Shown one piece after another: positions 1 to 64,000 of a DNA stretch of 64,000 nt. A program made the translations under genes and the position numbers. How positions within the stretch are numbered: the first letter of the stretch is position 1; each line of letters starts with the position of its first letter. The stretch is from Haliotis rubra (taxonomy: Eukaryota): positions 310,001-374,000 of the forward strand of contig NW_025767548.1 in assembly GCF_003918875.1 (NCBI RefSeq), read 5' to 3'. Below the pieces are notes generated by a model. It worked only from the letters and a program-made list of their open reading frames with translations, ran no database searches and was not told the DNA's origin.

Positions 1-2026
1 GAGGACCCCTTTGATATGCTCCAAAGGGTTAAGATCGGGGCTCGTAAGATATGTCAGGGGGTGCTTAACTAAGTTCTTTGTGTATATTAACTGCAATAGA
101 TTATATATACCTTCAGCTGTCGATATAAACAACTGCCCCTTTGTGTCCCGGTTTGTGGACAAAACCCGGAAGAAGTGTCTTAGCGACGCCGACTTGTTAT
201 ATGTCTGCAAAGATACAGAGTAAGTAAATATAAAGAGTAAAAGTAAATATAAAACTGATCCCATTAGCAAGTGACCTATGAAGATCCGGGTTGGTATTGT
301 TTTTCAGCAACCTGTGCTTGTCGTAAGAGGCGACTAATGTAATCGGGTGGCCAGACACACATGCCATCGCATCCGAATTGCGTAGATCGATGCCCTTATA
401 TAGCTGGAAGAATTGCCGAGTGTGGCGTTAAACAACAAACAAACAAACATCAACAATGCAGTCATTTCATAATACACCATTAACAAAATTGACAGAAGCG
501 CTTCTTAAATCACTGAGCATTAAAACATATAACGATGCTCTTTGTAATGATAAAATGTCAGGTCGCTGTACAGATGAATTTCCACGTCCTGCTTTTACAG
601 CCGTGTTTCACGACGAAATTGATTTACTAGAGCTCGTTGTTCAGTTAAAGTTGTGATGGCCAGACAATGTGATCATAAAAATGGCAAAATATCGGGGCAT
701 CTAATCCAAGGGAGGCAACTGTACAATGGAAAGACGTCGGATAACGTCTACAGCCACACCACTGTGAGGCTGACATTAAGTTGTAGAAATAAAGTTACCT
801 TAAATTAAAAATATGTAAGAACATAATGGAAAAATATAATCAAGATGGAACCCAGACCAATGGTTAATTCCAGAGCTTGTACAATCACTCTAGGCTTGAG
901 TTGGACCGCCTTATTCATGTATTCTCAAGGGTCTGCGAGACACCGTCCACAACAATACGTCATCACTAGTGTCGTATCTAGTACAGGATTTCGGCTGCAG
1001 GGTCACAGTGAGAACTGTAGTACACAGAACGGGGGATTTGAAGGACTCCACTATCAAGTACGTACTCGATCAGTACCGTATCGTACAACACACTGTAACT
1101 TAATTAACTGGCAGTGGAAAATGTTTTTAAAAACCAAATGTCTGGACGCACATTGACAAAAATTCGTTTGTGTGGTCATTCATCTGGTTGTGCTGGCAGC
1201 ATGACAGCATAAGAAAACCTCTCACGTGTAAACATTGGTGCTTTTCACAATTTCGTTTATCAGTGATAAGAATTAAGGCTGACACAGGAAGCCATGCTGT
1301 TTACATAGCTGTTCGAGAGTCACATAAACAGAACCGTGGGAAAGAAATAATGTGCTCGACCACGCTTCACAACTGCTTCGATGATGTCGTTCCATGATGT
1401 CAAGTCAAAACTAAATGTGAAGTCAGTTTCACATATGGACAAGTCAGCCCAAACCTGAATTTACAGGGAAATACACACGATGATATACTATATCTATATA
1501 GTGCCAACTGTGTTCTATTGTGTCGGTATTCTATAATCTTGAATGTCCAACGCTCGGTTATACGAGTCCGAAACGGGTTTAAACCCTCGGGCCCTCGACA
1601 AACTGGACTCGTTGAAGCTCCACTCGGCTGGCACTGGAAGGAATCCATTATGTAACCAGTTTTCGAGCACAAGCCTAACACGTGACTAAACATAACGGGC
1701 GATTGTTATCGTTCGCACTTTGCTTCTGATGAAAGTGTAGACATACATTCTATTCAACTCAGAACAACCTGTCTTCTAAAATTTCTATCATGTTACACTA
1801 ACTACATACGGCAGGATCTGGCGTTAAGTGGTTTCGTGTAAATTCAGTTAATATCACTACGCTAGCTGTTGCTACCCGACGTACCGTACACACGTGCAGC
1901 GTAATATGCCAAATGGGTGAGAGTGACTGGATTGCCCGACATCCACAACATGGTGACTTCTACATTAGCCCACTAATGTATTATATGTGTGAAATGTAGA
2001 TCTATGCTAGCGGACAACCTATCTAC

Positions 2027-5000
2027 CTGGAGCGACACGCCGTAGTGATGAAAGTTCGGCGTGACATTCTCGCTGGAAAGGATGGCGGCCAGCTGGGATG
2101 TCAGTCCTCCAAACAGCCTGCTTGTGTTGTAACCTGTAGGTAAACAAGAGGGTAGATTTACTTATACCGGTACCACTAATCGTATTTTCTGCGCATGATC
2201 GGAAGGAATATAAGCTTAGCAGGGTTAGGGTTAGACTCCTATATACAACAACCGGAAGTAGCTAAAACAATAGTACCGGTATAAGTAAAGTGCTCCCAAA
2301 GAGAACAAGCAAAAATCTGAAAATATGCTCGAACAAAATGACAATAACACCATATTTCAGCTGTACCATATGACGGCATGTAGTCATCTCTGCAGTAATT
2401 GCCTACCTGGGTGTAGGATGAGGGGTAGGCTGACGTTGTAGGCCACTGACGAGTGCAGGTAATCGTGGCCTGTACTCAGGTACGTCAGCAACTGGAACCC
2501 CTCACACGTGCCCCACAGGGGGAACACCTCGCCCTCCGAGTTGGCCTATAATACACACAGGAATTAGGGCGAGTGACGTAGTGAATTTATTTACAAGTCA
2601 TCGGTCAATGTAGATTCCATCTATATCACGTTCCACTGAATAATATATAAATTGGACTCGGGCCCTATACAACATTAAACTCAATCACTCACTCACTCCA
2701 TGTCGTACCTGGGACATAAATACTGAAATGTGAACATACCTTAACAGCCAAGTCATAGATGATTCTGGCAGCCTTGGAGTAGTCACTGGTGCGGATGCCA
2801 CCATGGCCCCCAGGAAACAGAACCCTGGTACATGAAGTAAACAACATGGCGTAAGGGGATCTGAGGTGCCATGTTTACGATAAAAATATACATTCGGCTA
2901 TCGACCATCAACATGCAATTCCTGCTCTGGTTACGAGGTAACCAAGTCACTCGAACGTTTATTATGGTACGGTAGACGCCACAACACCGACTCAAAGTAG
3001 GAACCAACCACACAAAAATATATACTACGTCTATAACGAACTGATGGATATAACGTACTGATGGATATACGAACTGGCGGATATAACGAACTGACGGTTA
3101 TAACGAACTGGCGGATATAACGAACTGACGGCTAAAACGAACTGACAGATATAACGAACTGGCGGATATAACGAACTGACGGATATAACGAACTGATGGA
3201 TATAACGAACTGGCGGATATAACGAACTGACGGTTATAACGAACTGGCGGATATAACGAACTGATGGATATAATGAACTGGCGGATATAACGAACTGGCG
3301 GATATAACGAACTGACGGATATAACGAACTGATGGATATAACGAACTTGCGGATATAACGAACTGACGAATATAACGAACTATTACTTTTATTCCCACCC
3401 TTTTGCTGTATATTTCAGTGTAACTAACGAACTACGGCCATAACGATGTAAAATTAGTGGTCCCTTTGAGTTCGTTACAACCGTAGTGTCCTCAGTTAAC
3501 GAAAACTACAACATATTTGTAACGACAAGACGGGCACAGGACAGCGCTAGAGACCAAAATCTTTCTCTTCATTTGCATGTTATGCTTGTTCGTTCGTTGT
3601 TTAACGCTGCACTCAGCAATATTCAAGCTATTTGGCGGCGGTCTGTAAATATTCAATCGAATCGGGACCACACAAACTACACATTTGGGATACGATGACA
3701 TGTGTCAACAAAGTCAGCGAGCCTGACCACCGGATCCCAGTAGTCGCCTCTTACGACAAGCATGGGTTGCTGAAGACCAATTCTGACCTGGATCTTCACT
3801 GGTTACATATGCATGCGTTGTGATGGGCAACGGGTACAGAATCACAAGAGTGACACTCAGAAACAATCGGGGGTGCCGTCAACAAAACGATGACCTACCC
3901 ATTGATCTTGGAGAAGAGCTGTTCATAGTACTGTGGGGTTTCTCGCACACTGAAAACAGATTTATTCAGATACTCAGATACTTCAGATATTACAGGTGAC
4001 ACTCTAATACAAGGGAATGTATACGGTCATGTCTCAGGCAAATGATCCCTACAAGAAACGGTTATTGTATGGTGATGTATTTGAGGCGGGTATCACAGTC
4101 TGTAGTACATGCATTATATAAAGGGTATATCCCGACAAGTTAAGTGTACATGGAGGGACGCAGATTCATTGTAGCACTAATCAGCACAACGGTTTGATTT
4201 GTTTGCTGTTTAACGCCACTCTCAGCATTATTCCAGCTGTATGACGGCAGCCTACAGCATGTCTGGACCAGACAATCCAGTGATTGACGTCATGAGTATG
4301 TCACGCGTTTGGGAAACGACGACATGCATCAACCAAGTCGACCAGCCTGACCAGACAATCTCGTTAGTCGTCTCTTTGAACAAGCGTGTGTTGCTGAAGA
4401 CCAATTTATCCCTCACGGGTCAACAAGCACAGAGACGGTGAAGTGATTAGGGATTAAAATCAACCGATCGTGGCACGCCTAAGGGCCACAACTCTACAAA
4501 GAGAATATCAGCACCTTTATCAACAGGGTTCCGCATGTAGTTACAGCCAAGCAAATGTATTCAGTGAGAATTACTATGGTGGCACGTCCAACCCGGTGAA
4601 TTGAATGTTTGCTCACCGGATGGGCACGACCCTCGCCCCAGACTGTTCTAAGTACTTGACATAGTTGGCTGATATAAGGGTGTCTCCATGTCGCTTGCTG
4701 CTGGCGGCCTGGGTAATCACCCCCTGTCAAATACACCATCTTATACTGCTAGGCGTATTTTCAACTAGTGTAAGTCCAGATTCCGTTACTGCACATCTTA
4801 CATTTTCGTCATACTGTTTATATACTATTCCAAAAAAAAAAGAAACGCATAACACAGAAATCTAGAAAAGTATAATACTTTATGGATAATGCCAATCAAA
4901 CAGAACACAGAAATCTGTTGCGAAAATGTGTTTTCAAACATGTATAACTCGTACACAAATAGACTTTAGTACATGAATTTTTGCATCAGTTTAGAAGAAG

Positions 5001-7790
5001 GAAATGTCTATACAACCAAGTGGATAATTTTATATAACGGAGATGTTGAGCGCCATGGTGACGACGTAGCACGGGCTCGACGTCGGATCTCCTGGCTCTC
5101 AGTCCAATCTCTCTGAACCTGTTCCGTACAGTTTGACCGGATATCCTCCGAAGTCCAGGCACCCTGGCTGCTGTGCTCTCACCCGTGGCAGTACGATCAG
5201 GCAAATGTAGTACCCGGATGTACCGATCTTGGGCTACAGTGGTGACTCGAGGTCTGCCTGTACGGGGACGGTCATTTATTATGCCTGTTTGGTTGTAAAG
5301 AGCTGTAAGCCGTGATATCGTGCTCAGACTAACATTCAGGCGCCTGGTAACAGAAGATTGGTAATCTCCAGCGTGCATTCTTTCAATGGCGATGTTCGGT
5401 GTCGCAACGTCAAGACGTGGCGTAATGATTTGACCTTGAAACTCCTTCAAAACTAATGCCGATTTCCGAAAGTAATCTGGATTTTTATAGCCAGACAGTG
5501 CACTCTCTCTGCTGAACAATTTCAACTGGAAGGTGATTTCTGTTGCGTTGTGGTGATGCCTTTTTAATCCTTGTAAGAAATCTCATCAAAATCAACATTT
5601 CAGGTAAAGTCGGTTTTCTCACTTGTGCAATTGTGTAAAATCATGTGATCAACACTTTTGTAACATATTTTGACGATTGTTTGAACACAATAGGTAATTA
5701 AAAAAATTGGTCCAAACATATGATCATACTAAAAGCATACTGGAATACACATGTAAAGCACGTGGTTCAGACAATATCCCAAGAAAAATGGGTGGCATGT
5801 TCATGTGCTGCGAAGGCGCCATGTAGAATATTTATAACGTGCTTTTCCAGGCTTCATATCCTGCTCAAAGCGCACAAATATTACCTGATTATTATTACCC
5901 CGGATAACCAAAGCTGCCTGTGAAGCGCTAGAAAGTTAATAGTCACATGACCAATCCCACCGGGTACCCATTCTCTCCTGGGTGAGCAAAGGCTATGGTG
6001 AGACCACGTGTATCACATGTGCTTCGTTGTGGTGCAGGACTGAAGTCCTTGAAACTGTCAGGAGTCAAGCTGCCAAACACGGTCACCCATCCCAAGGGCT
6101 CTACGCGCAAGGTTGCTCAAGTTCAACTGATTTGTGACCTGAGCTCTACGCACAGGTGGACACATCACCGTTGTGCAGTTGTGCTACAGTTTGCTGAACT
6201 GAATTAACAGACTACATTACTAAACATTTACTTTTCTTGACATGATGAAAATCTCGACTTGAGGACATGGCGTTGGGTTCATTGGTCTGGTGAAAGTCGC
6301 TATATTTAACACGGTGCCCCGACGGTAATGTGATAGTGTGGGCTGCGTTTCGTATGGATATGTTTACAATGCCAGGGACATTCAAGGGTCAACGTTACCG
6401 ATCGGAAGTATTGGATACTGCCGTCATGTCACATTGTGATAACAATTCTCTTGCTTGTCATCCGATATTCATGAATGACAACGAGGAATGATGACATTTT
6501 TTATGGATATACAACTTCTTTTATTTTGTGTACCAGGGGTGGATACAGCTTTTTGAGAAAGGGGTGGGGGGATGCACACTATTGAGAAAAGGAGGGGTGC
6601 ACACTTCAATTTCACCCGAGTTTCAATGGTCATTTAACAAACTTTCAGCACAAAGGGTGCGCACCTTCTGGATCCGCCTATGTGTACATCCTTAAAAACT
6701 GTCATCGTTCTTCATCTACTCAACTTCTAAAGTGCCCATCAAAGAAATGAATGACAACGCCAGACCACGCACGCCGCCGCGGCCATTTGCACAACAACGC
6801 CACCGAAACATTAACATGACACGCAAGGAGATGAAATGAACACCATCGAACATCTTATTACAGTCTTGAACGCCAAGTTCGAGCTAAAGATGCCCCTGTT
6901 CAAAATGTGCAGGAACATACACTCTATGGGGAATGGCAGAGGATTCCTTTGCTGAGAGTTCCACCCTTGATTTACAGTATGAGGAGACTGGGCCACCCTT
7001 GCCCCAAAACAGCCTTGCTAAAAATGCCTCTCAACATTAGTGTAGGGAATTGGTTAAAATCTCATAATTGATGATTGGTTCATTACAACCGATCGATCAT
7101 CGAAAATAATTGGTTAGCGTCATTTATGAAATTTGTTAATGCACATAAACATAAGGAAAAAAACGTAGTTCTTTTGGGGCTTTTTGGCAAATTTCACATC
7201 TTTAAAGGATGACTAGTATGTTAGGAACATAAATTTCTTGGAGCCTTTAAGATAAATTCAATCATGACTTGAAACGAGCTTGTAGTCCTTACAAAATGTA
7301 ACAGACAAAACCAACAATGTGAAAAATATTGTTCATGAAAACAAGTGTTCCAAAATTGGTTGTGTTCGATTATGAGAAATTATGATCGATTGCTTGGTCG
7401 TTTAGTCACTACGACCAATCTTCGATTATTTCAATTAATCGGACCACCACTACTCCACATTGCTACACTACAACGTTGCAAGAGATAGCTAAATGTACAT
7501 AATGAACGCCACAACTTTGGATAAGGATGACACGTAGATATATGGAATGACGGACAGAGTGACTGCGACAGACTAATACAGGAATCATGTGGTTTGAATT
7601 TTCTATTTCACACGTACGCACCAAATACATGTTATCATTATCGGTTCTGGATTTGTAAAGTACAGCTACATGTAGACCTACCGTTTTAATGAGTGGTATG
7701 CTTACCAATGACCGGTCTGTCTGTACAAACGGTTGCTCCAACAACGACCAAAGCTGCCCCGCCACACAACACCATCAACCACCACGACAT
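2027..7790 (-). CDS. GGH: Gamma-glutamyl hydrolase paralogue A (exons 1-6; remainder off the left edge; possible frameshift/pseudogene)
   Basis: Exons 7790-7706 (MSWWLMVLCGGAALVVVGATVCTDRPVIG, signal peptide), 4723-4617 ([34 protein letters not shown]), 3949-3899 (VRETPQYYEQLFSKING), 2824-2740 (VLFPGGHGG..IIYDLAVK), 2545-2407 (ANSEGEVFPLWGTCEGFQLL, catalytic Cys) and 2133-2027 (..[15 protein letters not shown]). All introns GT-AG. The exon1/exon2 junction carries one extra G. Confidence 0.9.
3031..3382. repeat. 17-bp minisatellite (GGATATAACGAACTGRC) in GGH-A intron 3
   Basis: About 20 tandem units seen directly, probably within a MITE. Confidence 0.9.
4821..5720 (-). mobile_element. Tc1/mariner transposon remnant (N-terminal HTH) in GGH-A intron 1
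   Basis: ORF 4986-5525: LNVSLSTISRL..DRPRTGRPRVTTVAQDRYIR..ISGQTVRNR..GLRARR. TA-initiated TIR-like end at 4821. Right boundary uncertain. Confidence 0.85.
6180..6850 (+). mobile_element. Decayed Tc1 transposase (DDE region) interrupted by nested insertions
   Basis: Degenerate ESR and (D)DNARP motifs. ATGAATGACAACG is duplicated at about 6471 and 6748 around a 264-bp insert. Confidence 0.6.
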
Positions 7791-7971
7791 CCTCAATTGC
7801 ATCCTCCCTGCACACTGAAACACTGGTTCCGAAACAGAAACACCACGTGACCACGTCATATCAGGAGGATGGTGAGTTGGTCAAGGACATCCGTATCCCG
7901 ACAACAGATATATGTCTTGATCTGTTTGACTGGCATTTAGAAGTTGGTGACTAATAAGAAAGTAAGATTGT

Positions 7972-8045
7972 TTATGGATAACAACTTCTTTTATTATATA
8001 TGATACGACGTTTCGGTATGGATTCTTATACCGTTGTCAAGTAAG
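7972..8045 (-). ncRNA. Penelope-like terminus with minimal type I hammerhead ribozyme motif (U3-A8 variant)
   Basis: Minus strand reads TAC-TTGACAA-C-GGTAT-aagaatcc-ATACC-GAAAC-GTC-GTA, followed by AATAAAAGAAGTTG. Confidence 0.6.
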
Positions 8046-8249
8046 AGTGAAGTACTACAGCACAGAACAGACTTATATACATGAACAGGGATTAAGTAAT
8101 AACAACATGTAGGTATCCTACTTTCAGATATACGTCTTGATCGTATGCGAGTGTCTAGAGGGCATTGGCGTCTGACACTATTTCTAGGAGAAAATATATC
8201 TATGTCACGACCTACCAATTGCAAATAATACATATCCACGGGAACATGG

Positions 8250-8920
8250 CGAGATATGTTTGAGTGTATGAACAGGTATAGGAACATGACACGAGGTGTT
8301 TGAATGTATGAACAGGAACGTGACGTGAGGTATTTGAGTATGTTGGCATTAATAGGAACGTGACACGAGGTGTTTGAATGTATGAATAGGAACGTGACAC
8401 GAGGTGTTTGAATCTATGAATAGGAACGTGACACGAGGTGTTTGAATGTATGAATAGGAACGTGACACGAGGTGTTTGAATGTATGAATAGGAACGTGAC
8501 ACGAGGTGTTTGAATGTATGAATAGGAACGTGACACGAGGTGTTTGAATCTATGAATAGGAACGTGACACGAGGTGTTTGAATGTATGAATAGGAACGTG
8601 ACACGAGTTGTTTGAATCTATGAATAGGAACGTGACACGAGGTGTTTGAATCTATGAATAGGAACGTGACACGAGGTGTTTGAATGTATGAATAGGAAAG
8701 TGACACGAGGTGTTTGAATGTATGAATAGGAACGTGACACGAGGTGTTTGAATGTATGAATAGGAACGTGACGTGAGGTGTTTGAGCGCATGAAATGAAA
8801 TAGGAACGTGACAGGAGGCGTTTGAGCGTATGAAATGAAATAAGAACGTGACACGAGGCGTTTGAGTGCATAAAATGACATAGGAACGTGACGCGAGGTG
8901 TTTGAGTGTATAAAATGCTT
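8250..8920. repeat. 29-bp minisatellite (GAATAGGAACGTGACACGAGGTGTTTGAATSTAT-like)
   Basis: Tandem units seen directly; explains ORFs 8212-8871 and 8618-8947. Unit length is approximate (29-34 bp). Confidence 0.9.
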
Positions 8921-9025
8921 CATTGTCAAAACATTGTCATATTTCAAGAATATTTTCCGATATTAAGAATGAGGTACAAAATCGGCTTCAACATATGACG
9001 TCCATATCTTCGTTGATTTGAATGT

Positions 9026-10898
9026 CTAATGTTTCTTCTTGTTACAGCAGCATGTCAACACGTCTCCCTCTGCACACGCTACGTCCTGAGAGAGTTTGGG
9101 ATACTTCCTGGACAAAGCTGCCACCATAGCGTCAGTACATTTGGAATCATTTCCCGCCATCCCTTTAAGCAGACGACACCATCCCACTTCAGAAATGTCA
9201 TTTCTCCATATTGTTTCGTATGTACAAGAATCAATGCAGTTCTGTTGGTACAAGTGATCCACGATGTCACGAACATCGACGATGTCTGTGAGGTTACAGA
9301 CAACACACTTTTCTCTTATCTTCGTCTCCTCTTTGTCCTCGGTAGACGGCCGACAATTCAAGTGAGGGTATTCCGCTATCAAATGGTTCTTGAACTTCAT
9401 GAACTGGTCAGAATCACATCGTTTAATTCTGGACACAAGCTCCCTGACCTGGCACTTTCTTGTGGAGTGGGACCGAATGGTATCTTCGTCAGACTGAAAC
9501 AACACATCGTCTTGAACAAGTCTGTCGATGAATAGTCCATTTTTCAGATCCAAATTGTTGACTAACATCAAATGATTATGGCGAAGCCATGATCTATTTT
9601 CTTTTTGGTGAACTGTGTCTGGTACACCTACAAAACAAACCAGTAATAGCATCAGTCCAAAATGTCCCATGACAAGTAATTGTGTTGATCTAAGATACGT
9701 GTAACTTTGACAACCGAATCATGTATGAAAGTTAATTAGCGAAGCGTATAATTGTACATTATTTTCGAGGAAGGAAGTTGAGAATATCTTAATATAGCTA
9801 TAACTTTAGTAAATTCGTTGTTACAATCATACGTGTAACATTCAGAACCTGAAACATTTATGAAAGTTAATTAGCGAAACGTAATTCTACATTTCTTTTG
9901 AGGAAGGAAGTACAGAACTGCCCCAATGTAGCTATAATATATATACAGAGCCAACTACACACTCATCAAGTGTTGTTTCGTATTAGGTTACGCGTTGCGG
10001 TGATGCCTTCCTGTAGAATGTGTGAAAGATGCAACTTGTATGTAGTGTAAGAAATAAAACAAATCACACCTGCTTTTGTTTTGACAATGTCGTCGGCAAC
10101 GTCGTCCTGTGCGTCAGATGAAGATAACGTTTCCGACTCCCTGAACGTATCACGTACCAGCTCAGCCTCCATGCACCGCGTCTGAACGTGGTCCAACACC
10201 GCCGACAGACCATGGAGCCGACAATCCAAAGACCGCACCTGATCGTCTGTATACGACCTGCAGTCAGACTGGTGACTCGACAACGCCTCGTTAATGATCA
10301 CGGAAGTCTTTCCTTGAGCATCTTTCAACATGCGAATTTCGTCAAAAAGGACGTTTTGGGAAGTTAGCACGACTGTGAGTAATTGTTTTATTTCCTTTAT
10401 GTCAGTATAGTGGTCACAGGGGCTGGCTAGTGCTCCAGCTTCAGTGGTATCTTCACCATGATTGTACAGACATCCTGGCTCATTTCCATCACGAAGAACT
10501 GGCTGCGTCACTATTCCCCGATGTACTGAGTGAGTCATAGGTGACACGCCCGCGTTTCCCGTCAACTGATTCTGCTGCTGATCAGCCTGTGTTGGAGGAC
10601 ATACTTCCCCGCATTCGTCCACCTGCTCCTCCTGTGCTGCCTTCTTGCAGTCCTTCTGTCCGGCGTCTTCCTGTGCTCTATCGTGTTTATCATTACCTCC
10701 AACACTATGTTTGGTTGCGTCACTGTCTGTTCCCTCACGTTCTGAATCATCTTGCAACCATTCCCCGTCACCATGACGCGAAATACGGGATGGCGCCAGT
10801 TCTTGTGCAACATCGATCTGTCCTGGATTAAATGCTGGCTGGCGTTGTTTGGACGGTGTCAAGGAAGGCTCCGGGGCTTTCTTCGCTTGTGACGCCAT
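9026..10898 (-). CDS. Tandem CARD/death-fold domain protein with a disordered and coiled-coil N-terminus
   Basis: Exon 10898-10070 (MASQAKKAPE..KTKAG; ATG directly follows a pyrimidine-rich cag acceptor, so an upstream exon is likely) joins in phase 1 to exon 9627-9026. The last exon has two CARD-like helical units: LRHNHLMLVNNLDL..IDRLVQDDVL..DEDTIRSHSTRKCQVRELVSRIKR and LTDIVDVRDIVDHLYQQNCID..YETIW..RLLKGM..AMVAAL. Domain call is by motif recognition only. Confidence 0.7.
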
Positions 10899-11020
10899 CT
10901 GATCCACAAACAAGAATGAACGTTTATGTTTACATTTTCAACTATATTAAACAAATATACCATATATATATGTATATGTTATGGTATTCGCCCATATAAT
11001 ATTGTACTACCCATTTTAAA

Positions 11021-11437
11021 TATACTACCCATCAAAAGTTTAGACTCACTAGTATAAATGTATCCGCTTACTTCAGTCAACTGTTCTAGACTAGATTGTG
11101 CAAAATATTCCATACTGTTTATAGGTACTGTTTACACATGAACTGATGCATTGTAAAACAAATTCGTAACGTTGAAAAGATTATTTTCAATAAATGATGA
11201 AACTCGGTGAAAATTGGCAAATTCTTAACAAAACTTTACACCAAAACGCAGCTGTTCACATGTACGATATTTGCACATGCTTTTCAGCAATTTGATGCAT
11301 GATCCTCGTGCAAATCATCTGCATAAGGTCTGCAGTTGGTTCCCCCAAGTTAGTGGAGAAATTCATCTTCGATGTAACCACATGTATATACATAACATAG
11401 CATTTAAGTGAGTCTAAACTTTTGATGGGTAGTATAT
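11021..11437. mobile_element. Tc1-type MITE
   Basis: 30-bp TIRs TATACTACCCATCAAAAGTTTAGACTCACT and its reverse complement, TA-flanked. Confidence 0.85.
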
Positions 11438-11479
11438 AAATCACTTCTCCAAATTTAACAATCCTTGAGGGATAAACAA

Positions 11480-11930
11480 TTCTCACGCCCCGCCAAACAA
11501 ATGTTGAACGTGGCATGCTAGCCAGTCTACTGTGCCATGAGATGGAGTAGACGAACGTGCTTCAAATGGGTTCGACTCTGATCGCCCCAGATCAGGATTG
11601 CCATATTCATATTCGGCTACGTTATTTGCGTGATGGTTTTACGATCTCAACGTCAACCAGTAACGCACTGTATGGGATCGAGTGACTGCCCCAACCACAC
11701 GAAACCCCTTGCGCGCTGCTCATCTGCATGCCAAGACGTCCTCATGTTGGGTCGAGTCTGGCACAGCTAAACCGTAATGAACGTCTACGCTAGGCGCAAT
11801 TGCTCTTGCAGATGGGTATAATTCCTGCAAAATGCGGGTAATGACGTCATGGGGTGGCCATCACCTGGCCTCATTCCCATCGTATGGAATGCTCTTCATG
11901 CCTTGAGACGTCAACCCCAGAATGTTCAAG
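11480..11930 (+). mobile_element. Decayed Tc1-like transposase fragment
   Basis: Degenerate similarity to the HTH region and late DDE region of Tc1 transposases; no intact frame. Confidence 0.4.
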
Positions 11931-13018
11931 AGCTGGGTCTCCTTTCACAAAACACTAAGGTGATCGTAAGTCACTAAGGTAACCATAGTGCAATGTTAAA
12001 GAATGGGAGTTAAGGTTAACCTTAATAAAGGTTGCTTCGTGAAAGGAGCCCTGGGCGCCATGATGGTACAGCAATGGCGCATGTTGCCCAATGCTGTGAA
12101 TGCGAGAGAGGGCATACGCGATATAAGCTCCAATACAGATGGCTGGTCCCTGTGAAATCAGCGCACCTTAACACCTCATCATGTTTTATTGTATGCTCAT
12201 AAACCAAATTTATGCACTAGCAACACATCTTGTCTATAATGATATGTTTGGGACATAAATTAATACATATGAAGTTTCTTTTTTGCTTAGTATATTACTG
12301 ATGTAGAAAGGGAATTGGCCATGAAACGGAACTAACTTGTTCTATACAATACAAAGTGAACGGAACCGAAATGTGCTCGCAACAACCGGTAATGGACCTA
12401 CCAGTGGATATTCTTCGGGATGGGGGATGGTTGAGGTTGTGATTTTACATGGCTAAATATTTATTAATTTAAAGTGAATAATACCTAAACCTATAATATT
12501 TTATATACCTATAATAATTTAGTTTTTGTGGCCGATATTTACTTATATAACATACAACAATAATTTATTTATTTGTGGCCGACATTTTCCTATTGTGTAA
12601 ATAAAACGTAATTTCTTTTCAGCATTTTCTGTCACAATGTTTTTTCGATAACATCCCACTCTGCACTGAGCAATATGTACCTATACGACTGCAATCAGAA
12701 AATAATGGAGTTTTGACCAGACCAGTGACTGACATCATGAGCATCTATCTATGCAACGATAACAAGCATCAACCAAGTTAAGCTGGGCCCCGTCTCGCAT
12801 ATCGCAATATAAATTTGTAAATTTATAGCTTTGTCGAACGTTAGCGCGCGCAAAGGGAGCCGGGAACCAGCTTACAACCAAGTCAGCGAGCATGGCAACC
12901 CAATACTGATACACTCCCCTGGTCTCTGTGATGATGTAACAACGGACAGGACCAGATGTTAGTCACTGATTAACCAAACTTGGGCTAAAACTAACGAGAA
13001 ACCCACTTTATCTGCGTA

Positions 13019-13341
13019 ACCGCCTCCGTGGTGTAGTGGTTAGAGCGTCCGCCCGGAGAGCGGAGGGTCGCGGTTTCGATCCCCGACCGCGTACTTGTTG
13101 GTCCCTGCCTGACGCTCGGCATTAATGGGTACAACAAGAACTGGTCGGCTCGGAGTCAGTATGTGTCTGAGTGGGGTATTCATGCTTCACTGCGGCATGG
13201 TATCTCAGTGGGCTAACACTATAGAACCAGCTTCAGTCTGGGCTAGTACAAGCAGCCGCACATACACATACACACGCATGCACGTCGTCATATGAGCGAA
13301 ATATTCTCAAGCACGACGATAAACCCAATTTCACCTCACCT
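13019..13341 (+). mobile_element. tRNA-derived SINE (RUDI-like core)
   Basis: A/B box head GTGGTGTAGTGG..GGTTTCGATCCC; TSD CACTTTATCTGCG at 13004 and 13342. Second copy on the minus strand at about 20120-20475. Confidence 0.8.
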
Positions 13342-14477
13342 CACTTTATCTGCGAAACAGCTGTGAGTAGTTAGTCCATAATGTCAATAAAGACGACAAT
13401 CTACAACCAGCATGAACACCTTTGTGACATACCTTATTTTACAGCAGTCGTCTTCAGCAAGTAAATTCAACATGCATTCTTCTATGTAAACCCGTTGCAC
13501 TGACGTGCTGCGTCACGTGTGAGATAACCACAGTGACTTTGCAGTTTGTATCTTTCCTTCCTCAGTGTCTATTCAGTGAAGTATTTATAGTTCCAAGTCA
13601 TGTTTAACGGTAAAACAAATGTTAGTCGCACACTAGACTAACAACTAGTCTCTGAAATGAACATATTTTACAGATAAAACAGTTCAGGATAAAAAAAACA
13701 TAAATAAATAAAATATAATGAACAGGAGCCCTGAGGCTTTCTTATTCAGAAACTGTGGAAACAGAAACTAGACTTGCCACATGTTCTAGACTTGCATGGG
13801 CTTTCTTCGATATACTTGTTTCATGGTCTGTTTGACAGACTAGTCGTAGGCCTACAGAAACTCAAACTCAGACTACATGCACAGAGTAAGACTAACGCTT
13901 AGTCTCCGAATATATATAATTTTGATTGTCACAAATAATCCTATTTAAATTGAAAAGGAGCCCCAGTGAGATGGGAGATTCGGAACCTGTGGAAATCTAG
14001 ACTTACTTCATTTAGGGCGTTAGCACTGCAGGGAGGGCTAGGCAGTAGTGAAAATAATGTGGTTCAGGGACTGTGAGACAGACTAGCACAGTCAAAGTTA
14101 CATCAGTTAGTTTCGTGTATCGCATATTTACCGTATTTGTCCTAAGGGACGCTAGGGCATCTAATGACGTTTAAAGGAGGAAAACGTCGGTTAGAGGCAT
14201 TTGGCAACTCACTACCCTACCGAATCTCATATTTAACAATTCTTCAAAGGGTACATTTTCAGGAAACGGTCAATATATGCCGTACATTCATCAAATGTCG
14301 GACCCGCAATCAATTGTTTTACCAAGCTCGTGACCCGATGTCCGTGAGATGCCGGCATCTGTTGGGGCGATTATCATTTTTTATTCACACATTTTGATGA
14401 TTTGCGTTATTATGATGTTTGTGTGTCATTATGAAACACTTTGTACATGGGTCCATATTTGGAGATTTTGACACTTT

Positions 14478-14867
14478 TCATATTTTCAGCAGTTTGCCGA
14501 CTGCATCAAGATACTGCATGTGATTTTTCGTTCCATCTGCAAGTTGATCTTTGAGTCTATGTAGTCGATTGTCTGTTTCCCTATACACGCGTTTCCTCGA
14601 TCGAGGGGCGCCTCCCAGGTCGAGTTGGCACAGCTGGGTCTTCTCTGCCTTCTCTATTTTCCTGATGATTTCCATAAACCTGAAGATGTTTGGATGGCGA
14701 TGACTGAGTGTAGCATTCAATCTACTGTGAAACCTCTCAATGTTGTTAGTCCTGGGGCCGAATGTGTCATGATGGTTCCATATGGGTAAGCCGGGAAAGC
14801 GAGCGTCGTCGTCCACCCAGGTTGTAGTGATGTAGTCGTTGAATGTCTGTGAGCCGGGGATGATCAC
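14478..14867 (-). mobile_element. MULE-type transposase C-terminal fragment
   Basis: DYITTTWV..IWNHH..PRTNN(x)IERFHSRLN..HPNIFRFMEIIRK motif. Confidence 0.8.
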
Positions 14868-15399
14868 GAAGTTACCTACACAAAGTGTTTATTTTTTTAA
14901 AGCCATTTACCTGAGTAGGTTAATTACTTTATCTTTTAAGCTACCTCCACAAGATTCAGTTAAATAGCTAATCCCTAATTAGCTGGGGTTAATCCATTCT
15001 ATCAGATAGGGGAGTAAGGTGTGTTTTCTTTGCTACTTACCTTCTCCACTGTCTCACAACTGGGAGTTCTCGCAAATGGGAGTAGACCGGTATTGCTTAA
15101 CACCGCAAACGTAACTTTGCAGCTATTCAGTCAAGGCATATAAGAGGATATATATCGGCGTCCTATAGAGTATATACGGTATATTACGATGAGTCAACTA
15201 ATTTCAACAAACAAGCAGAGAATAGAAGCGATCGACAATTTAGGCATGACGTTCTTCCGGCAATGCCTACTACATGTATTTATAACCATTCAGTTTAGAT
15301 AGCCTGACCACATTTTGTTAGAACCCAGAGAACTAGAGCACCTGGTGACATTCGTGACCGACTGGCATTACTCCGTGACAAGCCGAATAGCGACCTTGC

Positions 15400-15597
15400 T
15401 AGTCTGTCTCACAGTCCCTGAACCACATTATTTTCCCCACTGCCAAGCCCTCTCTGCAGTGCTAAAGCCCTAAATAAAGCAAGTCTGGATTTCCTCAGGT
15501 TCTGAATTTCTGGTCTGCCTAGGGCTCCTTTTCAATATAAATGGGCTTGTTTGTTACTATCAGAAATATATATATTCAGAGACTAAGCCTTAGTCTA
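15400..15597 (-). mobile_element. Non-autonomous AcademH-like element (TAG..CTA, 9-bp TSD)
   Basis: Perfect TSD CGACCTTGC at 15391-15399 and 15598-15606. Confidence 0.75.
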
Positions 15598-17324
15598 CGA
15601 CCTTGCATCATTCCTGTTATCTCGTGTTATTTATGGTGGCTGAAAAGCGGGTAGTTATTCCGGGACACACCGAAAAGCGACCATCTGGCAGTTGTCGGAA
15701 AGGAGCGAGTGTTGACGAATGCACTCGGTGAATCATTCGTCACCACTCGCCCCTTTCCGTAACCTCATGCACTTTTGGATTTGTCCAGGAATAATGCGAG
15801 TTGCTCACGAATGTCGGTGAATAAACCATACATAACCACTTCCCTGTTTGAATCCGAGGCAAGCACTTGGTAAGGAAGACCTGTGGAGAAACATTGAGGA
15901 TCGTTCAAGTGTAGTGTCGCTAATCGGGGGATTGAATTCCCGTTTAGCTAAAATCAGGATGTTTGGATGGATAACATCACAGAGTTTCACCAATGTTGTC
16001 AGCTTACTCCTTCACTCTCCTATAGCGCCACAGGCTCGTGTTTGTGACTTCGGCGAGGTTGAATGTTGATCACCAGTTCGACCGTATTATCCCCTTTAGT
16101 TGGCCAGTTCAATACCTATGTCCGCCGTTGTCCACACAGTGCTCAAGACCTACCCATTTCCTAGGTTTCCTCTATCATACAAATACAGACCACTGTAACA
16201 TGACGAAATATTGTGTAAAACAGGTTAAATTCAACTCTCCAGGATGTCTTGTTCGTGAACATCATTTTCAGCAACATGGCAGTTCACTGTCAGTGTAACT
16301 AATAATGGCTGATGCTTTCTTCATTATTGTCACTATCTCATTGATTTTAACAATGTAGGGCAATATTTGAAGTGAGAAAATCGGCACAATCGAAATAATC
16401 GACCACATTTAACTTCATACAGCAGACCATCAACAGTCATATCACATCTTTCGCGGTTGTTTTACTATGTTGCTTGTCTCGGAATAATTAACTTTGAAGT
16501 ATAAACCTACCATCTCTGTCTCAGACAGATTTGGGTTCTCAAATGTGGTGATACCTGTTAATTAGACAGTTATTGAATACCTTCATTACACACTATTTCG
16601 GTTTCACAAATTGCACAACTTTTTGATGTTGTCTTTTTGTTAGAGTCGCTCTCAGCAATATTCCAGCTGTATGACGGCAGTCTGTGAATAATCCGGTCTG
16701 GACCATGCAATCCGGTAATTGATGCTACGGGCAAACAACCCACGCCATCGGGTACCATGTCACCGAGCTTGAACTTCCGATTTCATGTAGTTGAAATTCA
16801 AGCCTAGCTTGCTGTTTACCTATTCTTACGAATGGGGTCATTTCCTGTCAATACTGTAATTAAACCTGTGATATATTGATGATGTTGTCGAGATCGATGG
16901 GATGACAGGACTATCGAACTACATCATCCCTATCCTGGCACCTTCGGGTAAAAATACAGAACAATCATTAACAAAGATGTATTTATTGTAAGAATAAAAA
17001 CGCTATAACTCAGTCACAAGCATGGCGGAATGTGTAGTGTGAGCACTCCAACTTTACGTATTATTTATATATCTTTTTCACTTATATTCCTCGCTGATAC
17101 ATGAGCATACACATATACATTGAGTAAACAACATAAAGAAGGCAGGACTGGAAGTTGTTTTAGCTGAAACATACTTAAACAATAAATAAAAAATCTAAAA
17201 ATATTTCTTTTTTTTTCTCTTTCTGAACTGTCGTATTTATTTCTATATATTTATTCATTCATGGACTCCCTTTTGAATCATAAATACTCACATTTGGACT
17301 TACAGGTCCTCATAATGTGATAGC

Positions 17325-17408
17325 AAGACTTGCCATTACACTACAAGACTTGCCATTACACTGCAAGACTTGCCATTACACTACAAGACTTGCCATTACA
17401 CTACAAGG
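17325..17408. repeat. 21-bp tandem repeat CAAGACTTGCCATTACACTRC, about 4 copies
   Basis: Seen directly. Confidence 0.9.
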
Positions 17409-18162
17409 CATAGCCTACTGTCATCGCCAAATTATTATGCTTCAAACTATTACCTCACAAATATCTCATGTCATTAAAAAATTACAAAAATATAATTTTA
17501 TCATCATGAGATTTATTTAGTAATAATGACCTATGGAATGTAACATTTTCAGCATGATAGGATCAAAACGAATATCAAGAAAACCATCTCACCCATTATC
17601 AAAAAAGACACAAATGTGCATTTCGCACTTTTAGAGTGAACATATCAGGTTTTGTGACGTCATCACGCTGAACAAACGTTGGTTGCAAGACTTCCACTGA
17701 GTTTCAAGTTGATAGCTTATGCTTGACTAGATACTTCAGCAATATCAATACAGTTCAGAACAGTGAGGTAAAACAACATGGAGTCTCTAGTGTGATCTAT
17801 GAGATGTATATTTCAAGGGGTTTTATGTAGAATTTCCAAGCAGAGAAAACAGTACCTGTACATTTTGCCTCAAACTGTCGGACAAGAGATCGAACTTGTA
17901 TCTTTGAAAATGGCATTTGCCCAAACAAATGACAAATGTTATCAAACCGTTACTGCGTTGAAGACAGTCACCGGAACAGTGAAACTGGGGTTGAAAATTT
18001 AAATATCCGTATGAAATATCCTTGAAATAAACGTTTAATGTGTTCTATTTTCAGAGACCATCAAACCCGTGTATGCTTTCTCTAGTCCGACAGATTATTT
18101 TAGAATTTCCAGATATTGGATTGAGGCTGTTGAAATGGTAGATGTGCAGGAATGTAGACACA

Positions 18163-21100
18163 TTACGCGTACGTTTTGGTGTAGTTGAAAAAATATATCT
18201 GCTCGAATGTGCCGTCATCTTGGTAGTTCAAGCGGAAGTTCTCGATGACGGCGTCTGCAGCAGCCTGAACACTGGGGAACTTGTGTCCACTTAGACGAGC
18301 TGAAACAAACAACAGCATCATCAACCTGGGCTGTTTAGTTTTACAGTTATTCTGCATCTACAAATGATATACTGGTCACTGGCACCCGGCCTACGTGCAC
18401 AAAGCAATGTTAGTGCTAAGACCGCCTATGTTATGTTAGAGTATGGGAGTTCCGATCAAAGTAGCGTTAAGTTTGCTTTGTGCAAGTGAGCCCAGGGCGC
18501 CGTTCTACAAAACATCGTTTGCGCTAAGACTGCCAGAAATCTGGGGCTTACAATCACCCTAGCGCTAACATCGCTTTGTACAACGGCAGCCAGGTCACTC
18601 ATGGAACCGGTTATCACCTCTAGCCTTCAATGTACAGCTTAACCAGCACTCCCCTTAACGTACTTGATATAAGATGACACGTCTCATGCAACCTAGCCCC
18701 CATTGCTGACCTGAATAGTTCAGAATATCACTGCCCTCTTGAAAGCACCCGGTGTCATATACCGCCATGCCCATGGACACCACTTAACTATGTGGCTCCT
18801 GACATGATAACCCTGGAATATTGCTAATAAAACAAATCACTCACATAATTACAGGTAAATAAATGATTACCTTCGTTGATGAAGAAGGAGGAGAAAAAAT
18901 GTGAGATATAAACGCCATTGCTGGAATGGTCCAGCTCGTGGTTTGGGTTCCAGTCGAAGTTGATCTTCTCAGGGTGCCACTGGGTGCCATAGAACGGGTA
19001 CTTGAAGGCTGAAGCGAAGGCAATGATACTATACCAGTTATATTCGTCACTTCCATGCAGACCACGGCACGATACGATACCTCTGAATGTCTGTGGACAT
19101 CTCCACAGATGATTGTGTCTGGTGATCTTCATGATAAGGCACCCAGCGTGAAGGCTTGCTTATTTTCAGCACGAGAGCGCAAAGCATCCATAAAATCATA
19201 TCTGATTTCAGTATCCTGGACCTAACTATAACGCCACATAAAGACCTCCACGTTGTACTACTGTGGACGTCGATACACCCTGTCGTTCCCGGGCTCTACG
19301 TCATCTACATCCACAAGTCAATACCATTGAAGGCACACCAGTGTCACTTAAATCGAAATTTACGAAAGTATGAATGACGCCGAATAGTTTAAGAAAGTTT
19401 AAACCTGATTGGCTCAAGAACCTATTAAGCCTTCGTACAGAGTGGGCCTGTGAAGCTTTTCTGTGAAGCTGTACACAAACCTTAACGCAGCTAAGTGTCC
19501 TATCAGAATAGATCTGATTTTACTGATATTGCGTTACAGCAGTGTATGAAGTAAGACATCAGGGCTGGTAACTTCAAAATGTTACCTGCCCAAAATAGAT
19601 TTAACCAGACCAGACAATCCAAAGTAAATGCCTCAAGTTTTAGTTCAAATAAATAATTTAATGAACCTGAGACATGTATTTACTGTCTAACAATCTATTC
19701 ACAACAGTCATTTTCGGAGAAATCCGACTCTAACCCGACAGTAATTGTAACTATTGTCAAGTTTAAATGTAACGCCCAATTTGAAATATAGATTTTAAGA
19801 TATCGTGAATTTACTCAGATGTATGGAACATGCTATCTTATTTTTTTACCAGACCATCGGGTTGACAAGCTGTAACTTTTGACCGTCCGTCAGAAATCAA
19901 GCCAGTCTCGGGGGGTCGGACGGGCCTTATTTCATACACTGGTAACAGTATTCTGTATACCTTCTATAGTGGACACAAACACCTTCCCCTTCCGCCCTCT
20001 GTTGGTGGAGATGAGTCTGTAGAAGGAGTTGAGTGACTTGGTTTGGTTGAACGTCTGGACAGATAAAACACACACTATAGGAGCATGGCGCGGCCAAAGA
20101 GGTTATGTCATCTTATATTGAGATGAGGTGAAGTGAAATTGGGTTTTACGTCGTGCTTGAGAATATTTCGCTCATATGACGACGTGCATGCGTGTGTATG
20201 TGTATGTGCGGCTGCTTGTACTAGCCCAGACTTAACCTGGTTTTATAGTGCTAGCCCACTGAGATACCATGCCGCAGTGAAGCAGGAATATCCCACTCAG
20301 ACACATTATACTGACTCCGAGCCAACCAGTCCTTATTGTACCCATTAATGCCGAGCGCCAGACAGGGACCGACAAGTACCAAATTTTAACGTATTTTGGT
20401 ATGACGCGGTCGGGGGTCGAACCCGCGACCTTCCACTCTCCGGGCGGACGCTCTAACCACTACACCACGGAGGCAGTCCATGTTACAGTGGATGAGTATG
20501 GTTTTACTGTCATGATAAACGGCAGAACGACCGTAATACATAGAGCGCACAAGGGCATGGCATTGCTGAACGTTGATGTATTGCTATGTTATATGGGAGA
20601 ATGTTGGCTTTATACACACAATTCCTGTCCCACCCCGAGGCGGTGGGGTAGCCCAATGGTTAAAGCATCCGCCCGTCAAGTTGAAGACACGGGTTCGATT
20701 CCCAACAAGTACCATGTGTGAAGTCTCTTTATGGTGATATTGCCGATATATTGCTGAAAGCGGCGTAAAACCATACTCACTCACCCTTTTTAAGACACCA
20801 CGCGAAGGAACAGTATTTCCCAAAGGTGACCATGTTCCGAAATAAACGTGTGATCCGAAGACCGACATGAGTTACGTTTGAATTGGACGTTTCATTTGGC
20901 ACTTGAGTGCCCGTTGGAACACTTCCCCAACCTTTCACTACAAGTCCCCATCCGTCATTATATTCGGACCCTTCAGTACCCGATTCCCAGCCTCCATTCT
21001 CACCTCCAGCAACAGACCGTAGTGGTGGAAGTTGGGGGTGACGTTCTCTGTGGTCAGTATGTGAAGAGTCTTCTGTGACAGTCGACCCAGCAGTCTGCTG

Positions 21101-24100
21101 GACTTGGCATCTGGGGGACAGCATTGACCAGAGCATGACTTACACGGAACACGTGTTAATCTTAATATCACAGCATTGACCAGAGCATGACTTACACAGT
21201 ACACGTGTTAATCTTAATATCACAGCATTGACCAGAGCATGACTTACACGCAACACGTGTTAATCTTAACATCACAGCATTGACCAGAGCATGTCTTACT
21301 CAGAACACGTGTTAATCTTAATATCACAGCATTGATCAGAGCATGTCTTACACAGTACACGTGTTAATCTTAACATCACAGCGGTGACCAGGGCCTCCTT
21401 TCACAAAACACTAAGGTGATCGTAAGTCACTAAGGTAACCTTAGTGCAATGTTAAAGAATGGGAGTGAAGGTTAACCTTAGTAAAGGTTGCTTCGTGAAA
21501 GGAGCCCCTGAACAACAACACAAAAGTGACCAGTGAATGCATTATACACTAAACGTGTTAATCTTAACATCATAACATGACTCTACAAGAGATAACCTAC
21601 GCACCACTGCATCGACCACAACATGACCTTTCCAATGTACGTCCTAACAAAACTTTTAATTCTAAATATATTTGCTTGTTTCTATCCAAATCAGAATACG
21701 CTTTATACAGAGTGCCTCTACTTCACTTAACGACACAGCACTGCCTATAGAGCATCACTAACGCACTCAGCGAAAACAAAAATGGCGATGGCCCGCGATC
21801 TTTTTGCTAACAAGGAAGACCGACATAGATTTATTAACAGAAATAACCTACATGTAATTGAAGCGAAAATTACAACTTTCTAATGGTAGGACGTCATTAT
21901 AAAGCACAACAATTGGCACAGAGGAGACAAGTCAAGTATTTGCAGCACAAGGCCGGTCACGCAGATGGTTAAGCTGGACAAGGATGTCAGCTCCCTAATC
22001 ATTGTATTTGATGAAATTGTCAATATTTCTGTGACGCCATCTGAGCAACAGCGTCCGGTCCTAGACACCTGTTGTGCACACCATTGTCTTACCTGGAGCT
22101 AGGTCGAGAGGCAGACTGATATCCGAGGCATCCACGGGCTGGAGGAGGTTGTGTCTGGCCGTCAGGTTGGTGAGGAGTTGGAAGCCCTGACAGGTGCCCC
22201 ACAGGGGGAAGTGATCCCCGGCGTCGTTAGCCTGGTGGACCCAGGAAAGACAACACGATGAAACAACTACACGGCACGTAGCGTGTGTCCTGATTTATTC
22301 GCGATTCGATTAAACAGCTTCAGAGAATTTTAATGGCTTTTTGTATACTACAGGTACATGATAGGTATGGCTCCAAGTCATACTGTGTACACGTGCGTGC
22401 GTGCGTGCGCGTGTGTTCAAGGATATGTAGCAGGTGTGTGTACAGCGTAGAAATACAGTACAGAACGGTTATAACTAACTCAGAGGACCACGAATGTTAG
22501 TTCGTTATAACCTGGCTCCTTATAGGCGCGTTCGTTACTAACGTATACAGTGATATTTGTCTGATATGGCTGCACAGGACACAGGTATTACGGTACTCGC
22601 ACCTTCACCGCCATGTCGTAGATGATCCTTGCCGCCTTGGCGTAGTCGCTGCTAACAATGCCGACACTTCCCCCGGGGAACAGCACTCTGTGGGACACAA
22701 GCACGTGCTTTTTACGGTCAACACACTAAAAGTGTAAATCACCATATTTCAAAGTTATCTTATAAAGAATGTGAAACAACAATAACAAAAGCGACCTTAC
22801 CCATTGATCTGCGAGAAGAGCTTGGCGTAGTAGGAGCTTGGTTGCCGCACTCTGAAATGTATGATGACAGACATCAACGCCATTTCTCAAAGTTCAATCA
22901 TCGTTCACCTTAATCCTATAGTTTTCTGTTTATCCCAGACAATACAATCACAAGATGGGCCTTCTCAGCCTTGTGCTTTTGTAATTCCATCAAGAGACTA
23001 CTGACTGGCACTACCTTGGCCCCGCCTACCTAAAGTATTAGATAACTGATCTCACCTGACTGGCACTACCCTGGCCCCGCCTACCTGAAGTATTAGATAT
23101 CTGATCTCACCTGACTGACACTACCTTGGCCCCGCCTACCTGAAGTATTAGATATCTGATCTCACCTGACTGGCACTACCCTGGCCCCGCCTACCTGAAG
23201 TATTAGATATCTGATCTCACCTGACTGACACTACCTTGGATCTCACCCGCCTACCTGAAGTATTAGATATCTGATCTCACCTGACTGGCACTACCCTGGG
23301 CCCCTGCCTACCCGAAGTATTAGATATTTGATCTCACTGGCACTACCCTGAAGTATTAGATATCTGATCTCACCTGACTGGCACTACCCTGGCCCCGCCT
23401 ACCTGAAGTATTAGATAACTGATCTCACCTGACTGGCACTACCTTGGCCCAGCCTACCTATAGTATTAGATATCTGATCTCACCTGACTGACACTACCTT
23501 GGCCCCGCCTACCTCAAGTATTAGATATTTGATCTCACCTGACTGGCACTACCTTGGCCCCGCCTACCCGAAGTATTAGATTTCTGATCTCACCTGACTG
23601 GCACTACCCTGGCCCCGCCTACCTGAAGTATTAGATATTTGATCTCACCTAACTGGCACTACCCTGGCCCCGCCTACCTGAAGTATTAGATATCTGATCT
23701 CACCTGACTGGCACCCAGGCCCCGCCTACCTGAAGTATTAGATAACTGATCTCACCTGACTGGCACTACCTTGGCCCCGCCTACCTATAGTATTAGATAT
23801 CTGATCTCACCTGACTGGCACTACCCTGGCCCCGCCTACCTGAAGTATTAGATATCTGATCTCACCTGACTGACACTACCTTGGCCCCGCCTACCTGAAG
23901 TATTAGATATCTCATCTTACCTGACTGGCACTACTCTTGCCCCCGCCTGCTCCAAAAACTTTACATAGTTAGCCGGGATGTAGGTGTCGCCATGTGTCTT
24001 GCTCCCTGTGGCCTGGGCGAGGACACCTGTTAGGGGAAATGACTCATGTGTATTAGAAAACCATAGATAGTATCATCCATGCGTCACTTCAGAATGAAAT

Positions 24101-26737
24101 GTGTTCTGAGATTACGTGAAGAATGAGTGAGTTCGGTTTTACGCCCCTTTTAGCAATATTCCAGCAATATCACGGCGGGGGACACAAGAAATGGGTTAAC
24201 ACATTGTGCCCATATGGGGGAATCGAACCCGGGAGTTTGGCGTGACGAGCGAACGTTTTAACCACAAGGCTACCCCACCGCCCCTGTGAAGACTTGAGAA
24301 AGGCGCCCAATGTCCGACATCTTGCACAATACAGGAAGATACTCGGCCAATACTGCAACAATTTGATCTCTTTGAGTTTCCTTTGTTGGTTTCGTTTTTG
24401 TCAAACGCCATATTCAAACGTAAATAATCGAGACCACATATGGACACAATGTGGCAATCCTATTTGTTTGATAACTTAGCAAACAAATTGCGGAAGTATG
24501 TCTACAGACAATGAGATCATTATACTTCCTGCAAGTAGCTATAGCCTTGAGGAACGTTGTGTTCTATGCATGACACTTGATCACAAGTACTTGGTCGAGT
24601 TTTCCTTCCCTCGAGCCATGCAATACATCCGCATGGACAAACATGACATCTGGAGAGAAGACGCGCGATTGTTCCCTACGCTGTTGTAGAAAATAACGTC
24701 ACGACCAAATATACATCGCGATATCTCCCTCTCCTTTACTATCTCTGTCTACCTATCTCTGTCTGACTATCTTTCTACATATCTCTGTCTATCTATCTAC
24801 CTTTCTCTATCTTTCAACCTATCTCTATGTGTCTACCTATATCTGTCAATCTCAATCTATCCATCTCTATCTCTATATGTATCTCTATCTATCTGTCTGT
24901 CTCAGTTTGTGTACCAACACGTGTGTAACCCTACAATATTATATAGGTAGGGTATAAATATTCCAGACAGCCATGTAACCAAACACCAGGACCAGATCTA
25001 CACCGATGTACTTCTACTTACAGTGAATCAGTACACCAATAACAGCCTTGAAAGCAGATAGCTCTTTAGCATATCAGACATACGTGATTCCTCTCTAACA
25101 GCTCTGCGTGTGACATAATGATATACCTGAAGGTCGTACAAATGTAGGCTAAGAGTTGAAACTGAAACAGAAACAGATACTAGGCATGTCCGATACACTG
25201 AAGCCATACACCGAATCAACTCAGCGTTAATTGGGTGATTCTTGTATAGATTTGTACGTTTCCAAAGCAGTCAAGACCAGCCATGTCTAAGACCTTATCA
25301 CACATAATGAGGCTGGTTTCATACCCCTTTTGTATCTGGTCCAGTGGATGATTCCCTTTCGCATTACATATTTTGTATTTTATGTTTCAGAGGGTTGGTG
25401 TTATTACCAGTCCTACTGTCACTGAAGCGCGTAATCTGGGTGATAGGAGGGCACAACATACGTCCCGTGAAGATCAGGATTTGAACTGATCTTCGTTATA
25501 CCCATGCCTGTCGTAAGAGGAGACTAACGGGATCGGGTGGTTGACACATGTCATCGTATCCCAATTGCGTAGATTGATGATCATGCTGTTGATCACTGGA
25601 TTGCCTGGTCCAGACTCGATTATTTACAGACCGCTGCCATATATAGCTGGAATATTGCTTAGGACGGCGGTAAACAACAACGAAGCACAGATTTGGTTGT
25701 ATATTCCCCAAGGAGTTGAGAAAGGACACAGACCAGTTGTCGGATCAAGATTATGTAGCATCGCCACTGAGCAAACACTTATTAGATATCAGGCGTTATC
25801 CGTTGAAGAGGGAATTGTGATGATATCATAGCATACTAATTCTTATAAACATTTTAGTCGTTCATTCATATGAGCTTAGGTATGGCACTACTCAATACTG
25901 TGTTGTTTAACACCGCAATATTCCATCCACAAAACACCAGTCCGTTTATTATCGAGTCTACGCCTGACAATCCAGTTATTGGCATCGTCGACCGACGCTC
26001 TTTATGATACGATAACATGTCATCAACTAAACCATCTGTCGCGATAACAGACATACATACAGACAGACAGACAATACTTTATTTCCTTAAAACGAATTCG
26101 TTTTGGATCACAGAGCTTGACAGAAATGCAAATGAATAACAACATAAAATATTAAATTATCTAAAACATAAAAGAGATAAATGTGTGCTTAAATATACTA
26201 GTAATTAAATGAATAAGATGATAACTGGACATTCAACATTTGTTTAAAATTGTAATACTTTGAGGTACAAAGGACGTTCGAGCTCGTTTTGTCCCGCCCA
26301 CGACAGGGTAGGTTGCTGGGAACCTATATTGCAGCCCGGAATCTCCACGGGTCTGGGTACAATGCGTTAGGCCCATTTCTGGGGTCCCCCGCCGTGTAAT
26401 TGCTGGAATATTGCTAAGAGCGGCGTAAAACCATACTCACTCACTCCACGGATCTGATCTCTAGATTTAGCCTGACAACAATATACGGGCAGATGGTATA
26501 TGTGAGGCGGACCGCGACGAAGAGACCTTACTGCGCTCTGTTAAACAGGTCCCCGTTTCCCAGAGCGAGTGCAGAGTCGCTCTCAGATTGTTGATGTAGG
26601 AGAATTTTTACCCGTTCAGTGATGGACCCTTTCTTACGTACTGACTTACCTATCACTGGTCTGTTGTTGTAGGTGACGTACCGTGCTGTTACCGCCGTCA
26701 CCAATACGCATAGCTGCACCAACACACACACCGCCAT
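18163..26737 (-). CDS. GGH: Gamma-glutamyl hydrolase paralogue B, 9 exons, complete
   Basis: Exons 26737-26650, 24026-23921, 22851-22801, 22687-22603, 22231-22093, 21110-21004, 20054-19961, 19008-18871, 18299-18163. Phases are consistent. Motifs [63 protein letters not shown] give the Cys-His-Glu triad. Confidence 0.95.
21115..21390. repeat. 52-bp minisatellite abutting the GGH-B exon 6 acceptor (about 5 units)
   Basis: Homologous to 42760-44177. Confidence 0.9.
21390..21509. mobile_element. Palindromic MITE with GGG..CCC ends (PIF/Harbinger-like)
   Basis: Near-identical copy at 11935-12052. Related palindromic elements at about 18384-18592, 33483-33588 and 34355-34463. Confidence 0.7.
23001..23920 (-). 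repeat. 55-bp minisatellite derived from GGH-B exon 2 end and donor (about 17 units)
   Basis: Unit on the gene strand: GTGAGATCAGATATCTAATACTTCAGGTAGGCGGGGCCAGGGTAGTGCCAGTCAG. Confidence 0.95.
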
Positions 26738-27139
26738 ATCGTCCACGACGAAGAAGGAAGTATTTTACAGTGGAAGCGCTCCTTGCTGGCTATATTTAGT
26801 AACAGGGAATCCCGCTCATTTGGCAACGCGTGACAGGAAGATCCGATCCACTCACACGAGGCAGCTTCGGCTTTGTCAAACAATATCTGTTCGCGAAATT
26901 ACGAGGAAATGGGTTTTATCGTACAGGAAAGGATCATACTGCTCAGAGGCACGTGCCAGACAAAAGACCCAGTGACCAGACACACATATCACTGTCATTG
27001 GTTGACTCAGTTCAGCGACACCTGTGTTGCAGCGAGACTGTCCTTTGACGCACGCTCAGTGGTTTGAAATGAAAAATAAATGTCATCATAGTATATACTG
27101 TCACTGATGAGTACGGAAGCGCTGAAGGGACCTGATGAA

Positions 27140-27295
27140 ATATAATTTATATTGAGCGCACAAGTTAGTATGTTGAGCGCACAAGTTCGTATGTTGAGCG
27201 CACAAGTTAACATCTTGAGCGCACAAGTTAGTATGTTGTGCGCACAAGTTAATATCTTGAGCGCACAAGTTAGTATCTTGAGCGCTCAACTTCGT
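27140..27295. repeat. 22-bp tandem repeat TTGAGCGCACAAGTTAGTATS(T)
   Basis: About 6-7 units, probably within a MITE. Confidence 0.85.
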
Positions 27296-28468
27296 GTTTA
27301 GCATTCAATGGCATTAATGGAACGCACGTTTGCTTGACTGATGGCTAAAATGTACAAACTTATATCCTTTTTGAAGATTTCAAACGATGCAAAGTCAGAG
27401 TTAACTATAGGTGTTTATGATGACTTCTAATATTGGTACAACGTATTATGAACACTAGCATAAAGCTTGGATACCTTGTTTTGTGCTACGTCTTTATTAT
27501 GAATATATAGTATTATAGTTTGGCATGAAATGCATGTGGACCCGGTTTTTCGTAAATATCTCTTCATCCAATGACCCAATCGATCGCAAACTGTGCAAGT
27601 GGATGTTTTGTCAGACAACCTAATTACATTGTAAATCACCGATTTTATGCATTTGTATTAAAGAATCTGTCTATGTAACTGTCAACAAAATAAACAGCAG
27701 AACGCAGACTGCTTGCAGAGGGAGGGAGCCAATGACCTGTAACAGCGGCAGTGTTGGGTCATGAAGGTCAACGTTCGTCAATGTAGGTCAGCTATGCACG
27801 TGACAGGTATGAAGAGGTGTCACAGGTCGTGAATAGGGTAAGGTGGGTGCCAACTGTTAACCATCATACGGAGTTTGTTTCTCTGAGTTGTTCAACATTA
27901 ACCACAAAACCCATTAGTGAGAATTATTCTGTAGGTTAAAATCTTTAAATTTGTAATGTTAATGTCATATTTTGTTTATGCAGTACCTAAGTGGAAATGC
28001 ATGTAAAGAACACAGAAAGTATATTTACACTAAATCATTAATCGGACCACCTATGGTTAGAACTCAACAACTGTTAAAGCCCCGTTCCCTCGGACACAAG
28101 CACACACAATCATGCACACTCATTGAAGAAAAGATAGAATGAAGACAAAAGTGTTATGTTTTGTTGTCGTTCACATTGCAAATTAAGCAATGCATTTCTA
28201 ATAGCTTTAAGCATATAGATAGTTAATATTTATATTTTCATGATAATTTTATGTGAAATGAGTGTTTCATGTTACACTATAAGTCTTTGGAATTAGTCAG
28301 TGCTGTCATTGTTAAAAGAAGTTATATTTCTTTGAGCATATCTGGCTGGATACTATTATTATCTGTAAATATAATAACAGAATTAAACTTCATCAAGTTC
28401 GCTCCATTCTTCCACAGAGGAGTCATTAGTGTCCAGACGAATGACAACTGGATTAACTGTTTGCTCAA

Positions 28469-28680
28469 TCAAGCCATCTTTGAGCCAGTACTCTTTCTCA
28501 ACCTTCTTGACATGTTCAACACATGCATGCCAGCGTGCAATGTCAATGTCACATATAGCAGTGTTGAATTTGAATGATTGATTTTCCGGGCCACTGTACT
28601 TTTAAGGTCTCCCCAGATAAGTTCGATTGGGTTGAGATCACAGTGGTACGGTGGTATTGAACCGCAATAGTTTGGCAGTG
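28469..28680 (-). mobile_element. IS630/Tc1-like DDE transposase remnant
   Basis: PPYHCDLNPIELIWGDLK motif. Confidence 0.75.
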
Positions 28681-28920
28681 AGAAAAACATGCCTGTTGCT
28701 CGTGGTGTTGCTTTCAAAAGCGGATATTATAGGATTTGGGTCGTATATACCTTACATATATACATTCATATTCACCTGATATGCATGAGTCAGCTCAAAG
28801 TAATAATCGGTACAGCTAGGCAAGGGAATGTTCAAAATTTATGGCTGGGTGTGTATGTGTGTATATGCCATGTACAAAGTCAATGACGACACCTCTTGTA
28901 CATGTGAACAAAATTGATCT

Positions 28921-28922
<2 letters not shown>

Positions 28923-28976
<54 letters not shown>
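28923..28976. repeat. (CA)n microsatellite
   Basis: Seen directly. Confidence 0.95.
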
Positions 28977-28977
<1 letters not shown>

Positions 28978-29193
28978 CCCTAACATCATCACCCCCATTA
29001 AAGACATAAACTATTAACGGTTCCTATCACATTGGTTCTAACAAGTTTTGTGAATCTACTCGTGTAGAGGTCATGGTATGCACCAACAGTATGAAAGGAA
29101 GTGATAAGGTACATTGTATGTTGAATGACCGACTATTGTCAGGTGTATCAGCTTTATTTTAGTTCCCTGTATACAAAAGTGAGAAGCCATAGC

Positions 29194-32100
29194 TTAATAC
29201 ACAGGGCTTTGGGTAAAGTTAAATATATATAATTCAGTGAAGGAACCGTCAGTAATGAACATAGGCGTGTAGTTCTCCATGACGGCTGCAGATTCGGAAG
29301 CGACGTCAGGAAAGCGGTGCCGACTTTTTCGGGCTGTGGAACAGAAACGTATGAGTATGCAAAATGCTAAAAATATTCCAAGATCTAACATGTCACGAGG
29401 TTCCTAGACTAACGTTTAGTCCCTGAATATATATCATTGTGATTGTAGCCATTAAACCCATTTAAATTGAAAAGGAGCCCAAGTGAGAACAGAGATTCTG
29501 AGGAAATCTAGACTTGCTTCATTTAGGGCTTTAGCATTGCAGGGAGGGCTAAGCATTGGGGAAAATAATATGGTTCAGGGACTGTGAGACAGACTACGAG
29601 GTTCCTTACAGACACACTTTCAGGCCACACCTGCCCAGACCGTCCAGGTTTGCTTACCCTCGTTAACGAAGAAGTTGGCGAGGTACTGAGTGACGAGGAT
29701 GGCTTCCCGTGTGTGGTCGATGTCGGAGTTGGGATTCCAACCGTAGTTTATATCTTCCGGGTGCCACTGGGTGGCATAAAACGGGTATTTGAACGCTGGA
29801 AAAGACAGAACATTGGATCGTGAGATACAAATTCGGGAATTCTTTTCGTGTAACAGTTTGTTTGGTAGTATCAGCCATACATGCTCCTCACAGCGACATA
29901 ACCCATAATTCATTCGCGGAGCTCTCTACAACAGCTGCACTTCTCTAAGTTCTTCATGTAAGGAGCTCAGCTACAAAAATCATGTCATGACGACGAATAC
30001 TCCACCCCAGCTATTGAAATTAAACTTTTGGGGGCCAAAACAAAATTCTACATACTGGTTCTAGACGAAGGCTTAGATATATAAAATAATAGTCCAATTC
30101 AAATTGAAAATGAGCCTATGTTAGGTGTGTGATTCAGGCTGAATTTAGGAAATACCTAGACTTCTACGCTTCTAGGGCTTTGACATTGCACAAAGGGCTC
30201 GGCGGAAGGGAAAATAACGTGATACCGGCAACATTGAGACAGACTAGATTCGTGTCAGCTATGATACTGGGAGGGCAGAGATACCACAGAGTTTTATAAT
30301 CAGCTACATTTGTCACCACTCCCGTCTCCACAAGAAGGTTTTTGTCGACGGACGGCAGGAGTTGGTCTAAAGGGACACAACTCCTCACAGAGTGATGTTG
30401 TACCTTTGACCAAAGCTAACGCTTAGTCTCGGAATATATATAATTTTGATAGCAAGAAATAATCCCATTTAAACTGAAAAGGGGCCCCAGTGAGATAGGA
30501 GAACCTGAACCTGAGGAAATGTAGACTTGCTTCATTTAGGGTTTTAGCATTGCAGGGAGGACTAGGCAGTGAGGGAAATAATGTGGTTCAGGGACTGTGA
30601 GACAGACTACCTTTGAGTATTGTTCTACCAACACATTGGAATCAGTATTACACCTGCACGTCACTGTATCTATGACATTAATAATGTACGGGTGAAAGTG
30701 GTTTAGATACACACCTTCCATGGTGGACACGAACACCTTCCCTCCCCTGTCCTTGTTGGTTGACATGACCCGGTAGAAGTCACGGAGAGAGGGCGTGGTA
30801 CTGAATGTCTGACGGATAGGGTAACAGGAGAAATGTGTATGATTATTCATCATCCCAAACTGGCCTCCCAAGCAGATGCTTTGGTTTGGTTTGTTGTTTT
30901 ATGCCGCATTCAGCAATATTCCAGCTATATGGCGGCGGTCTGTAAATAATCGAGTCTGGACCAGACAATCCAGTGATCAACAGCATGAGCATCAGTCTAC
31001 GCAATTGGGAACCGATGACATGTGTCAACCAAATCAGCGAGCGTGATCACCCCATTCTGTTGGTCGCCTCTTACAAGCATGGGTTGCTGAAGACCAAGTC
31101 TAACACGCATCTTCACAGGTTGATATCGCTTGGCTTACATCAAACTATTTCCTAGGAGATACGAACTTGCACCACAATGCTCTCCAGACCATTGTAAGGT
31201 CGTCGGTAACCACAATGGTTTGCAGTTGTCACAATCAAATGACATAACTAATGTCTCCGCTACTGAAGCTGATAAACATGACCGAGGACACCAAACTAAT
31301 TATATTATTACAGTTTACATTCTGAAATTGTTGGAAGATTGCCGCTAGATGATAAACAGAATCTCATTTCTTGTTATGCCAGATATTTCAACACGTGACA
31401 CTCAGTATAGTTTAAATATAGAATACTACTAATCCACTACAGCTACAACACTGGGTGTTGGCAATAAGAACATGTTATTCTACCATGAATTGGGAATTTA
31501 CTCGATTGTAAAGTAAGTCAGAGGTATCAAATCACTTAACCCACCTCTGACTGAAACAGCAGATGCGACGGCTGCATCGCCGCTGTTACATAATAATATG
31601 GGATAACAATATGCTCATACAAAAGAACAACTTTCTAAGTCGTTATCTGTAGGCATTTAATTATGTAGTATAACTAAACTGCTGAGTTGTCTCAACGGTA
31701 GCGTGCGTGTGTGTGCGTGCGTGCAACAGTAATATACCTTCTCCATAACTCCCCAATGATGAAAATTTGGCGTGACTTTCTCCTTTGTGAGCGTGTTGAT
31801 GATGCTAGGACTGGCGTTGCCCAGCAACCGACTTTCCTTGTAGGCTGCAGGAAAAAACACAGCTCATAATGGGGAAGAACATGTTTTCAATCTGTTTCAG
31901 TTTCATAGGGTGAACAGTGGTATATGCTTCTAGTGACTGGTATTTTCGTCACTTTAACGTCATAGCTTGCACCAGATAGTTTTAATGTTACTATTGCTGT
32001 GAATCGGTAGTTCCACATCTTTGAGATGCAGGCTCCTATTTTGTCTTTGCATACCACATTGTAAACGGTTTTGAAATGATAGTGAGATGAAATAAAAGAC

Positions 32101-35100
32101 CTTTTCCCTGATTAAGAATGCTCAGGTTGATAATATTAGCTTCCACGGTAAATGTGGTTTACGCTGCTCTCAGCAATATTCTAAAATATCACGTCCAGGG
32201 ACACCAGAAATGGACTTCACGCAATGTACCCACGTAGGCAATCGAACCCGTTTCCCTGGCGTGATCTACGAACGCTTCAACCACTAGGCTACAGGAACAG
32301 GTGTGAAATATATCGTCAAGTATATGATTACCTTAATGTCCCTATTATGTAGCCAAGCACACTGAGCTTACCTGGCTTCAAGTCAAGCGCCATGCTAATG
32401 TTCTCGGCATCCGTTGGCACCAGGAAGTTGTGTCTGGCCGTCAGGTTGGTGAGGAGTTGGAAGCCCTGACAGGTGCCCCACATGGGGAAGAAATCCCCGG
32501 CGTCGTTAGCCTTGTAGAGACACAATACTACACAATCCGCTCCATTCCAAACCACTCACTCCATCATACAAATGAGTTTCATCAACACGGTCTCATAAAA
32601 CGGAAGCAGGCCATGAAACTCGCCCCAGTATGATTACTACACATTAGTTTACATTTAAAGTTTCTGTTGAAGGGAATATACACATGAGCATTGATTAAGC
32701 ACCACCTTAGTCAAAATCTATTTCCGAAAATAACGACAAACCCATGTCTGAAACTAACTGATCGCTTTTGGGATTAACGTGAGTGAATGAGTTTAGTTTT
32801 ACGCCGCACTCAGCAATATTCCACCTATATGGCGGCGGTCAGTAATAATTAAGTCTGGACCAGACAATCCAGTGACCAACAGCATGAGAGGCGATTTACG
32901 CAATTGGGATACGATGCCATGTGTCAAATAAGTCAGCAAGCCTGACCACCGGATCCCGTTAGTCACCTCTTACGACAAGAATGGGTTACTGAAGATCAAC
33001 TCTAACCCGGACCTTCACGGGTTTACCCTGAGTGAGAACTCCAGTTCAAAACACGCATGGACTGGCAAAGACAATGAACAAGGGATGGCATAGGTTCCCG
33101 ATGATGGAAACCAGGCGTATAATCAGGAGCATGAAGAGACGTCTCGGTAAGAGGTGAATACTCAAGATCTGGACTGTCGAGGCAGTGGTGATTCCTTGAC
33201 TGACACTATTCGTGTTCCACTGCATAACGTGACAGTTTCTGGTGGACTGTATGCTAATACTTTTCATCGATGTCGAAATGACCGTTTTCAGTATAGAGCA
33301 GGTAAGTCGGTTCTGATTGCAGGTGTCAGCTTCACTATGCATGTGATGGCATACCCAGGTGTCAGTCTGTCAGCTATTCAATCAACGACAGGTGTCAGTC
33401 TGTCAGCTTTCAATCAACGACACCAACCATTGCTTTAATGCTACACGTATCGGAAACATTAGGTAATGCCTATTTAATGCTTGGTCCCGATCCACAAACC
33501 GTTCGTAACTTTACGACCTGTCGTAACTCTATTTATCATAGGCTTACGAATGTCGTAGCCGTACGAATGTTTTGTTGATAGGGACCATGGTGTGTAATTA
33601 TCCTCAAGAATCTACAATGTCATGGCGGTAAAAGATCCGTTTTTAGGCGTACATGGCTTTCATCTGCTCTGCGCTATAAATGTAGTCATTCTCAATTGAA
33701 ATAATTAATCCAACAGATCAGAAACACAAATGGTCGTTAAGTTCATTCAACCCAAATTCTTCCGACTAATAGAGACATCTAACAAAGGGTTTCAACTACG
33801 GTTGCCCGTGATATTACCTCGACGACGATGTCGTATATGATCCTGGCGGCAGTGGCGAGGTAGCTGGAGGTCAGATTACGATCACCCCCGGGAAACAACA
33901 CCCTGTTATACAGAGGATAGTGAGTGATGCTGTTGTTATGCGTATATCGTATCTACTCCTGGCTATATCGTATCTTCAGGTCAGGTTCTTAACATATTGG
34001 CTACATCAAAGTTAAGGCAGGCAAACGTTTGTCAGCATGCAGGCAAATCTTTGTCAAAGGGAGTACTGTCAATGGTACGACCTCCGACCGTATAATACGA
34101 ATAGTCATTAAAAGAAGGCAGTTGTTGTTAACCAGCCTGGAATAGGTTTCACGAAAACAAACTTTAAAACCGATTCACCAGTTCATAACTAGATTTAAAA
34201 GACTGACTGACTGACTTTGGTTTTACGCCGCTTTTAGCAATATTCCAGCAACATCACGGCGGGGGATACCAGAAATGGGCTCCACACATTGTACCCATGT
34301 GGGGATTCGAACCCGGGTCTTCGGCGTAGATTTAAAAGAAGTATATACACCACTGGTCTATATTTTCGAAGCTCTCTTAGCGCTAAGATAGTCGTAAGTG
34401 CCATACATTAACATTAACTCACGACTATCCTAGCGCTATGAGAGCTTCGAAAATATAGGCCCTGATCTACTAACACACTGTAGTGCAATATAGAGCATGG
34501 TTGGTTTTATTACAGTGCCTATATTTCTTCTCACATTTTTAAAATATTTTTCATTAATTATTCATAACCACGGAAATCCGTATATGTGCAAGTAATGTGA
34601 GTGATTATAACCATTTGTTTCATTCAAATAATATTTATCAAAAGCAGTTGTTTAAAAAGACGTGTGAAAATTATTTATGCCATTTCTGTGTGCAATAATG
34701 TATTGTCGTGTGTATCATGAACGAAGTAACTATCATATAAGCCTGTTTTTCAGGGTCTAGTATACTCACCCATTGAGGCGGGACAGGAGAGTTTCATAGT
34801 ATTCTTTAGGTTGGTTGACTCTGTGGAAGGAACCAGAGTGAAATAGAACCTCACTATAGCATCCAGTAATCTGGCCATTTCATAACAACAGAAGGATTTT
34901 ATCCATACTGGGTGCACGTAAATCGGGTTACTCATACAAAACACCCGTGAAAATCCGGGTTAGAATTGGTCTTCCGCAACTCATGCTTGTTGTAAACGGG
35001 ATTGGGTGGTCAGGCTCGCTGACTTGGTTGACACGTAGGCGTCATCGTATACCAATTACGTAAATCGATGCCCATGCTGTTGATCACTCGACTATTTACA

Positions 35101-38100
35101 GATCGCCGCCACATACCTTGAATATTGATCCATGAACGTACAATCATGGGACCAACAGGCTTCAAGCATATGAACTCTATGGATGTACAGTCATTGGACC
35201 AACAGGCTTCAAGTATGTGAGCTCTATGGACGTACAGACATGGTCCCAAGAGGCTTCAAGTATATGAACTCTATGGACGTACAGACATGGGCCCAACAGG
35301 CTTCAAGTATATGAGCTCTATGGACGTACAGTCATGTGCCCAAGAGGCTTCAAGTATATGAACTCTATGGACGTACAGACATGGGCCCAACAGGCTTCAA
35401 GTATATGAACTCTATGGACGTACAGACATGGGCCCAAGAGGCTTCAAGTATATGAGCTCTATGGACGTACATACATGGTCCCAAGAGGCTTCAAGTATAT
35501 GAACTCTATGGACGTACAGTCATTGGCCCAACAGGCTTCAAGTATATGAGCTCTATGGACGTACAGACATGGTCCCAAGAGGCTTCAAGTATATGAACTC
35601 TATGGACGTACAGTCATGGGCCCAACATGCTTCAAGTATATGAGTTCTATGGACGTACAGACATGGGCCCAGTAGGCTTCAAGTATATGAGCTCTATGGA
35701 CGTACAGACATGGGCCCAACAGGCTTCAAGTATATGAACTCTATGGACGTACAGACATGGGCCCAATAGGCTTCAAGTATATGAGCTCTATGGACGTACA
35801 GACATGGTCCCAAGAGGCTTCAAGTATATGAGCTCTATGGACGTACAGTCATTGGCCCAACAGGCTTCAAGTATATGAGCTCTATGGACTTACAGACATG
35901 GTCCCAAGAGGCTTCAAGTATATGAACTCTATGGACGTACAGGCATGGGCCCAACAGGCTTCAAGTATATGAGTTCTATGGACGTACAGACATGGGCCCA
36001 ATAGGCTTCAAATATATGAGTTCTATGGACGTACAGGCATGGGCCCAACAGGCTTCAAGTATATGAGCTCTATGGACGTACAGTCATTGGCCCAATAGGC
36101 TTCAAGTATATGAGCTCTATGGACGTACAGACATGGTCCCAAGAGGCTTCAAGTATATGAACTCTATGGACGTACAGACATGGGCCCAACAGGCTTCAAG
36201 TATATGAGCTCTGTGGACGTACAGACATGGGCCCAATAGGCTTCAAGTATATGAGCTCTATGGACGTACAGACATGGGCCCAACAGTCTTCAAGTATATG
36301 GACTCTATGGACGTACAGACATGGGCCCAACAGGCTTCAAGTATATGAGCTCTATGGACGTACAGACATGGGCCCAATAGGCTTCAAGTATATGAACTCT
36401 ATGGACGTACAGACATGGGCCCAATAGGCTTCAAGTATATGAGCTCTATGGACGTACAGACATGGGCCCAATAGGCTTCAAGTATATGAGCTCTATGGAC
36501 GTACAGACATGGGCCCAACAGGCTTCAAGTATATGAGCTCTATGGACGTACAGTCATGTGCCCAATAGGCTTCAAGTATATGAGCTCTATGGACGTACAG
36601 ACATGGTCCCAAGAGGCTTCAAGTATATGAACTCTATGGACGTACAGTCATTGGCCCAACAGGCTTCAAGTATATGAGTTCTATGGACGTACAGTCATGG
36701 GCCCAATAGGCTTCAAGTATATGAGCTCTATGGACTTACAGACATGGGCCCAACAGGCTTCAAGTATATAAACTCTATGGACGTACAGGCATGGGCCCAA
36801 GAGGCTTCAAGTGTATGAGCTCTATGGACGTACAGACATGGGCCCGATAGGCTTCAAGTATATGAGCTCTATGGACGTACAGTCATGGGCCCAACATTCT
36901 TCAAGTATATGAGTTCTATGGACGTACAGTCATTGGCCCAACAGGCTTCAAGTATATGAGCTCTATGGACGTACAGCCATAGGCTTATTCCAATAGGCTT
37001 CAAGTATATGAGCTCTACAGACGTACAGTCATGGGCCCAACAGGCTTCAAGTATATGAGTTCTATGGACTACAGTCATGGGCCCAACAGGTGGCGCATCA
37101 CTGTGAGTATTGTTCAGGTATAGCAGTGAGTGTGTACGGTTTTACGCCGCTTTTAGCAATATTCCAGCTATATCACGGCGGGGGACACCAGAAATGGGCT
37201 TAACACATTGTAGCCATCTGGGGAATCGAAACGGGTCTTCGGCGCGACGAGCGAACGCTTTAACTACCTCACCACCCCAACGTGCGATGAATATCAAACA
37301 TGACCAAGATCGTGATCGCTGACATCGACAACACTGGTATAGCGACAAACCAAGGACTGTGTTCGGTCCGTAAAAGTAATCCGAGCGCAGCACAATCAAG
37401 GGACGCAACCGGCGCCAGCTATATACTCGGCTGAAGTTTCAAGGACTGGGTGACCTCACCTTACAGGCACTACCCTAGCTCCGGCCTGTTCCAGGAACTT
37501 GACGTATGTTGCGAGGATGTAGGTGTCGCCATATTGATGGTAGGAACCCGTGCTCTGGTCAACCAGCCCTAGACAGCACACAGAACCAACATATGTAATA
37601 TCAACACTAAAATTCTACTTCTAATCCCAACATGTAACACGTGTTATATTTATTATATCAGTAGTCATATCGTTGAAATATTCATGAGTTAAACAATAAA
37701 AAGATAAGCATATTCAAATGGGTAGGATTACAACGGTAGAAGCCCGAAGTATTAGTCCAAAGGCTTAAATGTTGATCACTAAGTGTTAAACACAGTGTTG
37801 GGTTCAGTCCCATCCTAAACGCAAGCACACAAAGTCAGCAGTCTAACCCACTCAGCCAACGCGGCTGGGTGGAACTCAACCCAACAAAAGTTCTAGAATC
37901 TGTACTTTACTGAGAAAGTGTCATCCTAAATATAACATGTGTTGACCACTTTCTAAATGCCATTGTGTATTCATAATCATAAACATATTTCTATGCCTTG
38001 TGTTTAACACTTAGTCATCAACATTTTAGCCGTTGGAGTAATCCTACCCACTTGAATAAACTTGTCTGTTTATTGTTTAACTCATGAATAATGACCGAAT

Positions 38101-38474
38101 CAGACAATAACGTGGTTGATATTATGAAAACAACGGACCACGCCTCAGGGTTGAGGTGACATGAAGTCAACCAAATCCCCAAGCTCGACCTCTTGCAACC
38201 AGCATGTACTATTAAGAACCAGTTTTAATTTGGAATCAATACGAGGTCACTTGGTTTCAAAGGTCAAACAACTGATTGAGGTAAATGTTTGCCAAAAGTG
38301 TTCAGTCATTGTACCCACTGACACGTCAAGGTCAAATAACTGATCACTGGGCCACAATTGATTTGTGATTTGGTAATATGGTTACTTACCAATAATTGGT
38401 CTATTGTTGAGGGGCAGGCAGGCCACATGAGTCGCCACCAGCAGGATACAAGCAGCTACCTGTACACAACCCAT
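29194..38474 (-). CDS. GGH: Gamma-glutamyl hydrolase paralogue C, 9 exons, complete
   Basis: Exons 38474-38390 (MGCVQVAACILLVATHVACLPLNNRPIIG), 37568-37460, 34820-34770, 33902-33818, 32510-32372 ([10 protein letters not shown]), 31844-31738 (NFHHW), 30808-30715, 29795-29658 (YPFYATQWHPED), 29333-29194. Same intron positions as paralogue B. Confidence 0.95.
29405..29596 (+). mobile_element. Same AcademH-like family, GGH-C intron 8
   Basis: TSD CGAGGTTCC at 29396-29404 and 29597-29605. Further copies at about 13888-14086, 30050-30247, 30412-30609 and a degenerate one at about 13634-13842. Confidence 0.75.
35125..37090. repeat. 43-bp minisatellite in GGH-C intron 2 (about 45 units)
   Basis: Unit CATGGGCCCAACAGGCTTCAAGTATATGAGCTCTATGGACGTACAGA-like. 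Unit length and count are approximate (43-47 bp). Confidence 0.95.
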
Positions 38475-39625
38475 ATTGACACAGTGGAAAAAGTGCTGTT
38501 ATCTGAGTCACGTGACATTACAGATAAGACGTGATATAGCAGCTTAGTGACAGACTGTCTATATGCATGTACATATAAACAGCAATATGTATTATATTAC
38601 CACACTGTAAAAAAATCTTTTATTCTTTTACGGTAAAAGTCCTGGCAACTGGGTTTCAGTACAAGTACCGTAAAACAATATTCATGGCGTTCAGAACTTG
38701 TTATCCATAAAATTTGTCAGTACTACTAAAATGCCACTCAAAGAAATTATTTCACGTTGGAATGAAAGTGCCGGCGGAATATGGGGAACGCAGAAAAACA
38801 TTACTGACAACGCTACCCCATACGTGTCACTGTAGCCGTCCCTCATTATTCAGCAGTCGCTGGGTCTGAAGCCGATATCTCTAGCATCTGCGTCTGGGAT
38901 CAGCTCGAATTTCAACGTCCACAGCTACTTCCACTACTGCCCAACGCGTTGCAGGAGGAATATATGGAAGATAATCAGGCAAGAATCCGGAGACGTATTC
39001 AATCTGTGACAAGGAGGTGTGGAGCAGTGATTACAACACAAGATGGTCACACCTGGTACTGATCGGAACGTCTCCATCGTGGACGGACGTATCTTGTGAC
39101 AGGACAATCAGTATTGTCGTTACGACTACAAAACTTGTGACTATCAGCATGCTAAGGTTCACCTTCGAATCAGTTAAATCCGACATGCTAATTTAAAAGA
39201 GCACAGTAAATATTTAAGTTAAATATTTAAGTGACCTCACATCCACCCGTATAATCCGGGTTAGGTCTTCAACCAGCCTTGCTTGTCTTACGATGTGACT
39301 GTGGTTATTGCGAGAGACTACTATTGAGATTGGGAAGCCAGACTCGCCGACTTGGTTGATGATGTAATCGTATCCAATTGGTAGATCGATGCTCCTCGTG
39401 TCAATCACAGGATATTTTGGGCTAGACTCGATTATTTACATCCCGCCATCATGTAGCTTGTATATCAGCGAGTGTGGCATAAGCAACAAACAAACAACAC
39501 TCAATTATAATTGAATTCAGGTTCGCACATGCTGATCCCGTTAAATGAGCGGGTTACTATATATACACCCACCACAAGCTGCTGTTTGTATAAATCTAAA
39601 TACTTTCTTCCTCGTCGTGGACGAT
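38475..39625. promoter_or_regulatory. Divergent upstream region shared by GGH-C and GGH-D
   Basis: ATGs about 1.15 kb apart. TATA-like TATAAA at about 39588. Contains a Tc1 remnant and a SINE. Confidence 0.5.
38640..39065 (+). mobile_element. Decayed Tc1 transposase C-terminal remnant
   Basis: DNATP(H)-like, VWDQL, LQEE and GHTWY-stop segments in broken frames. Confidence 0.55.
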
Positions 39626-42600
39626 ATGGCGGTGTGCGTGTTGGTGCAGCTATGCGTGTTGGTGACGGCGGTAACAGCACGGCACGTCACCTACAACAAC
39701 AGACCAGTGATAGGTAAGTCAGTACGTCAGAAAGGGTCTATCACTGAACGGCTGAACCTTCTCCAACATTAACAGTGTGAGAGCGACTCTGCACTCGCTC
39801 TGGGAAACGGGGACCTGTTTAACAGAACGAAGTAAGGTCTCTTCGTGAATGGAATAACAGCGGCCCACCTCACACACGATCTGTACATATGTTGTTGTCA
39901 GGTGAATGAGTGAGTGAGTGAGGTTTTACAGACCAGTGATAGGTAAGTCAGTATGTAAGTAGGTAAGTCAGTTTCTGTGACGTGTGCCGAGACGATGGGA
40001 TACAACGACCTTGTTGGGTCACCGTCGGCCGGGACACTATTCAACTTTCAAGGATATGCAATGTGTCTACCAATCAATAACTATAACCTGATTCTATTAT
40101 GTGAAACAGGACCAGTGTATTCCTATGTACACGACTCTGGACAATGAAACGTTGTTTTCTATATACCTGGATGTCATGAGTTTTCTAAGGACGTGCACGA
40201 CAATATATATACTTTATTCATAGTAACACGAGGAAAGTGTTCAGGAGACAAAGTGTAAGTGAGATGCGGAGATAAACGAGACCGGAATCAGGATAAAAAT
40301 CATACACTATGAATGATTCCTTGATTCTCATGTAAACAAGTTATTTCCCCTAACAGGTGTCCTCGCCCAAGCCACAGACAGCAAGACACATGGCGACACC
40401 TACATCCCGGCTAACTATGTCAAGTACTTGGAGCAGGCTGGGGCAAGGGTAGTGCCAGTCAGGTGAGATCAGATATCTAATACTTCAGGTAGGCAGGGCC
40501 AGGGTAGTGCCAGTCAGGTGAGATCAGTTATATAATACTTTAGGTAGGCGGGTCCAGTGTAGTGCCAGTCAGGTGAGATCAGATATCTAATACTTTAGGT
40601 AGGCGGGGTCAGGGTTGTGCCAGTCAGGTGAGATCAGATATCTAATATTTTAGGTAGGCGGGTCCAGGGTAGTGCCAGTCAGGTGAGATCAGATATCTAA
40701 TACTCTAGATAGGCGGGTCCAGGGTAGTGCCAGTCAGGTGAGATCAGATATCTAATATTTTAGGTAGGCGGGTCCAGGGTAGTGCCAGTCAGGTGAGATC
40801 AGATATCTAATACTTTAGGTAGGCAGGGTCAGTGTAGTGCCAGTCAGGTGAGATCAGATATCTAATACTTTAGGTAGGCGGGGCCAGGGTAGTGCCAGTC
40901 AGGTGAGATCAGTTATATAATACTTCAGGTAGGGTAGAGCAGTGTAGTGCCAGTCAGGTGAGATGCCAGTCAGGTGAGATCAGTTATCTAATATTTTAGG
41001 TAGGCAGGGCCAGGGTAGTGCCAGTCAGGTGAGATCAGTTATCTAATATTTTAGGTAGGCGGGGCCAGTGTAGTGCCAGTCAGGTGAGATCAGATATCTA
41101 ATACTTTAGGTAGGCGGGGTCAGGGTAGTGCCAGTCAGGTGAGATCAGATATCTAATATTTTAGGTAGGCGGGTCCAAGGTAGTGCCAGTCAGGTGAGAT
41201 CAGATATCTAATACTTTAGGTAGGCGGGGCCAGTGTAGTGCCAGTCAGGTGAGATCAGATATCTAATACTTTAGGTAGGCGGGGCCAGTGTAGTGCCAGT
41301 CAGGTGAGATTGGTTATCTAATATTTTAGGTAGGCGGGTCCAGGGTAGTGTCAATCAGGTGAGATCTATCATGTTATGCTTCAGTAGGCGGGGCCTGGTA
41401 TCAGAACGAAAGTAGAGTGAGTGAGTGAGTTGAGTTTTACTCCGCACTCGGCAATTTTCCAGCCATATGTTGGCGGTCTGTAAATAATCGAGTCTGGACC
41501 AGACAATCCAGTGATCAACAGCATGAGCATCGATCTGCGCAATTGGGAACCGAGGACATGTGTCAACCAAGTCAGCGAGCCTGACCACCCGATCCCGTTA
41601 GTCGCCTCTTACGACAAGCATGGGTTACTGAAGGCCAATATTCTAACCCGGACCTTCACGGGTCGAACGAAAGTAGAGACCACTACAATGTGATTATATG
41701 ACCGTAGTAATGGTTGTGATTTCAATATATTGGATCTATTGGTATCGGAGAAAATGCGAACTTTCATCTTCAACGCTTTGATCCCACATTCCGTCAGGAC
41801 GGTGTGATTGACTGTATAATCTCATCTATTGCAGAGTGAGGGAGCAAGTCACTTACTACGTCAAGTTGTTCTCACAGATCAATGGGTAAGCATGCGTTTG
41901 TTATTGTTTCATGTTCTGTAAAATACCTATGTCTTGTGATGATTTACACAGTTATGTGTCCCACAGAGTGCTGTTCCCCGGTGGTAGTGTCGGCATCGTG
42001 AGCAGCGACTACGCCAAAGCGGCCAGAATCCTCTACGACATGGCGGTGAAGGTACGAGCAATATGTAGCTTGCGTTGTATGTTGCCATATCATACACGAT
42101 GTCCTTGGACGCTGCAGGCAGGTGACACACAGAAAAAACATGTCCAAGTACATAACATTTGACACGCACGCACGCACGCACGCACGCACGCGCGCGCACA
42201 CACACACACACACACTCAACACAACGTGTCTTTATACAAGGCAGGTGTATATCTCCTCATGGCAAAAAAATGGGTTATTTCATTGTGTCTCCGCCAGGCT
42301 AACGACGCCGGGGATCACTTCCCCCTGTGGGGCACCTGTCAGGGCTTCCAACTGCTGACCAACCTGACAGCCAGACATAACCTCCTCCAGCCTACCGACG
42401 CTGAGAACATAAGCCTCCCTCTCGACCTTACCCCAGGTGAGACAACCAAGGCTAATTTGATTGCTGATTGCACTGCTATTGCAACGTCTTAACGTCTACG
42501 TTAATATCTATTGTCCAACTTCGCATTCGACAGACATTCTTAAACGCCATAGGCTAGTGGTTGACGCGTTTGCCCGTCACGCCGAAATTCCGTTTCGGTT

Positions 42601-45600
42601 CTCCCACATGGGTACAATGTGTGAAGCCCATTTCTGGTTTCCCCTGTCTTGATTTTGCTGAAATATTGCTTCAAGTGACAAAAAACCATACTCACTCACA
42701 TAATTGTAAGCGATGTACGGTTCCTTGATTGAAAAAGGGATCGTGTGTTAGACACGTTCAGATCAATGCTGTGATATTAAGATTAACGCGTATACTGTGT
42801 AAGACATGCTCTGGTCAATGCTGTGATGTTAAGATTAACGCGTATACCGTGTAAGACATGCTCTGGTCAATGCTGTAATGTTAAGATTAACGCGTGTACT
42901 GTGTAAGGCATGCTCTGGTCAATGTTGTAATGTTAAGATTAACGCGTATACTGTGTAAGGCATGCTCTGGTCAATGTTGTAATGTTAAGATTAACGCGTA
43001 TACCGTGTAAGGCATGCTCTGGTCAATGTTGTAATGTTAAGATTAACGCGTATACCCTGTAAGACATGCTCTGGTCAATGCTGTAATGTTAAGATTAACG
43101 CGTATACCGTGTAAGACATGCTCTGGTCAATGTTGTAATGTTAAGATTAACGCGTATACCGTGTAAGACATGCTCTGGTCAATGCTGTAATGTTAAGATT
43201 AACGCGTATACCGTGTAAGGCATGCTCTGGTCAATGCTGTAATGTTAAGATTAACGCGTATACCGTGTAAGGCATGCTCTGGTCAATGCTGTAATGTTAA
43301 GATTAACGCGTATAATGCTTGTAATGTTAAGATTAACGCGTATACCGTGTAAGGCATGCTCTGGTCAATGTTGTAATGTTAAGATTAACGCGTATACTGT
43401 GTAAGGCATGCTCTGGTCAATGTTGTAATGTTAAGATTAACGCGTATACCCTGTAAGACATGCTCTGGTCAATGCTGTAATGTTAAGATTAACGCGAATA
43501 CCCCGTAAGACATGCTCTGGTCAATGTTGTAATGTTAAGATTAACGCGTATACTGTGTACGGCATGCTCTGGTCAATGCTGTGATGTTAAGATTAACGCG
43601 TATACCGTGTAAGACATGCTCTGGTCAATGCTGTAATGTTAAGATTAACGCGAGTTAAGCGTGTACTGTGTAAGGCATGCTCTGGTCAATGTTGTAATGT
43701 TAAGATTAACGCGTATACCGTGTAAGGCATGCTCTGGTCAATGCTGTAATGTTAAGATTAACGCGTACTGTGTAAGGCATGCTCTGGTCAATGTTGTAAT
43801 GTTAAGATTAACGCGTAGATGCTCTGGTCAATGCTGTAATGTTTAAGACATGCGCTGGTCAATGCTGTAATGTTAAGATTAAAGCGTATACTGTGTAAGG
43901 CACGCTCTGGTCAATGCTGTGATGTTATGATTAACACGTGTACCGTGTAAGGCATGCTCTGGTCAATGCTGTAATGTTAAGATTAACACGTGTACCGTGT
44001 AAGACATGCTCTGGTCCATATTGTGATATTAAGATTAACGTGTTATATGGAAGAGATGCTCTGGTCAATGCTGTAATGTTAAGATTAACACGTGTACTGT
44101 GTAAGACATGCTCTGGTCAATGCTGTGATGTTAGGATTAACGCGTATACCGTGTAAGACATGCTCTGGTCACTGCTGTCCCCCAGATGCCAAGTCTAGCA
44201 GACTGCTGGGTCGACTGTCACAGAAGACTCTTCACATACTGACCACAGAGAACGTCACCCCAAACTTCCACCACTACGGTCTTTTGCTGGAGGTGAGAAT
44301 GGAGGCATCTTGACACATGTAACACATTTACATTAATTAATACGGGTTCAAACATTCCTTTCCCAACCAATCCGCGCTTCACCTGGCAATCTGATAGTGT
44401 ATTTAGGTCGACCAGCCGACCTGTATGGGCTTTTACAGTGCACCTTTTCAGAAATCAGATCAATATCTTTAATATAACAATATATCCTTGATTAGCATAG
44501 CGGAATGCACAGACTTAATGAGGATGCCCTACGTACGAACTACTTGTGTTCATTCTGTGATGCCGCAGAAACAGAAACTGCGAATCATGTATTCTTCCGA
44601 TGTGACAAATATCAGCGGTACAGAGATAGTTACTTCAAACAATTACAAAAAATGTCTACAAAGGCCCACTCACTCTGCCGTCAATTTTGCAATCCACAAA
44701 GCCCCAAGTTATATACTGCACAGCACTATTTTTACATTATGTTTTTAAAGTAAGATCCCAATACAAATTATTACCACTGTTAAGCGAAACTACCAAAGTT
44801 TGCGACTGTATTATAGGCCATGAGGCTGATATTACGAATAAACTTCTGTCTGCCTGTCTGTCTGTCATAGCAGTATATCAACCACAATGTGTGAAAGACA
44901 GCCATCGCCACAGGCAAACTGCATGTAGCGGAAATAGGGCTGCGCAACAAAGAGAAAATGACCTGTCCTCCTATAAGCGAGACTGGTCATTTTTCTCTGT
45001 GTTGCGCAGCCCTTTTTGCGCTACAGTTTGCCTGTGTATCAACGTACAATTCAACAGGCGTTCTTCCCTTTTCAGTAATGACACCCCTTTATTTAGCCAT
45101 GTTTATTTTCTGCATGTATTAAATACGTTCTGTCTTATAAATAACAGCATCTGATGAAATGTCATGTCCATATGTGCTATATGTATTACAGTTGTTCTGC
45201 TTTTTAACAGGGCAAGGGCGTTCTGGTAGCCTAGTCGTTATAAAGCATTCGTTCGTCAACCCAAGCCCCGGGTTCGATTCAATACATGGGTACAGTGTAT
45301 GAAACCCATTTCTGGTGTCCCCTGCCGGGATGTTGCTAAATTAGACCATACTTAGTCACTCACGCACATGAAAACATTCCCCACTTCAGCCGCCCCATGT
45401 TCATACACTGTGCATATTTTGTTCCCAGACCTTCAACCAGACCAAGTCGCTCACTTCTTTCTATAGACCCATCTCCACAAACAGAGGGCGGAAGGGGAAG
45501 GTGTTTGTGTCCACTATTGAAGGTAACGAGAACCGAAGCCTGTTGTAGACAGGGGAGACAATATGAGATTGGCACACATTTTTGTTGGAAATCAGAAATC

Positions 45601-48600
45601 GGTGTGGTTGAGGGATTCAAACGTAAGTGAGACGTATTCGAATAAAGAACACAATCCGAGATCTGATAGTATGCATGAATTTTCTTTTCTCAAAGATGCG
45701 ACAGTTTTGGACTTCTGGAACGTGTTATTTCGGGAAAAGCCAACCCCTTTCTAGGTTACGGAAATGGGCGAGTGATGACGAATGCCTCTGTTAAAACAGT
45801 GTCCTGGTTTTAAATTTACATGTGGGCTGGGATATGTATTTGAGACAGAAATTTTTTTCAGTCAGCACGTATATAATACTCAACTTGATATGGAGAATTA
45901 GACATGCCACCACATGACACTGTATCAAGGAAAATGAAAACAATCCCTATCAAAAGTGGAGTAGTATATATTCAAATATTTTCCCTGAAAGGGTTTGTCA
46001 CACTATGTTTCGGTGTCGCAACACGTTTCCGGGGGCGGTGATGTAGCTAAGAGGTTAATGCGTTCGCTTGTCACGCCGAATGCCCGGGTTCGATTCCCCA
46101 CATGGGTACTTAGAGATTCTCACCCAAGTGTCTACTGATATCAATTATATCAACACGAGTTGATAAAGTTACAAATTTGTACTTTTATCAACGAGTGTTG
46201 ACATTTGATATCAGAAGACACGAGGGCGAGATTCTATTTATCATCCATTTATCACTCTTTCATTAGTTGTCAATGCAAATTGTAAACCAAAAGTCACTGT
46301 GTTCTTTAATCTGATTGGTTGAAAAACGTGATCAAAATTAATGGTATTCGATTCCCGGAAATTCGCTACGTATTGATACATACAAACATCGCTCACACCA
46401 TTGTATTGTTACGTCGTCAGCTGTGATGACGTCATTAAAATCATATTGTGACGTAAAGTTCGAACGACGTCACAAATGAGCAGGGTGCCGTTCCACTAAC
46501 CGATCTTATCTAAGATCAATCTTAGCAAGTTACGCCAATTTTACAATCGTCTTAGCTAAAAGTTACACCCGTTCCACTAACCGATTTTAGGCCGATTGTA
46601 GCCGGTCCCGATCTTACGATCCGATCCAAGCTTAGATCGAGACTCTTTCGTGCGAGAGATAGAGAAATGCGAGGCACGAGTTATCTCCCTTTGCATAGTC
46701 TAGCAAATGATGGAAGTAGTTTACGAACCAACTGAATGAGTGAGTGAGTTTAGATTTACGCCGCACTCAGCAATAGTCCAGCTATATGGCGGCGGTCTGT
46801 AAATAATCTAACTAAGATGCATAGCGTTCACTAACATAAGCGTTCATGTTAGTGAACGCTATGTATCTTGGCTATAAATAATCGAGTCTGGACCAGACAA
46901 TCAAGTGATCAACAGCATGAGCATCGATCTGCGCAGTTGGGAACCGATTACATGTGTCAACCAAGTCAGCGAGCCTGACCACCCGATCCCGTTACTGGCC
47001 TCTTACGACAAGCATGGGTTATTGAAGTTCAATATTCTAACCCGGGCCTTCATTGGTATTTTTCCAACCATGTGTAAACGTGGAGAAAAAAGCTAGAGCA
47101 AAATATTAGGGTAGTGAGCACCTTGGTTTCAGGTGCAAGTGCGTGTGAACGCTGGGTATCAGGCATAATAAAATAATAATAAATGCATATTTATAGTGCG
47201 CCTATTCCACATCCTGGGGCATGCTCAAAGCGCCATGTACAGATATTTTACACGAGAGTATTTACAGCCGAGATTATAAGTAATAAACTGAGAACAGGTT
47301 TTAAGTCTGGACTTTAAAAATGTCAATTGTGCCGAAACGGCTAATACCCAACCCTAATATCCAGCAAAATGAGTGACTTCAATTTCGAACCTATACCTTT
47401 TCAGTATGAGTCAAAAGTTAAAAAGAAAGCTCTGGCCATTCATCACACTTTTAAAAATCATGTATCACAAAACTAATAGAACTTCAAAATCATTTGTCCC
47501 ATACAGCATAAAACTTCCAAGTCTTCCTCCAAAATTGTAATAGTGCAATCAATGACGTGGCACAAGTGATTATTATACAATGTATTTTGTACTTTGATTA
47601 TGATTCATCATTATATTGTGATTAGCTTATCATTGTGTATACAACTATACATATATACACTATACATATTTGTTGTTATATGCTTTGCATTGGCTGTTTG
47701 AATGCAAGACAAATTTCCCTTGCGGGACAATAAAGTTTATCTTACCTTATTAGACTTGCAGTGCAGCGAAGTCATAGCATTGTGACGTCATCAGGTTTTT
47801 GACGCATTGTGGGTCATGTAAACGATGATGTCAGGGCATTGTACACAATCTACTGTCAAAACTTGATCTCACACAATAGACTACAAGCAACATCTCCTGT
47901 GGAACACAGTTTTGGATGATAAAATGTGTTAAGCCCGTTTCTGGTTTCCTCGAAGTGATATTGTTGGAGCCATGACAAAAACGCCGTTATACCACACTCA
48001 CTCTCTTATTTCATCACATCCAGCATGGCCATTGTTTTGTGTGTATATCCTTACTACATCTCATATGATTATCAACTAGAAACTATCTTTGCTTCAGCCT
48101 TCAAGTACCCGTTCTATGGCACTCAGTGGCATCCCGAGGTCATCAATTTTGACTGGAACCCCAAGCAGGCGCTGGACCATACCAGCAATGGCGTCCTTAT
48201 CTCACACTACTTTTCATCCTTCTTCATCAACGAAGGTATGTCTGCACGTTGTTGTACACTGTAGGTGGCGACACAGCGAGCGAGCGTATTGTTATTATTA
48301 TTATTAAACTATTGTGTATTCTAAGCTGTTTCCCTAAAAGATCAAAGTCGCCGACAGCACTTCATCAGGTAATAAAGTACCGTATTTTCTCTAATAAGCG
48401 ATGGGTATGAAAATCCGTTGAAAAGATAAGCGCATAGGCGCTTATTAGAGGAAATACGGTACACGTTTTTGTTTGACGTCACTTGGCCATTCTCGTCTGC
48501 CCCTAAGCTGGACCCCGTCTCCCATATCGCAATATACGCTAGTTAGCGCGCGCAAAAGGAGCCGAGAACCAGCCCCCTCGTTATCAAACTTCCCCTTGGT

Positions 48601-49909
48601 AACCAACGTTACGATGCAAACGTCCTCTTACTTTATTACACTATACATGGGGGTAGAGCTGTATTTCTTAAATAACGAATAGTCTGTCTGTAAAATACTG
48701 TATGTATGCAACAGATGTCGCCGCCAGGTTCATACAGCGAGTACGTTGGAGGAGCATGCATGTCCTGATAAAACGATGTATGTACATCAGTTATAAAACG
48801 GCGGTCTGTAAATCAAGTATAGACCATACAATCCAGTGATTGACATCATGATCATCCGTCATTTAGTTATTGTTTGTCTGTTGTTTTACACCGCACTTAG
48901 CAATATTCCAACTATATGGCTGCGGTCTGTAAATAATCGAGTCTGGACCAGACAATTAAGTGATCAACATAATGAGCATCGATCTACGCAGTTGGGATAC
49001 GATGACGTGTGTCATCCACGTCAGAGAGTCTGACCAACCAATCCAGTAATTCACCTCTTTCGACAAGCATAATTGTTTGCTGAAGACCTTCACAGGCGAT
49101 AACTCTTTTTATTACCTACGAGGGCGAACATATCGGGGTTCATATTTTTCATACGATGCCCTGGGGCAAAACATCACTTTGTCATGGTGGCGTGACATCA
49201 TGAACAATGCTATGACGTCACGTTTCTTCTGTGACGTTGCGTTCTGTATGCGGCGACGGCGGGTAGCCAGCCTGTTTGAAATTAGATTTGGGTTTATTTT
49301 GCTCAGTTTGACGACTTCAGTAATAAACAGAATATTATATTCGAACCCATATCATACTATGTTTACGACACTCGTGCCTAAAGAATGGTATATCGAAATA
49401 CCAACATTTAGGCACTCGTGTCGTAAACATAGTATCATCTATGACATGGGCACGAATATAATATCCTCTATATATTATTCACCGAGAGATGTAGCATACA
49501 ATCAAGGGAGATAACTATCAGTCTGATCTTGGTAGACATGACCTGGCTCATGATACTGTCATTACAACTACTTCACAGGGTCTGCATGTCTTTGTGGGTC
49601 AGGGTGGTCGTCTTGAATTGCAATGTATGTGTCAGAGTACGTGTATTGGTCGTTGCGTATGTTTTCATTCGCTGTTTTGTTGAATGCATGCGCATTTGCT
49701 GACACACGCTCGTTTGCTGATACCAGAGATACAAAACATCCACACGTTCACTGTAGCCAATGTTTGTTTCAGCTCGTCTAAGTGGCCACAAGTTCCCCAA
49801 CGTTCAGGCCGCTGCAGACGCCGTCATCGAGAACTTCCATGTGAACTATCAAAATGACGGCACATTCATGGAGACATACTATTTGAACTACACCAAATCT
49901 TACCCATAA
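39626..49909 (+). CDS. GGH: Gamma-glutamyl hydrolase paralogue D, 9 exons, complete; close inverted duplicate of B
   Basis: Exons 39626-39713, 40357-40462, 41835-41885, 41967-42051, 42298-42436 ([10 protein letters not shown]), 44186-44292, 45429-45522, 48098-48235 ([12 protein letters not shown]), 49773-49909. GT-AG introns, frame continuous to TAA. Confidence 0.95.
40463..41400 (+). repeat. 55-bp minisatellite derived from GGH-D exon 2 end and donor (about 17 units)
   Basis: Same unit as 23001-23920; starts exactly at the exon 2 donor. Confidence 0.95.
41417..41663 (-). mobile_element. SINE-like family 2 (about 245 bp; shares its 3' tail with family 1), representative copy
   Basis: CCCGTGAAG..GTCGTAAGAGGCGACTAACGGGATCGGGTGGTCAGG..CCAGACTCGATTATTTACAGACCGCC. 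Other copies at about 273-450, 3585-3803, 4195-4420, 16620-16760, 25463-25682, 30880-31120, 32780-33022, 34943-35128, 39243-39497, 46737-47052, 48800-49095. Confidence 0.85.
42760..44177 (+). repeat. 52-bp minisatellite abutting the GGH-D exon 6 acceptor (about 27 units)
   Basis: Unit CTCTGGTCAATGCTGTAATGTTAAGATTAACGCGTATACCGTGTAAGACATG. Confidence 0.95.
44470..44868 (+). mobile_element. Non-LTR retrotransposon 3' remnant in GGH-D intron 6
   Basis: [26 protein letters not shown] zinc-knuckle-like end, followed by AATAAA and a (TCTG)n tail. Confidence 0.65.
46809..46874. mobile_element. 66-bp hairpin mini-MITE inserted in a SINE
   Basis: About 29-bp arms with an 8-nt loop; 9-bp TSD TAAATAATC at 46800-46808 and 46875-46883. 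Confidence 0.8.
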
Positions 49910-49979
49910 CACATATGATGATATGTACGACAGTGTTTTACTGCTTCAAATCAGCTTCTCACACTTCCCACCATAGGAG

Positions 49980-50143
49980 CGAGTGAGTGAGTTTAGTTTT
50001 ACGCCGCTTTTAGAAATATTCCAGCTAAATCACGGCCGGGGACACCAGAAATGGGCTTCACATTTTGAACAAATGTGGGGAATTGAACCCGGGTCCTCGG
50101 CGTGACAAGCGAACGCTTTAACCATTACGCTACCCCACCGCCC
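49980..50143 (-). mobile_element. Short tRNA-derived SINE family 1 (about 165 bp, (ACTC)n tail), representative copy
   Basis: GGGCGGTGGGGTAGC..GGTTAAAGCGTTCGC..GGGTTC(G/A)ATTCCC..GCGGCGTAAAA. Other copies at about 20638-20783, 24122-24283, 26370-26445, 32153-32290, 34200-34327, 37127-37280, 42548-42700, 45216-45362, 46030-46110, 50645-50795. Confidence 0.85.
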
Positions 50144-51231
50144 CTCTCACCATAGGAAAGATGGCAGTGTTAGTCCGCCATCACTTAATTTAAGTTCTGG
50201 ATTCACGTCACCCTGAGATTATTAATATGATCATTTTCATGCAAAGCCATTTGCCATAAAAGGATAAATCTAATCACGTGTTTGATGGGCACTGTTGTAA
50301 TGTAATAGAGTTTGAATGTGAGTAAATAAATGAATGATAGTGTCACTGCCTACACTCTACACTTTATAGGAAACTGTATTGTCTTCTTTGCTTCTGATCT
50401 GATTGACCTTCAGATGACAAGAAATGCATGCTCCAAGTTGATTGCTTTATGAAAGTAATAGAATGTGGAGTTGTGACAAAATTGTTTTCAGGTGTAGGAG
50501 CGAGGTGTAGGAGCGATGTACGCATGCATGTAGTTGCTGCTTGTGACAGTCTGGACTTGTTTTGGTTTTAGAGTGCCAGCCTCTTGAGATACCTTATTGC
50601 AATTAAACATGAATACCTCACTCATGACACAGCATAAAGACTTGACTGACTGACTGACTTTCAGCAATATTCCAGCAATATCACGGCGGGGGACACCAGA
50701 AATGGGCTTCACTCATTGTACCCATGTGGGGATTCAAACCCGGGTCTTCGGCGTGACGAGCCAATGCTTCAACAACTAGACTACCCCACCGCCCCCATAA
50801 AGACTTGAAGTCAAACAAGTCCTTGTTGTATATCCTTTTCCTGAGAGCAGACAGGCAGTGTAACAAGTACCCTTGAAAAATATTTCAACATATTTTGGCA
50901 TGACACCGTCAAGGGAGAACTACCTGCTCAGGATAGCACCTGCCCCTACCCTTTCACTCACTGGCTGATAAGGTTTGATCACACACGATCACAATGTATT
51001 CTGTAATTACAAATCACGTTTTGAAACAATTCTGGATATACTCTCTTTGATCTTCCTATGGAATAAGTCAGCCACTGACAACAGGTACCCACCAAAAATA
51101 CAGAAACTAATGTATAAATTTGGGATTTCTGATACTGGCAGATTTTAGAGCAGCTTCATCATTTCCTAGATCTGTTTACATCGAAAACAAATGTAAACCA
51201 AATACAACAGTTTTTATTTGAGTTCTCTCAT

Positions 51232-54200
51232 TCAAGTACCAACAAGATTGACACACACCACATTATCTCCCCTTATGAACAACTGATTCACATGTCGCCA
51301 CTGAACATCGTCTGGTCTCAGTCCAAGCCATGCTGCTTCACATGGCAGAGGTTTTTCACTATGCGACACCTTACTGGAGGCTTGGTGTGAACGAGTTGTT
51401 GAGGTAGAGTGATGGGACGTTTGTGTGAAGGAAAGTCTCTCCGGTTTTGAATGTCTGCGTTGATCATCACTGCAACGTGTTGCTCTTGCATCAGCTTCTT
51501 CCATCTCTACATCTGCAGATTCTTCCTCAGCCAGAGGATCTTTTTTTACATCTTTACTCTGTCAGAAACAAGGATATGTAATATTAGGCTACAAACATGT
51601 GCAACCCAGTTTGCTGATTACTTTCCCAATGAAAGTAGTCTGTACTGAATCATCACATTGAAAGAATAAGGAAGATGAAATCAATAAGCTAAATCTGTCT
51701 TTGTTAATGCATCTTTCCTATGCAAGGGAATTAACTGACAATAAAATAATATTAATCACATATCTGTGAGAAACTTCTTAAGCTCAATATTCCATGTCAG
51801 TCATAATGGGTGCTGTTTCCTATATCTTAAGTGATGAAATTATAAATAATTTAATATAAGACCAGTTCCATTGCAACAAAGTTTTTGAGTAATGCTGAAA
51901 TTGTCTTGACTGGACAGCACCATTTCAAGTGATTTGAAAGGTAGAATCTGATTCGTCATTTGGAAGGACATATTAGGGATATTACTCAATAATCACTGTT
52001 AGCACCACAATCAAGCCATGAAAATTTGTAGCTAGCAAGATTTGAAACTTGAATTGTATTGTTAGAAAGAAGTATGACAAACATGGAGGAAAACATGTCA
52101 CACTAATTGAAATCTTAAAGACCCCATTCTGAAATCTACAATGTATTGACCCTCCTGTCTGTATCACTCTGTGTTGTCCTTAATCAAGGTATGGAAACTT
52201 TCAATACAATGACAACCACATTTCAAACTTTAAACAAACTATCTTACTTTTTTCATTTTCTTCCTGCAAACACTTGGAATTCTGTAGACTTCATCAACAT
52301 CAATCATTGCCTGCACACAATAAGAAATACATGATAAGATATACCTTGATTGTACTCTATTCATCTTCGACATATGGATCAGACTGACAACAGAGACCCA
52401 GAGGCCTGAAGTAACAGTAAATCCAGACTCAAGATGAGGGGCCAAAAGTCATTTCCCACTTTAAAGATAAATCAAAACAGGTACACAAGTCATGACTATA
52501 ATTTACAGACAGCCTCATTCATATTATTATTATAGGATATTTATATAGCGCACATATCCACACAACTAGTACATGCTCAAGGTGCTGTTTTTTCCCCTCA
52601 ATTATTGGATGTCAATCTCAACGGCACATATCAATCTCAACTCCCTTGGGATCATACAACTCTTGCAGCCACTAGATGCACAAAATTGTTACCGCTTCCC
52701 ATCCTTACGAGGTACCCATTCACAGCTGTGTGTTTACTGCATATTGCTGTACCCGCAACTAGGTGTTTGCATGTATTCATGTGGCGACCATCTGGTAATT
52801 TACCAACGGATTCATGGGTTCTTTTAAGTGCACAGGGTTGTGTACTGTACACTAGGGGTTGTGACAACACTGAAAGAGTCTGCACACAAAGTTTACACCC
52901 GGTCACAGGTGGCCTCGATCCCGGCACCTCAAGCTTGCTGGATCACTAACCTGGTGCCTTAGGCAGCTCGCATACCATTAATCACATGTTAATTGCTGTT
53001 GTCATTGTTTGTGCCTGATTTTATGCAGATAACACCTGTCTTTCTCATGAGTCTGACAGAGACTGGTCATTTATGACTCACATTGTTTTCTTAGGTCTGT
53101 GGAGCATGTTGAAATGTTTGCAGACTATTTACACCCTCTTTTCAACAGTTCCCAGTTAAGACGAAAGAATGATGTTTACTGGTTAGGAATAATAATGAAA
53201 GTGACAGATTCAGTAACAGAGAGAAGAATTCAAAGGTAATTCACTGATCATTTCAAGAGTTATATCCCTTCAGAACTCCAAATACGTATGGGTTCAAATC
53301 CCACTTCACCAAGATTATGTTTCTACGTGTGTCAGTACCAAGGTTTTAATTGTTACATGTTACAATGTTGACCTGCATCACTTCATACATCCCTTCCACA
53401 CACCATGCTATTACTGGGATACTGTTCATATCAGCATCAAACCCAACTTACTCACTTGCCATATGGCATGACAATGGTCACTAGACTAACAGAGCTGACA
53501 GAAAGTTCCCCCTTACCAAATTAAAGTGTTTGTCGAAGGCTATAACATATCCTCTGAGAATCCCTCGAACACTACATGCGCTGCGAGTCCATATGTATGT
53601 CTGCAGCTTCTCCTGAACACAGCGCCGCAAGATACTCAGTGGCCCACTGATGAAGCCTGAAACATGTACACACATCTCAGTGGTAGACTGCTCATGCATC
53701 ATTACAACTCAATGCCATTGCTTAAGAGAGGTCTTTTGTTTCATTCAGGGATGGCCATTCAGAAAATACTACATTTAAGTTTCTGAAAAATATGAACATA
53801 GGTGAAACTTTGAATACACAATGCCATTTAGAAAGTACTCAAATGTAACGTATGTTACATGTGGGATTACACTTTCTCAGTTAACTACAGATTCTAGTAC
53901 TTTTGTTGGGCTCCATAAGGTGGTGGCTGACTTAGTGTGCTGACGATTAGGTGCCTGACTCTGCGGGTGTGGGTTCGAATCCTGGATGGGACACAACCCA
54001 ACAAAAGTACTAGAATCAGTACTTAACTGAGAAAGTGTAATCCCAAATATAACATGTTACATATGTGAAAATTACTGTTAAAAATCATCAAATTTTGCAT
54101 AAGTTTTTTCACATTTCGGTCAAAATATGACTATTGTTATTTCATGTTTTCATTCATGTCATTCATTAACATGACCAAGTATCAATGACTGTACCAAATT

Positions 54201-55184
54201 TTGTTTCAATATTTTCATAAATAAAACTTTTAGACATGTTTTTGTGTGACATGCAGAATTTCCCTGTCCATTGTCAGGCACTCACGCAAATGAGTGACCC
54301 CCTCTCAGGTAGTCACTTGTACGTGTAACCCTCTTGCGTACACATTACATCCTCTACTGATGAGGGACAATACAAATGGCGCCAGCTAGATGACAGTGAA
54401 TTTGAAGGAAAACCAAGTTTATGGATAGTCAACTTCTTTATTGCTATGAGTGCGACGTTTTGGTGTAGGTACTAACACTGTTATCAAGCAAGTGATCATG
54501 GTGTAAACGTCGCACTCATAGCAATAAAGAAGTTGACTATCCATAAACTTGGTTTTCCTTCATCTATACAACTTCTAAAATGCCTCTCAAAGAAGACAGT
54601 GAGTTTGACAGTTGTTTCCCTTTAAAGTCTTTAATGTATAGGGGATGACATTTTATTAAAATCAAAATTTTTCGGTCACTTGTCTTCAGAGAAGGGGGTC
54701 TTTCTTACAAAATGTAAAACAATAATAATTAAAAAAAGGGTTCTTGATTATTTTCTTGAAAACCAAAGAGCTGCGCTGTCTACCACTTTTCAAATGTTTG
54801 GAGAAGCTTACTTTGATCCATTCGTGTCAACACATTCCTCAGCATCCTACGTCTAGCACTATGCATACTGGCGTCGGGCATCTGTAGAACCTGTCTGGGG
54901 CCCTGTCTGCCTGGAGCAGACGGTTTCTGTGGGGGAGCTTTAGGTCCACTTGCTGTCTGGCTCGGTGGATTTAGGGACATTGACACTTGATTATCTTGGC
55001 GAGCTCGCCCTTTTCCTTGTACTTTGCTTTCGTATTCTGCAACATTGTTAAAAACTCGAACGTCTGGGAACTGAACAGGGTCATTAGTCGAATACAGAGC
55101 TCGTAAGGGATCAAAATTCGATGAGAATAGATTCAGTTCGTCGTCACTGACATCATCCGACACGTTATCCGTGGGGGCCGCCAT
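51232..55184 (-). CDS. LSM11: U7 snRNA-associated Sm-like protein LSm11
   Basis: Exons 55184-54812 (LNLFSSNFDPLRALYS..VFNNVAEYES..RNVLTRM), 53656-53517 (GPLSILRRCV..WTRS..VRGILRGYVIAFDKHFNL, Sm1), 52310-52248 (AMIDVDEVY) and 51558-51232 (RHVNQLFIRGDNVVCV, Sm2). The split Sm motif is typical of LSm11. Confidence 0.93.
52520..52980 (-). mobile_element. SINE with Nin/Deu-like core and L2-like tail in LSM11 intron 2
   Basis: CCCTTGGGATCATACA..AGGTACCCATT motif; the tail resembles the LINE 3' end at 61430-61500. Related pieces at about 5830-6000 and 47166-47240. Confidence 0.5.
54392..54608. mobile_element. Penelope-like terminal remnant with inverted arms and degenerate hammerhead
   Basis: About 55-bp inverted repeat; TSD-like GACAGTGA(A/G)TTTGA on both sides. 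Confidence 0.6.
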
Positions 55185-55422
55185 TTTGAATCAGCTCTGC
55201 TGTAAGGTTGCGTATTCAATACTTATCACTTTATCGATTTTCGATTCTACTACTGACATGAAATTTTAAATAGTAGTTATTATTATTGTAAACTAGAAAT
55301 GCACAAATATTTATCTGAAGTATAACTGATTGGCTACTTACATACGAAACTACCAATTCAAACAAAGCTATTATTCGTTGCCGAGCAACGTCTATACGAG
55401 ATCGTTCTTTGACTGTTCAAAG
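55185..55422. promoter_or_regulatory. Probable bidirectional promoter LSM11/CCDC166
   Basis: Divergent ATGs only 238 bp apart. Confidence 0.65.
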
Positions 55423-58400
55423 ATGCCGCCGAAGAAGAAGGGTAAAAAGGGTAAAAAAGGAAAGAAAGGTGGAAAGGGAAAAGATGATGCATCCAATGAA
55501 CACGAGAGACCAAAAACGCCAGAACCAACTGAGAAAGAAATATTATTGCAGCAAGAGTAAGTTTTAATATCTAAAGCCTTAAAATGTCTACACGATTCTG
55601 TACTAACCATGTAAGGTAGAGAGTGTATTTATAAGGCTACCCTAAATGTAGACATTATGCAGGTCCTCTCGTTTATAATGAATTCATAGACTTACGTATG
55701 TATGAATTTTCAGCGACTGTAATTTTCCTTGAAGCAGTAGATTTGCTTGAATTTTTTTCTTTCATTTCCAACTTTTAAAACATCTTTGATGACAATTTTA
55801 ATGACAGTCAGTTAGTTTCATAGAAAATGAACAGGAGATGTGAACCCCTGCTGTAGAGTCATTATTACGGTGAGGTTGGCATGACTGGCTGATTATCAAT
55901 ATGACATGTAATTGTGTTTGTTAATAAACATTGAGGCTGTCAACATTATGCATCATGATCTAGAAAAATAGTTTTTTTAATGTTTATTTCTAGGTTAGAG
56001 AAGGTCACAGAAGAACTTGATAATGCCAAGAAAAAGGTTGAAGATTTGTATCCTTGAAAATGGAGCAGCCATTATTGTGGTGCAGCCTGTTTCTCACCAT
56101 CCCTAATCCTACTCATGCAGTATAGGCCTACATGTAATTGTCAGTCGGTAACAAATGAGATGTGGAACACATTTTCCCATGTTTCCACACTAATTACCCA
56201 GTGAATTTGAATGAGAGAAAAGCATGAGGATGTTTTCTTGATATCAAATTTTGTTTATCATGATAAAAGGCAATTGGGATATTTTGCATGTCAGTCAGTG
56301 AGTGTCATAGAAAATAAGCTGCTGTGGATTACCATGAAAGTTTCTTTGTAATTTTCACAATTGTTATGATCTGCAACAAAATGAATATCTTCTAATCCCA
56401 GATTTGATTAGATTATGATTCTTGCTCACTCAGCTTATTATCCATGCTCATGGGTCCCACCAAAGAGGTAGTGCATCATGTTGGACTTTCTTCTTCCTGT
56501 TAAAGAGAAATAATGTTCAAAATGACATAAAACCCATATGACTTGTTTCGAATAACCTACAAATTACAGAAGCTGTTATTTTCATTAGGAAAAAAATTAT
56601 CGGTTGTGGCAATGCTATCTGTGCCCAAATTTACCTTATCTTGTCCGATTTGCTAAACCTGATCTGTAGCTGATACTGCTTAATGTATTACATATTCATA
56701 AGATGACAATATCTGGAAACTCCAATCAATATGACATGGGATCGCTTACTTTGCTATAGGTAGAGTATTACAAACTAAGTATATCCTGCAAACAAGATAA
56801 GATTCTTGAGTATAACTGTTCAAGCCTTGCATTGTGAGCATCAAGTCTTGAAGTGTTAATGAGATATTTTATAATTACTTAACTCACACGCTCAGACGAC
56901 AAGAGAATGACTGGTTGCAACAGGAGGCTCACAAAGTGCGAGTGGAGAGTGTAAGTACTGACACAGACTGTTATATATGTGTAGTCTTGTAGTTTCTATA
57001 TGGACCATTCCAGTATTCTAGTTGTGACTCACTCACGGCCAAGCTTATATTTGGGATGTGCATTTATCTTCCATTTTGCTTTCTTCGTTTTCTTGCCATT
57101 CAAGAACGTCGGTATCTGGAACGAATTGAAGCTTCAGCAATATATATTAAACCTATTTATAGATTTTGATGGTCTGTATTATTTTATATTATTTATGTGT
57201 GTTACATATTCCAGCATGAGTACATGAGTTACATGGAGAAGAAGACCAGCAAGCGTCAGACTGCAATCATCACACTGAGCGACCACAACAAGCAGGAGAT
57301 ACGCAACATTCAGATGCAGAAACAGCTCATGGAGGAGGAGTTCGAAGAGAAAAAGAAAGGTGAGCAGTTAGTTGCTAATTGTAGATGCGATACTGCTATA
57401 AATTCATGTTGATCGTTTAGACTTTGTATCCTCTGGATTGTAGGAATCTTAGTGTGTAGATGACAAATCAAGGAAAACCAAGTTCTATGGATAGTCAATT
57501 TCTTTATTGCAATGAGTGTGACATTCTGGTGTAGGTACTAACACAGTTATCAAGCAAGTGCACCAAGTTCTATGGGTCGTCAACTTCTTTATTGCAATAA
57601 GTGCGAAATTTCGGTGTAGGTACTAACACCGTTATCAAGCAAGTGACTATCCATTGAACTTGGTTTTCCTTCATCTATACAACTTCTAAAATGCCTCTCA
57701 AAGAAGATGACAGTTCAGACATCAATTACATTGCCATTGAAGTCGAGTCTTCAAGGCTCCTGAGTATGTCTTCGTAAACAAATCATAGTAAAATATCCAT
57801 GTGACATGGTTGTCCTTTCATTTGGATGTTTTTTCTACAATAGATGTTTTTATCACTCAGGGATGGATTTTGGGTCGCATGTCTTTGTCATGTAGCTCCC
57901 TAAGCAAACGCAGCAAGCACCCATGTATTCCATGTATTTCTGTGATTGGGCAGATTATTTGTTTGTGTTTCTAAATGGAATATATTTTTGATAAATATGA
58001 ATATAATATCAACTCTGTGTCTGCTGTTATTGATATCCACTGAGAGATTCAGATGTTGATATCTACAGTGTCTCCTGTGTTGATATCCACTGCATCCTCT
58101 GTTGATATGTTGTGTGTCTTCAGTGTTGTTCATATGAACTGTGAGTCTTCTGATGTTGATATCACTTTGAGTCCCCTGTTGTTGATATCAACTGTCTCCT
58201 GTTGTTGATATCCATTGCCTCCTGTTGTTGATATCCACTGTCTCCTGTTGTTGATATCCACTGCCTCCTGTTGTTGATATCCACTGTCTCCTGTTGTTGA
58301 TATCCACTGTGTCTCCTGTTGTTGATATCCACTGCCTCCTGTTGTTGATATCCACTGTCTCCCTGTTGTTGATATCCACTGTCTCCTGTTGTTGATATCC

Positions 58401-61400
58401 ACTGCCTCCTGTTGATATCCACTGTCTCCTGTTGTTGATATCCACAGTCTCCTGTTGTTGATATCCACTGTGTCTTCAGTTGTTGATATCCACTGTCTCC
58501 TGTTGTTGATATCCACTGCTTCCTGTTGTTGATATCCACTGTCTCCTGTTGATATCCACTGTGTCTCCTGTTGTTGATATCCACTGCCTCCTGTTGTTGA
58601 TATCCACTATGTCTCCTGTTGTTGATATCCACTATGTCTCCTGTTGTTGATATCCACTGTCTCCTGTTGTTGATATCCATTGCCTCCTGTTGTTGATATC
58701 CACTGTCTCCTGTTGTTGATATCCACTGTGTCTCCTGTTGTTGATATCCACTGTCTCCTGTTGTTGATATCCACTGTCTCCTGTTGTTGATATCCACTGC
58801 CTCCTATTGTTGATATCCTGTGTCTTCAGTTGTTGATATCCACAGTCTCCTGTTGTTGATATCCACTGTGTCTTCAGTTGTTGATATCCACTGTCTCCTG
58901 TTGTTGATATCCACTGCTTCCTGTTGTTGATATCCACTGTCTCCTGTTGATATCCACTGTGTCTCCTGTTGTTGATATCCACAGTCTCCTGTTGTTGATA
59001 TCTGCTGTGTCTCCTATTGTTGATATCCACTGTCTCCTGTTGTTGATATCCACTGCCTCCTGTTGTTGATATCCACTGTCTCCTGTTGTTGATATCCACT
59101 GTGTCTCCTGTTGTTGATATCCACTGTCCCCTGTTGTTGATATCCACTGTGTCTCCTGTTGTTGATATCCACTGCCTCCTGTTGTTGATATCCACTGTCT
59201 CCTGTTGTTGATATCCACTGTCTCCTGTTGTTGATATCCACTGTGTCCTGTTGTTGATATCCACTGTTTCCTGTTGTTGATATCTGCTGTGTCTCATGTT
59301 GTTGATATCCACTGCCTCCTGTTGCTTTCCACTGTCTCCTGTTTCCTGTTGTTGATATCCACTGTCCCCTGTTGTTGATATCAACTATTTCTCCTGTTGT
59401 TGATATTGTTGTGTCTCCTGTTGTTGATATCCACTGTATGTTCTATTGCCCAGCCCTGGAGACTGTGCGTCTGGAGAAGCAGCATATGCTAATGAAGACA
59501 AAGCAGGAGCTGAGTGACCTTCAGGAGTACAAGGTCAGCATATATACACAAACTCTGTGACTGAAATGTTATAGTGGATGGCCTGGTGTGCCACTTTGAC
59601 TGTTCATTGAAATATCCTTTGGCTTCTGTGTGCATGTGCATCTTGTGCTGTTCATAATGTAAAGTTTTATTGTGACTAGATGTTGACACATGAAACATTG
59701 TTTCTGTCAATGTACACTTCAGAGATAACTAAATTCAAAACAACATTTCCCTTACTTTAAAGGTAGTAAAAGTGTTCTTTTAAGACAGGTTGTTGTTGTT
59801 AATAATATAGAGTTCTTATACTCTGCACAGAAACTATTGAAATTTCAGTTTAAGTGACCATGTTGTTTCTGTTGGTGTACACAGGACCTCCAGACAGAGC
59901 AGCTTACCAAGATCCGCAACCTGGAGAAGGAAGTGATGCAGATGCGTGCCAAGCATTCCGAGACAATCCAGCAACTTAAGTCAAATTTCCTCACAGAGAA
60001 ACGGGACTTCCAACTGGACTCTGAAACTCGGATATCAACCCTTGAGAAAAAAGCTAACAAGGTCAGACCATTGTTACAATACACTGATGTGATGTGTAGG
60101 TTAGAATGTTTGGGCTGGGGAGTGACCATAGGGCATTATATATTATAAATTACACTCATGTTAATATAGGATAGAATGTTCTTAACTATTTCAGGTATGA
60201 ATCAAAATGTGCTAACAATATACTTAAAAACTTCATGTAAACCCCTAATAAAATGTAAGGAAATGCAATTTAATCTAGTGGTATGAACTGTATTGCAACT
60301 TTCTGAATGCTGGCAGTACTTGTTAATAAATGGGACAATGGTACTTGGTAGCTGTTCTGATATTGTATCACTTTTTATTTCTTGTCTCTGAAAGCATGTC
60401 TGAGTCAACGATCCTAGAGTGTGGTGTACCCCAGGGCTCAGTCCTTGGGCCGCTTCTCTTTGTGTTATACACAAACCCTTTGGAGAAGGTCATTGATAAC
60501 TTTGATGTGAATCACCACGCATTTGCAGACGACCTCCAATTGATGGATTCCTTCAAACCAGAGGATGTACAAATAGCCAGATCAAGAGTGAGTCAGTGCA
60601 CGAAGGCAATTAGTTCATGGATGATGACAAATGAGCTGAAGCTCAATGATGATAAGACTGAGGCTATGTTGATTGGCACATCGCAACGTCTGAAAAGGAT
60701 AAACTCTACGGACATCACAGTAGCCAACTCAGATATCCCACTTTCATCCAGTGTAAAAAACCTAGGTGTTTATCTTGATCCTTGTCTCACCATGGAGCAA
60801 CATGTGAACCATCTCTGTAGAGTAGGCTACTTCCATCTCCACTCTATTGGTAACATCCGCCATCTTGTAACCACAGATGCTGCTAAAGTTCTCACTCAGT
60901 CACTTGTTCTCTCCAGGATTGACTATTGCAATAGCCTACTGTTTGGAATCTCCAATGATCTTCTCTTCAGACTTCAAAAACTTCAAAATGCTGCCGCCAG
61001 AGTTGTCACTAAAACATCCAAATGGACTCACATAACCCCAATCCTCCAGAGTCTGCATTGGCTGCCGGTTGAAGCCAGAATTCATTTCAAGATCTGCACT
61101 CCTGTTTTCCGCTGCAAACACGGCCTAGCTCCTCCAAACCTCTCTGAGATGTTGTCAACATATATGCCTGCCCGTTCTCTCCGCTCACAGAATCAACATC
61201 TTCTCTCAGTTCCCCAAGTTCGTCTCAAACACTTTGGCCATAGGTCAGTCAAATTTGGAACAGTCTTCCTACTCCCATAAAAAATGCTTCATCCTTAGAA
61301 GCATTCAAATCGGGACTCAAAACCTTCCTCTTCTAAAAAGTCTACAACCTATAACTGCGAAATATTCTCATGGTCATTTTGACGAATTGTCATATCTTCC

Positions 61401-62312
61401 TCTTGAACTCTAGTGACTCTTTTTATATGTAGCGCTTTGAGCATGCTCTGGATGGACTATGGCGCATAAGAAATATCCATTTATTATTATTATTATTATT
61501 TAACTGCATTTAGGATCTGTAAAATCTTCAGAATATTTATGATCCCTTTTTGAGATTAAAAATGCTCTGCATGAGGTCCCCCAATGCAAAGATAGACTAA
61601 GCTGTGTGAGTGAGTAATTTGTGTTTCATGCTTCATTGAACAGTAACGTTAACCCAACTAACTCACTCACTCAGCTTGAATGGAAAAAGATTACAGAACC
61701 TGTCAATGGATTTACTGTGGGTTATTCATCTGTGAGTTGGGAGTCCATCCTACTTGAGGCCTGTGGACTGGTTTCCTTGGTTAAAAGACATGACTTGGTG
61801 ATTGAGTTAAGACAATGGATGGTCTGACTCTTTTGATCTTGTGACTGTATTTCTTATCAGTGTAGAAATGTCAGTTTTAATTTGCATGCAGTTTTAATCA
61901 CTCAAACAGGAATAGTTGTTTTGTCCATACTTGCAGTGCATATTATTTGTGTCAACTTTTCAGTATTTATGTAATGCCACTGAGTCAGTTGAAGCTTGCT
62001 GTTGTCCTACTCCGGCTAATTACTTCTTGTTCATTTCCCTAGGAGGCTACCCAATGTCTGACAGAACACACAAACCAGATCAAGACGGAGAACAGGCAGT
62101 TGAGGCGAAAACTGCTGGGATTGATACAGACAACCCGGGCGCTGCACCAACACAAGGCCGAACTGGACGAACAACGCAAACAGCTGGTGCGAGAACAGCA
62201 GTATGCAGAAGATCTGAAAAAGCTCCGCAATTCTCGCCAGCACAAGGTGTACAAATCCTTTGGTTTGTTGGATGAAGAAGGGGAAGCAGAGGGTGTCAGT
62301 GTTGAGACATGA
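55423..62312 (+). CDS. CCDC166: Coiled-coil domain-containing protein 166-like (DUF4515 family)
   Basis: Exons 55423-55556, 55994-56047, 56896-56950, 57215-57359, 59454-59533, 59885-60061, 62043-62312. Translation MPPKK..PTEKEILLQQE..LRQENDWLQQEA..YMSYMEKK..AIITLSDHN..LQEYKDLQTEQLTKIRNLEKE..MRAKH..LKSNFLTEK..HTNQIKTENRQLR follows the CCDC166 pattern as recalled. Confidence 0.82.
56048..56895 (+). other. U12-type (minor spliceosome) GT-AG intron in CCDC166-like gene
   Basis: 5' site GTATCCTT at 56048. Branch motif TTACTTAAC at about 56875-56883, 12 nt before CAG, with no polypyrimidine tract. Splicing keeps the frame (TT|A = Leu). Confidence 0.85.
57458..57712. mobile_element. Penelope-like terminal remnant, tandem hammerhead-like units plus an inverted tail
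   Basis: Two direct units of about 85 bp that match 54410-54495; AGATGACA flanks both ends. Confidence 0.6.
58020..59437. repeat. 23-bp minisatellite (CCTGTTGTTGATATCCACTGTCT) in CCDC166 intron 4
   Basis: About 60 units, ending about 16 nt before the exon 5 acceptor; explains all ORFs in 58130-59384. Confidence 0.95.
60390..61500 (+). mobile_element. 5'-truncated LINE (L2/CR1-group) reverse transcriptase fragment in CCDC166 intron 6
   Basis: GVPQGSVLGPLLF, FADD, LKLNDDKTE, VKNLGV, SRIDYCNSLL, KLQNAAAR, HITPILQSLHWLPV; 3' tail (ATT)n at about 61481-61500. Confidence 0.93.
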
Positions 62313-64000
62313 TAGGCTTCTCGTCTGTGTGTTCTGTAAGATGGAAGAGGAAGAAAGACTCAACCCAACTAAGTGGAGGTGCAAGTGTACTGTTCACTGA
62401 AACAGTATAACTTAGTGGTGTTTGTGTGTGTGACACTACTTGTGTCAAATATGCCAAAAAATGGGGATATCTGGACATAATGGAGTTAATATCCATGTTT
62501 AGGTATATTTAAACTGCCACATTGCCAGAAGATACTGCTTTAACTATCCTTTGATCCATGTCATCATGTTCACTTAATTCAATGTAAATATGTTTGACAA
62601 ATCATAACTTATATCAATAAATCTGTTTGTTGAAAAGTTTAAAGCAATTAAACAGCACAGTAGAGGGTCTTCCAACACTTGATGGTAGTGGGTCTTTGCA
62701 TGATGTTTCACAAGGAATACTGTGTACATATGCCAAAATATGGACATAATGCAATCTCTGATGATGAATAAACTGTGTACTGTGAAGACACCCGTGTTCT
62801 TTTCAAAAGACTTGAAATATATCATCTATGTGCACAGTCAAGCTTAAAGGATATTCTACAAAGAAGAGAAGACATGATTTATGTAACATTTATTATAGAT
62901 CACAGAATTTCTCAACAAAGTAGGAGTACATAATCAAAAAAAGAATAAATACTATTCATCAGTTAGAAATAAATTAATACATATGGACGGTTTCTCTGGA
63001 GACTTATTTCTTGCTACAGTAGTCCTACTGACTGGCTTCAACTGACAGATACACTGACTGACACCATTATGTGCAAAGACATTTAACAGTTTCCTCTATC
63101 ATCAACATCAACTACTTTCATGCCCTGAACAGCCTCAAGCTGGATATTGATATAAAAAGTTCATTGCTGCCCTCAAAGGTGGGCTAAAAGCAAAAAGGTC
63201 CATATCAATCGAGCAGGGGGCATCAACTGACGTATACCATACAGGTCATGTGGTTTATGAGTCACTGTGAAATGATGCCCTATCCTCTCTCATCACATTG
63301 TTTGTGCTGGGTTGTTACAACTGGTAAAAGTAAATTTAAAAAGGTAGAATAAATATAAGGAGTACAGAATCAACAATGTAAAAATAATGACACCATGTAA
63401 GTGTCAATAAATCTGATATACAATCTAAGCAACTACTGAAATAAAGGGCCTGAACTACAGACTGGTGGAATGTGAGATGCGAATATGTTGTACAGAGCTG
63501 TAACATTACACATCATGATATGCATCAACAATGTGATGTTATTCAAGGTATGACACATGAATAGTTAATATAATGAAGCTGCATGCGATTATCATAGGGT
63601 GACTAGTGTCTCTAGCAAAACATACTGAGTTTCAGATGTACTTTATCAAAATAACAATGGGTTTGGAACTGTTTACTACCACAAAAATACATTCCATTAT
63701 TCATGTAAACCATTTTCAAGTCAAGACTCCTTACCATATGATAGATTAAACAACAAACACATTTTATTTATTTACTGCCCATACACAACCTCATAAAATA
63801 CTGTGCACAGTGGCATGTCATTGTCCAGTTTGTATGTTTCATCACATTCTAGATTTAATCCTACATAACTAATTATAATAAAGTGCATGCTAGTTTCGTT
63901 ATCTTCAGTAATACCAAACACAATTCAGAGTTGCTCTTGTAAATTGTAGAAAACAAAAAAAAGCATAAAAAATTTATAATATCAATATGGTGACAAGCTC

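What the first reader, a model, noticed from the sequence alone, without database searches (positions are those of the whole stretch)
7972..10920. CARD-CARD gene whose apparent 3' end is a Penelope-type hammerhead ribozyme plus polyA signal: possible retroelement-mobilised immune or death adaptor
Seen: an unrelated spliced gene with two CARD-like domains interrupts the GGH array. On its own strand, the stop (9026) is followed by a minisatellite, then a hammerhead-like motif (8043-8004; predicted cleavage after GUC at 8007), then the first AATAAA I could find (about 7995-7990). Established: Penelope-like elements carry minimal type I hammerheads in their terminal repeats and can retain introns. 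Inference: either the gene was moved here as Penelope cargo, or its mRNA 3' end and stability are set by a co-opted ribozyme.
Basis: partly seen in the sequence, partly recalled or inferred. Interest (0 to 1): 0.72.

Follow-up and report, generated by a model that had tools for sequence, protein, structure and literature searches.

The report
Penelope retroelement tail beside abalone CARD gene
The hammerhead-like motif is real, but it belongs to a 199-base truncated tail of a very abundant Penelope-like retrotransposon that landed recently between an old abalone tandem-CARD gene and its neighbour, so the gene was not carried there and nothing shows that the ribozyme sets its 3' end.

Summary
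The window is Haliotis rubra. A two-exon minus-strand gene (10898-9026, LOC124262105, 476 aa) encodes two CARDs. It is followed by a 34-nt minisatellite, a hammerhead-type motif at 8043-8004 and the first AATAAA at 7995.

The motif is not an isolated oddity. Window 8116-7918 is the 5'-truncated 3' tail of a Penelope-like element (PLE; reverse transcriptase plus C-terminal GIY-YIG endonuclease) with thousands of copies. It fits the published PLE "minimal hammerhead" class:
- a U3-A8 core;
- a bulged base before helix II;
- a G10.1-C11.1 pair;
- a palindromic ACGU in place of helix III.

Rfam models do not detect it. The pattern occurs about 7,500 times in this genome against 44 in a reversed control, with compensatory changes in helix II.

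The cargo idea is refuted. H. asinina and H. rufescens have the same GGH-CARD-GGH order but lack the PLE piece. H. asinina shows a clean empty site, which gives a 17-bp target duplication in H. rubra.

Ribozyme control of the mRNA end is unlikely, because single minimal hammerheads are reported as inactive. Use of the PLE's AATAAA as a distal poly(A) site stays open and needs transcript data.

The parts
10070..10898 (-). CARD gene, coding exon 1 (276 codons + 1 base). Acidic low-complexity N-terminus, then two long predicted helices (residues about 161-258).
   Evidence: Translation. 100% identical to the NCBI protein P0001. No Pfam family. The helices come only from a low-confidence model.
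9628..10069 (-). Intron (GT...AG, phase 1).
   Evidence: Sequence read. The join is confirmed by the 476-aa database protein.
9026..9627 (-). CARD gene, coding exon 2 with TAG stop (9028-9026). CARD1 is about 9359-9592 and CARD2 about 9080-9283, with an invariant CxxC between them.
   Evidence: Pfam CARD. (model and CARD structural matches). (paralogue alignment; C107 and C110 invariant).
8919..9025 (-). Conserved proximal 3' UTR block ending in AATGAA (8924-8919). Candidate proximal poly(A) signal.
   Evidence: The alignment to H. asinina runs unbroken from the coding region to 8919. The same TTTTGACAATGAA is present in H. rufescens and H. asinina.
8278..8911 (.). 34-nt minisatellite, 17.9 copies.
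   Evidence: A related array lies at the same place in H. rufescens and partly in H. asinina.
8125..8141 (-). Upstream copy of the 17-bp target-site duplication (ATCAAGACGTATATCTG), followed by 8 filler bases AAAGTAGG (8124-8117).
   Evidence: The single-copy site in H. asinina L079 (about 10576-10592) aligns to both copies.
7918..8116 (-). 5'-truncated 3' tail (about 199 nt) of a Penelope-like element, in the same orientation as the CARD gene. The last 2-4 bases overlap the target duplication.
   Evidence: at least 1,900 candidate copies, 96-99% identical. (other copies continue 5'). (upstream part encodes RT + GIY-YIG).
8004..8043 (-). Minimal hammerhead motif. Helix I is UAC/GUA. The core is UUGACAA (U3...A8) with a bulged C. 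Helix II is GGUAU / 8-nt loop / AUACC, followed by GAAA and the palindrome CG, then UC. Predicted cleavage falls after C at 8007.
   Evidence: The descriptor features come from PMC4209133.
7990..7995 (-). AATAAA inside the PLE tail. It is the first canonical poly(A) hexamer after the CARD stop and is conserved at this place in five PLE families.
7940..7988 (-). Conserved PLE 3'-terminal stem: GAAGTTG (7988-7982) pairs with CAACTTC (7946-7940).
   Evidence: Kept in PLE families A, B and D, with a G-U change in D. Present in the minimum-energy fold.
7905..7921 (-). Downstream copy of the target-site duplication (ATCAAGACATATATCTG).
7706..7790 (-). First coding exon of the next gamma-glutamyl hydrolase (Peptidase_C26) gene. 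Its ATG at 7790 is only 128 nt beyond the PLE end.
   Evidence: ATG position, signal peptide, donor. (aligns to the start of the Peptidase_C26 gene called in H. rufescens).

Best explanation
A Penelope-like retrotransposon (RT plus C-terminal GIY-YIG endonuclease) that is very abundant and recently active in Haliotis rubra inserted one 5'-truncated copy of its last 199 nt. The insertion lies in the 1.2-kb spacer between an old, syntenic tandem-CARD gene and the next GGH gene.

How it happened (inferred from the anatomy and from published PLE biochemistry): target-primed reverse transcription started in the element's 3' region, stopped early, and left 8 filler bases and a 17-bp target duplication.

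What the tail carries: the element's own minimal hammerhead motif (U3-A8 class), a conserved AATAAA and a terminal stem. The hammerhead is therefore a property of the transposon, not of the CARD gene.

What follows for the gene: it was not mobilised by the element. As a lone monomeric minimal hammerhead, the motif is most likely inert in any CARD read-through transcript.

What is shown: the PLE identity, the motif class, the insertion anatomy and the empty sites. What is inferred: the lack of ribozyme function.
For: PLE identity:
- Window 8116-7918 matches at least 1,900 candidate copies in the genome at 96-99% identity.
- Other copies continue 5' into an ORF ending in a GIY-YIG motif.
- One copy with an 882-codon frame has Pfam RVT_1 at E 2.8e-8.
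- Its nearest Atlas clusters are RT + GIY-YIG + HTH_animal proteins of animals, score 0.97.
- Inverted 5'-truncated partner copies occur as described for PLEs (PMC8557442).

Motif:
- It meets the published PLE minimal-hammerhead features.
- It is unique in the window, with 0 hits in 200 shuffles.
- Genome counts are 6,290 U3-A8 and 921 C3-G8 matches, against 8 and 4 in reversed controls. Only 346 of 7,557 have a mixed core.
- Helix II shows compensatory changes: covariation 0.257 against 0.144 in shuffles, reached by 0 of 500.

Insertion:
- H. asinina has a single target copy that aligns to both flanks.
- H. rufescens also lacks the piece.
- Synteny is GGH-CARD-GGH in both species.
- No other PLE part lies near the gene.

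Inactivity:
- Single minimal hammerheads gave no detectable cleavage (PMC4209133).
- Hammerhead cleavage was not needed and not seen in RNA-seq for the Anolis PLE (PMC11167929).
Against: - No transcript data were available, so I cannot show where the CARD mRNA ends.
- H. rubra has no canonical AATAAA or ATTAAA between the stop and the PLE, whereas H. rufescens and H. asinina have one within about 60-420 nt of the stop. Read-through to the PLE signal is therefore possible.
- This copy carries a paired G-to-A and C-to-U change that keeps helix I paired. That could hint at retained structure.
- Rfam hammerhead models do not score the motif.
- Cleavage was never tested.
Confidence: 0.88

Rival explanations
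1. Exapted poly(A) site. After the H. rubra lineage lost the ancestral proximal AATAAA/ATTAAA (the minisatellite now starts right after AATGAA), CARD transcripts read through the minisatellite. They are then cleaved and polyadenylated at the AATAAA supplied by the PLE tail. This would also stop read-through into the GGH promoter 200 nt further on.
For: - The first canonical hexamer after the stop is the PLE's, at 7995.
- Relatives have their own canonical signals upstream of or within the region that is minisatellite in H. rubra.
- The PLE lies in sense orientation, with U-rich sequence downstream.
Against: - A conserved AATGAA closes the conserved 105-nt 3' UTR block in all three species and may be the real signal.
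- The hexamer is conserved inside the PLE, whose genomic copies extend about 70 nt beyond it. It therefore need not act as a poly(A) signal even for the element.
- PLE tails are common: four sites in this 64-kb window. The position is therefore unremarkable.
Confidence: 0.25
2. Co-opted ribozyme. The hammerhead self-cleaves CARD read-through RNA after C8007 and so sets the mRNA 3' end or its stability.
For: - The core, helix II and helix I are intact in this copy, with a compensated helix I pair.
- Double compensatory TAC/GTA variants are about five times more frequent than expected from the single variants: 4 observed against 0.7 expected.
Against: - The motif has no helix III and needs a second copy to form an active dimer. 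None lies nearby.
- Single motifs were inactive and dimers weak in vitro (PMC4209133).
- No reads ended at the hammerhead site in Anolis (PMC11167929).
- The motif is absent from orthologues.
- The enrichment falls to 3 against 0.7 once the window's own copy is left out.
Confidence: 0.03
3. Penelope cargo. The CARD gene was transduced or retro-mobilised to this place by the element.
For: Only the sense orientation of the tail downstream of the gene.
Against: - The gene sits at the same place in two other Haliotis species that lack the tail.
- The target duplication brackets only the 199-nt piece.
- About 900 nt of conserved UTR and minisatellite lie between the stop and the piece.
- There is no PLE 5' part in the window.
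- There are no dispersed copies of the gene.
Confidence: 0.01
4. The insertion matters for the downstream gene instead. The PLE tail, 128 nt upstream of the GGH start codon, alters that gene's promoter or 5' UTR. PLE terminal repeats are reported to hold an internal promoter.
For: - Position and sense orientation relative to the GGH ATG at 7790.
- The flank just below the insertion is conserved among species at 72-82%.
- Schostak et al. 2008, as cited in PMC8557442, for the internal promoter.
Against: No expression data. Only the last 199 nt of the element are present.
Confidence: 0.08

Closest known systems
Minimal hammerhead motifs of metazoan Penelope-like elements (Cervera & de la Pena 2014, PMC4209133), especially the U3-A8 variant of Schistosoma Cercyon PLEs
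   Same: - U3-A8 core covariation.
- One unpaired base between A9 and G10.1.
- G10.1-C11.1 pair.
- No helix III, only a palindromic ACGU.
- Short helix I.
- Location in the PLE terminal repeat.
- Thousands of mostly solitary, 5'-truncated copies in families with compensatory changes.
   Different: - The host is a gastropod.
- Helix II is 5 bp here (6 bp in a sister family), against the 7-8 bp reported for Schistosoma.
- Helix I is only 3 bp.
- Activity is untested.
Hammerhead of the Poseidon element PAc of Anolis carolinensis (PMC11167929)
   Same: Same layout: core, bulged base, helix II, then GAAACGUC.
   Different: - PAc has the C3-G8 core, and its motif overlaps the ORF start.
- Here the motif lies about 210 nt after the endonuclease stop and about 90 nt before the copy's 3' end.
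Rfam hammerhead families (Hammerhead_1 RF00163 and relatives)
   Same: The same conserved boxes in the same type I order.
   Different: No score even at E<=10. The models expect helix III and a C3-G8 core.
Non-LTR retrozymes (PMC7229834; bioRxiv 10.64898/2026.07.22.740005)
   Same: Hammerhead-bearing, PLE-related sequences. An 85-nt x 2 tandem of a sister motif lies at 57477-57645 in this window.
   Different: The piece at the CARD gene is a solitary truncated tail of an autonomous element, not a tandem array.
Tandem-CARD signalling modules (RIG-I/MDA5 2CARD) and single CARDs (Apaf-1, CARD9)
   Same: - Two consecutive six-helix bundles.
- Domain 1 matches Apaf-1 CARD at Z 13.6.
- The whole model aligns to RIG-I 2CARD over about 160 residues.
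   Different: - The CARDs are C-terminal, behind a disordered acidic region and two long helices.
- There is no helicase, NACHT or kinase domain.
- A CxxC motif lies between the CARDs.
- The word-index search returned only Haliotis orthologues.
- The relative orientation of the domains differs (rmsd about 12 A).
Transposon-derived polyadenylation signals (general knowledge, not tested here)
   Same: A sense-oriented element fragment brings an AATAAA downstream of a gene.
   Different: Use of the signal has not been shown.

Membership tests
PLE minimal hammerhead (min-HHR) | Conserved core boxes (C/U)UGANGA/(A)A ... GAAA ... UH in type I order, with position 3 able to pair with position 8 | tested here: met
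   UUGACAA ... GAAA ... UC at 8043-8004. In the genome, 95% of 7,557 matches are U3-A8 or C3-G8.
PLE minimal hammerhead (min-HHR) | Unpaired base between positions 9 and 10.1, and a G10.1-C11.1 pair | tested here: met
   A bulged C, then a G...C closing pair. Both features are listed in PMC4209133.
PLE minimal hammerhead (min-HHR) | Helix II supported by compensatory changes among families | tested here: met
   A-U to G-C and U-A to C-G double changes. Covariation score 0.257 against 0.144, reached by 0 of 500 shuffles, and slid controls at most 0.128. More families are seen.
PLE minimal hammerhead (min-HHR) | Palindromic positions 15.2-16.2 in place of helix III (allows a dimer) | tested here: met
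   A-CG-U. The same GAAACGUC is found in the Anolis PLE.
PLE minimal hammerhead (min-HHR) | Lies in the terminal repeat of a Penelope-like element | tested here: met
   About 210 nt after the endonuclease stop in families A, B, D and E.
PLE minimal hammerhead (min-HHR) | Self-cleavage | not testable with these tools
   Needs in vitro transcription of monomer and dimer constructs.
Rfam hammerhead families | Score at or above the gathering threshold of a curated model | tested here: not met
   No hit at E<=10 in 171 nt or in 4.5 kb. None at gathering in the window. None over the cut-off in the genome sample.
Penelope-like element, canonical EN+ type | Single ORF with reverse transcriptase followed by a C-terminal GIY-YIG endonuclease | tested here: met
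   RVT_1 at E 2.8e-8 in an 882-codon frame. A GVVY...YVGET...R...EH motif at the C-terminus. The nearest Atlas clusters carry RVT_1 + GIY-YIG. The Pfam GIY-YIG model itself did not score.
Penelope-like element, canonical EN+ type | Partial tandem or inverted 5'-truncated partner copies, and 5'-truncated solitary copies with target duplications | tested here: met
   Inverted partners in L015, L022 and L073. The window copy is truncated and has a 17-bp duplication. These features are described in PMC8557442.
Penelope-like element, canonical EN+ type | RT groups with PLE/telomerase RTs in a phylogeny; clade assignment (Penelope/Poseidon, Neptune, Nematis) | not tested
   No reference PLE proteins were at hand.
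CARD (death-fold) | Match to the CARD profile and a six-helix bundle | tested here: met
   Pfam 59.1 bits against a 23.9-bit cut-off. Domain 1 matches the Apaf-1 CARD at Z 13.6, rmsd 1.5 A. Domain 2 alone gives 21.2 bits, just under the cut-off, but is modelled as a six-helix bundle.
Retro-mobilised gene (PLE cargo) | Gene absent from the orthologous site of relatives, bracketed together with the element by one target duplication, and present as dispersed copies | tested here: not met
   The gene is present and syntenic in two species. The duplication brackets only 199 nt. There are no dispersed near copies.
Transposon-derived poly(A) site | Transcripts of the host gene end 10-30 nt after the element's hexamer | not testable with these tools
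   The hexamer is present at 7995. No transcript data could be reached.

The most novel reading that the evidence does not exclude
In the H. rubra lineage the ancestral canonical poly(A) signal of this tandem-CARD gene was lost. The newly inserted Penelope tail now supplies the gene's main poly(A) site and terminator, just upstream of the GGH promoter. Its hammerhead may add a second, ribozyme-based way of ending read-through RNA.
Probability: 0.2. Interest if true: 0.45.

Novelty: new member of a known kind. Interest (0 to 1): 0.25.

Why it matters
The result turns an intriguing reading into an ordinary one. A hammerhead next to a gene in this genome is best taken first as a Penelope tail, because such tails are everywhere: about 7,500 intact motifs in the genome and four tail sites in this 64-kb window alone.

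Three things are worth keeping:
- Haliotis rubra carries a large, young PLE family whose minimal hammerheads are mostly of the U3-A8 covariant class and escape Rfam. Annotation pipelines will miss them.
- A dated, species-specific insertion with a clean empty site offers a natural test of whether a PLE tail can act as a terminator or poly(A) site.
- The host gene belongs to a little-known, fast-evolving tandem-CARD family. The word-index search returned only Haliotis orthologues, and the family may be of interest for mollusc innate immunity.

Tried and rejected
- Rfam cmscan on 4.5 kb, on 171 nt, on the whole window and on four other PLE copies, plus RF00163 over the genome, gave no hammerhead. 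I read this as a limit of the models, not as absence, because the published descriptor fits.
- Thermodynamic folding of 8060-7915 was no better than shuffles, z 0.01. It is uninformative.
- Pfam on the 107-aa endonuclease piece gave nothing. PDB by sequence found only a generic RT.
- The word search with exon 2 alone was blank because of the length filter. Exon 1 then found the full protein.
- AlphaFold on the full protein with two sequences was unusable, pLDDT 34. The CARD region with paralogues worked.
- Helix I covariation is only weakly supported: TAC/GTA seen 4 times against 0.7 expected, or 3 without the window's copy.
- The notes of earlier scans held nothing on this.
- After no more genome DNA could be fetched. 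Flanks of the other hammerhead families and of other insertions near genes were therefore not examined.
- I did not build or search a joined exon model of my own. Exons were searched apart by reference, and the full-length sequence was used only as the database entry P0001.
- No consensus of the element was built.
Full report
**What is in the sequence**

On the minus strand an ATG at 10898 opens a 276-codon exon. It ends at a CAG|GT donor after 10070. An AG acceptor before 9627 opens a 200-codon exon that ends with TAG at 9028-9026.

I searched the exons apart, by reference, and made no joined model of my own. Exon 1 found a 476-aa NCBI protein, "uncharacterized protein LOC124262105 [Haliotis rubra]", at 100% identity. 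Its length and sequence equal exon 1 + one split codon + exon 2. The window is therefore blacklip abalone, and the two-exon model is right.

**The protein**

- Exon 2 scores Pfam CARD at E 4.4e-16 with two stretches.
- Scanned apart, residues 289-366 give E 5e-11. Residues 392-459 give E 3e-4, which is 21.2 bits, just under the 23.9-bit cut-off.
- A first AlphaFold run on the whole protein with two sequences was useless, pLDDT 34.
- A second run on the CARD region, aligned with two orthologues and eight paralogous exons of the same genome, gave pLDDT 75.8 and two helical bundles.
- All top Foldseek rows are CARDs. By VIA-align, bundle 1 matches the Apaf-1 CARD at Z 13.6, rmsd 1.5 A over 87 residues. 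RIG-I and MDA5 tandem CARDs align over about 160 residues.
- Exon 1 has no Pfam family. It is acidic and low in complexity, with two long helices predicted at low confidence.
- The only orthologues the word-index search returned are in H. asinina (86% identity in the CARD region) and H. rufescens (79% there, 58% in exon 1).
- H. rubra has at least a dozen distant paralogous exons at 21-38% identity, sharing an invariant CxxC between the two CARDs.

I read it as a lineage-restricted, fast-evolving tandem-CARD adaptor. That reading is inference from the domains.

**Downstream of the stop**

- A 34-nt minisatellite (17.9 copies) fills 8278-8911.
- The first canonical AATAAA or ATTAAA is at 7995-7990. 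Before it there is only an AATGAA at 8924.
- A script that codes the published minimal-hammerhead descriptor finds exactly one match in the 64 kb on both strands, at 8043-8004 (-), with C17 at 8007. It finds none in 200 shuffles.

**What the motif belongs to**

Searching the genome with 8277-7940, and then with 8130-7500, showed that window 8116-7918 is a dispersed repeat. There are at least 1,900 first-look candidates, and the 40 that were scored are 96-99% identical.

Other copies do not start at 8116 but continue 5'. About 210 nt upstream of the motif they close an ORF whose last 107 residues carry a GIY-YIG pattern, GVVY...YVGET...R...EH. That protein piece has more than 4,500 first-look candidates.

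One copy with an unbroken 882-codon frame has Pfam RVT_1 at E 2.8e-8 in the middle and this endonuclease at the end. Its nearest ESM-Atlas clusters (score 0.97) are about 830-aa animal proteins with RVT_1, GIY-YIG and HTH_animal.

Copies often carry an inverted, 5'-truncated partner. RT + C-terminal GIY-YIG, inverted partners and 5' truncation are the hallmarks of canonical Penelope-like elements (PMC8557442). The piece in the window is the last 199 nt of such an element, in the same orientation as the CARD gene.

**Is the hammerhead real?**

Rfam says nothing, even at E<=10 in a 171-nt search. But Cervera & de la Pena (PMC4209133) describe exactly this class in metazoan PLEs:
- no helix III, only a palindrome at 15.2-16.2;
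- one unpaired base between positions 9 and 10.1;
- a conserved G10.1-C11.1 pair;
- a short helix I;
- in Schistosoma, a U3-A8 variant of the core.

The window motif reads UAC / UUGACAA / C / GGUAU-loop-AUACC / GAAA / CG / UC / GUA and has each of these features. The hammerhead of the Anolis Poseidon element ends in the same GAAACGUC.

Genome-wide counts are as follows.

| Core class | Matches | Reversed control |
|---|---|---|
| U3-A8 | 6,290 | 8 |
| C3-G8 | 921 | 4 |
| Y3...R8 together | 7,557 | 44 |

So only 346 matches (4.6%) have a mixed core.

The matches fall into families whose helix II differs by compensatory changes, for example GGUAU/AUACC, GGUACA/UGUAUC, GAUACA/UGUAUC, GACAU/AUGUC and GGUGU/ACACC. 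Its covariation score is 0.257 against 0.144 in shuffles (0 of 500 reach it), and slid controls reach at most 0.128.

Between PLE families that are only about 62% identical in the endonuclease, most of the 3' UTR is unalignable. One block is kept:
- the hammerhead;
- an AATAAA 12-14 nt after it;
- a GAAGTTG...CAACTTC stem;
- a TGCCANTCAAA end.

The motif is thus a genuine member of the PLE minimal-hammerhead class at the level of sequence and covariation. Catalysis is untested.

**Was the gene carried here?**

No.
- The H. rufescens orthologue lies between two Peptidase_C26 (gamma-glutamyl hydrolase) genes on the same strand. The H. asinina orthologue is likewise followed by one.
- The coding exons, the first about 105 nt of 3' UTR, the minisatellite region and the start of the next GGH gene all align. 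The 199-nt piece does not.
- In H. asinina a single ATCAATACATATATCTG aligns both to 8141-8125 and to 7921-7905 of the window. The flanks continue on either side. That is an empty site.
- H. rubra therefore has a 17-bp target duplication (16 of 17 identical), plus 8 filler bases (AAAGTAGG) at the truncated 5' junction.
- H. rufescens also has one copy of this stretch and no insert.
- No other PLE sequence, coding or 5', lies near the gene.

The only close second copy of the gene is on the 22-kb contig C1853. It is collinear with window 15816-6391 at 78-94% identity, includes the same insertion with the same junctions, and has a broken CARD exon. It is a haplotig or a segmental copy, not a retrocopy.

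It is met.

**Does the tail set the mRNA end?**

This could not be tested, because no transcripts were within reach. The points against a ribozyme role are:
- the gene worked before the insertion;
- the motif has no helix III and no partner copy nearby;
- single minimal hammerheads gave no detectable cleavage and dimers little (PMC4209133);
- for the Anolis element, cleavage was dispensable and no RNA-seq reads ended at the site (PMC11167929).

This copy does keep helix I paired through a G-to-A plus C-to-U double change. Among 2,905 motifs with this helix, the counts are 2,816 TGC/GCA, 48 TAC/GCA, 37 TGC/GTA and 4 TAC/GTA. That is 4 doubles against 0.7 expected, or 3 without the window's copy. 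This is a weak hint only.

A poly(A) role for the AATAAA is more credible.
- H. rubra has no canonical hexamer between the stop and the PLE.
- H. rufescens has AATAAA about 410 nt after the stop, or about 180 nt if its own SINE-like insert is discounted.
- H. asinina has ATTAAA about 145 nt after the stop.

Against this, all three species share TTTTGACAATGAA at the end of the conserved 3' UTR block (8924-8919 in the window). AAUGAA is a known weak variant signal (my own knowledge).

PLE tails are also too common for the position to mean much. Besides 8116-7918, the window has decayed tails at 57645-57477 (two 85-nt units in tandem), at 54414-54596 (an inverted pair), and perhaps at about 6520.

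**A neglected neighbour**

The PLE piece ends 128 nt upstream of the ATG (7790) of the next GGH gene. Its first exon (7790-7706) encodes a signal peptide and the start of the hydrolase. The insertion therefore sits in that gene's proximal 5' flank, which is conserved among the three species just below the insertion point. Any regulatory effect could fall on GGH as easily as on the CARD gene.

**Verdict**

Mobilisation is refuted, ribozyme control is unlikely, and poly(A) exaptation is open at about one in four or five.

The thing itself is a young, 5'-truncated Penelope tail with a 17-bp target duplication in an intergenic spacer. It is a new member of a known kind.

Noticed in passing
window 57477-57645 (-): Two tandem 85-nt units. 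Each holds a sister-family minimal hammerhead (TTGATAAC GGTGT...ACACC), decayed at the GAAACGTC box, followed by AATAAAGAAGTTG...CCATAGAAC. This is a retrozyme-like mini-array of PLE tails.
   Followed up: partly
window 54414-54596: An inverted pair of PLE tails of the same sister family, meeting near 54505. The hammerhead of the minus-strand copy is decayed (CGG to CAG, CCGAAAC to CCAAAAC).
   Followed up: partly
G000 contig C1853 (L035-L037), 8-9699: A 22-kb contig collinear with window 15816-6391 at 85%, 78% and 94% identity. It has the same PLE insertion and a CARD exon full of stops and small indels. It is either a poorly polished haplotig or a decaying segmental duplicate, and beyond 9699 it no longer matches the window.
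   Followed up: partly
L078 (H. rufescens) about 11100-11335: A SINE-like insert of about 230 nt, flanked by a repeated TTTTGACAATGA, sits in the 3' UTR of the H. rufescens orthologue at the conserved AATGAA. Each species has remodelled this UTR differently.
   Followed up: no
window 9026-9627 (-); alignment A2: The tandem-CARD paralogue family of H. rubra (at least 12 loci, three clustered on contig C924) keeps an invariant CxxC between the two CARDs. Most members also keep a C-x-C at the C-terminus. This may be a metal site.
   Followed up: no
genome-wide: H. rubra holds about 6,300 U3-A8 and about 920 C3-G8 minimal hammerhead motifs ending in GAAACGTC. None reaches an Rfam threshold, so standard annotation would report no hammerheads in this genome.
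   Followed up: partly
window 8278-8911, L078 12391-13274, L079 9151-9329: The 34-nt minisatellite downstream of the CARD gene is kept at the same place in H. rufescens (period about 40) and partly in H. asinina. It is therefore older than the species split.
   Followed up: no
window 7850-7880 (-): The conserved stretch just upstream of the GGH start holds TGACGTGGTCACGTGGT, a CRE-like half-site plus an E-box-like CACGTG. This is probably the GGH core promoter, right below the PLE insertion point.
   Followed up: no
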